Below are positions 1 to 64,000 of a DNA stretch of 64,000 bases, piece by piece. The notes under the pieces are model-generated. The model saw only the letters and a list, made by a program, of their open reading frames with translations. It was not told where the DNA came from and did not search any database. This DNA is from Eledone cirrhosa. Taxonomy: Eukaryota. A program made the translations under genes and the position numbers. Within the stretch, counting starts at the first letter, position 1. Every line of letters begins with the position of its first letter. The stretch lies in the NCBI GenBank assembly GCA_964016885.1, contig OZ024751.1:47554001-47618000 (forward strand), given 5' to 3'.

Positions 1-46
1 GGTTAATTAAAAATATCTTTAATTACAAAGTCTTTTATGTAATAAA

Positions 47-480
47 GTGGCTGAGTGGTGAGAGAATTGGATTCACAATCTTGAGGTTGTGAGTTCGATT
101 CCTGGACCGGGCGGTGCGTTATGTCCTTGAACAAGACACTTTATTTTACGTTGTTCCTTCTACCTGGAGTTGCAACCGATAGATAGTAGTAGCAACTGGA
201 AAGACCCCCGAAAACTTTGTTTCCTCGGTCCGATTTGGCGAAAGTCGATCGATCCTTTATGTAATATGCGTGTGTATGTAAGTATCTATGTCATACTCAC
301 GAATACACACACACACACATATATATATTTATGTGTGTGTGTGTGTGCGTGTATATGTGTGTATGTGTAAATGTATGTATGTTATGCAATAAAATTGTTA
401 CGTCCTCTCAGAAGCTCAACGCCATTGAAACCAGGATTAACACTGAGCTGGACCTGATGAGCCATCGAACTGACTTAAAC
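47..480 (+). mobile_element. tRNA-head SINE with CORE-like central domain and internal (CA/TG)n
   Basis: A box-like GTGGCTGAGTGG (47) and B box-like GAGTTCGATTCC (~92), followed by the CORE-type motif TGTCCTTGAACAAGACACTT. The 3' boundary is approximate. Confidence 0.6.
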
Positions 481-664
481 TGTTTTTAATTGTTACTACT
501 CTTGTTGTTGATGTTTGGAGCTGGCGGAGGCGGTGGCGAAGTTATTAGTACCGTTTGTAATTTTCTTGCCTTTGTTAATGTTGTTTTTGTTGCTCCGTTG
601 TTGTTATTGTTGTTATTAATAAAGTAGTAGTAATACTTGTTATTATTAACGACCATTTAAGTCC

Positions 665-945
665 AAATCCGGGTAACCCAGGCTACAGTAATTTGGCCAC
701 GTTTGCAGGATGAGCAGCGGAAGACTGCCACACCAACCTCTGTCACGACAGCGAGCTATGCACTGGAGCAGAAGCTATTTGGACGAAACAAATCGTGTAG
801 GGCCTCAAATCGAAGCGCCTCGACCCCAACCATGTTAAGGTCAGCGTCACGGATAGAAAAGCGTGGAAGAACATCATCATCGGAGTTCATGATCCAGCGA
901 TACCCACAGCAGAGTATTGATTGAGAGGACAGCCTCCCTCAATCG
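665..945 (+). mobile_element. 3' fragment of an RTE-clade LINE
   Basis: One frame reads RLQ*FGHVCRMSSGRLPHQ, matching the RTE RLRWFGHVxRM..RLP motif; further on ...DRKAWKNII, a typical RTE C-terminus. Interrupted by stops/frameshifts. Confidence 0.6.
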
Positions 946-984
946 CCCATTAGGGCCCGAAGAGAGTTATACTTGTGATTAGTA

Positions 985-1150
985 ACGTAGGCCCTTTACG
1001 TTCTGAGTTCAAATCCCGCCGAGTTTAAGCTTTGCCTTTCATCCTTACAGGGTCGATAAAATAAAATACCAGTAACGAACTGGAGTCGATTTAATCGATT
1101 CCCCTCCCCTCAAATTGCTGGCCTTGTGCCTAAATCTGAAACCATTATTA
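985..1150 (+). mobile_element. tRNA-derived SINE (octopus-type), 5' truncated
   Basis: GAGTTCAAATCCCGCCGAG B box; shared body TTTGCCTTTCATCC...GGTCGATAAAATAAA.TACCAG...TTGCTGGCCTTGTGCC; (TTA) tail. The family recurs more than 15 times in the window. Confidence 0.85.
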
Positions 1151-2032
1151 GGAGTAACGCTGTAGAGTGGTGGTGTTGGTGGTGGTGGTGGTGATGGTGG
1201 TGGTCGTCGTGTGGTGGTGGCGGTTGTGTATCAGTTTCTGTTGCTATTTTAATACCTTATCCTGGTCAGACCATTTGCTAATTCCTGGAACGAACACATT
1301 TATTTTATAAAAGGGATGATAATCATACAGTATAAATACTATCCACCTTAGCTTGTTCTAGAATACTTTGACAACCGAACTTCAAAAGCATATTAAATAT
1401 AAACAGCGAGAGATGAAAGGAACACTAACTAACTGGTTATATCAATGTTGTAAGTTAAAGTCTTTACAGTTCTATAGATTCACGTAATTTTACTGTTTTT
1501 TACAACTTACATTTGTTAGAATCTCTTAGTGAACTAATTACAAGAATTTAAAGCAAACCTTATACATCACAGTCGTTTAAAGCAGTGTTTCTCAACTTTT
1601 TCTTCCTTGTGGCTTAATTGTAGCGACAAAATATTTCAGGCCCACATAATCACAAATAGAAAATTTTATTTAAATCGAAAATTTTATTTAAAGTAGAAAT
1701 TTTATTTAAATAACTTTTGAATTATTTGCCTTTAAAAATAAAGTAAAACAGTTTATGTTTTCATAATTTTACACCAATGGAAAAAAAAAAAAATTCAAAG
1801 GAGGCCACCTATTTTCCTTGGGTCAACTCCAGACCCATCTTAAATATTTCAAAGAGATTTGAAACCCGTCAGATAGTAGAAACTTCAGAGTAACAAGACT
1901 TAAACTTGACCTTAATAAAGAATATATATTACTCTCAACTACAGCATTGGGTAGTCATTCTCACGACCGTCGGTACATATAATAATAATAATAATATTGA
2001 TGATGATGATGATGATAATAATAATAATAAAT

Positions 2033-2248
2033 TTTGGTTTATGATTTAGGCTCAAGGCCAGCAATTTTTTGGGGGGAAAAGTCGATTAAATCGACCCCAG
2101 TGCATTACTGGTACTTTATTTTATCGACCCCGTAAGGATGAAAGGCAAAGTTAACCTCGGCGGGATTTGAACTCAGAACGTAAAGGGTTGCAACTAAATA
2201 CTGCAAAATATATGGTTCGACACTCTACCGATTGTGCCATTCTACTGC
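2033..2248 (-). mobile_element. tRNA-derived SINE (same family)
   Basis: Reverse complement of the same SINE consensus, including the A box TGGCACAATCGG and the B box; flanked by (AAT/GAT)n. Confidence 0.85.
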
Positions 2249-2264
2249 AATAATAATGATAATA

Positions 2265-2295
<31 letters not shown>

Positions 2296-2334
2296 CTTAA
2301 TAATAATAATCTGTTAAATCAACCCCCACGTCAC

Positions 2335-2393
<59 letters not shown>

Positions 2394-2606
2394 CATGTAT
2401 ATACATGTATATATGTGTGTGTGTGTGTGCGGGTATATATATATATATATATACATGCATATATATATTATCTATATATCTATATCTATCTATCTCTATA
2501 TATATATAGAGATATACATATATACATATATATATATATATGTATGCGTGCGTGTGTGCGTGTGTGTGTGTGCGTGTGTGTGCGTGTGTGCGTATATCTA
2601 TATCTA

Positions 2607-2644
<38 letters not shown>

Positions 2645-2959
2645 TTAATACTCAATATAAGAGGGAATAATTATAATAGAATTTTCCAGAAAGACATAAA
2701 GAAAATATATAAAAAATATATTAAAAAATATATATATTAGGCTTCTTCTAGATCACTAACTTTATGATAATGTTCTTTAAATCGATATTGTTTGTCACAT
2801 TAAGCATTGCTCTATAGCTGGGCTTTTTCCCTGTTTTCACGAAGAAAATTAATAACCCAAATCTACTATTTCCTTTTTCTATGCTTGAATTCTTTGAAAT
2901 TTTGGGGCATAATTTTGTTTGTTGTGAGTCCAATCTTGATTTTTTTGTCTGGTTGTCTG

Positions 2960-2994
<35 letters not shown>

Positions 2995-3107
2995 ATACAT
3001 AAACATACATACATATAAATATATATATATATACACACACACATACATACATACACACATATATATATGTATACATATACATACATGTATACTTATATAT
3101 GTATGCA

Positions 3108-3162
<55 letters not shown>

Positions 3163-4039
3163 CATGCCAAGATAAACCATTATATATATATATTGGTGCC
3201 TGTGCTAATTTATGTATGTATATATTTATGTATGCATGCATGTATTTATGTATTTATATATGCATGCTCTCATATCTGTATGTACCCCTGTATTCATACG
3301 GCACTGTATTGCCAGCCTGATCGACTATATTCAATTTAATGTATTATGTTCTGGTTATAAAACTAAACATATTTTATTACCGACGAATTTTTATGAGGAA
3401 TCTTGTCTTAATTTCCGTTGTTTTAGTTATAATCATATCTGTTCCATGTGGATTGTGGATGGTGCACTCAAACATGTCAAACATGTTGGCTGTCACTCGC
3501 TATTTAGTTTGTGTGCCCTTCTCTTCCCTTCTTTTTATAGAGTCATGCTTTCCTATCAAGGGTTCTCATCAAGAGAACCAATACACCAATATATCAAGAC
3601 AAAACCCCTCACCTCCTTGGCACTGACGGCATTTCAATATATGACGTAGTAGTTTTGGCGGCCGAAGAATTGCGATTGTTCCTACATCAATATGACGGAA
3701 ACATACATCAATATGGCAACAACAAGACCCATCCCACACCTCCTAGACACCGACGGCACCGACGGCACTTGAATATCTGGTGCAGTACTGGTTACTCTTA
3801 CTTATGCATTACCTTCCGAATAACGACTTTACAAGAATAGTAACATAAGATTGTTGCAGACATGTGCTAAACCTTGATCGTTTAACAAAATTTGACCTCG
3901 GTGGGATTTGGAATGAGAGAACGCCCAAAGTCGGAACGAATACCGTAAAGCATTCTATCTGACGTTCTAACGACTTTCCTACTTCACCGCCTTTGTACGA
4001 AATCATTAATTAATGTAGAGGTAGAAAATGTACACTTAC

Positions 4040-4517
4040 CTTGTGCAAAACTGTTGAATTTACAAAAGAATCTACCCAACACCCATCCTTCGCTTAGATT
4101 CGAAACAAGATGTACCCAAGAACAGGATAAGGTGATAAGTAGATCCGATGCTGCTAAATTCACAATGTAAAAATTTGTGGTCGTCTGCATCCTTGTGTTT
4201 GTAAAAACCACAGCAATTACAAGACAGTTTCCGGCAGTTGCGAAAACCATAACAATAACATAAAATATAATTTTCACGACGACTTCCCATAGTGGAAATT
4301 TTTTTAGTTCACTGGGATAAGGTATATTTTCAAGTATACTTGTGTAATCTGTGCTTCCGTTCATATTATCGGTTATCGTTTCGGACAGAGAATACGACAT
4401 ATCTGCTATACCAGTGACATCGTTCACCGTAGTTATGTTCCTTTGTAGGGCTCTCGTTGATATGCTGTAAACCGTAGTACTCCAAGTTTGCATGATATCT
4501 GTCATGGCGACCGCCAT
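4040..4517 (-). CDS. First coding exon of a rhodopsin-class (class A) neuropeptide GPCR: N-terminus to TM3
   Basis: N-glycosylation sequons (NIT, NGS), TM1 GN motif (TAGNCLVI), TM2 TNFYIVNLAASDLL, ECL1 WVLGRFFCK. The exon ends at the donor CAAG|GTAAG (intron starts 4039). A candidate acceptor TTTTATTTTTCAG at 4719-4731 would make 4518-4718 5'UTR. Ligand family is not assignable by eye. Confidence 0.92.
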
Positions 4518-5435
4518 TGTAACAGGAATGAAATATCCTTTTGATTGGTTTGTTTGTATTCAATATAAAAATATAGTGACTAATAATAATAATAATAGTA
4601 ACAAGAATAATACAATATGAATTCTGTTGTTCGGAAGAGAATGAATCTGGAATCAGTGAAATCGTGATAGATTATGGCAGATCCTTTAAGGAAATATATA
4701 TATGTGTGACAACCGAATCTGAAAAATAAAATAAAAACAAAATAGATAAAAACGAACGTTAAAAATGGAAGATTAAATAGTAAATGCGAAAAAATGCAGG
4801 AGAAATAAAGATTTAAAAAAAGAGTACAATAGATTTTATAGTCCTAAAATCATGTAAAGCAATAAACTACGTTGATGTGGAAAATCTGTTGCAGAATTGG
4901 AAGTGATAAAAAGTAGAATATTTATCAGATTTAACACATTAAATCAGAACAATATAAAGGCTGTTGTGACTTTTTAAAAAAATATAATATGGATCAGATC
5001 AGCCCTTTAAGAAAGCTATTTAACAGAATCTTTAGAGCGTCCGAGAGATATCTTATATTGTTTAATCCAACACCTTGCGCATGGCGTCCGACCTTCTACC
5101 GATACTGCCAATGCACCGCCTTTTGATAGCAACAATAATATGTAAAAACATGAAAAACAAGCAACTTCCAAGATTCTCGATACGATGGTCTGACACTGTT
5201 GTCATTGAGCTGGCTACCCCCCCTCCCCATATGATTTCCATTCATCTCTAGCACTAGGGCGGAAGAGGGAGTTAGTCTCCCACCTCACGCCACTTCCGCT
5301 AGATATCAATAATTTAGCAAGTTTTAGGCCTGAGAATATCGCCTCCTCTCTATCAAGTAGGGGTGATATGAATGGTAGCAATTATATATATATATAAGTG
5401 TGTATGTGTGTGAGTGTTATCTCTCTCTCTCTCTC

Positions 5436-5512
<77 letters not shown>

Positions 5513-5569
5513 TATATATAATATATATATATAATATATATATATATAATATATATATATATATATAAT

Positions 5570-5650
<81 letters not shown>

Positions 5651-6566
5651 TTATTTATTTATATATATAATCCCAGTATTAAATAAGTAGGTAAACAATA
5701 TCTGCAGCCGATGGCGAACGAACTCTTTAAGTAGAAGAGAAAAAAAAAACACAGACGAAATGGCGGCCATAAAAAATACAACGGGACAAAGGGGAGTTTC
5801 ATTATCAATGGCTGAAACAAAATTTAAGAAATATTGTTCTTAAAACGTAAAGAGAACTATTAGACCCTCTGTTCCCGTAAATCATATACTTTATAACTAG
5901 CATTACAGACATTGCTGAGGGGATTGAATATATAAAGTGATATCGATGAGTGAGAGAAAGAGGTGGAATGATGGGGAAGAGGATGAGGAGAGAGAGGGAG
6001 AGAGGGAGAGAGCGAGAGAAGGTGAGAGAGGGAGAGAGATATTTAGACATAGGAGGAGAGAAAGTGATAGTTAGATAAATGAGATTAAGAAAGGGAAGGA
6101 GTGAGAGAGAGGGAGAGAGAGAGATAGTTTGACATAGAGGAAGAGAATGGAATAGTTAGATATAGTAAGAAATGTGAGAAAGAGAAATGAGATTGAGAGA
6201 GGGAAAAGAGGGAGAGAGAAGGGGAGAAGTGAGAGAAAGGGGAGAGATGGAGATAGAGAGAGTGAGCTAGTTATACAGAAAGGGAGATATAGTAAGAAAG
6301 GTGAGAAAGAGAAAGAAGGAGATTGAGAGAGAGAGGGAAAGGGCAGAGAGAGAAGGAGAGAGAAAAGACGAGATAAATATAGAGATTGTATTTAAATGAG
6401 GAAGGAAGAAAAAGTCAAATTCATGGATCAGCCGAGATAAAACAAAAACATGAGGGGGACCCTGAGTTTTTAACGAGATAATACGTCACTCTGCAAAAAT
6501 TGAAACAGTCTATCTATCGATCTGATTGTCTTTCACTCTGCCTGTCTGTCTATCGCTCTCTGTATG

Positions 6567-6636
<70 letters not shown>

Positions 6637-7540
6637 CAGGAAAGAAGGTTTACATGGTTTGCTATACAAAAAAGTTTTTAATCACATAGCTTACATTTGT
6701 TTCACTGAACTGGTATGTCTAGAGATCGCTATCCGCTTAATTTTGCGTCACTCGATCGCCAATACAGAATTATAACCAGTCAGATCTTCGGAGCATGCGA
6801 GAATGAAGAAAATACACAGGCAAGAAAATAAAAGAAAATACAGGCTACTATATGAAGTAGTAATGGCATTCAATTAGAACAATAACAACAATTACAACAA
6901 TGCTATCAATAAATTATTTAAGGAGACCCTGACATTACTTAGGTGGGGGGTATATAATGTATCTAATGTTACGGCGTGAAAACTAGCTGTCATAAGGCAA
7001 AATGAAGCGTTGACATGTACAACGTATCTTAGTGTATATCAATTTTAAATTATAAAGATAAGCTAGTTTTTACAGTCTTTCTCTTCATCTTCAACAGTAT
7101 ACATGAGTGGGACCACTGTCAAAGCTAAATAGTTGTAGAGTTAATACAGAGGTTAACGAATTAATATACGCATATATTTACGCACACACACACATATATA
7201 TATATATATATACACATATATACACATGCATGTGTACATAGACACATACATACACATCAATATACACTCGTACAAAAATATACATACATGCAAAGAGAAA
7301 AGCGTGCTAATTGTAATTATGGCAACAAGAAGGTAAAGTAACATTGTAGTAGTGAAATGAGAAAAACTAGGATTTAGGATCAAATGATGGCAGCAGCTGA
7401 GAAGGAGTAAGATTGTTGGTAGATGAGGTACTTACAGACAATTGTGTGGTATAGACTTGTGAAGGATATAGTATACTTAATGAATATATTTCTGTGGGTA
7501 GTAGGTATCCTAATTTAAAGCTATGTTATGTTGGTTCGAT

Positions 7541-8122
7541 TCACGGAGGTTTGAATCTTATGAATTTAGTGGCTATTCTATGTCTGCAGAAGATAGATCT
7601 TTCTAACTTATTGTTAAGTAGCCTTTTAACATTTCTAAGGATATACAATAGCTCAAGATCACACAGCCCGCAATAGGACATCCCTGTACTATAGGTTTTA
7701 GCAGCCGACAACTTCGACCAGTTGATACTGTAGTTAGTGTTGCTGTCCTTCAATTCCCATATTTTTCTGGCGAGGGTGGTGGAACCCATAAGTGCACGGT
7801 TTTTCATTGAGTGCCTGTGCACATACCATCTTTTCTTAAAAGAACCCGCGGTGGATCCTATGTAATTCCAGGTGGAGTTATCCGAGATGACAGTGCACAT
7901 GTACACCAGGCTCGAATCGAGACATCTGTTCGCCAATGGGCACCTATCTGGGAGGTGACAGTTACAGTTTGAGGCGCTATTTTGTGCAGCTTTTACATTC
8001 CTGTTTAGTACTCTGTTATAAGTGGGTTGTGATATATGCCCAATAGGGGTTTTGCTGCTGCGCGTTTGTATGCGCTTGTGGTTGTGATGTTGTGATGAGT
8101 TTGTGCTTATGTATAGGTGCAA
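7541..8122 (-). pseudogene. PLE Zn-knuckle + GIY-YIG endonuclease (left arm)
   Basis: CNC-x5-CPL-x3-CL, then LVY...NYIGST..FKKRW..H, CGLC, CRHR. Confidence 0.88.
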
Positions 8123-9512
8123 TTGATTTACTAGAGATATTTCTGTGGTTGATCTTGCGTATGTGTGATTCTATGTTAGCTGCTGTTGAGAATGAGAGTT
8201 TTATAATAGATCTATTGAGTATTTTGTGATATCTATGCGAGATAGGGAAGTGTTTATCTATTAGTTTAAAGAATGTAGAGGGCAGTCTAGTTTTTATAGA
8301 GGAGTTGAATATTGGGTTGAACCATAGGTATTTTCTTTGTCTGTTTCTTCTATTGTTTCTTGGGTTTACGTTATTAGTGTTTTGACCGATAACTCCAGGT
8401 GTTACATGTCTAACCCTATGTCTAGTCAAGCTATTCCTATTATTATGTGAGCGGTTAGAGTAGTAATTACTAGGATTGTTTATGTTGTCCTTATTCACTA
8501 TATACTGTAGTTTATCTTTATGACCGGCCCTACTTAATGCTGCATTATAATAGTCAGCATGCTCGTTAAAGATTTCTAGGTTTGAGGATAAGCGGGATAT
8601 TCGGAGGGATATACTACGTGCTATGGATTTAATTATGGATTTGGGGTGATTTGAGTTGTAACTAATGTTGGCAAGATTTTCCTTATTTTTGTGGAAAGGT
8701 TCTATTAATCCAGTATTTAGATTTAGAGTTACATCTAGAAAATTTACCTTCTTATGGTTTAGTTCGTAGGTAATACTTAGGCCTAGTTTTTTGAAGAATA
8801 TTCTAATATTTTTCCTTAGTCTTTCCATGCTCTGGTTGTTTAGGTTCCTAGCTATAAGTAACGTGTCGTCCCTATAAATTCCTCCTTGGAGGTTACTGAA
8901 TTCCTTATGTAGGTTGTGTGCTATGAATAGCCCCACGATATCTGTGATTTGCGCAGAATCATTTGATCCCATTGTTATATCGAAGCTATTTATTCTATCC
9001 TTTCTTACCCAGTAGTTATTTTCAAATTTTATGATAGTCCTTCTAGCCGCTATTATTATTTCAATTTCATCATGGGTAAGATCAGAGTTATTTTGGGCAA
9101 ATATAAGCGCCTTATCTAGGGTAGCTGGGGATATGGATGCATAATAGTCGTCTATATCAAATTGTATGAAGTTACACGTCTCCCTATTTTGTATTTTATT
9201 GAACCATTTAATTGCCTCGTTAGTGTTGCCCCATAAATTGATTTCTAGTTTACCCTTTATTTGTGCGATTACCCTATCTAGAATGTTTTTGCTAATTTTA
9301 CCTATGTCTGACTTGGATGGGCATATTAATCTAATGGTGGGATTAGTTTCAAAGTTATTTTTGTGATCCTTCAGGTTAAATGTAGGGTTGCACGGAGTAA
9401 GCGGTTCGGTCCTATCTGAAATTCCGAGTTTATTAACTATCTTGAGGCCCTCCATGTTAATGCTGGTGAGTGTAGATTCATTTGTTTTTTTATATTTTTT
9501 TATGTAGTTCAC
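8016..9512 (-). pseudogene. PLE reverse transcriptase (Naiad-type), 5' truncated, out of frame with the endonuclease
   Basis: LKDHKNNFETNPTIRLICPSKSDIGKISK, QFDIDDYYASIS, FDITMGSNDSAQ, GIYRDDTL (catalytic DD), VNFLDVTLNL, WFNP: motifs typical of Naiad-clade PLE RTs. Confidence 0.9.
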
Positions 9513-9845
9513 GCTGAATAAAGTTATTGTATGTGTTAATGACTAGACATAGGGTTAGACATGTAACACCTGGAGTAAACGGCCAAAACACTAATAACGT
9601 AAACCCAAGAAACAATAGAAGAAACAGACAAAGAAAATACCTATGGTTCAACCCAATATTCAACTCCTCTATAAAAACTAGACTGCCCTCTACATTCTTT
9701 AAACTAATAGATAAACACTTCCCTATCTCGCATAGATATCACAAAATACTCAATAGATCTATTATAAAACTCTCATTCTCAACAGCAGCTAACATAGAAT
9801 CACACATACGCAAGATCAACCACAGAAATATCTCTAGTAAATCAA

Positions 9846-10427
9846 TTGCACCTATACATAAGCACAAACTCATCACAACATCACAACCACAAGCGCATAC
9901 AAACGCGCAGCAGCAAAACCCCTATTGGGCATATATCACAACCCACTTATAACAGAGTACTAAACAGGAATGTAAAAGCTGCACAAAATAGCGCCTCAAA
10001 CTGTAACTGTCACCTCCCAGATAGGTGCCCATTGGCGAACAGATGTCTCGATTCGAGCCTGGTGTACATGTGCACTGTCATCTCGGATAACTCCACCTGG
10101 AATTACATAGGATCCACCGCGGGTTCTTTTAAGAAAAGATGGTATGTGCACAGGCACTCAATGAAAAACCGTGCACTTATGGGTTCCACCACCCTCGCCA
10201 GAAAAATATGGGAATTGAAGGACAGCAACACTAACTACAGTATCAACTGGTCGAAGTTGTCGGCTGCTAAAACCTATAGTACAGGGATGTCCTATTGCGG
10301 GCTGTGTGATCTTGAGCTATTGTATATCCTTAGAAATGTTAAAAGGCTACTTAACAATAAGTTAGAAAGATCTATCTTCTGCAGACATAGAATAGCCACT
10401 AAATTCATAAGATTCAAACCTCCGTGA
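9846..10427 (+). pseudogene. PLE Zn-knuckle + GIY-YIG endonuclease (right arm, identical protein)
   Basis: Same 193-aa translation as 7541-8122. Confidence 0.88.
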
Positions 10428-11167
10428 ATCGAACCAACATAACATAGCTTTAAATTAGGATACCTACTACCCACAGAAATATATTCATTAAGTATACTAT
10501 ATCCTTCACAAGTCTATACCACACAATTGTCTGTAAGTACCTCATCTACCAACAATCTTACTCCTTCTCAGCTGCTGCCATCATTTGATCCTAAATCCTA
10601 GTTTTTCTCATTTCACTACTACAATGTTACTTTACCTTCTTGTTGCCATAATTACAATTAGCACGCTTTTCTCTTTGCATGTATGTATATTTTTGTACGA
10701 GTGTATATTGATGTGTATGTATGTGTCTATGTACACATGCATGTGTATATATGTGTATATATATATATATATATGTGTGTGTGTGCGTAAATATATGCGT
10801 ATATTAATTCGTTAACCTCTGTATTAACTCTACAACTATTTAGCTTTGACAGTGGTCCCACTCATGTATACTGTTGAAGATGAAGAGAAAGACTGTAAAA
10901 ACTAGCTTATCTTTATAATTTAAAATTGATATACACTAAGATACGTTGTACATGTCAACGCTTCATTTTGCCTTATGACAGCTAGTTTTCACGCCGTAAC
11001 ATTAGATACATTATATACCCCCCACCTAAGTAATGTCAGGGTCTCCTTAAATAATTTATTGATAGCATTGTTGTAATTGTTGTTATTGTTCTAATTGAAT
11101 GCCATTACTACTTCATATAGTAGCCTGTATTTTCTTTTATTTTCTTGCCTGTGTATTTTCTTCATTC

Positions 11168-11286
11168 TCGCATGCTCCGAAGATCTGACTGGTTATAATT
11201 CTGTATTGGCGATCGAGTGACGCAAAATTAAGCGGATAGCGATCTCTAGACATACCAGTTCAGTGAAACAAATGTAAGCTATGTGA
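11168..11286 (+). ncRNA. Candidate variant type I hammerhead ribozyme in the Naiad 3' repeat (mirror copy 6682-6800, minus)
   Basis: Helix I TCGCATGCT/AGCTATGTGA; core CCGAAGA (11177); long helix II region CTGACTGGT...ACCAGTTCAG; GAAAC (11265); minimal helix III; GTA triplet (11274-11276). Confidence 0.55.
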
Positions 11287-11473
11287 TTAAAAACTTTTTT
11301 GTATAGCAAACCATGTAAACCTTCTCTCCTGATTTATTATTACTCCAAGTGTTTACAACATAGGAATTACAGCGTTAATATCATCATACCAAGCGCTAAT
11401 ATCATCCACTACCTGGAATACTATAACTGGACTTCACCTAAGTGGACTGCATTTAACTATTATTTGTTAATCC

Positions 11474-11543
<70 letters not shown>

Positions 11544-11649
11544 ATAACTGAGCAAAGGACTCGCGTATAATACTGTAATTTAATGAGCTCAAAGGAAGTC
11601 CTTTAAATGAAAACACACTCTCCTGTGTTTCTCCTCACTATATTGTATG

Positions 11650-11689
<40 letters not shown>

Positions 11690-11713
11690 TATATATATAA
11701 ATATATATATATA

Positions 11714-11908
11714 AATTAGAAATATAGGCTATCGCCGTATTTTGACTAAAGAAATTAAAGAAATTATTTAATGGAAAAAGATGAGTATTGATGTACATCA
11801 ATACTCATCTTTTTCCATTTCTCCGAGGGTTCTTAACCCCACTATCAGGCTAAATAATTTCTTTAATTTCTTTAGTCAAAATACGGCGATAGCTTATATT
11901 TCTAATTT
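11714..11908. repeat. Nested fold-back element next to (TA)n
   Basis: Outer arms ~11714-11769 and ~11851-11908, plus a perfect ~50-bp palindrome AATGGAAAAAGATGAGTATTGATGT|ACATCAATACTCATCTTTTTCCATT at ~11770-11819. Confidence 0.8.
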
Positions 11909-12177
11909 AAATCTCGCTCGCTGTTTCGAAAATATTCTTACATATATATATATATATAGTTTTAATATAGATGAGATTCTACAGGACTAGAACTGTTTCA
12001 TTCTTTAGAAATCATCAGTATATATATATATGAGATCCTCACTTGCTGTGGAATCGGTAAAACCCAGCCATAGGTTAGAAAATCATTGTAATAACTACAT
12101 TCTACTTTCGAATACTAAGCTAAGAACTAGTAACTTCCCTCACTCTTTCTCTCTCTCACTATATATATATATATATT

Positions 12178-12245
<68 letters not shown>

Positions 12246-12401
12246 GTAAGAATATTTTCGAAACCGAAATATATATATATATATATTGGATCTAGCTGCC
12301 GAAACGGGTTCCTGACCCCCCCCCCCCCCCACACACATGTATGTATGTATGTATGTATGTATGTATGTATGTATGTATGTATGTATGTATGTATGTATGT
12401 C

Positions 12402-12958
12402 TCATGGCCGGGTCGTTGGCGTCTAAACTGGCAACCCCACCAAGGTTTCTTGGTGAGGAGGGTGACTTTGGACATCCTGCAGGACTAAAAACAAAACCTG
12501 TCAAAGGGCAAAGGAGCTCTTAAGAGTCAATGGCCATCCAAAATCACCGGGAGAGATGACCCCTTAGCCTTTGTCAGGGCAGAATTCTAGGAGAAGGAAA
12601 ATTCTGATATAGCACCTGCAACTCTGATGGTATCCAATGATGTTGACTTGTTCTTCTTTTTGGTAAATATCATCTTGGTTAAGAAAGTGGGACTGGCTTT
12701 CTGCAGTGCCTTTGCTCACTATAAAAGCTTCACGGCACAGGCATTGCTTTATATCTGGAGATCTCTCTGCACTTGTCGTCACATGGTACCATGGGCCCAG
12801 CACTATGTGTCAATAATTGTCACAAGTGTAGTGTTTGTACCAGAGTTTTCAAGTCGCTGGCTGGACTAAAAAGCCACACTTGTTCAGCGCATCGGTAGGG
12901 TTTCTCCTACATGGATATGAAGTAGTGGCCGTACTCGAAAACGAGTTGGCAGCCACCA
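12402..12958 (+). mobile_element. Non-autonomous retroelement with (ATGT)n tail
   Basis: Non-coding ~560 bp flanked by (TATG)n. Copies at 22655-22940, 24980-25262 and 62232-62644 (minus) share the 3' end GCAGCCACC-ATG and differ at the 5' end. Contains the TAGGAGAAGGAAAATTCTGA motif seen in RTE-type 5'UTRs. Confidence 0.75.
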
Positions 12959-13299
12959 TGTATGTATGTATATACGTGTGTTTGTGTGTTTGTATTTTTA
13001 TTGACGGAATTGAAGCTTCAGTTCGTCAGAGCGAATGACAAATTCATTTTATGGTTTCTAACTGGAATAACAAATGGACAAACAGTTTGTTGTGAATGAT
13101 TATACTTTCAACCCTCTCAATCAACACTATATGATCTACATATCAACTCCCCCTGCCTTGATTCAGCTGAACATCCAGTATTTGATAGTTAGAAAAAGGG
13201 AGAGACGACTGTACCAGTAGTGGGTTGGTACTTTCTTTATCGATCCCTAAGGAACAAATATCCAACGATCTAATAATTCTGCCAAATCGACCATTATGG

Positions 13300-13376
<77 letters not shown>

Positions 13377-13424
13377 TAGATAGATACATGCATATATATA
13401 TATATACTTACATACACATACACA

Positions 13425-13459
<35 letters not shown>

Positions 13460-14604
13460 ATATATATATATACATATGTGTGTGTGTGTGTCTATATATA
13501 TATATATATTTAATTTTATTTCTCTCCTATTTTCTCTTTGATGCCAAGTATAGGATTAAGTTGAATTCTAAGAAAGATTCCATTTCAAGGAGGATTACAC
13601 CCCAGGGTCAGTGGTGGGGAAATATCGTAGCTTAAATTAAATAAGGAGACCAATGGTCTAAAGGGGTTAAGTTTGTAAGAATTTCTTAGAAGACGGAATA
13701 TTTCCCCTAATCTCATCTTTCCGTCTTCGGAATTAAATCCTTTTTGCGACTGTTGGAAACTAAAATTTACATCGAGTAGGATGTAAAATAAGTAACGAAT
13801 GGATTTCCCTCACAGCCTCCGCTGATAAGAGAACTGTAAGTTTAGTTATAAAATGAGATACATATCCCTGCAGAGAAAACAGACGTGAATGAGGAAGATG
13901 GCGATGATGGCGATGATGATGGTGTCCAACTATATTCTCACCATTTACAGCAGATGGGTGGGGGAAAAAGAAAAAAAACGGTGACGTGTATAGACATGCT
14001 GTTTTTTTTTCTGTAGAAATTACAGCTTCTAACCAAATTTCTTTCACTAGGGGGTCAAACCAATGCTATGCTAAACACTTTCTGAAGCTGCCACATAGTG
14101 TGATAGATCGCAGAACCTAATGATTGCAAAGCGTATGCTTTGTATATGTATATTTCGTACATTCGTCCATGCTACGTCCACACAAAATGGAACAAGAATA
14201 AAGGAAGCCATGTTGCCCTGTGATTAACTTATTCATCTATCCACTTGGTGTATCAGCATGTTGCAATCAGTTTGGGTAAAGCGAGATATTGATAAAGTTA
14301 AAGTACAACACAAAGGGAAGAAATAGTTATTATTTAATCATACGTCTGGTCAGACTCTAGAGCTCTATGGTACTACAGAATCCATTAATCTTACAGTCAA
14401 AAGAAACACATGTTATTATATATGTCTCTCTATAGTGAAAGAAGGTTTTACGTTTTTACGTGTGAAGTTCTCCCTTTTCTCTTAAGTTTGCGTTTTTCAC
14501 ATCATTTCCGCCATTTTATGAAATTCTATCTAAATGAATGACTGAATTCAAGCTTTGATGTATTACATTACATTACACAGACAGACTGTTAGACAGACAG
14601 ACAT

Positions 14605-14716
<112 letters not shown>

Positions 14717-14805
14717 ACATGCACACGCACGTATACACACATGGGTATATACAAGAGTATATATATATATACATATATATATGAGTATATATACATATAT
14801 AAGTG

Positions 14806-14836
<31 letters not shown>

Positions 14837-15185
14837 ATGTATATGTGTGTGTGTGTATTTGTGTATGTGTGTGTTTGTATGTGTGTTCCTGTGTGAAATC
14901 AAATAAGATACCAACTGACAGAATCCTCGTTGTTTTGATTCATATTTTGAGCTGGCATTGATGCGAATGTATACGCAGACACTCACACAGAATAAAGCGT
15001 AGAACCACACACACATATACATACAGAAAAAAGCGCACATGCAAACAGGCACACGCGTACACATGGATATTTGTGCGTGAATATATACATTCTGGGTATA
15101 TGATTTAGGTTGTCTTAGATCTCTTGTTCTAAATAAAAGAAAATAAATTAAGATGAGAGAAAGGCGGGAGAGAGAGATAGATAGT

Positions 15186-15248
<63 letters not shown>

Positions 15249-15689
15249 CGAGAGAGAGAGAGAGAGAGGGAGAGAGAAAGAGAGGGAGAAAGAGATAGTA
15301 TGTCTGCATAAAGTATTCAATAAATTATTTAAGTGTATATCTGAGCATATCTACATGCATACGTATGTGTGTGCGTGTGTGTGTCTGTGTATGTATGTGT
15401 GTGTGCATGTGTGTGCATGTGTGTGTATGTGTGTGTGTGTATGTGTGTATGTATGTGTGCATGTGTGTGTGTCTATGTGTGTGCATGTGTATGTGTGTGT
15501 GTATATATGTGTGTGTGTGTGTGTTTATAATTATTTATTCATTTCTTCTCATAATTTGCGTCCAAAAGTTCTGACAGTTAAAACGAGGAAATCAATAGTT
15601 GATTACTTTTCTGAATACAAGAGCAACAGGGTAGCATATGTAACTAGGTATAGAACAATTATCACAAAGGTCTTCTTTCTTAAAGCACG

Positions 15690-15900
15690 TAACGTTTAGA
15701 GTGTTCGGCTCATGATCGTAAGTTTCTGGGTTCGATTCTCAACGGTCCAATGTAATTTTCTTCAGCAAATCTCTTTATTTCACCTTAATCCAGTTCACTG
15801 GACTTTTACCTGTAATACAAAAACGACCAACCTTGTCACACACTATATCAGGTGGAATCTCCCTTAGAATTACATTAAGTCTACACGTGTCTGTGGAATA
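15690..15900 (+). mobile_element. Degraded second tRNA-derived SINE family (related copy ~59760-60050)
   Basis: GGTTCGATTCTC B box; shared body GAATCTCCC..AGAATTA..TTAAG...ACGTGTCTGT. Confidence 0.5.
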
Positions 15901-16069
15901 TGCAGTTTCGTTGTTCGAAAAATAATCTAACCCTAACCCTAATCCTAACACACGGTGACGGTACAACAACATATATCATATATGTATAATCTTCTTCTTC
16001 TTCTTCTTCTTCTTCTTCTTCTTCTTCTTCTTCTTCTTCTTCTTCTTCTTCTTCTTCTTCTTCACCCAC

Positions 16070-16300
16070 TTATTCCTGAGAGGACCATGGGGACATAGTC
16101 CTCAAAGACCTCCCATCGGGTCCTGTCAGAAGCAACCGTCTCCAATTGATCCGGTTGGATCCCCAAGCGAGACCAGCCAAGCTCATGGATGTTACCCAAG
16201 CATCTTGCCAATTGGTTTCGCCCGTAAAATCTGTCCGGCGATTCTCTCTTGAGACATTCTAACCACATGCCCATAGTATCGGAGCTGTGACCTATCAATT
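16070..16300 (-). mobile_element. 3' end of an RTE-like LINE with (GAA)n tail
   Basis: Translation ...LGIQPDQLETVASDRTRWEVF resembles the RTE C-terminus (..A.DR..W) and is followed by a (GAA)n tail on the sense strand. Confidence 0.5.
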
Positions 16301-16409
16301 CGGAGATGTACGTTACTATATCTCCCAGTGTCTATACTAGTGTATAATTGTATTTACGTGATCAGTGATCACATGTCATGCGGTTTTCCACCCCCAACAA
16401 TAATCTCTT

Positions 16410-16446
<37 letters not shown>

Positions 16447-17206
16447 TAGGAAAATAAATCCCGTGACTCTACATTCACGTGACTATATGTGCAAACATGT
16501 ATTTATATGATCACATGACATGCGCCATTCCACCCACAACAAAACCCCTTAAAAAATAGTAAAATAAATGAAAGCCAAAACCATAAGAAAAATAAATGAA
16601 AACCAAAAATACAAGAAAAAAAAAAACAACAAAATAAAGAACCAAACCATTTTCCCAATACCAAGTGCAAACAGCAATAGAAAGAATCATTTTCAATTCA
16701 TAAGGTTTCTTCTCACACGAAGCTTTACCAATTTCTTGGAATAAACATTTCCTTGGAACGGAAACAAACCTTTACTAAAAACTGTTGTCGGATTTTTCCC
16801 CCAGAAAAATTTATTCTTTCTTTCATTCCGTAATTTCCATTTGTTTTGGAACTTTATAGGAATATTTACTTTTCTAAGACAAATTTGGACTATTTTTTAC
16901 TGTTTTTTTTAATTTTATTTTATTTATTTATTTATTTATTTATTTATTCATGTTCCGTTAAATTACAAAAAAATAAATTCTTGTTTTACTTAACATCAGA
17001 ATGATATTCAGTGAGTTCTGAAATTCTAAAGTGTCAACTCTGGAATTCTTAAGAAAAGTGCTTGTTTTTTTTTTTTCTTTTACTTCTTAAGTGGTAAAAC
17101 TCCATTCCCCGACCCACTCCTTTATTTTCCTATTGTAAACAACCAGTCTTAAGAGTAACTCATACTTAGCTAAATATATAGCCTGAACTTACACTAATAC
17201 ACACAG

Positions 17207-17280
<74 letters not shown>

Positions 17281-17371
17281 ACGTATATCTATATATATAT
17301 ATAAGTTTTCATGCTACATATATTATATATGTATATATATATATATACGTATACACACACACACACACATA

Positions 17372-17422
<51 letters not shown>

Positions 17423-17426
17423 GTAT

Positions 17427-17483
<57 letters not shown>

Positions 17484-17500
17484 AGTGTGTGTGTGTATAC

Positions 17501-17535
<35 letters not shown>

Positions 17536-17658
17536 ATATGTAGCATGAAACTTATATTGGGCATGACATGTGAAAAATGGTGCCTCTCTTCTTTCATTTT
17601 CTTTTTTCTCCGTTTTCTTCCATAAATTATTTCTATCCTTTTTTTGCTGATCGATATA

Positions 17659-17703
<45 letters not shown>

Positions 17704-17779
17704 ATATATATATATATATATATATATATAAGTTTTCATGCTACATATATTATATATATATATATATATATATACGTAT

Positions 17780-17833
<54 letters not shown>

Positions 17834-17837
17834 GTAT

Positions 17838-17951
<114 letters not shown>

Positions 17952-18082
17952 TGCGTGTGTGTGTAAAAATATATAGATTTACAAAGTAGATAACTTAGTT
18001 ATGTTTCGACCAATATTGGCCCAGAACATGTCTAACTTAAAAGCAACACATGACGAAGTCTTTGAAACCATGCTTCTCACAG

Positions 18083-19332
18083 TCATGGTCGGGACACCAT
18101 GGCCCACACCAGTAAAGAGTACATATTACCGGGTGTGAGTCATGGTCGGGACACCATGGCCCACAACAGTAAAGAGTAAATATTACCGGGTGTGGGTCAT
18201 GGTCGGGACACCATGGCCCACACCAGTAAAGAGTACATATTACCGGGTGTGAGTCATGGTCGGGACACCATGGCCCACAACAGTAAAGAGTAAATATTAC
18301 CGGGTGTGGGTCATGGTCGGGACACCATGGCCCACACCAGTAAAGAGTACATATTACCGGGTGTGAGTCATGGTCGGGACACCATGGCCCACAACAGTAA
18401 AGAGTAAATATTACCGGGTGTGGGTCATGGTCGGGACACCATGGCCCACACCAGTAAAGAGTACATATTACCGGGTGTGAGTCATGGTCGGGACACCATG
18501 GCCCACACCAGTAAAGAGTACATATTACCTGGTGTGAGTCATGGTCGGGACACCATGGCCCACAACAGTAAAGAGTAAATATTACCGGGTGTGGGTCATG
18601 GTCGGGACACCATGGCCCACACCAGTAAAGAGTACATATTACCGGGTGTGGGTCATGGTCGGGACACCATGGCTCACACCAGTAAAGAGTACATATTACC
18701 TGGTGTGGGTCATGGTCGGGACACCATGGCCCACACCAGTAAAGAGTAAATATTACCGGGTGTGGGTCATGGTCGGGACACCATGGCCCACACCAGTAAA
18801 GAGTAAATATTACCGGGTGTGAGTCATGGTCGGGACACCATGGCCCACAACAGTAAAGAGTACATATTACCTGGTGTGCGTCATGGTCGGGACACCATGG
18901 CCCACACCAGTAAAGAGTAAATATTACCGGGTGTGAGTCATGGTTGGGACACCATGGCCCACACCAGTAAAGAGTAAATATTACCGGGTGTGAGTCATGG
19001 TTGGGACACCATGGCCCACACCAGTAAAGAGTAAATATTACCGGGTGTGAGTCATGGTCGGGACACCATGGCCCACACCAGTAAAGAGTACATATTACCT
19101 GGTGTGCGTCATGGTCGGGACACCATGGCCCACACCAGTAAAGAGTAAATATTACCGGGTGTGGGTCATGGTCGGGACACCATGGCCCACACCAGTAAAG
19201 AGTACATATTACCTGGTGTGAGTCATGGTTGGGACACCATGGCCCACAACAGTAAAGAGTAAATATCACCGGGTGTGAGTCATGGTCGGGACACCATGGC
19301 CCACACCAGTAAAGAGTACATATTACCTGGTG
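18083..19332. repeat. 57-bp minisatellite, ~22 copies
   Basis: Unit CATGGTCGGGACACCATGGCCCACACCAGTAAAGAGTACATATTACCGGGTGTGAGT, with a few recurring variant sites. Confidence 0.97.
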
Positions 19333-19416
19333 TAGGGGATTTATCCGGAATTTCTTCGAGGAATTTTCTAGCGAAATATTTATTATATTTATTATTATAT
19401 ATTATTTATAAAAATA

Positions 19417-19475
19417 ACAGATTAAAGTTTAAGCAAAGAATCGCTGCTTTCACCCATAACGGGATTTTCTGAAAC
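19417..19475 (-). ncRNA. Hammerhead-like fold, family J (degenerate core CAGAAAA)
   Basis: Reverse complement of the motif at 58591-58667 and 63583-63659. Confidence 0.35.
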
Positions 19476-19507
19476 TCAGAAGATATATATATATATCATA
19501 TTATATT

Positions 19508-19692
19508 ATTGGCAGTATCGGTAGAGGGTTGGACGCCATGCTTTCTAGCATAGTTACGTCCCTTTACGGTCTGAGTTTAAATCTCGTCGAGGTTAACTTT
19601 GCCTTTCATCCTTACGGGGTCGATAAAATAAAAAGTACCAGTAATGTACTGGGTAGTTGCTGGCCTTGTGCCAAAAAGTAGAAACAATTATA
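19508..19692 (+). mobile_element. tRNA-derived SINE
   Basis: A box TGGCAGTATCGG, B box-like GAGTTTAAATCT, family body, (TTA) tail. Confidence 0.85.
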
Positions 19693-19757
19693 TTATATTT
19701 ATATATATCCTTATCGAGCCCTCTTCGGATTTTAGTCTTCACATTTATTATTATTAC

Positions 19758-19859
<102 letters not shown>

Positions 19860-21129
19860 AGAGTATTGAAGTTTGCTTGAAGCATTGTGGAACAATAAGT
19901 AAATATCTTTAAGTCGTTTGGAAGCCTCGACAATGCAAGTGGGTAAATCTCCGGGTAACAAGGTCCGGTGGTGGAGAGAGAGATGTAAGTGGGTGTACGT
20001 TGAGATGCGTGGTGTGTATAAGATGTGTGAGACGTGTAGAATGAAGGGAAGAGTATAAAGGATAAAATTAAAATAACAACACAAGAGAGAGTTACCTTGG
20101 GAGAGATTTAATAGTCCCTATATATTTCGGATTCACATCCATCAACTGGGGTTTTTTTCCGGGGTGGGGGAAAAGGTTGTCTGTCGGACAAGTCCGGAAC
20201 GCGTCCTTCGCTGTTTGTTGTTTTGAATATATATATATATATATATCGTATTCCACCAGAGTGTTTATGAAGAAAACGATCGATTGAACAGGAATTTCGA
20301 GATTAGAAATAGGTAGTAGCCTGCATACTGCCATGCTAGTCGATACATCGATCATTCACGATCAGTTGACCCTCGGAAACGATCGTAAAACTAATTAACT
20401 ATCTACGTCTAACTTCTGTCTACGTATACAGTTTGAACCTCTAGCGACTGTTCTGCTGGTAATTCGGGGTCACAGTGTCTACCAAAATAGTCGAACACTA
20501 TTCTTGGAATATTAAGACGAAAACAAAAGAAATCTCAGGCGAAAAAAATTAAATGTACTGTAAATAAGTAGAGTACTATACGTGACGAAACGGGTGGGTT
20601 AGAGATTATGGCCCGTTGAAATAGACGCACCTACCATGTGTGTCTATATGTAAGTATGTATGTATGTAGTGATGGATGGATGCATATATGTAAGTATGCA
20701 TATATGTATGCACATATGTATGTATTTATGTATTTATGTATGTATGTTTTTTACAACACATCTCTACGATAGGGAAACTCTGAAAAGAAATCTGCGGTTT
20801 CGGAAACATCCGGTGATGTTGACCAGTTTTCCTTTTCGGGTAGTGTTTTCGATGCTCAGAGAGTGGGATTGGTCGAATGCAAGGCCTTTTTCCACTTGAA
20901 AAACCTTCAAAGCACAGGCATTGCTTGTTCAGGATATGTTACAGGTTCGTGTGGCTTATCGTAGCCTAAAAGTGCACCAAACTCTATAATCTGACAAGCA
21001 ACTACAATACTCTTAGCAGAGTTTGCAGCCATCACATGTATGTATGTAAGTATGTATGTATGTATGTATGTATGTATGTATGTATGTATGTATGTATGTA
21101 TGTATGTATGTATGTATGTATGTATGTGT

Positions 21130-21700
21130 GTCGGGTCACTCTTGAATGCTACTGGTAACATGTATCCCAGTACAACCTGTGGCATGGTCGGGTCGTCGGC
21201 GACTAAACCGGCAATCCAACCAAGTTTACTTGGTAAGGAGGGTGATTGGACACCCTGCAGGACAAAAAACAAAACCTGAGAAAGGGCGGAAGAACTCATA
21301 AGAGTCAACGGCCATCCAAAAGTGTGTAAATATATATATACACATGTACATATGTATGTATATGTATATGTGTATATACATGGGCGCAGTTAAACCACTG
21401 GGAGTGAAGGACCCCTAGCCTTTGTCATGGCATCCTTCTAGGAGAAGGCAACCCAGGAAACTGGGATAACTCCGATAAAAAACCTGCGGCTCAGTAGTTA
21501 CAAATGATGTTGATATTTTCTTCTTTTCTGGTTATAGCTACTGTCGCTCAGAGAGTGGGATTGGTTCAGTGCACAGTCTTTCCTCACTTTAAAAAATATC
21601 TTCACGCACAGGCATTGCATGATAGAATTAATTAATAATTATTAATAATGGTATATCGTGCAATGGCCATACTCGATAACGAGGGGCAGCCATCAGCATG
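21130..21700 (+). mobile_element. Diverged relative of the (ATGT)-tailed element, with the longest 5' end
   Basis: Aligns to 12402-12958 (CATGG.CGGGTCG..GGCG.CTAAAC.GGCA; AAGAGTCAA.GGCCATCCAAAA; TAGGAGAAGG; GGCC.TACTCGA.AACGAG..GGCAGCCA), interrupted by a microsatellite. Confidence 0.65.
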
Positions 21701-21715
21701 TACGTATGAATGTAT

Positions 21716-24700
21716 GTTATCTCTTTCTCTTAATTTCAAGTATATTTTTTTGACCGGCCACTTTCCTGGTGGCAAGGTTGTAAAAGAAAAGAAATTGTCA
21801 TCCCTTGAATCGCAAGAATGCTTTTCAAATTTTGAAGGTGCCAGCTATCGCAGCCATTTGTAGACTATGAATTAGGGAGCTGCGCTTTTTGTCCGCAAAT
21901 CCAAGTTCGGTCATACTTTGGTCCAAGCGGGTTGGTATATAACCCGTAGCTCCAATAATGATGGGTATGAAGCTAAAGGTGTATCTTGGATACTGGATTT
22001 GTAAACTCATCAATAGTCCATAGATGTCCTCCTTCTCATGTATTTTTCTGACATCGTTTACATCAAGTGGGCAGCTGATCTCCACAACAGAACACGTTTT
22101 CAATGTGTGGTCCCAAACAACAATATCAGGCCGGTTGTGCTTTAATTTGGTGGCAGTTTTTATTTTCAGGTTTCACCAGTATTCTTTAGTGCCATCTGTC
22201 TCAATATATTCTTCCTCGTTTGTGGCTAATTTTGTTTTCCGAAGTGCGTTACAGATGGTTCTAGCTATCCCATCGTGTCTCATGGGGAGGTAGTAGCGAG
22301 ATGACATTCTTTCGCAGCTGGCAACAATGTGGTTTACATCCTCGATCTTTGTTTTACATAGCCTACATTTATTGTCAGCTGATGGCCCTCCCATTTTGTG
22401 CAGCATATATTTGGTAGGGAGTTCTTGTTCCTGTATTGCATAGAGATATCCCTCAAGGTGTGATGTCATAAACTTGTCGGAACTCCATGCCAGGCTTTTT
22501 GAGTGGTTTATCCCCTCTATGGTCTGTGTTTTACGTCTCAAGTATCCATGCACAACTTTTTCTGTAAATTGGCCAATTTTGTTATCTTGTTTTAACATTT
22601 GTATGTATGTATGTATGTATGTATGTATGTATGTATGTATGTATGTATGTATGTATCTTGGTTAAGAGAGTGGGACTGGCTTTGTGCAGTGCCTTTGCTC
22701 ACTATAAAAGCTTCACGACACAGGCATTGCTTTATATCTGGAGACCTCTCTGCACTTGTCGTCACATGGTACCATGGACCTAGCACTATGTGTCAATAAT
22801 TGTCAAAGTGTAGTGTTTGTACCAGAGTTTTCAAATAGCTGTCTGGACTAAAAAGTCACACTTGTTCAGCGCTTCGGTAGGGGTTCTCCTACATGGATAT
22901 AAAGTAGTGGCCGTACTCGAAAACGAGTTGGCAGCCACCATGTATGTATGTATGTATGTATGTATGTATGTATGTATGTATGTATGTATGTATGTTTTCT
23001 CTTTCTCTTAATTTCGAGTATATTTTTTTGACCGGCCACCTTCCTGGTGGCAAGGTTGTAAAAGAAAAGAAATTGTCATCCCTTGAATCGCAAGAATGTT
23101 TTGCAAATTTTGAAGGTGCCAGCTATCGCAGCCATTTGTAGACTATGAATTAGGGAGCTGCGCTTTTTGTCCACAAATCCAAGTTCAGTCATACTTTGGT
23201 CCAAGCGGGTTGGTATATAACCCGTAGCACCAATAATGATGGGTATGAAGCTAAAGGTGTATCTTGGATACTGGATTTGTAAACTCCTCATCAATGGTCC
23301 GTAGATGTCCTCCTTTTCCTGTATTTTTCTGACAACGTTTACATCAAGTGGGCAGCTGATCTCCACAACAGAACACGTTTTCAATGTGTGGTCCCAAACT
23401 ACAATATCAGGCCGGTTGTGCTTTAATTTGGTGGCAGTTTTTATTTTCAGGTTCCACCAGTATTCCTTAGTGCCATCTGTCTCAATATATTCTTCCTCGT
23501 TTGTTGTTAATTTTGTTTTCCGAAGTGCGTTCCAGATGGTTCTAGCCATCCCATCGTGTCTCATGGGGAGGTAGTAGCGAGATGACATTCTTTCGTAGCT
23601 GGCAACAATGTGGCTTACATCCTCGATCTTTGTTTTACATAGCCTACATTTATTGTCAGCTGCTGGCCCTCCTCTTTTGTGCAGCAGATATTTGGTAGGG
23701 AGTTCTTGTTCCTGTATTGCATAGAGATATCCCTCAAGGTGTGATGTCATAAACTTGTCGGAACTCCATGCCAGGCTTTTTGAGTGGTTTATCCCCTCTA
23801 TGGTCTGTGTTTTACGCCTCAAGTATCCATGCACAACTTTTTCTGTAAATTGGTCAATTTTTTTATCTTGTTTGAACATTGAATAGGATCTTCCGATTTC
23901 TCTGGGTGAGAGATTTATATCAGGCTTTATTCCATATCTCTCCTCTATGTATGTATGTATGTATGTATGTATGTATGTATGTATGTATGTATGTATGTAT
24001 GTATGTATGTATGTGTATGTATGTATGTATGTATGTATGTTTTCTCTTTCTCTTAATTTCGAGTATATTTTTTTGACCGGCCACCTTCCTGGTGGCAAGG
24101 TTGTAAAAGAAAAGAAATTGTCATCCCTTGAATCGCAAGAATGTTTTGCATATTTTGAAGGTGCCAGCTATCGCAGCCATTTGTAGACTATGAATTAGGG
24201 AGCTGCGCTTTTTGTCCGCAAATCCAAGTTCGGTCATACTTTGGTCCAAGCGGGTTGGTATATAACCCGTAGCTCCAATAATGATGGGTATGAAGCTAAA
24301 GGTGTATCTTGGATACTGGATTTGTAAACTCATCAATAGTCCATAGATGTCCTCCTTCTCATGTATTTTTCTGACATCGTTTACATCAAGTGGGCAGCTG
24401 ATCTCCACAACAGAACACGTTTTCAATGTGTGGTCCCAAACAACAATATCAGGCCGGTTGTGCTTTAATTTGGTGGCAGTTTTTATTTTCAGGTTTCACC
24501 AGTATTCTTTAGTGCCATCTGTCTCAATATATTCTTCCTCGTTTGTGGCTAATTTTGTTTTCCGAAGTGCGTTACAGATGGTTCTAGCTATCCCATCGTG
24601 TCTCATGGGGAGGTAGTAGCGAGATGACATTCTTTCGCAGCTGGCAACAATGTGGTTTACATCCTCGATCTTTGTTTTACATAGCCTACATTTATTGTCA

Positions 24701-27378
24701 GCTGATGGCCCTCCCATTTTGTGCAGCATATATTTGGTAGGGAGTTCTTGTTCCTGTATTGCATAGAGATATCCCTCAAGGTGTGATGTCATAAACTTGT
24801 CGGAACTCCATGCCAGGCTTTTTGAGTGGTTTATCCCCTCTATGGTCTGTGTTTTACGTCTCAAGTATCCATGCACAACTTTTTCTGTAAATTGGCCAAT
24901 TTTGTTATCTTGTTTTAACATTTGTATGTATGTATGTATGTATGTATGTATGTATGTATGTATGTATGTATGTATGTATCTTGGTTAAGAGAGTGGGACT
25001 GGCTTTGTGCAGTGCCTTTGCTCACTATAAAAGCTTCACGACACAGGCATTGCTTTATATCTGGAGATCTCTCTGCACTTGTCGTCACATGGTACCATGG
25101 ACCTAGCACTATGTGTCAATAATTGTCAAAGTGTAGTGTTTGTACCAGAGTTTTCAAATAGCTGTCTGGACTAAAAAGTCACACTTGTTCAGCGCTTCGG
25201 TAGGGGTTCTCCTACATGGATATAAAGTAGTGGCCGTACTCGAAAACGAGTTGGCAGCCACCATGTATGTATGTATGTATGTATGTATGTATGTATGTAT
25301 GTATGTATGTATGTATGTATGTTTTCTCTTTCTCTTAATTTCGAGTATATTTTTTTGACCGGCCACCTTCCTGGTGGCAAGGTTGTAAAAGAAAAGAAAT
25401 TGTCATCCCTTGAATCGCAAGAATGTTTTGCAAATTTTGAAGGTGCCAGCTATCGCAGCCATTTGTAGACTATGAATTAGGGAGCTGCGCTTTTTGTCCA
25501 CAAATCCAAGTTCAGTCATACTTTGGTCCAAGCGGGTTGGTATATAACCCGTAGCACCAATAATGATGGGTATGAAGCTAAAGGTATATCTTGGATACTG
25601 GATTTGTAAACTCCTCATCAATGGTCCGTAGATGTCCTCCTTTTCCTGTATTTTTCTGACAACGTTTACATCAAGTGGGCAGCTGATCTCCACAACAGAA
25701 CACGTTTTCAATGTGTGGTCCCAAACTACAATATCAGGCCGGTTGTGCTTTAATTTGGTGGCAGTTTTTATTTTCAGGTTCCACCAGTATTCCTTAGTGC
25801 CATCTGTCTCAATATATTCTTCCTCGTTTGTTGTTAATTTTGTTTTCCGAAGTGCGTTCCAGATGGTTCTAGCCATCCCATCGTGTCTCATGGGGAGGTA
25901 GTAGCGAGATGACATTCTTTCGTAGCTGGCAACAATGTGGCTTACATCCTCGATCTTTGTTTTACATAGCCTACATTTATTGTCAGCTGCTGGCCCTCCT
26001 CTTTTGTGCAGCAGATATTTGGTAGGGAGTTCTTGTTCCTGTATTGCATAGAGATATCCCTCAAGGTGTGATGTCATAAACTTGTCGGAACTCCATGCCA
26101 GGCTTTTTGAGTGGTTTATCCCCTCTATGGTCTGTGTTTTACGCCTCAAGTATCCATGCACAACTTTTTCTGTAAATTGGTCAATTTTTTTATCTTGTTT
26201 GAACATTGAATAGGATCTTCCGATTTCTCTGGGTGAGAGATTTATATCAGGCTTTATTCCATATCTCTCCTCTATGTATGTATGTATGTATGTATGTATG
26301 TATGTATGTATGTATGTATGTATGTATGTGTATGTATGTATGTATGTATGTATGTTTTCTCTTTCTCTTAATTTCGAGTATATTTTTTTGACCGGCCACC
26401 TTCCTGGTGGCAAGGTTGTAAAAGAAAAGAAATTGTCATCCCTTGAATCGCAAGAATGTTTTGCATATTTTGAAGGTGCCAGCTATCGCAGCCATTTGTA
26501 GACTATGAATTAGGGAGCTGCGCTTTTTGTCCGCAAATCCAAGTTCGGTCATACTTTGGTCCAAGCGGGTTGGTATATAACCCGTAGCACCAATAATGAT
26601 GGGTATGAAGCTAAAGGTGTATCTTGGATACTGGATTTGTAAGCTCCTCATCAATGGTCCGTAGATGTCCTCCTTCTCCTGTATTTTTCTGACAACGTTT
26701 ACATCAAGTGGGCAGCTGATCTCCACAACAGAACACGTTTTCAATGTGTGGTCCCAAACTACAATATCAGGCCGGTTGTGCTTTAATTTGGTGGCAGTTT
26801 TTATTTTCAGGTTCCACCAGTATTCCTTAGTGCCATCTGTCTCAATATATTCTTCCTCGTTTGTTGTTAATTTTGTTTTCCGAAGTGCGTTCCAGATAGT
26901 TCTAGCTATCCCATCGTGTCTCATGGGGAGGTAGTAGCGAGATGACATTCTTTCGCAGCCGGCAACAATGTGGCTTACATCCTCGATCTTTGTTTTACAT
27001 AGCCTACATTTATTGTCAGCTGCTGGCCCTCCTCTTTTGTGCAGCAGATATTTGGTAGGGAGTTCTTGTTCCTGTATTGCATAGAGATATCCCTCAAGGT
27101 GTGATGTCATAAACTTGTCGGAACTCCATGCCAGGCTTTTTGAGTGGTTTATCCCCTCTATGGTCTGTGTTTTACGCCTCAAGTATCCATGCACAACTTT
27201 CTCTGTAAATTGGTCAATTTTTTTTTCTTGTTTGAACATTGAATAGGATCTTCCGATTTCTCTGGGTGAGAGATTTATATCAGGCTTTATTCCATATCTC
27301 TCCTCCAGATCAGTCGCTATTCTAATGATATTTCTTTTTTCATGCTCATAAACCTGAGCAAGATGGTCGCCAACCTTT
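21716..27378 (-). mobile_element. Array of five 5'-truncated RLE-type (R4/Dong-like) non-LTR retrotransposon copies in (TATG)n
   Basis: Copies at ~21716-22600, 22995-23946, 24040-24922, 25322-26273 and 26355-27378. They encode AIQEQEL, CCHC (CRLC..H...C), RHD, and HNRPDIVV..VEISCP...KEDIY (PD-(D/E)xK endonuclease). All share one 3'UTR ending in (CATA)n. Confidence 0.93.
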
Positions 27379-27812
27379 ATGTATGTATGTACGTACGTAT
27401 GTATGTATGGCTGTATGTATGCATGTATGTATGTATGTATGTATGTATGTATGTATGTATGTATGTATGTATGTGTGTATGTATGGCTGTATGTATGCAT
27501 ATATATATGTATGTATGTATGTATGTGTATGTATGTATGTATGTATGTACGTATGTATGTATGTATGGCTGTATGTATGCATATATATATGGCTGTATGT
27601 ATGCATATATATATGTACGTATGTATGGCTGTATGTATGCATATATATATGTATGTATGTATGTATGTGTATGTATGTATGTATGTACGTACGTACGTAT
27701 GTATGTATGGCTGTATGTATGCATATATGTATGTATGTATGTATGTATATGTATGCATATATGTATGTATGTATGTATGTACGTACATATGTATGTATGG
27801 CTGTATGTATGC

Positions 27813-27845
<33 letters not shown>

Positions 27846-27944
27846 CGTACGTACGTATGTATGTATGTATGTATGTATGTATGTATGTATGTATGTATGT
27901 ATGTATGTATGTATGTATGTACGTACGTACGTATGTATGTATGC

Positions 27945-27976
<32 letters not shown>

Positions 27977-28054
27977 GTATGTACGTATGTACGTACGTAC
28001 GTATGTATGGCTGTATGTATGCATATATGTATGTATGTATGGCTGTATGTATGC

Positions 28055-28095
<41 letters not shown>

Positions 28096-28180
28096 TATAT
28101 GTATGTGTATGTATGTATGTATGTATGTACGTACGTATGTATGTATGGCTGTATGTATGCATATATGTATGTATGTATGT
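27379..28180. repeat. Compound (TATG)n microsatellite with recurring TATGGCTG/TATGCATA/TACG variants
   Basis: Direct reading of the sequence. Confidence 0.95.
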
Positions 28181-28390
28181 AAATCGGAAACATCCATGGA
28201 GATAAGTATCAATTAATATAGCCGGAAATCTACCTAAAGGTAACTTTCAATATCAATATTTGTATGAATACGCCATATGTAAGTACATCCTCTCTCCCAA
28301 TACAATATAAGAAGAAAAAAGACAACAACAATAACAAGGAAAACGGAACGACGTGTTTCAAACCTATCCTACTGGGTTTCCTATGTATCA

Positions 28391-28447
<57 letters not shown>

Positions 28448-28455
28448 CGTGTATG

Positions 28456-28494
<39 letters not shown>

Positions 28495-28595
28495 ATATAT
28501 ATATATGAACATATCTATATGTGTGTATGTGTACGTATTCATACGAAAGACTATGTATTCTCAAACGTATATATCATTGTATTCATCGTGTACAC

Positions 28596-28694
<99 letters not shown>

Positions 28695-28825
28695 TTATTT
28701 AGGTTTGTTGGTTCACCACTGGATAGATATATATATATACATATATATATATATGTGTTCAATCGGGAGTAACACAGTAAGTAATGTAATCAATACATAG
28801 CATAGTATAAATATTTAATATAGAA

Positions 28826-28925
28826 ATGGCTTCTACAGGACTAGAACTGTTTCATTTGGAAGAAATCCTCAGGAAATCTGATGATTTCCTCCGAATGAAA
28901 CAGTTCTAGTCCTGTAGAAGTCATT
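28826..28925. mobile_element. Fold-back element family A with hammerhead-like cores in both arms
   Basis: CTGATGA-TTTCCTCCGAAT-GAAAC-AGTTCTA-GTC on plus (28878 onward), and the CTGAGGA version on minus. Other copies at 11979-12018 and 46817-47020. Confidence 0.6.
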
Positions 28926-28962
28926 ACGTTGTAAATCTATATATTTACACACACACACTCAG

Positions 28963-29009
<47 letters not shown>

Positions 29010-29011
<2 letters not shown>

Positions 29012-29220
29012 CGAAGGAAATGTGGCAAGGAACCAGGTGGACCATAACGCACCAAAGTACTCAATACTTAGGGTAGTAGAGTGGGTAATAGGAACGAGTA
29101 GGACCCCGACGGCTGAGCTCAAGCCGTTTCGACGGCTAATTCTGGACTAGTCTAGACTGTAGTCCAGAATTAGCCGTCGAAACGGCTTGAACTCAGCCGT
29201 CGGGGTCCTACTAGTTGCTA
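29010..29220. mobile_element. Fold-back element family B in (TA)n
   Basis: Palindrome ~29095-29215 (CCCCGACGGC..GCCGTTTCGACGGC / GCCGTCGAAACGGC..GCCGTCGGGG) plus a unique tail. Copies at 44190-44386 and 56105-56265; diverged copy at 63800-63905. Confidence 0.8.
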
Positions 29221-29438
29221 TATATATATATATATATATATATATAGGAACTAGTAGGTTATGTAACTGTTATAGAAACACGTGTCAATAAATTCCTTTC
29301 AACTAAACTGTATCCATTCAAATCTTTCTATTTTTCTCCGGATTACTTTTGGAACTACAACTGGAACCGTCGAGCAAACTCTACGTGAGCTGATAATCTA
29401 CTGTGTGTAATATTTATATTACAACACAACGGAAAATA

Positions 29439-29493
<55 letters not shown>

Positions 29494-30155
29494 TATATAA
29501 GCACACAACGCAGTTAACTATTATAATAGTTGATGTCTACAAATATCTCCAGTTGAATAATCAAATGAAGTGCGCCTAGAGACGAAAAATGTAGACAGAG
29601 GCAGTTACAAGCTATTATTATTATAGTTATCTGGGATGTGGGGTGTGTATGTACGCATATATGCGCCTCCGTGTGCGTGTATGTTTGCAGTTGTGTGTGC
29701 GTGTGAGTCTGTAAACGTAAGGCCGTGTGCATTTGCGTCAATCATTTTGTCACTGTGTGTGTGTGAATGTGACTGAGTAAATGGTTTGTTTGTTCGTTCG
29801 TTACTTAGAATTAAACCAAACATATGCATTAACCATTGAAAAATGAATGATTTTTTGGCGCCTGTAAAAGTTTTAATGCGGACATATCGATCGCCTGCTT
29901 CTATCATTAATGTAATTTAATAAGGAAATGAATACAAAAAAGTTTCACTTTGTCTTTTCTTATTTCGTTTGTTTGATTCCTCTTCTGATATTTGTAGTTT
30001 AAGAAATGTAAATAAAATATTATTACAAGTGTTTTTATAAACTGTACGAATTTGTCCTTTAATGCAATTTGATGATGTCTGATGTTTCCTTCGTTCTTGG
30101 TACGCATGTAGTTATAGCAGACACACAGACTTACTATCATTACCGTCGTGTGTGT

Positions 30156-30240
<85 letters not shown>

Positions 30241-30242
<2 letters not shown>

Positions 30243-30715
30243 TAGGAGGTGAGTTTTATTTTAGCACAATAAACCAATGCAAATATCCGATAAATAGCAC
30301 TCAATACTTATGTATTATCTTACAACGTTATTTTTTTAATTTCTCTCTGTGAGACAGTATTTCTCAGTATTAAAGGCTATCTCTCTCTCTATCTCACTTA
30401 TTTTCTCCTCCTCTCTCATCCTTCCTTCTTATAATCCTTCTCCGTCATCCTTTCCTTATTATTATATATTTTTTTCTTATTATATTCTTTCTTCCTCTTC
30501 CTTACCTTTTCCTTCCACCTTCTATTCTTTTTTTTTCCAATCTCATATATCCATCTTATTTTATTTTTCATATGTAGATTTAACACTTCACTGCTCGCAA
30601 GTGTTTTTTAAGCTTCCCTATTGTATCTGATGAGAACGCAAATATCATCCCATGATGATATTTGTTTTTGAAATGCGCATAATAAAATACATGGAACTCT
30701 TTTAACCATCTTTTG

Positions 30716-30720
<5 letters not shown>
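30241..30720. mobile_element. Diverged fold-back family D copy with hammerhead at ~30615-30697 (+)
   Basis: Tail AGGAGGTGAG... at 30244; CTGATGA (30627), GAAA (30670), TGCGCATA. The left arm is replaced by unrelated pyrimidine-rich DNA. Confidence 0.75.
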
Positions 30721-30759
<39 letters not shown>

Positions 30760-30968
30760 AAAGTTTTATTTAAATTGTTGGGATACAACAAGCAAATATT
30801 TTTATAACTGATATAAAGCACTCGACAAATATTTGGAGTAAACATACGATATTAATAAATGGAAACTATATTTATAAAACCATATTTATTTCATTATATA
30901 TATTTCAAGGATACCAAGTTACATTAAAGGGGTACGTCAATGTCTATTTATAAAACTGTTATATATTG

Positions 30969-31033
30969 TATTTTGTCTGATGAAGGCATACCATAATGTA
31001 ACTTGGTATCCTTGAAATATATATAATGAAATA
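30969..31033 (+). ncRNA. Minimal type I hammerhead ribozyme, family E, within an 83-bp inverted repeat (30844-30926 / 30994-31076)
   Basis: Helix I TATTTTGT/ATGAAATA; CTGATGA (30977); helix II AGGCATACCA/TGGTATCCT; GAAA (31014); palindromic helix III ATATATAT; ATA triplet (31023-31025). Confidence 0.75.
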
Positions 31034-31200
31034 AATATGGTTTTATAAATATAGTTTCCATTTATTAATATCGTATATATATATATAAGACATTTAATAA
31101 AATTAATCTATTCATGAATGGCTATATATGCATATGTATATAGAGATTAATATACACACACATGCACATCTCCCCTCTCTCTCTCTCTCTCTCTCTCTCT

Positions 31201-31234
<34 letters not shown>

Positions 31235-32346
31235 TGCATAAAATGGTAGACAGTCTTGTTATATAGTCGGACGGGGATGGTGTAGCGCAACATACAATTA
31301 AGCTGACTTACCATAATAGAAAAGGTAAAACGTTTCCTCATGCAAGAAGAAGAAGAAGAAGACATACGGCCAACAAGGAAGGAAAGGGGGTCAATTAAAT
31401 CGAACCAGTGCGTTACTGGTACTTTATTTTATATCGACCACGTAAGGTTGAAAAGATAATCTAACCTCGGTGGTATTAGAAGAAGAAGAAGAAGAAGAAG
31501 AAGAAGAAGAAGAAGAAGAAGAAGAAGAAGAAGAAGAAGAAGAAGAAGAAGAAGAAGAAGAAGAAGAAGCGGAAGAGGAGGTAGAGGAAGGCCAAGGAGT
31601 ACAAGAGAAAGTAATGTTTTAACCATTATATTATAATACAATATTTCGAGGCCAACATCCCCTTTTCAAACGTAAGACGAACGTTCGGTGTTTCATGGGC
31701 AGAACACATCGTTCGTTCGTTTTGTTTTGGATCGTTTTCGTTTTACATTTGAAAAGAGGGAATTAGTCCTGAACATCATATACTAGTATTTCAGGATGTT
31801 TATCCATCTTCATTGACGTAGATAGCTGTGACATAATCAGAATTGAAAAAACCCACAGTGTGACTTTTGTGTATGTATTATATATAAACGTATTGTATAT
31901 ACTTTCTTATACAACTCCATTTTGTACGACAGGTGGTTCAAAATATAAACAGTGTTTGTTTGTCTTTTAAAGAGGAAAGCTATGTCAAAGGAGAAAGTTT
32001 CTAAAAGGAATTGTTTTTATACGAGCAGCTACAATGCTAGATGGATAAAGGAAGTTTGTATTTAAGAGCAAAGCTAGACTACGGAATGAAAAGAGTTTGT
32101 CTGGAATCAGTTTAGGTGACAGCTGGGAAGAATATTGTTGATAATATCTGATCACAAAACGCTGACATAGCGGTAAATGTTCGCAGACTTACTAATGTAT
32201 TAAACCATAAGATGTTTGTATCAGTAAGTTATATATAATGATATGATGAAGATAAAATTGAACAGCTGTATGGACGATGGAGAAATTCCATACACGCCAA
32301 GAGAGGCAGTTGGTAGGCTTCGGTGAGTGGACTATTATTTCATGCT

Positions 32347-32770
32347 ATTTGGCAGTATCGGTAGTGGGCCGGGCCCCATGCTTTTCATCATAGAGTTACG
32401 CCCCTTTATGATCTGAGTTCAAATCTCGCCGATGTTAACTTTGCCTTTCATCCTTACAGGGTCGATAAAATAAAGTACCAGTAATGCACTGGGGTAATTG
32501 CTGGCCTTTTGCCAAAAGTAGAAACAATTATTATGAAAGGGTGGTAGACTGGCAGAACCGGTAGAGCATCGGATGAAATGCACGACATTATTTTGTCACA
32601 GCCCTTCTATATATTCTGGTTTCAAATCTCGCCAATGTCAACTGTACCTTTCATCCTTCCCAGTTCGATAAAATATACTACCAGTTACGTACTGGGGTCT
32701 ATATATATGATCCCCCTCCCCACAAATTGCTGGCCTTGTGCCTAAATTAGAAATCATCATTATTATTATT
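32347..32770 (+). mobile_element. Two tandem tRNA-derived SINEs
   Basis: Two A/B box heads (TGGCAGTATCGG, TGGCAGAACCGG) with family bodies. The (TTA) tail of the second abuts the Dong copy. Confidence 0.8.
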
Positions 32771-32774
32771 ATTG

Positions 32775-33700
32775 TTCTTTGAGTCTCAGTCATTGATGTT
32801 AGTTAACTGGAAAGTTTGTTGAAATGAATATCAAGCCACTACCTGCAGCCTCAGATATTCAGGACGTATCGGAGGGTTCTTGCTGTTCCCAGCAAGCATG
32901 CCTTTTGAAGCGTTCCAAAAAGCGTGGCGGGGCCAATTTTCTTTAACCATCCCTGGAAACTCTTTGAGATAGTACCTAGTGCGCCTATGACAATCGGGAC
33001 CACTTTGACTTCATGGCAGTTCCAAATCCTTTTTACCTCCCACTTTAAGTCCTGGTATCGGTTAATTTTCTCCCTCTCCTTCTCTTGCACTCTCGTGTCG
33101 AATGGGCAGGCCACATCCACAATCAGGCACGGTCTTTTTTCCTTGTCCAAAACCACCAGATCAGGTCTATTGTGTTCCAGTTTCTTGTCCGTCTGTATCC
33201 TAAAATCCCACAGCACCTTCACCTGATCGTTTTCTCTCACCGACTCTGGCTTATGCTCATACCACTTCTCAGAATGTGGTAAATTGTTTACTTTGCATAG
33301 GTGCCAGTGGATCACCCTGCCCATCACATCATGTCTCCAGCCTTTATAGTGAGTCTGGGCTAGGTGTTTACACTCGGATACAATGTGAGCCACAGTCTCC
33401 TCTCTCTCTCCACAGATCCAGCACAGTGGGCTAGCCTCCTCCTTGTAAATATGGTGTTTCAACCACTTTGTTTTGAGGGCCTGCTCTTGCGCAGCCATTA
33501 GCATTCCTTCTGTAGCCTTTTTAAGGTCTCCTCTTTTCAACCAATTCCATGTCTGTGGATCTCTGAATTAAGTTTTCTCAAAGAAGATACTATGAAGGGA
33601 TTTTTCATGAAGGCTACTCTTTCTCCTTGTTGTTATTTCCTCCTTGGACATCCCCTGGTCTTGTCCTCTCCTTCAGTACAATTCTGAGCATTGGCTCCTT
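32775..33700 (-). mobile_element. 5'-truncated R4/Dong-like copy (CCHC + RLE endonuclease, ORF 32851-33540)
   Basis: AAQEQAL, CWICGEREETVAHIVSEC, RHD, HNRPDLVV..DVACP; (TTA)n on both sides; closely similar to the neighbouring long copy. Confidence 0.92.
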
Positions 33701-33737
33701 TATTATTATTATTATTATTATTATTGTTATTGTTATT

Positions 33738-36700
33738 CCTTGAATCTCAGTCATTGATGTTGGTTAACTGGAAAGTCCGTTGGATTGAATATCAAGCCAC
33801 TACCTGCAGCCTCAGATATTCAGGACGTATCGGAGGGTTCTTGCCGTTCCAAGCAAGCATGCCTTTTGAAGCGTTCCAAAAAGCGTGAAGGGGCCGATTT
33901 TCTTTAACCATCCCTGGAAACCTTTGGAGACAGTCCCCAGTGCGCCTATGACAATCGGGATCACTTTGACTTCATGGCAGTTCCAAATCCTTTTCACCTC
34001 CCACTTTAGGTCCTGGTATCGGTTAATTTTCTCCCTCTCCTTCTCTTGCACTCTCGTGTCGAACGGGCAGGCCACATTCACAATCAGGCACGATCTTTTT
34101 TCTTTGTCCACAACCACCAGGTCAGGTCTATTGTGTTCTAGTTTTTTGTCCGTCTGTATCCTAAAATCCCACAGCACCTTCACCTGACTGTTCTCCATCA
34201 CCGCCTCTGGCCTATGCTCATACCATTTCTCAGAATGTGGTAGATTGTTTACTTTGCACAGGTGCCAGTGGATCACCCTGCCCATCACATCGTGTCTCCA
34301 GCCCTTATAGTGGGTCTGGGCTAGGTGTTTACACTCGGACACAATGTGAGCCACAGTCTCCTCTCTCTCTCCACAGATCCTGCACAGTGGGCTAGCCTCC
34401 TCCTTGTAGATATGGTGCTTCAACCACTTCGTTTTGAGGGCCTGCTCCTGCGCAGCCATTAGCATTCCTTCTGTAGCCTTTTTGAGGTCTCCTCTTCTCA
34501 ACCAGTTCCATGTCTGTGGATCTCTAAATTCAGTTTTCTCAAAGAAGGTACTATGAAGGGATTTTCCCTTAAGGCTGCTCTTCCTCCTTGATGTTATTTC
34601 CTCCTTGGGTATCCCCTGGCCTACTGTCCCCTCCTTCAGTACAGCTCTGAGCATTGGCTCCTTACTATAGGTCACGTATTTGTATAGGTTGTTTTTCTCC
34701 ATCTGAACACAGTCCTCTATGCTGATAAGACCTCTTCCACCCTCAGATCTCCTTAGGTAGAGTCTATCGACATCACTCCTCTTGTGGAACATGTTGTAGA
34801 TAGTCAATAGCTTCCTAGTCTTCCTATCCATTTCTTTTTGTTCAGCAACATTCCATCTCAGAATTCCCGCACTGTACCTAATAATAGACACAGCTCGGGA
34901 ATTTACTGCGCTTATGGCATTTCTGCTGTTCAGATGTGACTTCAATACGCTCCTTACTCTCCGAATGTATTCAGTTCTTAACAATTCCTTCATTTTTTTG
35001 TTCTTTATGCCATCAGCCTCCAGAACGCCCAAATACTTGTATCCTTCCTCAGAGTCAATTTCCTTTATCATCTCACCTGTTGGTATCTGGATCCCGTTAC
35101 TTCTGCTCAACCTACCCCTCCTCATCACAATGACTCCACATTTACCAATACCAAACTGCATACATATATCACTGCTGAAAATACGGACAGTGTCAACAAG
35201 CACATCCAACTCCTTCTCACTTTTCCCGAAGAGCTTAAGATCGTCCATGAAGAGGAGGTGATTGATGGTAAGCTCTCCCCTTCCCAACTTGTATCCTGCT
35301 CTCACTTTTCGCAGCATAATGGTCAAGGGCATCAGGGCAAGGACAAACAACAGAGGGGACAGGCTATCTCCCTGGAAGATACCTCTCTTGATCTTCACGC
35401 TTCCCAAGGATACTCCAGTTGATGTCAACTCTGTCTCCCAGGACCCCATACTCCTGCCCAGCAACTGTCTGATGTTATCTGCCACCCTGAAGATCTCCAG
35501 GCTTTTGGTGATCCAGGAATGAGGCACCATGTCAAATGCCTTTCTGTAGTCTATCCATCCCATGGCAAGATCAGTGTGTCTCCTCCTGCAATTCCCCATT
35601 ACCATCTTATCAATAAGCAACTGGTCCTTTGTACCCCGTGACTTCTTTCGGCATCCTTTCTGTTCGTCCGGCAACAAGTTGTTTGTGTGGAGGTGATGGT
35701 AGATTTCCTCAGACACAATGCTCGTCAACAGTTTCCACATTACGGGCAGACATGTGATAGGTCTATAGTTGGTAACATCATTACCCTTGATTCGGTCTTT
35801 CATTATCAGAACTGTGGTACCTTTTGTCAACCACTCTGGCACCTCACCCGACACCAAGCAGTCATTGAACATGGCCGTCAGCTTCGGGTGGAGGGATGTT
35901 AAATGTTTAATCCAATACCCCTGCACACCATCTGGGCCTGGTGATTTCCAGTTGGTTAGTTTTTTGGCTTGCCCCTTAAGAGTTTCAACTGTGATACTCA
36001 AATCAGTCTGTTGCTGTGCCTGCTCACCGATCTCCCTCTGTACTGTCTCAATCCACCCTGCCTGGGCATTGTGTCTAACATCCTGCTCCCATATTCCTCT
36101 CCAGAATGTTTTAGCTTGTTCCGCCCCAGGGATCAAGTCGTTGCCTCTTTCTTTCCCCTCAAGCTGTCCAAACAGCATCTTCTGGTTGTTATCGAACATG
36201 CGGTTCTGTTTATACTGACTGACTCTGTTCTCGTATCGCCTGATTTTGGCACTCTTTGCTACAATGCGTTGCTTCAATTCCTCTATGATAATATTTAGCT
36301 TTTTACTCCTAGTTTTGTATTTTATTTCCAGTCTATTTTTAGTGCCTATGTTTTTTAGTGTCCCATTCAGTAGTGACTCAAGCTTTCCTATGTCATTTCT
36401 CATTTCCCCGATTTGCCCACTCAGTCGCTTCTTTCACCACGGCTCTGCTCTTTCTTGTCTGTTGTTTCCTCTCGCTTTTATACCAAGTAGTTTCCTCACC
36501 GTATTTGCTGTTGCTTTGAGGATATTGTTGCACTGGTGAAGACTCCTCGCCTCAAGGTATGGGATGACTTTGTTTACCTTAGCTGTTGTTTCTTTTAACT
36601 TTTTCCTGTCTACAAATCTTAGGTTCATAGGTCTCCCACTATCATTGTTCAACTCATCTACCACTAAATTTAGGATGTCAACCGAATCTTGTCCTAGCCC

Positions 36701-37667
36701 GTCAGCATTCATCTCCTCAGTGGCCGTATCTCTGTTCCAGGTATTATTTATCTCAGTATTCAGATCATTGTCTGCTTCGGGTGGTTCCTCCGTTCTCAGG
36801 ACCTCCTCACCTTCATTTCCCGCCGGCTCGCTTGTCTGGCATACTACACCCGCCATCTCCAAGCCATTCTCTCTGCTCAGTTCCTCCAGTTCCAGCTCGC
36901 TTATCCACCCATTAGTTCTTATTACCCGAGCCTGCCCGGCCAATTTTTGTTCATCTAATTTAAATAAACCAATCTCGTTCCAGATGTTATGCATCCGTCT
37001 CCTGTAGCCCCTCTCCTTGGGGTTACTTTTCAGGTAGCATTGCATAACAGTTCTATTCAATTCTTTCGTCCAGTTGGTTCTGGCCCCTTTCCTTCTTCTT
37101 CTTCCTCCAACATCAGCAGTATTTGGTTGACAGTCAGGTTCCTGCTGCTGAGCCAGGGGGCACCTGTTGGGTGAGAGTCTGTCACATGACGTTCTAGTCT
37201 CCATTTCACCGTTATTCGAACTGTTTATGTTCGATATTTAAACACTCTTATCGAGGATTGGCGAATGTATGTTTACATAGCCATCTGTGGATCCGCCATC
37301 CCACTTGGCCCTTGTGTGGCATTATCACCACGCTGTATACGGACACACATAAACAAACAAACACACGGGCAGAAAGGGCCCCAAAACTGAATAAGCATAA
37401 GTTTCATTGTAATGTAGTATTCGAATGTCTGACTTAGTTTTTGTTTTTTAAGTTTTACTTTTTCCCCCCTCTTCTCTGTCCGTCCGCCTGCTTCTCTCTT
37501 CATTCTTATTTTCTTTACGTTTTTGGGGTTTCTTTTTTTGTTTTTGTTTTTCTCTGTTTTTCTCGTTTTTTACTGTTGTTGCTGTGCTGCTTTTGTTGTT
37601 TGTTTTTTCTTTTTTCTTTTGAGTCTATCTATATATTTTGATGCCTTCCTCTTTGTTAGTAGTAGGA
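33738..37667 (-). mobile_element. Near full-length R4/Dong-clade non-LTR retrotransposon in (TAA)n
   Basis: Single long frame 33812-37204, a ~460-bp 5' region, a short 3'UTR and (TTA)n at both ends. Confidence 0.93.
33812..37204 (-). pseudogene. RT + CCHC + restriction-like endonuclease ORF, broken by one in-frame TGA (36434-36436)
   Basis: The 256-aa and 863-aa ORFs are in the same frame (EPW*KKRLSGQIGEMRND). Motifs: KSPGPDG, YRPITCL, DYRKAFD, GIFQGDSLSP, HLLFMDDLKL, YKYLG, CRIC..H...C, RHD, RPD. Confidence 0.93.
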
Positions 37668-37729
<62 letters not shown>

Positions 37730-38041
37730 GGCAATGGATTGACAGTAATGGTAGAGCTTCGGACAAGATGCTGTGTGACATATAGTTATGTCCCTTTGCG
37801 TTCTATGTTCAAATCCTGCCGAGGTGAAATTTACCTTTCAACCTTTCGAGGCCCTTTGTCTCTCTGTTGTTTCTTTCTCTGGAAGAAATTGGTAGTGTTC
37901 TGACCAGGTTTAAATTAATAGAGGGACGCAGTGTGTATTGATGGCACCATCAGGAGTTAACTGCCCTTGACCTGTTATTATCAAATCATTAAGAACCTAT
38001 AGAATTTCGAATGTGTTCAATGATACGGAAGACAGATATCT

Positions 38042-38082
<41 letters not shown>

Positions 38083-40880
38083 TTATTGATGACGCTGATG
38101 ATGATAATGTTGATAATGATGATGATGTTGATGACGATGATGGTTTTGTTGTTATTGACGACGACGACGATGATGAGAATGTTATTGATGATGATGATGA
38201 TAAGGTTGATGATGATGATGATGATGATGACGATGAGGACGATAATTCAGTAGCAGCAGCAGTAGTAGCAGTAGCAGCAACAGATGATGTGGAACTAATT
38301 AAGGATAGTGATACTGAAGAGGAAGGAGATGGGGGAGGAACCCTTTTATGATTTCCTTCATCTTGAACCTTGAAGGTTTATTTAGTACAGAAGCTGATGA
38401 ACAGTTAGACTTGGCAGGAATTTAATGAAGTTCTCTGTTTGATACCTTTAAAGCTCAGCTCAAATTACTAATTCACATTTGTATGCAGAAAGAAAGCTTA
38501 TGAATTCATTTTCATTCATCGTAATTTATAATTTTCGTTTTAATATTCATAACATTAAACGATGCACAAAATACCATTGCAGTATTTGGGTAAATTGTTC
38601 TGTCTTTTTACTACATCATTAGAAACACACAATGGGCGGTGGCTAGGCAGAATCGGTAGAGCGCCGGTCAACATGCTTTGCAGCATAGAGTTACGCCTTT
38701 TTTTACGTTCTGAGTTCAAATCTCCGCTGAAGTCAGCTTTGCCGTTTCATCTTCACGGTGTCGATAAAATAAAGTACCAGTAATGGACTGGGGTAGATTT
38801 AATCGATTTTCCTTCTCGCATCTGTATCTCCTCCCCCCACCCTGCAAAAATTGTTGACCTTGCGCCCTAAATCAGAATTGGCAGTATCGGTAGAGGGTTG
38901 GACGCCATGCTTTCTAGCATAGTTACGTCCCTTTACAGTCTGAGTTCAAATCCCGCCGAGGTTAACTTTCATCCTTACGGGGTCGATAAAATAAAGTACC
39001 AGTAATGTACTGGGTAATTGTTGGCCTTGTGCCTAAAGTAGAAACAATTATTAGAAACCATTGTTGTTGTTGTTGCTGCTACCGGTGCTTTTGATGGTGA
39101 TGATGATAATGATGACGACGGTGATGGTAATGATGATGATGGTGACGATTATAATGACGATGATGATGATGATAATGACGATGATGGAGATGATGGTAAT
39201 GATGAAAATGACAATGATGATGATGGTGATGGTGATGATGGTGATGGTGATACTGATGGTGACGATGATGATGGTAGGTCGGCGGATTGACAGAATCTTT
39301 TGAGCGCCGGATAAAATGCTTTACAGCCTTTTTTAACATACTGAGTTCAAATCCTGCGAAGATAAACTTTGATTTTCATCCTTCCGGCAGGGGAGGTAAT
39401 AAAATATAAATACCAGTAACACAATGGGGTTGGTCTAATCAACTTAACTCTCTCCCCACTAGATTTGTTTGCCTTCTGCTTAAATTAAAAATTATTGAAT
39501 ATTAATAGCTCTAAAAGTTATAAATAATTAATCAGATGGTTTACTGCGATGAGTTTCACTTCATTAAGAGGACGTCTATGACGTATAATTAATTATTTAT
39601 AGGGGCCACGGAGCTATATCTACTTAGTATGACGTTTATTTTGATGTCTATTCTAGATGATTACTGGTATTATCATAATTGTTTCTACTTTAGGCACAAG
39701 GCCAGCAATTACCCAGTGCATTATCATAATAATACATTGACAGTGGATTGGCAGTATTCGGTAGAGCGTCGGACAACATGCTTTGCAAAATATAAATACG
39801 TACTTTTATGTTCTGAGTTCAAATCCCACCGAGGTCAGTTTTGTCTTTCATCCTTACCTGGTCGATAAAATAAAGTACCAGTAACGCACTGGGGTCGATT
39901 TAAACATCCCAACCCCCTCTAAAAATGTTGGCCTTGTGTCTAAATCAGAAATTATTATTGCAGTAGGAATAAAGATTACGTCTCTTTATGTTCTGAGTTC
40001 AAATCCGGCATAGGTTAGCTTTGCCTTTCACCTAATTGCTGGCCTTGAGCCTAAATCAGAAACCACTATTACATTAAACCATTGAGAGAGCATTAGTTGA
40101 ATTGGTAGAGCGTCGGACAAATTGAGTCTCAGTATTATTATTATTTTTTTTTGTTTTGTTAGGGCGGTCGATTGGCAGTATCGGTAGAGCTTCGGATACC
40201 ATGCTTTGCAGCATAGAGTTATGGCCCTGTATGATCTGAGTTCAAATCCCGCCGAGGTTAATTTTTCCTTTCATCCTTACGGGGTCGATGAAATAAAGTA
40301 CCAGTAATGCACTGGGATCGATTTAATCAACTTTCTCCTTCCCTCAAAATTGCCGGCCTTGTGCCTATACCAGAAACCATTATTATTTGTTTGCTCTTTA
40401 CATTCTAAGTTCAAATTCCGCTGATGTCAACTTTTCCTTTTATATTTCAGGAGTCCAAAAGTTAAAGTACCAGTCAAATACTTGGGTCTTATGATAGACA
40501 TTATTATTACCGAGGGCGGTGGATTGGCAGTATCGGTAGAGGGTAGGACGCCATGCTTTGCAGCATAGAGTTACGTCCCTTTATGGTGTGGGTTCAAATC
40601 CCGCCGAGGTTAACTTTGCCTTTCATCCTGACAGGGTCGATAAAATAAAGTACCAGTAATACACTGGTATAATTGCTGGCCTTGGACCAAAAGGAGAAAC
40701 AATTATTATTACCGAGGTCAACTTTACCTTTCACCCTTCTGGGATCGATAAAATACCAGTCAAATAAAATACCAGTCAAATAAAATACCAGTCAAATAAT
40801 CTGGGGGTTGGGGAAGGTCAATTTAATTGAATTCTCCTCCCCTCAAAATTGCTGTCTTTGTGCCTCAGTTAGAAACCAAT
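37730..40880 (+). mobile_element. Cluster of at least 10 full or partial tRNA-derived SINEs with (GAT)n tracts
   Basis: Heads or bodies at ~37730, 38633, 38878, 39277, 39744, 39975, 40090, 40161, 40395, 40514 and 40712; one inverted fragment at 39678-39722. Confidence 0.85.
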
Positions 40881-40896
40881 CTTACAGTAATTCATT

Positions 40897-40941
<45 letters not shown>

Positions 40942-40945
40942 GAAT

Positions 40946-40979
<34 letters not shown>

Positions 40980-41356
40980 ATGAGATAGAGAGAGAGAGAA
41001 TGAGAGAGAAGTTCCAATCGATAGGTTACAGCTATGTTAGGTTAGTAGTAGAAAAATAGTTTTATTGGTGTAAGAGAAAAAAAAGTTTAGGGATGCCTGA
41101 CAACAACACAGGCAGAATGGTATGGAGGACAGATAATGTGAAATAACTAGGGTGATAGAGAATGAGAGGTGGAGATAGAGAGAGAGAGACTAGTGGAGAG
41201 GAAGACAAATTAATAGAGGAGAGAGAGAGGGGGAGAGGGGGAGAGAGAAGTTGGTAGAAAAGAGATAGAGAGAGCGAAACAGAGAATTTTGTCGAGATAT
41301 AGAGGGAGAGAAAGGTAAATTGATCGAGAAGAGAGCTCGACAAGTTGTTAGGAGAG

Positions 41357-41409
<53 letters not shown>

Positions 41410-41526
41410 AGAAGTTGGTAGAAAAGAGATAGAGAGAGCGAAACAGAGAGAATCTTGTCGAGATGTAGAGGGAGAGAAAGGTAAATTGACTGCGAAGAGA
41501 GCTCGACAAGTTGTTAGGAGAGACAC

Positions 41527-41608
<82 letters not shown>

Positions 41609-41947
41609 ATCAAATGAGTAGAGATGAGAGAAAGAAACTAGTCGAGATATAGAAGAAGTGAATGACAAATTGATAGAAAACACAGAGAGAGAGAGAGAGA
41701 CAGAGAGAGGGGGGGGGGGAGAAATTGGTAGAGATGAGAGAAAGAGAGAGAGAGTAGTTGGTAGGGATGAGAGAAAGAGAGAGAGAGACAAGTTGGTAGA
41801 GATGAGAGAAAGAAACTGGTCGAGACATAGAGGAAGTGAAAGAGGAAGTGATAGAGAACGGAGACAGAGACAAGGGAGAGCAATGTGTGTAAAGAAATGG
41901 GTATGATGGACAAATAAATGAATAAATAGATAAAGGAATAGGATAGG

Positions 41948-41997
41948 ATGGCAAGTGAAACTTAAGGGCAACATGTATCAATCATTATATATATATA

Positions 41998-42090
<93 letters not shown>

Positions 42091-42122
42091 ATGATTGATA
42101 CATGTTGCCCTTAAGTTTCATT

Positions 42123-42128
<6 letters not shown>
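41948..42128. repeat. ~45-bp inverted repeat enclosing a (TA)n tract
   Basis: ATGGCAAGTGAAACTTAAGGGCAACATGTATCAATCATTAT versus ATAATGATTGATACATGTTGCCCTTAAGTTTCATTTGCCAT. Confidence 0.85.
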
Positions 42129-42171
<43 letters not shown>

Positions 42172-42180
42172 ATATTATCT

Positions 42181-42275
42181 ATATATTATGCATACTCCAG
42201 TCCTACAAACTGTAGAGTGCTTCTTATCCGATATCTGCATTGCTTTATTGTACTACAATAAAACTCACCTCCTAC

Positions 42276-42278
<3 letters not shown>
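42181..42278 (+). mobile_element. Solo tail of fold-back family D
   Basis: Reverse complement of ~51892-51985; ends CTCACCTCCTAC then TA repeats. Confidence 0.85.
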
Positions 42279-42341
<63 letters not shown>

Positions 42342-42355
42342 ATATATATATATAA

Positions 42356-42395
<40 letters not shown>

Positions 42396-42461
42396 GGTAT
42401 ATTACCATATATACTGTAAAAACATTCATGTATACATCGCTATTTCAGAACACCAATCCTA

Positions 42462-42539
<78 letters not shown>

Positions 42540-42664
42540 GGAAAGTGATTTAATGTGAAATATGTGAGGGGATTTAGCAAAATTGTGTTTGGTATATGTC
42601 AGAGATCACACTGAAAGGAGTTTTACAGGAATCGAACAAATAATTCGAAATAGCAAACTGCTAC

Positions 42665-42810
<146 letters not shown>

Positions 42811-42815
42811 ACATA

Positions 42816-42847
<32 letters not shown>

Positions 42848-42848
42848 C

Positions 42849-42923
<75 letters not shown>

Positions 42924-43031
42924 ACTGTCAATTGATATAATCTGAAAGCTTATATCAATTGACAGTGAGTGGTTATTGTATACACACATACAAATGCACA
43001 CTCGCATACATAACATATACATATTATATGT

Positions 43032-43222
<191 letters not shown>

Positions 43223-43367
43223 CTTACAAATACACACACGCTGCACACACCGTTACACACACTTGTGTGTGTATATACATATATATACACGTGTGTGTAA
43301 CGTGTGTGTATACAATAAGCACTCTCCATTGATATAAGCTTGCAGCATATATATATATATTACATAC

Positions 43368-43477
<110 letters not shown>

Positions 43478-43498
43478 ACATACATATATATATATACA

Positions 43499-43538
<40 letters not shown>

Positions 43539-43564
43539 CATTCATATACAGTATATATACATAC

Positions 43565-43595
<31 letters not shown>

Positions 43596-43626
43596 CATAT
43601 GTATATATATATATATATATATATAC

Positions 43627-43715
<89 letters not shown>

Positions 43716-43807
43716 TATGTATATATATATATGTATGTATATATATATATATATATATATATGCTGCAAGCTTATATCAATTGAGAGTGCTTATTGTATA
43801 CACACAC

Positions 43808-43900
<93 letters not shown>

Positions 43901-44189
43901 GAGAGAGAGTGATAGAGGAGTGTATATATTTCTGATGACTGATGGCCAGTGTGTATAGGAATTATAGAGAATATTTCACTGAATATTCCATGCACTCTTC
44001 ATCAAGGGATAATGTTTATACCGTTTCTGCCATCGTCAAACGACCTAAACATTTTACATAAAGAAAATGTGCCGAGACATGCATACATAATTTCATGATT
44101 CTCGCTCTCTCACTCTTAACCATGTCCATATCACGCCATGGTAGTGTTAAATATATATATGCATGTATATATATATATATATATCTATA

Positions 44190-44386
44190 TATAACAAAGG
44201 AATTGTGGTAAGGGACCAGATAGACCATAACGCACCAGAGTACTCAATACTTAGGGTAGTAGAGTGGGAAATAGGAAAAAAGTATGACCCCGACGGCAGA
44301 GCTAAAGCCGTTTCGACGGCTATTTCAGTCCAGAAATACCCGTCGAAACGGCTTGAGCTCTGCCGTCGGGGTCATACTTTTTCCTA
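44190..44386. mobile_element. Fold-back family B copy
   Basis: Palindrome ~44272-44386 plus the tail shared with 29010-29100. Confidence 0.8.
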
Positions 44387-44420
44387 TATATATATATATG
44401 TGTGTGTGTGTATGTATACG

Positions 44421-44451
<31 letters not shown>

Positions 44452-44498
44452 GCATATGTATATGTACATATATGTATATATATATGTATATGCATATG

Positions 44499-44529
<31 letters not shown>

Positions 44530-44718
44530 GTATATGTATATGTATATATATATATGTAAATGTATATGTATATATATATATATATATACATTTATATATA
44601 TGTATATATATTTATATATATTTATATATATTTATATATATTTATATATATTAATATATATATTAATATGTTTATTTATATATATATTAATATGTTTATA
44701 TATATATATATTTATAAG

Positions 44719-44801
<83 letters not shown>

Positions 44802-45481
44802 GTGTCTTTGTAGAAATATATATGCACATATACAAATATACAAACATAACAGGGGCGGTTGAAGCATTTCTGAAATGGGTGTAGTGCAAATTTGGACTAT
44901 TTTAGTTGTAGTGATTAGTTTAGTTCTTTGCTCTTAGTCGATATGCGATAAAAGAACTTGTACATAAATGGTAGCGCATACCTCCTCTCTGTAGCAACTA
45001 AAACCAAACTCTACCCCTCTCTATATCTACCACGACACCGCCTCTCTTATCCCACTCTCTATAAATATGTACACTTATTTCTCCAAATCTCCCTCTGTAT
45101 ATCAATCACCCCTAAACTCTCCCCTTCTCTATATCTACTACATGACACTCTCTTCCAATCCCCCTCTCTATATCAATTAACAACAAACTCTCCCCCTCTC
45201 TATATCTATATCTATCTCTCCCATCTGTCTCTACACAACATGTACATAAATTGTAGCGTATATGCAAATGGATGTGTGTTTTGGTATTTTGAGGAGAAAC
45301 ATATAATTATTGGGGGTGCGATTGTCGGCCTTGGAGCCCACAGTTCCACTGCCCCTGCACACACACACACACACACACACATACACACACACATATATAT
45401 ATATCTACGTATATATTTGTAAATTTTTATATACGCAGATGCACGTGTCCACGTGTATATATATATATATATATACACACA

Positions 45482-45525
<44 letters not shown>

Positions 45526-45872
45526 ACAGTCAATTTCGGTATACGTTTACATGTATAGTTACATAGCTATTTTTTTTTTTTTTACATTTTGGTATTGGAG
45601 ACCTCATTTTTCCTGTATCTGGAATTTTGATTTTTATCCGCTTAACGAGACTGAGACTTGAGCTAAGCTCCCAGCCTACAGATATCTGATTTTAGACAAT
45701 TTAAAGTCACAGACACACACACACACGCACACACGCACACACACACACACTCTCTCATACACACCCATTCACACTCACTCTCTCACATACACACACACAC
45801 AGACAAACACACACACATACAGACACACACACACACACTTACTCTCACTCACACACATATATACATACATAT

Positions 45873-45926
<54 letters not shown>

Positions 45927-46122
45927 AATTTAACGTGTCTGAAAATGTCAGACAAGATTAATATAAGTGTACTCAATACATGGTGTGTATAGTTTCAAAA
46001 TATATTTAGCAGAGAGAATAGTTGCAAATCGATTTGATTTTAATGGAAATTTAGCAAAATGGCAGAATCAATTTATTTAACATTTCTGTATTAGACTATA
46101 TCACAAATACATACATATATAT

Positions 46123-46208
<86 letters not shown>

Positions 46209-46309
46209 GTATGTGTGTGTGTACCTATATATATATATATTGAGGGAGGGGGTGACACAAAATGGCCGACTGAACAAACACGTTTTATTCTAAAAAATAA
46301 ATTTCTTTT

Positions 46310-46356
<47 letters not shown>

Positions 46357-46696
46357 CTTCATTATTTTTCTACTTCTTTCATTTCTCATTCTATTCTTTG
46401 ATGAATGACTAATGTCCAAAACGTTAAGACTCTCTTTCTGCTATATAAAGCGTTAAAGCAATATATTTCTTCATCGTACTGTTTTGTTTCCTATTTACGT
46501 TTCGCGCATATATATATATCCAGAGAAAGAGAGAGTGAGAGAGAGTGAGGGGGGAGGGTCTGCAGTTCTGAGACCGGAAAGACCACTAATCATGTGAGTA
46601 CTCAATTCATGAGGTGATGCAGAGAGGGTAAACAGATTTGTAAAATCCCGAACACAGCGTCAAGTGGTCGGGATTTTACATATTTCTCTCTCTATA

Positions 46697-47086
<390 letters not shown>

Positions 47087-47627
47087 TGTATATTTATGTT
47101 TATATATATACATATATTTATGTATATAAATCCATATAAATATATATATTTATGTTTATATATATATATATCCATATATATATATATATACATATATCTA
47201 TGTATATACATCCATATAAATATATATATTTATGTTTATATATATATATATACATATATTTATGTATATAAATCCATATAAATATATTTATTTCCGTTTA
47301 TATATATATATATATATATTTATGTATATACATATAAATATATATATATATTTATGTTTAAATATATATATATATATATATATAAATACATACATAAATA
47401 AACACACACGCGCACACACACATGTACTACTATGTACATACATTCACACGTTCCTATACTTATATCGGTGTTCATATTTCCTGCTGTAGAATCTGCATAT
47501 ATTTCTGTAATAGATTGTGTAACATGCTGGTGCCTGAGTGTATTATCGATCGTATGTCTACACTGTGATAATAATGTGAGTTAAATAATCGCTAAAGAAA
47601 TATCATTGTGATAATTCTTATCACACC

Positions 47628-48320
47628 ATAGTGACTATAGTTATTACGCTGTAGTATCCCAATAGTGACCGTATTTATCACACTATGGTGACACAATAGT
47701 GACTTATCTATCACACTGTAGTATCCCAATAGTGACTATATTTATCACACTTTGTTGACACAATAGTGACTATAGTTATTACACTGTAGTATCCCAATAG
47801 TGACTATATTTATCACACTTTGTTGACACAATAGTGACTGTAGTTATTACACTGTAGTATCCCAATAATGACTATATTTATCACACTGTAGTATCAAAAT
47901 AGTGACTATATTTATCACACTAGTATCAAAATAGTCATTATATTTATGACACTGTAGTATCAAAATAGTGACTATATTTATCACACTGTAGTATCAAAAT
48001 AGTGACTATATTTATCACACTGTAGTATCAAAATAGTGACTATATTTATCACACTGTAGTATCAAAATAGTGACTATATTTATCACACTGTAGTATCAAA
48101 ATAGTGACTATATTTATCACACTGTAGTATCAAAATAGTGACTATATTTATCACACTGTAGTATCAAAATAGTGACTATATTTATCACACTGTAGTATCA
48201 AAATAGTGACTATATTTATCACATTGTAGCGACACAGTTGTGACTATATTTATAACGTTGTAGTATTACAAAAATGACTATATTTATCATAACATAATGA
48301 CATAATAGTGACAATTATAT
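47628..48320. repeat. 34-bp minisatellite, ~20 copies
   Basis: Unit TGTAGTATCAAAATAGTGACTATATTTATCACAC; homogeneous in the distal core and degenerate at the edges. Confidence 0.95.
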
Positions 48321-48744
48321 CACCGTGATTTGTGAGTCACACTATCGTCACGTGGTGGACACACGCATGGCTGAGTGATATATACACACATATACATACA
48401 TAAATACATACATATATACATACTCATATACATAGCTACATAATACATACATACATAAATATATATATACATATATACATATATATATTTACACACATAT
48501 GCATAATTGCAGTCACATATATGTTTATATACACATATACAAACCTGTGTGGGTGTATATAATGCAAAAGAATGTCAATTCTTCCCCTCCCTGACACTTG
48601 CAGCTATATAGCCACCCCCTCATCCCATAACTCTTTTTCCTCATTTCCTTTGTTTTTTCTCTCCATTCTTTTCTTAGTTATACGAACATTGCCTTGGTTC
48701 ATATAATCACACATCCACATAAACATATATACACGTAAGTCACA

Positions 48745-48781
<37 letters not shown>

Positions 48782-48837
48782 TCATATATATATATATACT
48801 TATATATATCATATATATATATATACTTATATATATA

Positions 48838-48886
<49 letters not shown>

Positions 48887-48910
48887 TATATATATATACT
48901 TATATATATA

Positions 48911-48975
<65 letters not shown>

Positions 48976-49023
48976 GTATATATATATGAGTATATATATA
49001 TGAGTATATATATATATATATGA

Positions 49024-49056
<33 letters not shown>

Positions 49057-49109
49057 TATATATATATATAAGTATATATATATGAGTATATATATATATA
49101 TATATATAC

Positions 49110-49150
<41 letters not shown>

Positions 49151-49257
49151 TATATATATATATGAGTGTATATATATATTATACATACTTATATATATAT
49201 ATCATATTTATATATATATATATAAGTATATATATATATATATGACTATAAATATAT

Positions 49258-49320
<63 letters not shown>

Positions 49321-49396
49321 TATATATATATATATACATATATACATATATACTCATATATATATAAACATATTAATATTCATACATATATTAATA

Positions 49397-49435
<39 letters not shown>

Positions 49436-50049
49436 AGCCAAGGAGATGGGAGCTTTGTTTCTTTGATGTCCAAGTGCCTGGGAGAAAAGATAAGTTAGGA
49501 AGAAAAATAGTAAAGCAAAGCTCTTCAACTCTGCTTAAGTGTGTGTGTGTGTGTGTGCTTAAGAGTTTGTTTGTGTGTGTGTGTGTGTGCGTGCTTAAGA
49601 GTTTGTTTGTGTGTGTGTGTGTAGGTGGGTCAATGTGTGAATATATGATTGTAATGTGTGTGTTGGCAGATCTGTGTATGTATTCTTATTCTTGTGTACG
49701 TACGTGTGTATGTATGTGTTTGTGTCTATGTATGTATTTACATATATGGAGAATGGTTTATCTTTGAAGAATGACTGTGTTTACGTTCGATGATATTTTT
49801 ATTAAGAACCTTTTATATTTCGTTATTAGTTCTTTGTTTGGTTTGGAACAATAGCCTCTTCTAAATTAACTAATCGATGAATGCTTCGAAACCTCGTTCC
49901 CATCTTCAAAATATGGTGTTTTTCGTGTGTTATACAATGGCCGCAAAGTATTCTACAAGCAGCATCAAAATAGCTGAAACCTTGCGCTTATGTATGAAAG
50001 CAACGTCATTACTTGGTTAACAACAACAGCAACAACGAGAATAATAGTT

Positions 50050-50254
50050 ATGGTTTATGATTCAGGCACAAGGCCAACAAGGAAGGAAAGGCGGGGGTGG
50101 GGGGCATTCGATTAAATTCGATTACTGGTACTTTATTTTATCAACCACGTAAGGTTGAAAAGAAAATCTAACCTCGGAGGTATGAGAAGAAGAAGAAGAA
50201 GAAGAAGGAGGAGGAGGGAGGAGGAGGAGGAGGAGGAGGAGGAGGAGGAGGAGG

Positions 50255-50294
<40 letters not shown>

Positions 50295-50710
50295 GAAGAA
50301 GAAGAAGAAGAAAAAGAAGAAGAAAGAGAAGAAGAAGAAGAAGAAGAAGAAGAAGAAAAAGAAGAAGAAAGAGAAGAAGAAGAAGAAAGAAAAGAATAAT
50401 AATAATAATAATAATAAGAAGAAGAAGAAGAAGACGAAAAAGAAGAAGAAGAAGAAGAAGAAGAAGAAGAAGAAGAAAGAAAAGAAGAAGAAAGAAAAGA
50501 AGAAGAAGAAGAAGAAGAAGAAGAAGAAGAAGAAAAAGAAGAAGAAGAAGAAGAAGAAGAAGAAAAAGAAGAAAGAGAAGAAGAAGAAGAAGAAGAAGAA
50601 GAAGAAGAAGAAGAAAAGAGAAGAAGAAGAAGAAAAACAAGAAAGAGAAAAAAGAAGAAGAAGAAGAAGAAGAAGAAGAAGAAGAAGAAGAAGAAGAAGA
50701 AGAAGAATTT
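50050..50710 (-). repeat. SINE fragment (50050-50180, minus) followed by a long (AAG)/(GAG)/(AAT) trinucleotide tract
   Basis: Direct reading; the same SINE-fragment/(AAG)n junction occurs at 31365-31570. Confidence 0.8.
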
Positions 50711-51741
50711 AAAGTAGATATAACTTAGGCTTAAATTTATAAGCTTTGGATTTTTTTAATTCTATTTCTTCCTACACAGAAAGCAACTCCATCGATTGCA
50801 TTTACATATTTAAAAGTTAAATTCTTCAAGATACATTATATATACTCTACATGTAGAGTAAATTGAGAGGAAATTGAAGCTGTTAACAGGAATGGTGATG
50901 CGATCAGGCTATGGGTTATAGTAATTGAACTGCACAAAAGATGGTGGCTTGATTCTCACCAAGTAAACCTCAACAATTTGAATAGATATCTTTGAATAGA
51001 GATCTTTGTTGAAAATCATTTAAAGTAAGAAAACAAATTTATTAGTGAACGGAAATAGCTGTATAGAATAATGAATGAAGTGTTAAGAAAGAGGGGGGTG
51101 GGGAGTGTGTGTGGGGGGGAGGGGGGGGGATAATAAGCAAGGAGAGAAAAGAGAGATTAGAATGAGTGGAAAAAGAAAAACTAAATAATGAAACGCAGGG
51201 ATGGGAAGCGTTAAACCCGTATCACTTGCCCGAATGGTTTATCTCAGCTACAGCCCAAAATTTTATTAAGAGAGGTCCAGCATTTCTTCTTCTTCTTCTT
51301 CGCACGCTAGAGAGAGATGGGGAGGAGAGAAAGGGGGGAGAGAGGGGGAGGAGAGAAGGGGACAAGAGAAGGGGATGGGAGAGGGGGTGGAGAGAAGGGG
51401 ATGAGAGAAGGGGACAAGAGAAGGAGAGAGGGGTGGAGAGAAGGGGATGAGAGAAGGGGAGAAGAGAAGAGGAGGGGTGAGGGGGTGGAGAGAGGGGGAG
51501 GAGAAGTAGAGGGTGAGAGAGGGGGTGAATTAAAGAGGAATGAGGAACAGGTTTATATGGAAATGGCAATTTACTTATCAACCTCGAAAGGATAAATGGT
51601 AAAGTTGAACCCGGTGAGATTTGAATCTAGAGAGCAGGCAGCCCCGGAAAGAATAGCAGGAATCCTTATATCCAACGTTCTGACGACATTGCTACTTTGC
51701 CACCGATCGAAGCCAATACACGTCATGTGAGTCATACATAC

Positions 51742-51791
<50 letters not shown>

Positions 51792-51892
51792 GAATACATG
51801 TATAGATATTTATATATATGTATGTATATAAATATATGTATAAATAGATATTTATGTGCATGAGTATATATATATATATATATATATATATG

Positions 51893-52305
51893 TAGGAGGT
51901 GAGTTTTATTGTAGTACAATAAAGCAATGCAGATATCGGATAAGAAGCACTCTACAGTTTGTAGGACTGGAGTATACATAATATAAGATCAAAAGATGGT
52001 TAAAGGAGTTCCATGTATTTTATTATGCGCATTTCAAAAACAAACATCATCATGCAATAATATTTGTGTTTTCATCAGATAAAACAGGAGAACATGATAT
52101 GAAGGCTAAAAAACACTTGTGGCTAGTGCAGTTTTAAATCAACATATGTTGATTTAAAACTGCACTATCCACAAGTGTTTTTTAGCCTTCATATCATGTT
52201 CTCCTGTTTTATCTGATGAAAACACAAATATTATTGCATGATGATGTTTGTTTTTGAAATGCGCATAATAAAATACATGGAGCTCCTTTAACCATCTTTT
52301 GATCT

Positions 52306-52313
<8 letters not shown>
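51893..52313. mobile_element. Fold-back family D element: ~336-bp loopless palindrome plus ~85-bp tail, in (TA)n
   Basis: Palindrome 51978-52313 centred on AATCAACAT|ATGTTGATT (52145/52146), with about 2 mismatches. Confidence 0.92.
52201..52282 (+). ncRNA. Minimal type I hammerhead ribozyme, family D (mirror copy 52009-52090, minus)
   Basis: Helix I CTCC-TGT-TTTAT/ATAAAATACATGGAG; CTGATGA (52213); helix II ACAAATATTATT/GATGATGTTTGT; GAAA (52256); palindromic helix III ATGCGCAT; ATA triplet (52265-52267). Confidence 0.82.
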
Positions 52314-52355
<42 letters not shown>

Positions 52356-52454
52356 AATAGATATTTGTGTGCAGGAGTGTATATCTATATATATGTATAT
52401 AAATATATGTATAAATAGATATTTATGTTCATGAGTATATATATATACATATAC

Positions 52455-52524
<70 letters not shown>

Positions 52525-52694
52525 GCACATATATATATACAAATACGCACATACACACGTACACACACATATATATATATATATATATATGGGTCGGTGC
52601 GTCTGGATTTCCCAAAGCTTTTGTACTCGTCAAATGTTTCAGTGTATTGTATTTGTGTTGCTCTTTTGGCAAATAAAGACTCTGTTATTGTTGG

Positions 52695-52726
<32 letters not shown>

Positions 52727-53086
52727 GATATAAACACCTTTTGTAATAAGTATTCTTATGCTAAGGTATCCAGCACCGAATGGGAAAACAAGAAAAATAT
52801 CACCAACGACTAAAACAGAAACGATGACAGAGACAAGAAGAAGACGAAGAAGAAGAAGAAGAAGAAGAAGAAGAAGAAGAAGAAGAAGAAGAAGAAGAAG
52901 AAGAAGAAGAAGAAGAAGAAGAAGAAGAAGAAGAAGAAACGGAAGAAGAAGAAATGAAGAAGAAGAAGAAGATGGAGGACGAGGAGAAGAAGAAGGAAAA
53001 GAAGAAGAAAAAAGAAAAAGAAGAAAAAGAAGAAGAAGGAGGAGAAGAAGATGAAGAAGAAGAAGAAGAAGAAGAAGAAGAAGAAG

Positions 53087-53120
<34 letters not shown>

Positions 53121-53650
53121 TCGACAACGACAGTAGCAATAACAATAACAGCATCAACAACAAGAATTACAACAACACCGTTTGTACACACAAAAAATAA
53201 ACTGTCAAAACAACAACAACCACTTCCACAGAAACAACAACAGCAGCAACAACAACAACAACAGCAACACCAATAACAACAACAGCAACAACAACAGCTT
53301 ATCCTGTACTCAGTTGTTTGGCTTAATATTTTGCACCAAAACAGACAAATGAAATACCTCAACCGTTCTATCTTCTCAGACAGAAAACATAACTTGGAAT
53401 GACCTTCACCTCCACAGATATACGTTACACATAGAGAAAATACACACACGCTCACACACACACTCACATACACACACAGGCACACACACTCACATACACA
53501 CACACTCACATACCTATGCACATTCAACCACATAGCCATACTAAATACATACATACACCAAATAAACAAAAATATATTTTTTATCAGTTTTACTTCTTTT
53601 CTAAGGCATTGTTTAACTTTTTATCGATTCTACAAAGATTCGCTTGTAAT

Positions 53651-53749
<99 letters not shown>

Positions 53750-53984
53750 GTAATAATAATAAATTTGAAGACTAAAATCCAAAGAGGGCTCGATAGAGAT
53801 AAATATATATCAAATATATAAGAACCGTAGAGCAAATTTTTATACATATATGGATATATAATAATTATAAAATAACGAGATTGGCCATACGGAATGACCA
53901 GTTCTATCCAGTGGTGAACCAACTAACCTAAATATATGTATATATATATATATGTATATATATATACATATATATATATATGTG

Positions 53985-54035
<51 letters not shown>

Positions 54036-54038
<3 letters not shown>

Positions 54039-54450
54039 GGAGGTGAGTTTTATTGTAGTACAATAAAGCAATGCAGATATCGGATAAGAAGCACTCTACA
54101 GTTTGTGGGACTGGAGTATGCATAATATAAGATCAAAAGATGGTTAAAGGAGTTCCATATATTTTATTATGCGCATTTCAAAAACAAACATCATCATGCA
54201 ATAATATTTGTGTTTTCATCAGATAAAACAGGAGAACATGATATGAAGGCTAAAAAACACTTGTGGATAGTGCAGTTTTAAATCAATATGTTGATTTAAA
54301 ACTGCACCATCCACAAGTGTTTTTTAGCCTTCATATCATGTTCTCCTGTTTTATCTGATGAAAACACAAATATTATTGCATGATGATGTTTGTTTTTGAA
54401 ATGCGCATAATAAAATATATGGAACTCCTTTAACCATCTTTTGATCTTAT
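54036..54450. mobile_element. Second intact fold-back family D element, with hammerheads at 54343-54424 (+) and ~54153-54234 (-)
   Basis: Same tail, same fold-back centre (AATCAA-TATG-TTGATT), CTGATGA at 54355, GAAA at 54398; flanks differ from the 51893 copy. Confidence 0.9.
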
Positions 54451-54468
54451 ATATATATTTATATATAT

Positions 54469-54555
<87 letters not shown>

Positions 54556-54575
54556 AAAGGTAAACATAACCAACA

Positions 54576-54612
<37 letters not shown>

Positions 54613-54634
54613 AAAGGTAAACATAACCAACAAC

Positions 54635-54694
<60 letters not shown>

Positions 54695-54755
54695 CGTTTC
54701 TGAATTTGTTTAGCAAGATTCTTTATCTGAAAACGTGTGTTGAAACCGATATTGC

Positions 54756-54832
54756 TATACTTTGGGAGGGTCATGTTGCCAATAAGAAAGGTGCGTGTGT
54801 TTCTTATTGGCAACATGACCCTCCCAAAGTAT
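54756..54832. repeat. Fold-back family G hairpin
   Basis: TATACTTTGGGAGGGTCATGTTGCCAATAAGAAA / TTTCTTATTGGCAACATGACCCTCCCAAAGTATA; the same sequence terminates the PLE remnant at 60638. Confidence 0.85.
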
Positions 54833-54836
54833 AACA

Positions 54837-54909
<73 letters not shown>

Positions 54910-55100
54910 CATTAAGGCAAGTTACTACATTGGTGACATACCAGGTACGTACGATTCGTTAGACCTGAGGCTCTACCTTACATATTCAACCTGTGCCGAT
55001 GAAAGTTAACCGGAAAACCAGGTTGAATAAGATGGTCCTCAGATCTAACGAAACGTACGTACCTGGAATGGTGCCGTTGGAGTAACTATCCTTAATCATT
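54910..55100. mobile_element. Diverged fold-back family C with hammerhead 3' half
   Basis: Imperfect inverted repeat. The right arm has CGAAAC-GTAC-GTA (palindromic ACGTACGT helix III), with CCGATGA near the centre. Confidence 0.55.
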
Positions 55101-55180
55101 ATATTCAAACATGCCCTGCGGACTTGAGGTGCCTCTATACCTTAGATATCTTTAGCAACCTATTACTATTATATATATAC

Positions 55181-55371
55181 AGGGCGGTGAATTGGCAGTA
55201 TCGGTAGAGGGCCGGACGTGATGCTTTCCAGAATAGTTACGTCCCTTTGCGGTCTGAGTTCAAATCCCGCCGAGGTTAACTTTGCCTTTCATCCTTACGG
55301 GGTCGATAAAATAAAGTACCAGTAATGTACTGGGTATTTGCTGGCCTTGTGCCAAAAGTAGAAACAATTAT
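55181..55371 (+). mobile_element. Apparently full-length tRNA-derived SINE
   Basis: GGGCGGTGAATTGGCAGTATCGG (A box), GAGTTCAAATCC (B box), complete body. Confidence 0.9.
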
Positions 55372-55469
55372 ATATATATATATACTGTTTTACTCTTTTA
55401 CTCTTTTACCTGTTCCAGAGATCTAGCTGAGACCATGCTGGGGCACCACCCTTGTTGTTATACATTTTA

Positions 55470-55700
55470 TCTCCAGCTAGTGTTAGTTGGCCATTGGTGT
55501 AAGAGGGAGTTCGTTGCTGCTGGCCTTAAGTTTCCCTCGCGCCGTGCTGTGGGCACATCCGGGATCCTGGATAGCAGGTTTCTTGAAAACATCCACGTCC
55601 ACACCAGGCCTTTGAACCACAGGTTATTGCAATATTTGCTCCTTATTCTAGATGTGGAAGGCGGATCCTTCGGCACTACACAATGACGTCCTGTTCGGGG
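55470..55700 (-). mobile_element. 3' fragment of a CR1/L2-group LINE
   Basis: ...LLSRIPDVP...PAATNSLLHQ resembles the FL..IPD.P...AA.SNSL..Q C-terminus of invertebrate CR1-like RT ORFs. Confidence 0.5.
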
Positions 55701-55914
55701 GTTGGTCCAGCTCTCAATGCCATATAAACAATAATAGGGGGTGCAGTAGATTCTGATGAGCCAATCGGGTCTACAGCATTAATATAGAAACAGTCATACT
55801 ATAATCAATAAAGATTTTAATGTGTTTCTACTCTCTCTCTCTCTCTCGCCCCCTCTCTCTCTCTCTCCCCTCTCTCGCCCCCTCTCCCTCTCTCCTCCCA
55901 CTCTCTCTCTCTCT

Positions 55915-55977
<63 letters not shown>

Positions 55978-56104
55978 ATATATATATTATTTATATATAT
56001 ATTATATACATATATATATTATATATATATATATATTATTTATATATATATATTATATATATTATATACATATATATATAATATACATATATTATATATA
56101 TATA

Positions 56105-56262
56105 GAGGAAAAAGTTAACCCCGACGGCAGAGCTCAAGCCGTCGAAACGGCTTGAGCTCTTCCGTCGGGGTTAACCTTTTTCCTATTACCCACTCCACTA
56201 CCCTAAGTATTGAGTACTCTGGTGCGTTATGGTCCATCTGGTTCTTTACCACATTTCCTTTG

Positions 56263-56265
<3 letters not shown>
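56105..56265. mobile_element. Fold-back family B copy (opposite orientation)
   Basis: AGGAAAAAGTTAACCCCGACGGCAGAGCTCAAGCCGT-CGAA-ACGGCTTGAGCTCTTCCGTCGGGGTTAACCTTTTTCCT plus tail. Confidence 0.82.
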
Positions 56266-56334
<69 letters not shown>

Positions 56335-56425
56335 TATACATATATATATATATATATATTGGGACACGGGTATACAATACCTAACTCCTATTAACCTAAG
56401 TATATATATATATATGTATATATAA

Positions 56426-56526
<101 letters not shown>

Positions 56527-56681
56527 TATATGGTTCTGTGAATAAGAAATTTACTCTGATACCGCATAGGGGCGGAAGCGGTCGTAATTTGGACAAATGG
56601 CTTTTACTAAAGTCTAGAGTTGACCTATGCTCTGTGCGTTTCGTATATGGAAAGACCTTCGTGTATATATATATAAATGTC

Positions 56682-56712
<31 letters not shown>

Positions 56713-56919
56713 CTCTCTCTCTCCATATATATATATGGTGGGTTATATGTTGCTTAGTCATTACAATGAAACACAAATGGCGTGGTTGCAAATAATACGA
56801 CACCCTTTTAAATATTTAATGCAAGTATATAATTTTACGCGAATAATCTACGCATTACTTAGGGAATATATTTTAATCTCACAACAGTTATTATATATAT
56901 ATATATATATAGCGAGAGG

Positions 56920-56990
<71 letters not shown>

Positions 56991-57105
56991 ACGCTTAAGC
57001 CTCTCTACCAAACGTATAGATGTTTTCTTAACTTATCTAAACATATATATATATATTTGTCCTTCACACTTTTTCCATTTTCGTACTTCTTTCAATCTCT
57101 ATATT

Positions 57106-57143
<38 letters not shown>

Positions 57144-57149
57144 ACTCTA

Positions 57150-57219
<70 letters not shown>

Positions 57220-57633
57220 TCTATCTCACGCATTCTCTCTGTTTCTCCCTTTCACTGGTTCCCTCGTTGTCTAACAACATTTTCCCACCAACATCTCTTC
57301 CTTTCAATTCTAAAATTGAATCTTAAAAGGTGCAGATATATTTAATATCATTACTAAATGGCACATATAATTTCCCGTGTACACCATGTCTTTTCACTCA
57401 CATGTGTATAGAAAAGATTATGAAGTAAATTGCGTGGTATCCATGTAGTGTTATACGATTTAAGCCATTAATCAAAAGCAGACGAGAGGTGTTTAAGATG
57501 CCGGCTGCCCTGCTAATATTATGTTTGCAATATGCCATGGAAAAATTACGAAAACCAACAGTCGAAGAGATAAAAACCATTACACATTCACACATACGTT
57601 CATGAAAGGAAACACAGACAAACACACTTACAA

Positions 57634-57668
<35 letters not shown>

Positions 57669-57725
57669 AACACACAATTCTCACAACCCTCACACACAAA
57701 AATAACAACACCACCGGAAATACCC

Positions 57726-57762
<37 letters not shown>

Positions 57763-57778
57763 TGCCAATACATACATA

Positions 57779-57848
<70 letters not shown>

Positions 57849-57867
57849 GTATATATATACATATATA

Positions 57868-57929
<62 letters not shown>

Positions 57930-57997
57930 AATACATACATAATTTATGTATATATATATATATATATATTCATATATATGCTAATACATACATAATT

Positions 57998-58079
<82 letters not shown>

Positions 58080-58202
58080 ATGAGTGAGAAAAGTTTTTAA
58101 TAAACATTCCGGATTTCTGCAATTCAAAAACGCAGACGATCTGAGTTCCAAGAGAGACTCACGACGGAAACACACGGTAGAAATAAAAATCCGCTTTTGG
58201 TA

Positions 58203-59379
58203 TCTATACATATATATAAAACTGTAGTTGTCTCTGTGTGTGTGTGTGTCCTCATTTTTGCAAAGTCTATACAAATCCACATTTCTACTCCGATTGACTT
58301 CAAACTTGTATTTATATATTCCTTGCGGTCTAAAAATATTAACTGCAGCTTTTATTTTTCAATTTTCTGTTGTTAAAAGGGTGTTAGGCACCGGTTATCC
58401 ATCTCCGTCGCGCCCTTATAATATCTATCTGTATGCCTGGCTGTCTGCATTACGACATTCTGACAAATATTGATGACGTATTATGTTCGCTATTTTCCGT
58501 TCATTGCCAGGAAACGTCTTCACGAACCAAAGTATTGTTTCCTGTTTTCCTTCGGTTGCAACGTTTTTCGAAATATTTACTTCTGCGTTCACAGATTGAT
58601 TTTTTTTCGTTTCAGAAGATCCCGTTAAGGGTGAAAGCAGCGATTATTTGCTTAAACTTTAATCTGTTATTTTAATATATAATATAAGCGAGGCAAGCCA
58701 GCCCTGTTGCACTTCTTGCCAATAAACATTAACCCTTTGTGCGCCATTCATCTAACTGTAGACCAACAAATACCAACTAAACGGAGCATTGACAAGAACG
58801 ATGACAAATGAATCTTCGATGTAAGCAGTTTCCTCCCGAGCTGTTAGTTTACGCGGGATTCTCTGCTACACCTTTTCGTAATAATACCGAACAACGTACT
58901 GCTGGTCACTCCTTCCTCCAAAAGCCGTACAAAGCGGACATGTGCATCAGGCAGATGGATCGGGTGCAAATCTACACCAGGCCTACGCGAGAAATTCGCG
59001 AGGGACTGCACCGAGAGGGATAGAGAGAAAGAGTAACTTAGTGGAAAGTATGCGAATGAACTTTTCAGGTAAGTAGCCTACGCCTTACTGCTATGACACT
59101 GGAACCTTCTGCCAACTTAACCTGTGACTTTCTCTTTCACATTTACTCCAATAGGCCAAAACAGAGGAGTATGAAAAGAAGGGGCTCAACAATATTTCTA
59201 TGAACAATGCACGTAGACAGCTAAACTGTATTTTCAACTTCTTAATTTTCTCCAAATAAAACAAGTTTCCTGTCGGTATATTTTCGTGAGTTTTTAACAG
59301 GCACTCACAAATGAACGTTTCTTATTGGAGGTGCTATTACCAATGTTCTTACCCGTGCAACGCCGGGATACACTGCTAG
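58203..59379 (+). mobile_element. Non-autonomous Helitron (~1.18 kb)
   Basis: A|TC 5' end (TCTATACATATATATAAAACTGTAG then (TG)n); 3' hairpin CCCGTGCAACGCCGGG (59352-59367); CTAG|T end at 59376-59380; no TSD. Confidence 0.8.
58591..58667 (+). ncRNA. Hammerhead-like fold, family J (core CAGAAGA)
   Basis: Helix I ACAGATT..GTTT / AAAC..AATCTGT; CAGAAGA; T-CCC-GTTAA-GGG-T; GAAA; helix III GCA/TGC; CTT triplet. Confidence 0.5.
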
Positions 59380-60340
59380 TTGTGAAATAAATGTGTAGAA
59401 TTTTGAAATTTGAATTTGAGGATGCAAAAATTAATACCATCTATAGTCCTAGATTTTCTTGATATTATATTTTAAATCCCTTGCAGTTGGATATATAATT
59501 GGATATTTAAACCTACAAAAACCCGAAAAAGAACATTTAATATAGAAATGAACTAAAAGATGTCAGCTGTCAATTCCTTGTATGTATCTAAAATATAGCT
59601 ACGATGCTATTTTCATTAGTACATGCACGAAAAGCAATTTCCAAGAAGCATTCAACGCTTTTTAATTAAAAGATTATTGATTTATATGGACAAAATACAC
59701 GTTTTTATGTGTGTATGTGTGTGTAAGTGTATGTGTTCGTGTGTGTGTATGTAAATACGCAACATAGCCGAATGATTAAGTGTTTGTTATGCAATCATTA
59801 GGTTTCGATCTCACTGTGTGACATCTTCGGTAAGTGTCACTTATCAGATCCCGGAATTAGCGCATGTTTGGTTGTGGATTCTGGGAAGAGGGAAAATGTT
59901 TGGAAGCCGATCCGATTTACTGTAATTGTAATTTAAATGACCAGCAGTTTTTTTCAAATGCTGAATCTACCTGAGAATTAAGTTAAGGATATATGTCTCT
60001 GTAATGCCCAGCCACTTACATACTGAATTCCCTAGCAACTGGAGTGCTCATTGACGAAACTAATGGAAGCACATTCCATGTATATATATTATTGGAGGCA
60101 CATTCCATGTATATATATATTATTCAAAAGGACACACAGTAACATGTGTAAAATATATTCAAGACCAGCACAAATTAAAATGAAACTTTGAAAAGCTTCT
60201 CATAGCGAAACCGGTTATTACAAAGACTTTTAGATAATTTATATATACAGACATTTATTTCTACCTATATTTGAAAGAAAAAGAATTATAATTTATTTTG
60301 TATAACTAACTTCTTTTCATTGTGTACAGTAAATTTTCAC

Positions 60341-60382
<42 letters not shown>

Positions 60383-60406
60383 TTATATATGTATGTATAT
60401 ATATAT

Positions 60407-60490
<84 letters not shown>

Positions 60491-60637
60491 GGTGAATCTT
60501 CAGATCATCATATATTATTTCCGATATATATATATATATACAGATACATATATATATATATATATACACATATATACATATATATATATATACACATATA
60601 TACAGATATATATTACATATATACATACATATATATG

Positions 60638-61528
60638 CTTTGGGAGGGTCATATTGCCAATATGCACGCACCAATTGCTTTCACTCCAATTTATTATAAA
60701 TTAAATTTATAAATTTAAGAATTTATAAATTTCCGGTTGGTTGGTTGGTTCCACAACCAGACGATTGTTCATATATTGTCAAAGTTCTTTCGTCACACAT
60801 TCTGTGACCTCTTCAGTGACTGGGGATTCTTTTCTTTGTTTTTGTGCCTCTCCTTTGTTCTGTCCTACGCCATCTTGTTTTTGTGTGTGTTGTGTGCTTA
60901 GTTTGCGCATGTGTTACATCCGGGTGTCTATGTGTGTTTATATTTGTTTATTTATTTAGATGTTACTGGTTGGTTGTTTGTTCTATGTGTGTGTGTGTTT
61001 TCATTTTGTCCTTAATTGTAAGTTGTGATGTTGCTATTCCATTCACGTTTTCTATTTAATTTTGGTTGGAGTTCATTTATGTTTATTGCCTCTGTGATTT
61101 GTTTAAACATTGCGTCTTTTCTGTGTGTAGATTCTATTTTTATTTCTATGTTCTCTAATTTACCCTTATGTTCTATTTTAGTATGTTGGTAGAGTACAGA
61201 TGATTCTTTTCTATCTTGAAGCTCTCGCCAGTGTTCATTTAACCGTTCTCCTATACTACGAGCTGTCTCAGCTATGTACATTATATTCTTATCTCTACAT
61301 TGCCCTTCAGTACATCTTATGCTGTATACTACATTTCTAGTTTTACAGTTAATATGGGGGCTTAGTTTATAGATTATAGATTTCTTATCTATACAGGGAG
61401 GTCTTTGAAAAGGGTATGTATTGCTAATAAGTATTTTTATGGAGGTACCTGGTCTTTCTACTATCTTAATATTGAGTTTGTTTATCCAGGGCCCTTCTAA
61501 ATTTGTAAGCTAATTCACCTCTAGGGGT

Positions 61529-61530
<2 letters not shown>
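60638..61530 (-). mobile_element. 5'-truncated PLE remnant of a second clade (GIY-YIG C-terminus + 3'UTR) between (TA)n tracts
   Basis: KIVERPG.SIK..., NCKTRNVVYSIRC...C....MYIAETARSIGERLNEH, SVLYQH...H, EAINI...P.LNRKREW (ORF track 61012-61281). Confidence 0.8.
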
Positions 61531-61606
<76 letters not shown>

Positions 61607-61626
61607 ATATATATTAATCATCGAAT

Positions 61627-61729
<103 letters not shown>

Positions 61730-62231
61730 AAGAAAGTAAGAAAACAGAGGTAATTACATAAATTTGAAATTATATAATGTTTTAAAATTAGTTTTTCGTT
61801 TCGTTTCGCTAATATTTCGAGATTTTCTATCAGCATTTGATATCTACACGACAAACAGCTAAGTTGATGTTGTCCTATATGTCTTCATTAATGTTTAACT
61901 GCCAGAAATGTTTTAAGAAAACATCAAACACATCGAATGAATAAATAATTTTAACGAAGCTAACAATACTCTTGATAACAATATCGATAATATTAATTGT
62001 TCAGTAAATCATGCATACACATACATACTTACCCTTACACACATATATATATAAACACACACACACACGCATACACATATATACATATACATACACACAC
62101 ACATATATATATATGCATATATATGTGTGTGTATATATATATATTCTTCCAATTATTCTACGAATTCCAGTACACTCGCGCTCCAAACAAGATATTCTAG
62201 ATAACGTTTTATATATATATATATATATATA

Positions 62232-62644
62232 TGGTGGCTGCCAACTCGTTTTCGAGTACGGCCACTACTTTATATCCATGTAGGAGAACCCCCTACCGAT
62301 GCGCTGAACAAGTGTGACTTTTTAGTCCAGCCAGTGACTTGAAAACTCTGGTACAAACACTACACCTGTGACAATTATTGACACATAGTGCTGGGCCCAT
62401 GGTACCATGTGACGACAAGTGCAGAGATATCTCCAGATATAAAGCAATGCCTGTGCCGTGAAGCTTTTATAGTGAGCAAAGGCACTGCAAGAAGGCAGTC
62501 CCACTCTCTTAACCAAGATGATATTTACCAAAAAGAAGAACAAGTCAACATCATTGGATACCATCAGGGTTGCAGGTGTTATATCAGAGTTTTCCTTCTC
62601 TTAGAATTCTGCCTTGATAAAGGCTAAGGGGTCATCTCTCCCGG
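62232..62644 (-). mobile_element. 5'-truncated copy of the (ATGT)-tailed non-autonomous element
   Basis: Reverse complement of ~12546-12960. Confidence 0.85.
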
Positions 62645-62913
62645 ATATATATATACACACATACATACATATATATATATACACACATACATACATATAC
62701 ATATACATACACACATACATACATATATATACATATACACACATACATACATATATATATATATGCACACATACATACATATAAATATATATACACACAT
62801 ACATACATATAAATATATATACACACATACATACATATAAATATATATACACACATACATACATATAAATATATATACACACATACATATATATATATAT
62901 ACACACACATACA

Positions 62914-62949
<36 letters not shown>

Positions 62950-63319
62950 CAGTCCCTCAGTGAAATAAAAACCCAACCAGGAACTGGGCATATCAGAGTA
63001 CAGAGTATTGACAAACCGCAACAAAAATGGGGAAAATGAAAACCACACGTAAAAACACAAAACACACAAGCTACGAACTGTATAGAAATGGAAGAAAAAA
63101 TATTACAAATTAATATTAGATGTAGTTAAGTGACGAGGATATTCATTCTCTTACTCGAGTTAGAGTAATATATTCATTGTCTTAAAGGAGCCGTGTTTCT
63201 GTTTGATGAATATTTTCATTTCTAGTGTTTCAAACATAATTAGATGGAGAATTAATTTACAGAAGAAGAAAGCAATTATTGTTTTCGGTGTATGACATTA
63301 AATGTTGTTTTTATATATA

Positions 63320-63408
<89 letters not shown>

Positions 63409-63410
63409 TA

Positions 63411-63455
<45 letters not shown>

Positions 63456-63582
63456 TTACATACATATATTTTCACATATCTATATTATTCTGCCCCCTCT
63501 CTCTCTGTATCTGTCACTCTCTCTCTCTCTCCCTGTATTTCCTTCGGTTGCAACGTTTTTCGAAATATTTACTTCTGCGTTC

Positions 63583-63659
63583 ACAGATTGATTTTTTTTA
63601 GTTTCAGAAGATCCCATTAAGGGTGAAAGCAACGATTCTTTGCTTAAACTTTAATCTGT
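63583..63659 (+). ncRNA. Hammerhead-like fold, family J (a further inverted partial copy at 63944-64000)
   Basis: Same fold as 58591, with helix III GCAA/TTGC and helix II loop ATTAA. Confidence 0.5.
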
Positions 63660-63754
63660 TATTTTAATAAATATTTGCTATATATTTGATATATATTTAT
63701 CCTTATCGAGCCCTCTTTGGATTTTAGTCTTCAAATTTATTATTATTACTTTTA

Positions 63755-63787
<33 letters not shown>

Positions 63788-64000
63788 AAAAAATTCAGGA
63801 GCACGACGGCTAAGCTCCCGTTGTTTCAATATATTACCAATTCTACTACCCCAAGTATTGAGAACTCCGTTGAGTAATGGTCTAACTGGTTTTTACCGCC
63901 TCCACTCTGATATATATATATATATATATGTCTATATATTTATTAAAATAACAGATTAAAGTTTAAGCAAAGAATCGTTGCTTTCATCCTTAACAGAATC

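Follow-up and report, generated by a model that had tools for sequence, protein, structure and literature searches.

Penelope-like elements (PLEs) of the Hydra clade are described as carrying RWK and DKT motifs, a CxCX5C linker, CxxC and CxH motifs, a hammerhead ribozyme and insertions in (TA)n, at a length generally below 3 kb (Craig et al. 2021, PMC8557442). Among PLEs, inverted terminal repeats (pLTRs) whose tail lies on one side only are known, as are palindromic junctions and pairs of ribozymes on opposite strands (PMC3846280, PMC8557442, PMC2377424, PMC4209133), and the formation of PLE tandem and inverted repeats has been called undefined (PMC8557442). Transcription of D. virilis Penelope starts from a promoter inside the pLTR (PMC2377424). 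For another PLE, Poseidon of Anolis, nicking and priming of both target strands were demonstrated in vitro (PMC11167929).

The stretch analysed here, hereafter the window, comprises 64,000 nucleotides of Eledone cirrhosa (contig OZ024751.1, positions 47,554,001 to 47,618,000). Two copies of a short unit in this window form loopless palindromes with a tail on one side only, as a preliminary description of this DNA had stated. The arms of copy 1 (51973-52145 and 52146-52318) are 98% complementary, with TA as their outermost few bases, and those of copy 2 (54125-54286 and 54291-54452) are 99% complementary. Both copies carry an 80-nt tail, which ends with CTCACCTCCTAC and adjoins (TA)n. Units are numbered from the A of ATG at 52146 (position 1), with the pLTR at 1-173 and the tail at 174-253. 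Copy 1 thus reads as a tail on the minus strand (51892-51972, unit 174-253), whose end at (TA)n would be the first reverse-transcription start, followed by the tail-bearing pLTR arm (51973-52145, minus strand, unit 1-173) and the centre CATATG (52143-52148), where both arms end at ATAT (unit -1), the putative RNA 5′ end. The inverted arm without tail (52146-52313, plus strand) ends with TATATTAT at (TA)n, the presumed second reverse-transcription start. Copy 2 consists of a tail and tail-bearing arm on the minus strand (54036-54287, hammerhead core at 54222) and an inverted arm on the plus strand (54288-54450, core at 54355), and its centre is 2 nt shorter than that of copy 1.

All three copies then recognised had been thought to turn at or start from CATATG. 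This holds for the two palindromes, allowing for the 2 nt missing in copy 2, but not for copy 3. Here the pLTR, which belongs to an older subfamily (30570-30724, plus strand, hammerhead core at 30627, ending at (TA)n), reads across the native junction TTTTTCATATG and takes in about 255 nt of CT-rich 3′ UTR belonging to an autonomous element (30314-30569, plus strand), which is followed by an inverted, truncated tail fragment (30242-30302, minus strand, about unit 193-253). A fourth copy, overlooked earlier, is a solo tail fragment between (TA)n runs (42177-42275, plus strand).

The unit extends into a coding element. The tail 20-mer occurs in 13,476 exact copies in the 3.0-Gb genome, while its reversed control yields 0; all genome-wide counts given here refer to exact sequence patterns. 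In natural copies an ORF follows about 80 nt after the tail, and position 1 of the unit is preceded by the end of the ORF and a 0.9-kb CT-rich 3′ UTR; ORF, UTR and pLTR are contiguous in L012, L029, L036 and L003. The element is thus ordered as pLTR (1-173), tail (174-253), ORF (RT and C-terminal GIY-YIG) and 0.9-kb 3′ UTR, arranged head to tail in units of about 3.6 kb (length taken from L036). Natural copies display the RT motifs FDIASYY, YRDDGL and FLDV and the endonuclease region LIYECKV..YFGST. As in EN+ PLEs, a single ORF encodes RT followed by a GIY-YIG-type endonuclease, here in broken copies, and the pLTR arises by partial tandem arrangement, with an inverted 5′-truncated copy and the tail at one end. 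Hydra-clade features comprise RRLRWI (RWI, not RWK) and HSDKTNN, the CxCX5C linker (CNCPVKNKC or CNCRIKNKC), CxxC (CNLCLNE) and CxH (INRR..CLH), with no CCHH found by eye, as well as the hammerhead in the pLTR and insertion in (TA)n. The length of about 3.6 kb exceeds the clade's usual 3 kb, which is a tendency rather than a strict criterion. Homologues are RT-EN proteins of ~700 aa (77 matches, best 42% identity). None of the fetched copies holds an intact ORF. Pfam gave no useful match for three ORF pieces and none for four homologues, and a PDB sequence search returned 0 matches. The L036 ORF contains an asparagine-rich stretch of ~90 aa between RT thumb and endonuclease, which is missing from most homologues and resembles the N-rich inserts of rotifer Penelope. 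In an older subfamily (L048, L066, L098) the sequence differs upstream of unit position 25.

By its motifs, the parent would be an autonomous RT/GIY-YIG PLE of Hydra-clade type. Contiguity with ORF and UTR, together with these motifs, identifies what had been called a mini-element as the pLTR and tail of this PLE. The suspected PLE origin is thereby supported. An independent non-autonomous family, as first proposed, does not fit a unit that is the autonomous element's own pLTR and tail and shares its haplotypes with long copies reaching into UTR and ORF.

A type I hammerhead core (CUGAUGA, GAAA, AUA triplet and a AUGCGCAU helix III) is present in 4/4 palindrome arms and in copy 3, at 52213, 54355 and 30627 on the plus strand and at 52078 and 54222 on the minus strand, in line with the original report of a complete minimal hammerhead in each arm and on both strands. 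The copy 1 motifs span 52205-52275 (plus strand), with a predicted cut after 52267, unit 122, the very position proposed before, and 52016-52086 (minus strand), with a predicted cut after 52024. Helix I measures 8 bp, helix II is long at 15 bp and helix III is palindromic; catalytic core, long helix II and palindromic helix III, which define the minimal type I hammerheads of PLEs, are all there. Across 14 haplotypes, 98% of helix cells pair and 8 pairs vary one-sidedly, with 0 compensatory pairs and helix support not above that of shuffles. The closing pair of helix II is A-U in 10 and G-U in 4 haplotypes, not the usual G10.1-C11.1. Single-arm folds have weak z-scores (-0.7 to -2.3). No Rfam hammerhead family is among the 11 matches of the palindrome arm. 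None appears either among the 150 of 351 Rfam matches listed for the window, where miRNA and snoRNA matches remain below threshold. In computed folds, two arms cofold via helix III, and in a whole-palindrome transcript the pair probability of helix I is 0.00. As the antisense arm precedes the ribozyme on either strand, the ribozyme is predicted to be masked in such a transcript. The motifs indicate that the hammerhead is the element's ordinary pLTR ribozyme.

Other families in the window adopt comparable forms. A second Hydra-like PLE family, with tail and fold-back form, lies at 29009-29221, 44192-44387 and 56137-56260, and also at L056, L014, L091, L058, L085, L084, L071 and L060. Its outer ends are fixed at 61 and 140 and its inner end at TTT|AGTCC, without a self-complementary hexamer at the inner end and without a CUGANGA core; in L060 a Hydra-like endonuclease end lies directly upstream (E 6e-8). 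That this second family has the same form with neither element indicates that a fixed fold-back needs neither the hammerhead core nor CATATG. The family has a GCCGTCGAAACGGC hairpin but no CUGANGA core, though hammerheads are said to be universal in Hydra, and it may hold a variant or a different ribozyme. A third family (30757-31076; L056, L084, L097) has its own hammerhead, with the core at 30977 and helix III AUAUAUAU, and its outer ends, also fixed, lie in (TA)n at a distance of 87 nt from each other. Yet another family contributes a short minimal hammerhead (CUGAUGA..GAAAC) at 28825-28925 and 11985-12030, the fold-back falling inside the ribozyme at 28825-28925. The window also holds a remnant of another Hydra-like PLE at 7562-10406 (RT region 51% identical), with its 3′ part duplicated in inverted orientation, and further imperfect palindromes adjoining (TA)n at 54903-55104 and 11666-11958.

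For the anatomy of insertions we sampled the first 100 tail 20-mer matches on one chromosome, 30 of them with 1.5 kb and 70 with 5 kb of upstream sequence. Leaving out second anchors or duplicates (L037, L043, L063, L093) gave 96 loci; as the sample is anchored on the exact 20-mer, tail-less and diverged copies are under-represented. The tail end adjoins TA or CA repeats in 97/100 matches and runs into the ORF in the other 3/100, which substantiates the suggested (TA)n targeting. An inverted pLTR arm is joined to the tail-bearing copy at 71/96 loci (some of the remaining 25 extend past the fetched stretch), and its outer end falls at 163-174 in (TA)n in 62/71 cases and at the tail end in 4/71. 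Inner ends range from within the pLTR to more than 3 kb upstream, with insertion lengths up to 3.6 kb. Short palindromes account for 18/96 loci, with 13 different junction sequences, and none of the 96 loci is a direct tandem of short ribozyme units. At 24/96 loci the inverted arm extends further upstream than the tail-bearing copy, reaching into UTR or ORF in 15 and to -1 in 9. Among truncated tail-bearing copies, 24/41 stop at or beyond 153, that is near or before the second start site; this mild excess fits two primers acting on one RNA.

The centre of the palindromes is fixed throughout the genome. We counted 795 perfect CATATG centres and 756 centres with fillers of 1-14 nt, next to at least 5,344 native read-through junctions, though ratios between centres and read-throughs are approximate given search patterns of unequal length. 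The longer self-complementary site ATGCGCAT yields only 32 perfect centres, which indicates that microhomology alone is insufficient to define the site. In this respect the first account, which favoured a fixed fold-back site over random truncation, is supported.

Such a centre could conceivably arise if a single cDNA primed itself by snapping back, or if long inverted copies lost their interior by deletion between CATATG hexamers. Self-priming has been proposed for the palindromic junctions of rotifer Penelope (PMC3846280), CATATG is self-complementary, and some of the fillers resemble short snap-back extensions. However, the 24/96 inverted arms that reach further upstream hold sequence missing from the tail-bearing copy, and an inverted arm of this kind cannot be its snap-back copy. 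The 756 centres with fillers, the scarcity of centres at ATGCGCAT and a second family without a palindromic hexamer at its site also speak against both variants. Snap-back or deletion is thus already disfavoured, and we rate it very improbable. An arm primed at 173 is unable to supply the tail, and the 24/96 loci require two RNA-templated cDNAs.

Where both arms reach -1, their fates are coupled. Both stop at 18 loci and both read through at 13, with 1 mixed locus (Fisher P 4e-8). These classes include hand corrections (L031, L085 and L089 to stop/stop, L077 to read-through), and L023, L048 and L066 were left out of the stop counts. The base before ATATGTTGATTTAAAAC is natively C; of the 5,457 arms that have another base there genome-wide, 2,602 carry G, 2,059 T and 796 A. 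In hand counts of the first 50 filler junctions listed, G occupies 33/58 arm ends of multi-base fillers, and 20/21 single-base fillers are C or G. An extra G is a signature of cap reverse transcription, and position -1 sits in TCATAT, which we take to be Inr-like. The excess of G is partly confounded: CATG and ATG fillers could have been templated by pLTR position 45-53, single C or G fillers may represent the partner's native C, and joins to truncated partners favour TATC sites. Leaving out fillers possibly copied from within the pLTR, G is still found at 17/36 ends. Together, the paired stops and read-throughs and the frequent extra G point to a capped RNA 5′ end that was copied twice.

The same two-primer insertion might instead meet a site of strong RT pausing or of RNA processing at this base, rather than a transcription start. 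The fixed end is read from DNA junctions, part of the G signal is confounded as outlined, and 0/30 ORF-connected pLTRs start at -1: 18 run into the UTR and 12 are truncated within pLTR or tail (the 30 include three loci that had occurred before and two pairs whose members are the arms of a single locus). All three points suit a pause or processing site. A stochastic pause, on the other hand, would not leave the arms of one copy differing in 1/32 loci, nor does it sit well with the read-through of the site by at least 5,344 arms or with the sequence, presumably Inr-like, found at the site in two families. On balance we hold a pause or processing site to be unlikely and favour a transcription start. 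From the 0/30 count it follows that long cDNAs derive from RNA without the -1 end, and that a linear full-length RNA from -1 needs an added assumption, namely ribozyme cutting, circularisation or read-through RNA. Templates of the long cDNAs could be read-through multimers, or ribozyme-cut circles as proposed for other PLEs (PMC4209133).

Arms of one palindrome resemble each other far more than arms of different copies. The distance is 1.15% within short palindromes versus 5.6-5.8% between copies, and 0 recurring differences specific to the left or right arm were found in 19 short palindromes. Long inverted copies have a similar within-copy arm distance (1.5%, 14 copies), and the main haplotypes of short copies also occur among them. 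The near-identical arms, the absence of recurring arm-specific differences and the varying junctions indicate that palindromes were probably built at insertion rather than inherited.

These findings bear on the view taken in the preliminary description, in which the palindrome itself is mobile, a non-autonomous fold-back family that is transcribed whole, processed by its ribozyme and copied in trans. At least 1,551 palindromes of near-identical length, their presence at 18/96 sampled loci and ribozyme cores intact in both arms would be expected of such a family. It is hard to reconcile with 13 different junction sequences among those 18 loci, with arms that lack shared specific differences and have haplotypes in common with long copies, and with ribozymes predicted to be masked in the full hairpin. 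Nor is the cut site a strong end. Among the genome-wide junctions listed, 8/71 lie at unit 123 (P 0.06) and 26/71 at 120-124 (P 0.12) by hand count, after 29/100 listed rows were left out as indel or duplication variants, making the cut site a weak end point at most. A mobile palindrome appears highly improbable to us, and assembly at the moment of insertion is retained. A few copies start at unit 122-128 (L019, L067, L126, L036). Arms starting at or next to the predicted cut, which include cut-centred palindromes (L126; G000:C1:55115739-55115795, 244900699-244900754 and 158786022-158786466), may bear witness to cleaved RNA that served as a template.

Perfect palindromes are a known class of assembly artefact, and fold-back chimeras have to be considered for this reason. 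Raw RAD-seq reads from two runs of another study, labelled as the same species, have ends next to TA at the tail and around 173, and they switch strand at the -1 site in 77 and 88 reads from 2-3 start places; in one run, 97 strand-switch reads share a single start place. The perfectly symmetric joint is absent from the joints listed, and the check bears on junctions of the family in general rather than on the two window palindromes themselves. Private arm differences, varied fillers, fixed element-specific ends and the recurrence of the joint at the same site in independent reads leave an artefact with negligible probability. A read run labelled as another organism (X4, compared with L012) contains the family too, and its ends again fall at the tail, 173 and -1; the pattern is therefore likely to be older than this species.

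We consider it probable that the palindromes are the shortest and most repeated product of an insertion process in which two cDNAs of the same RNA ran off a likely capped 5′ end, the start-site part of this reading resting on DNA junctions. Both target strands would be nicked in (TA)n, each priming reverse transcription at a fixed internal site through short TA microhomology; copy ends place these sites at the tail end and at 163-173. Both cDNAs would share a template, be it a single RNA molecule or a single class of RNA, and the tail-primed one would either stop near the second primer or re-copy the same stretch. On RNAs starting at the Inr-like TC|ATATG, both cDNAs would run off there, often gaining a C opposite the cap, while on longer read-through or circular RNAs they would proceed into UTR and ORF and stop at scattered positions. 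The two cDNA 3′ ends would then be joined head to head, either via terminal ATAT, giving a perfect palindrome, or via short fillers; both kinds of joint are seen among the copies. The hammerhead would be a passenger in the palindrome, and as a dimer would act on long tandem RNA.

A further, rather doubtful extension is that every pLTR, palindrome arms included, keeps an internal promoter and that palindromes emit short capped RNAs outward from the centre, which the autonomous PLE copies twice so that a palindrome is rebuilt at a new (TA)n, with ribozyme-cut circles serving as templates for long copies. If this were true, the palindromes would behave as a SINE-like parasite: its RNA would consist of a single arm, and each cycle would restore the palindromic DNA form. 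With several families contributing, thousands of such hairpins would then supply a large part of the perfect dsRNA in this animal. The best protein match points to an octopod host; in such an animal the palindromes may be among the sources of the unusually large proportion of perfect dsRNA loci described in octopus (PMC5625713).

The feature is real, and we explain it as something that a Hydra-type PLE leaves behind, not as an element class of its own. Contrary to the initial proposal of a separate class, the palindromes form the short end of a continuum of inverted insertions, and a second family lacking the hammerhead core behaves alike. Thousands of recent insertions expose both cDNA starts, both cDNA ends and the joint between them. 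They favour two primed cDNAs from one RNA over snap-back, narrow the start, which is likely capped, to a single base, and hint at two classes of RNA template. If palindromes are indeed made anew, they amount to a genome-scale record of a poorly understood process, PLE insertion. As a caution for annotation, such palindromes are PLE ends but will be mistaken for MITEs, miRNA hairpins or novel elements with ribozymes.

The architecture had been thought undescribed. The open-access literature searched yielded no description of pLTR palindromes that lack an ORF and have a fixed centre, although the supplements of PMC8557442 may list the family or a related one, and none of paired run-off at a start site; inverted repeats of PLEs as such were already known. 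With Hydra-clade PLEs (PMC8557442) the element shares the single ORF, C-terminal GIY-YIG, RW(K/I), DKT, CxCX5C, CxxC and CxH motifs, the pLTR hammerhead and (TA)n, an assignment made by motifs. Unlike the elements described there, generally shorter than 3 kb, it reaches ~3.6 kb with a 0.9-kb 3′ UTR and an N-rich stretch. Its tail measures 80 nt as compared with the 30-40 nt given for PLEs (PMC8557442), and its copy number is very high. Dual hammerheads of Schistosoma (Cervera and de la Pena 2014, PMC4209133) likewise lie on opposite strands, 100-700 bp apart, and PLE hammerheads there also have a long helix II and a palindromic helix III. The text consulted calls the pairs probably truncated PLEs in one sentence and names neither a fixed site nor a mechanism.

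Metazoan non-LTR retrozymes (PMC7229834; bioRxiv 10.64898/2026.07.22.740005) are similarly small, non-coding and PLE-related, with a type I hammerhead. As far as these sources describe them, they are direct tandem repeats expressed as circles, whereas the present units are single, head-to-head and part of an autonomous element. The arrangement is therefore not a direct tandem of 150-450-bp hammerhead units, and the unit, contiguous with UTR and ORF, has no lineage apart from the coding element. Given also that no short direct tandem occurred among the 96 loci and that the cut site is no strong end point, the retrozyme-like label is not supported. In L1 twin priming, two target-strand primers act on one RNA and leave an inverted 5′ part; the second primer site is variable and the cDNAs barely overlap. 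Here, by contrast, neither site varies, and the cDNAs frequently overlap over their full length, which results in a palindrome.

The closest biochemical parallel is Poseidon of Anolis in vitro (Frangieh et al. 2024, PMC11167929), in which both strands of an AT-rich target are cut and then extended, RT starts at two internal sites that delimit the tail, and insertion does not require ribozyme cutting. Those data concern the first strand in vitro, whereas joining of the cDNAs and 5′ run-off are deduced here from genomic copies. Penelope of D. virilis and Pen2a of A. vaga share the inverted 5′-truncated copy, the one-sided tail and the palindromic junctions, and inverted PLE insertions are described as variable in size (PMC3846280, PMC2377424, PMC8557442). 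Self-priming was proposed for the rotifer junctions (PMC3846280), whereas the copy anatomy in E. cirrhosa needs two primed cDNAs. Also unlike those PLEs, a majority of the arms extending to the start of the pLTR end at one and the same base, and no form is commoner than the palindrome without an ORF.
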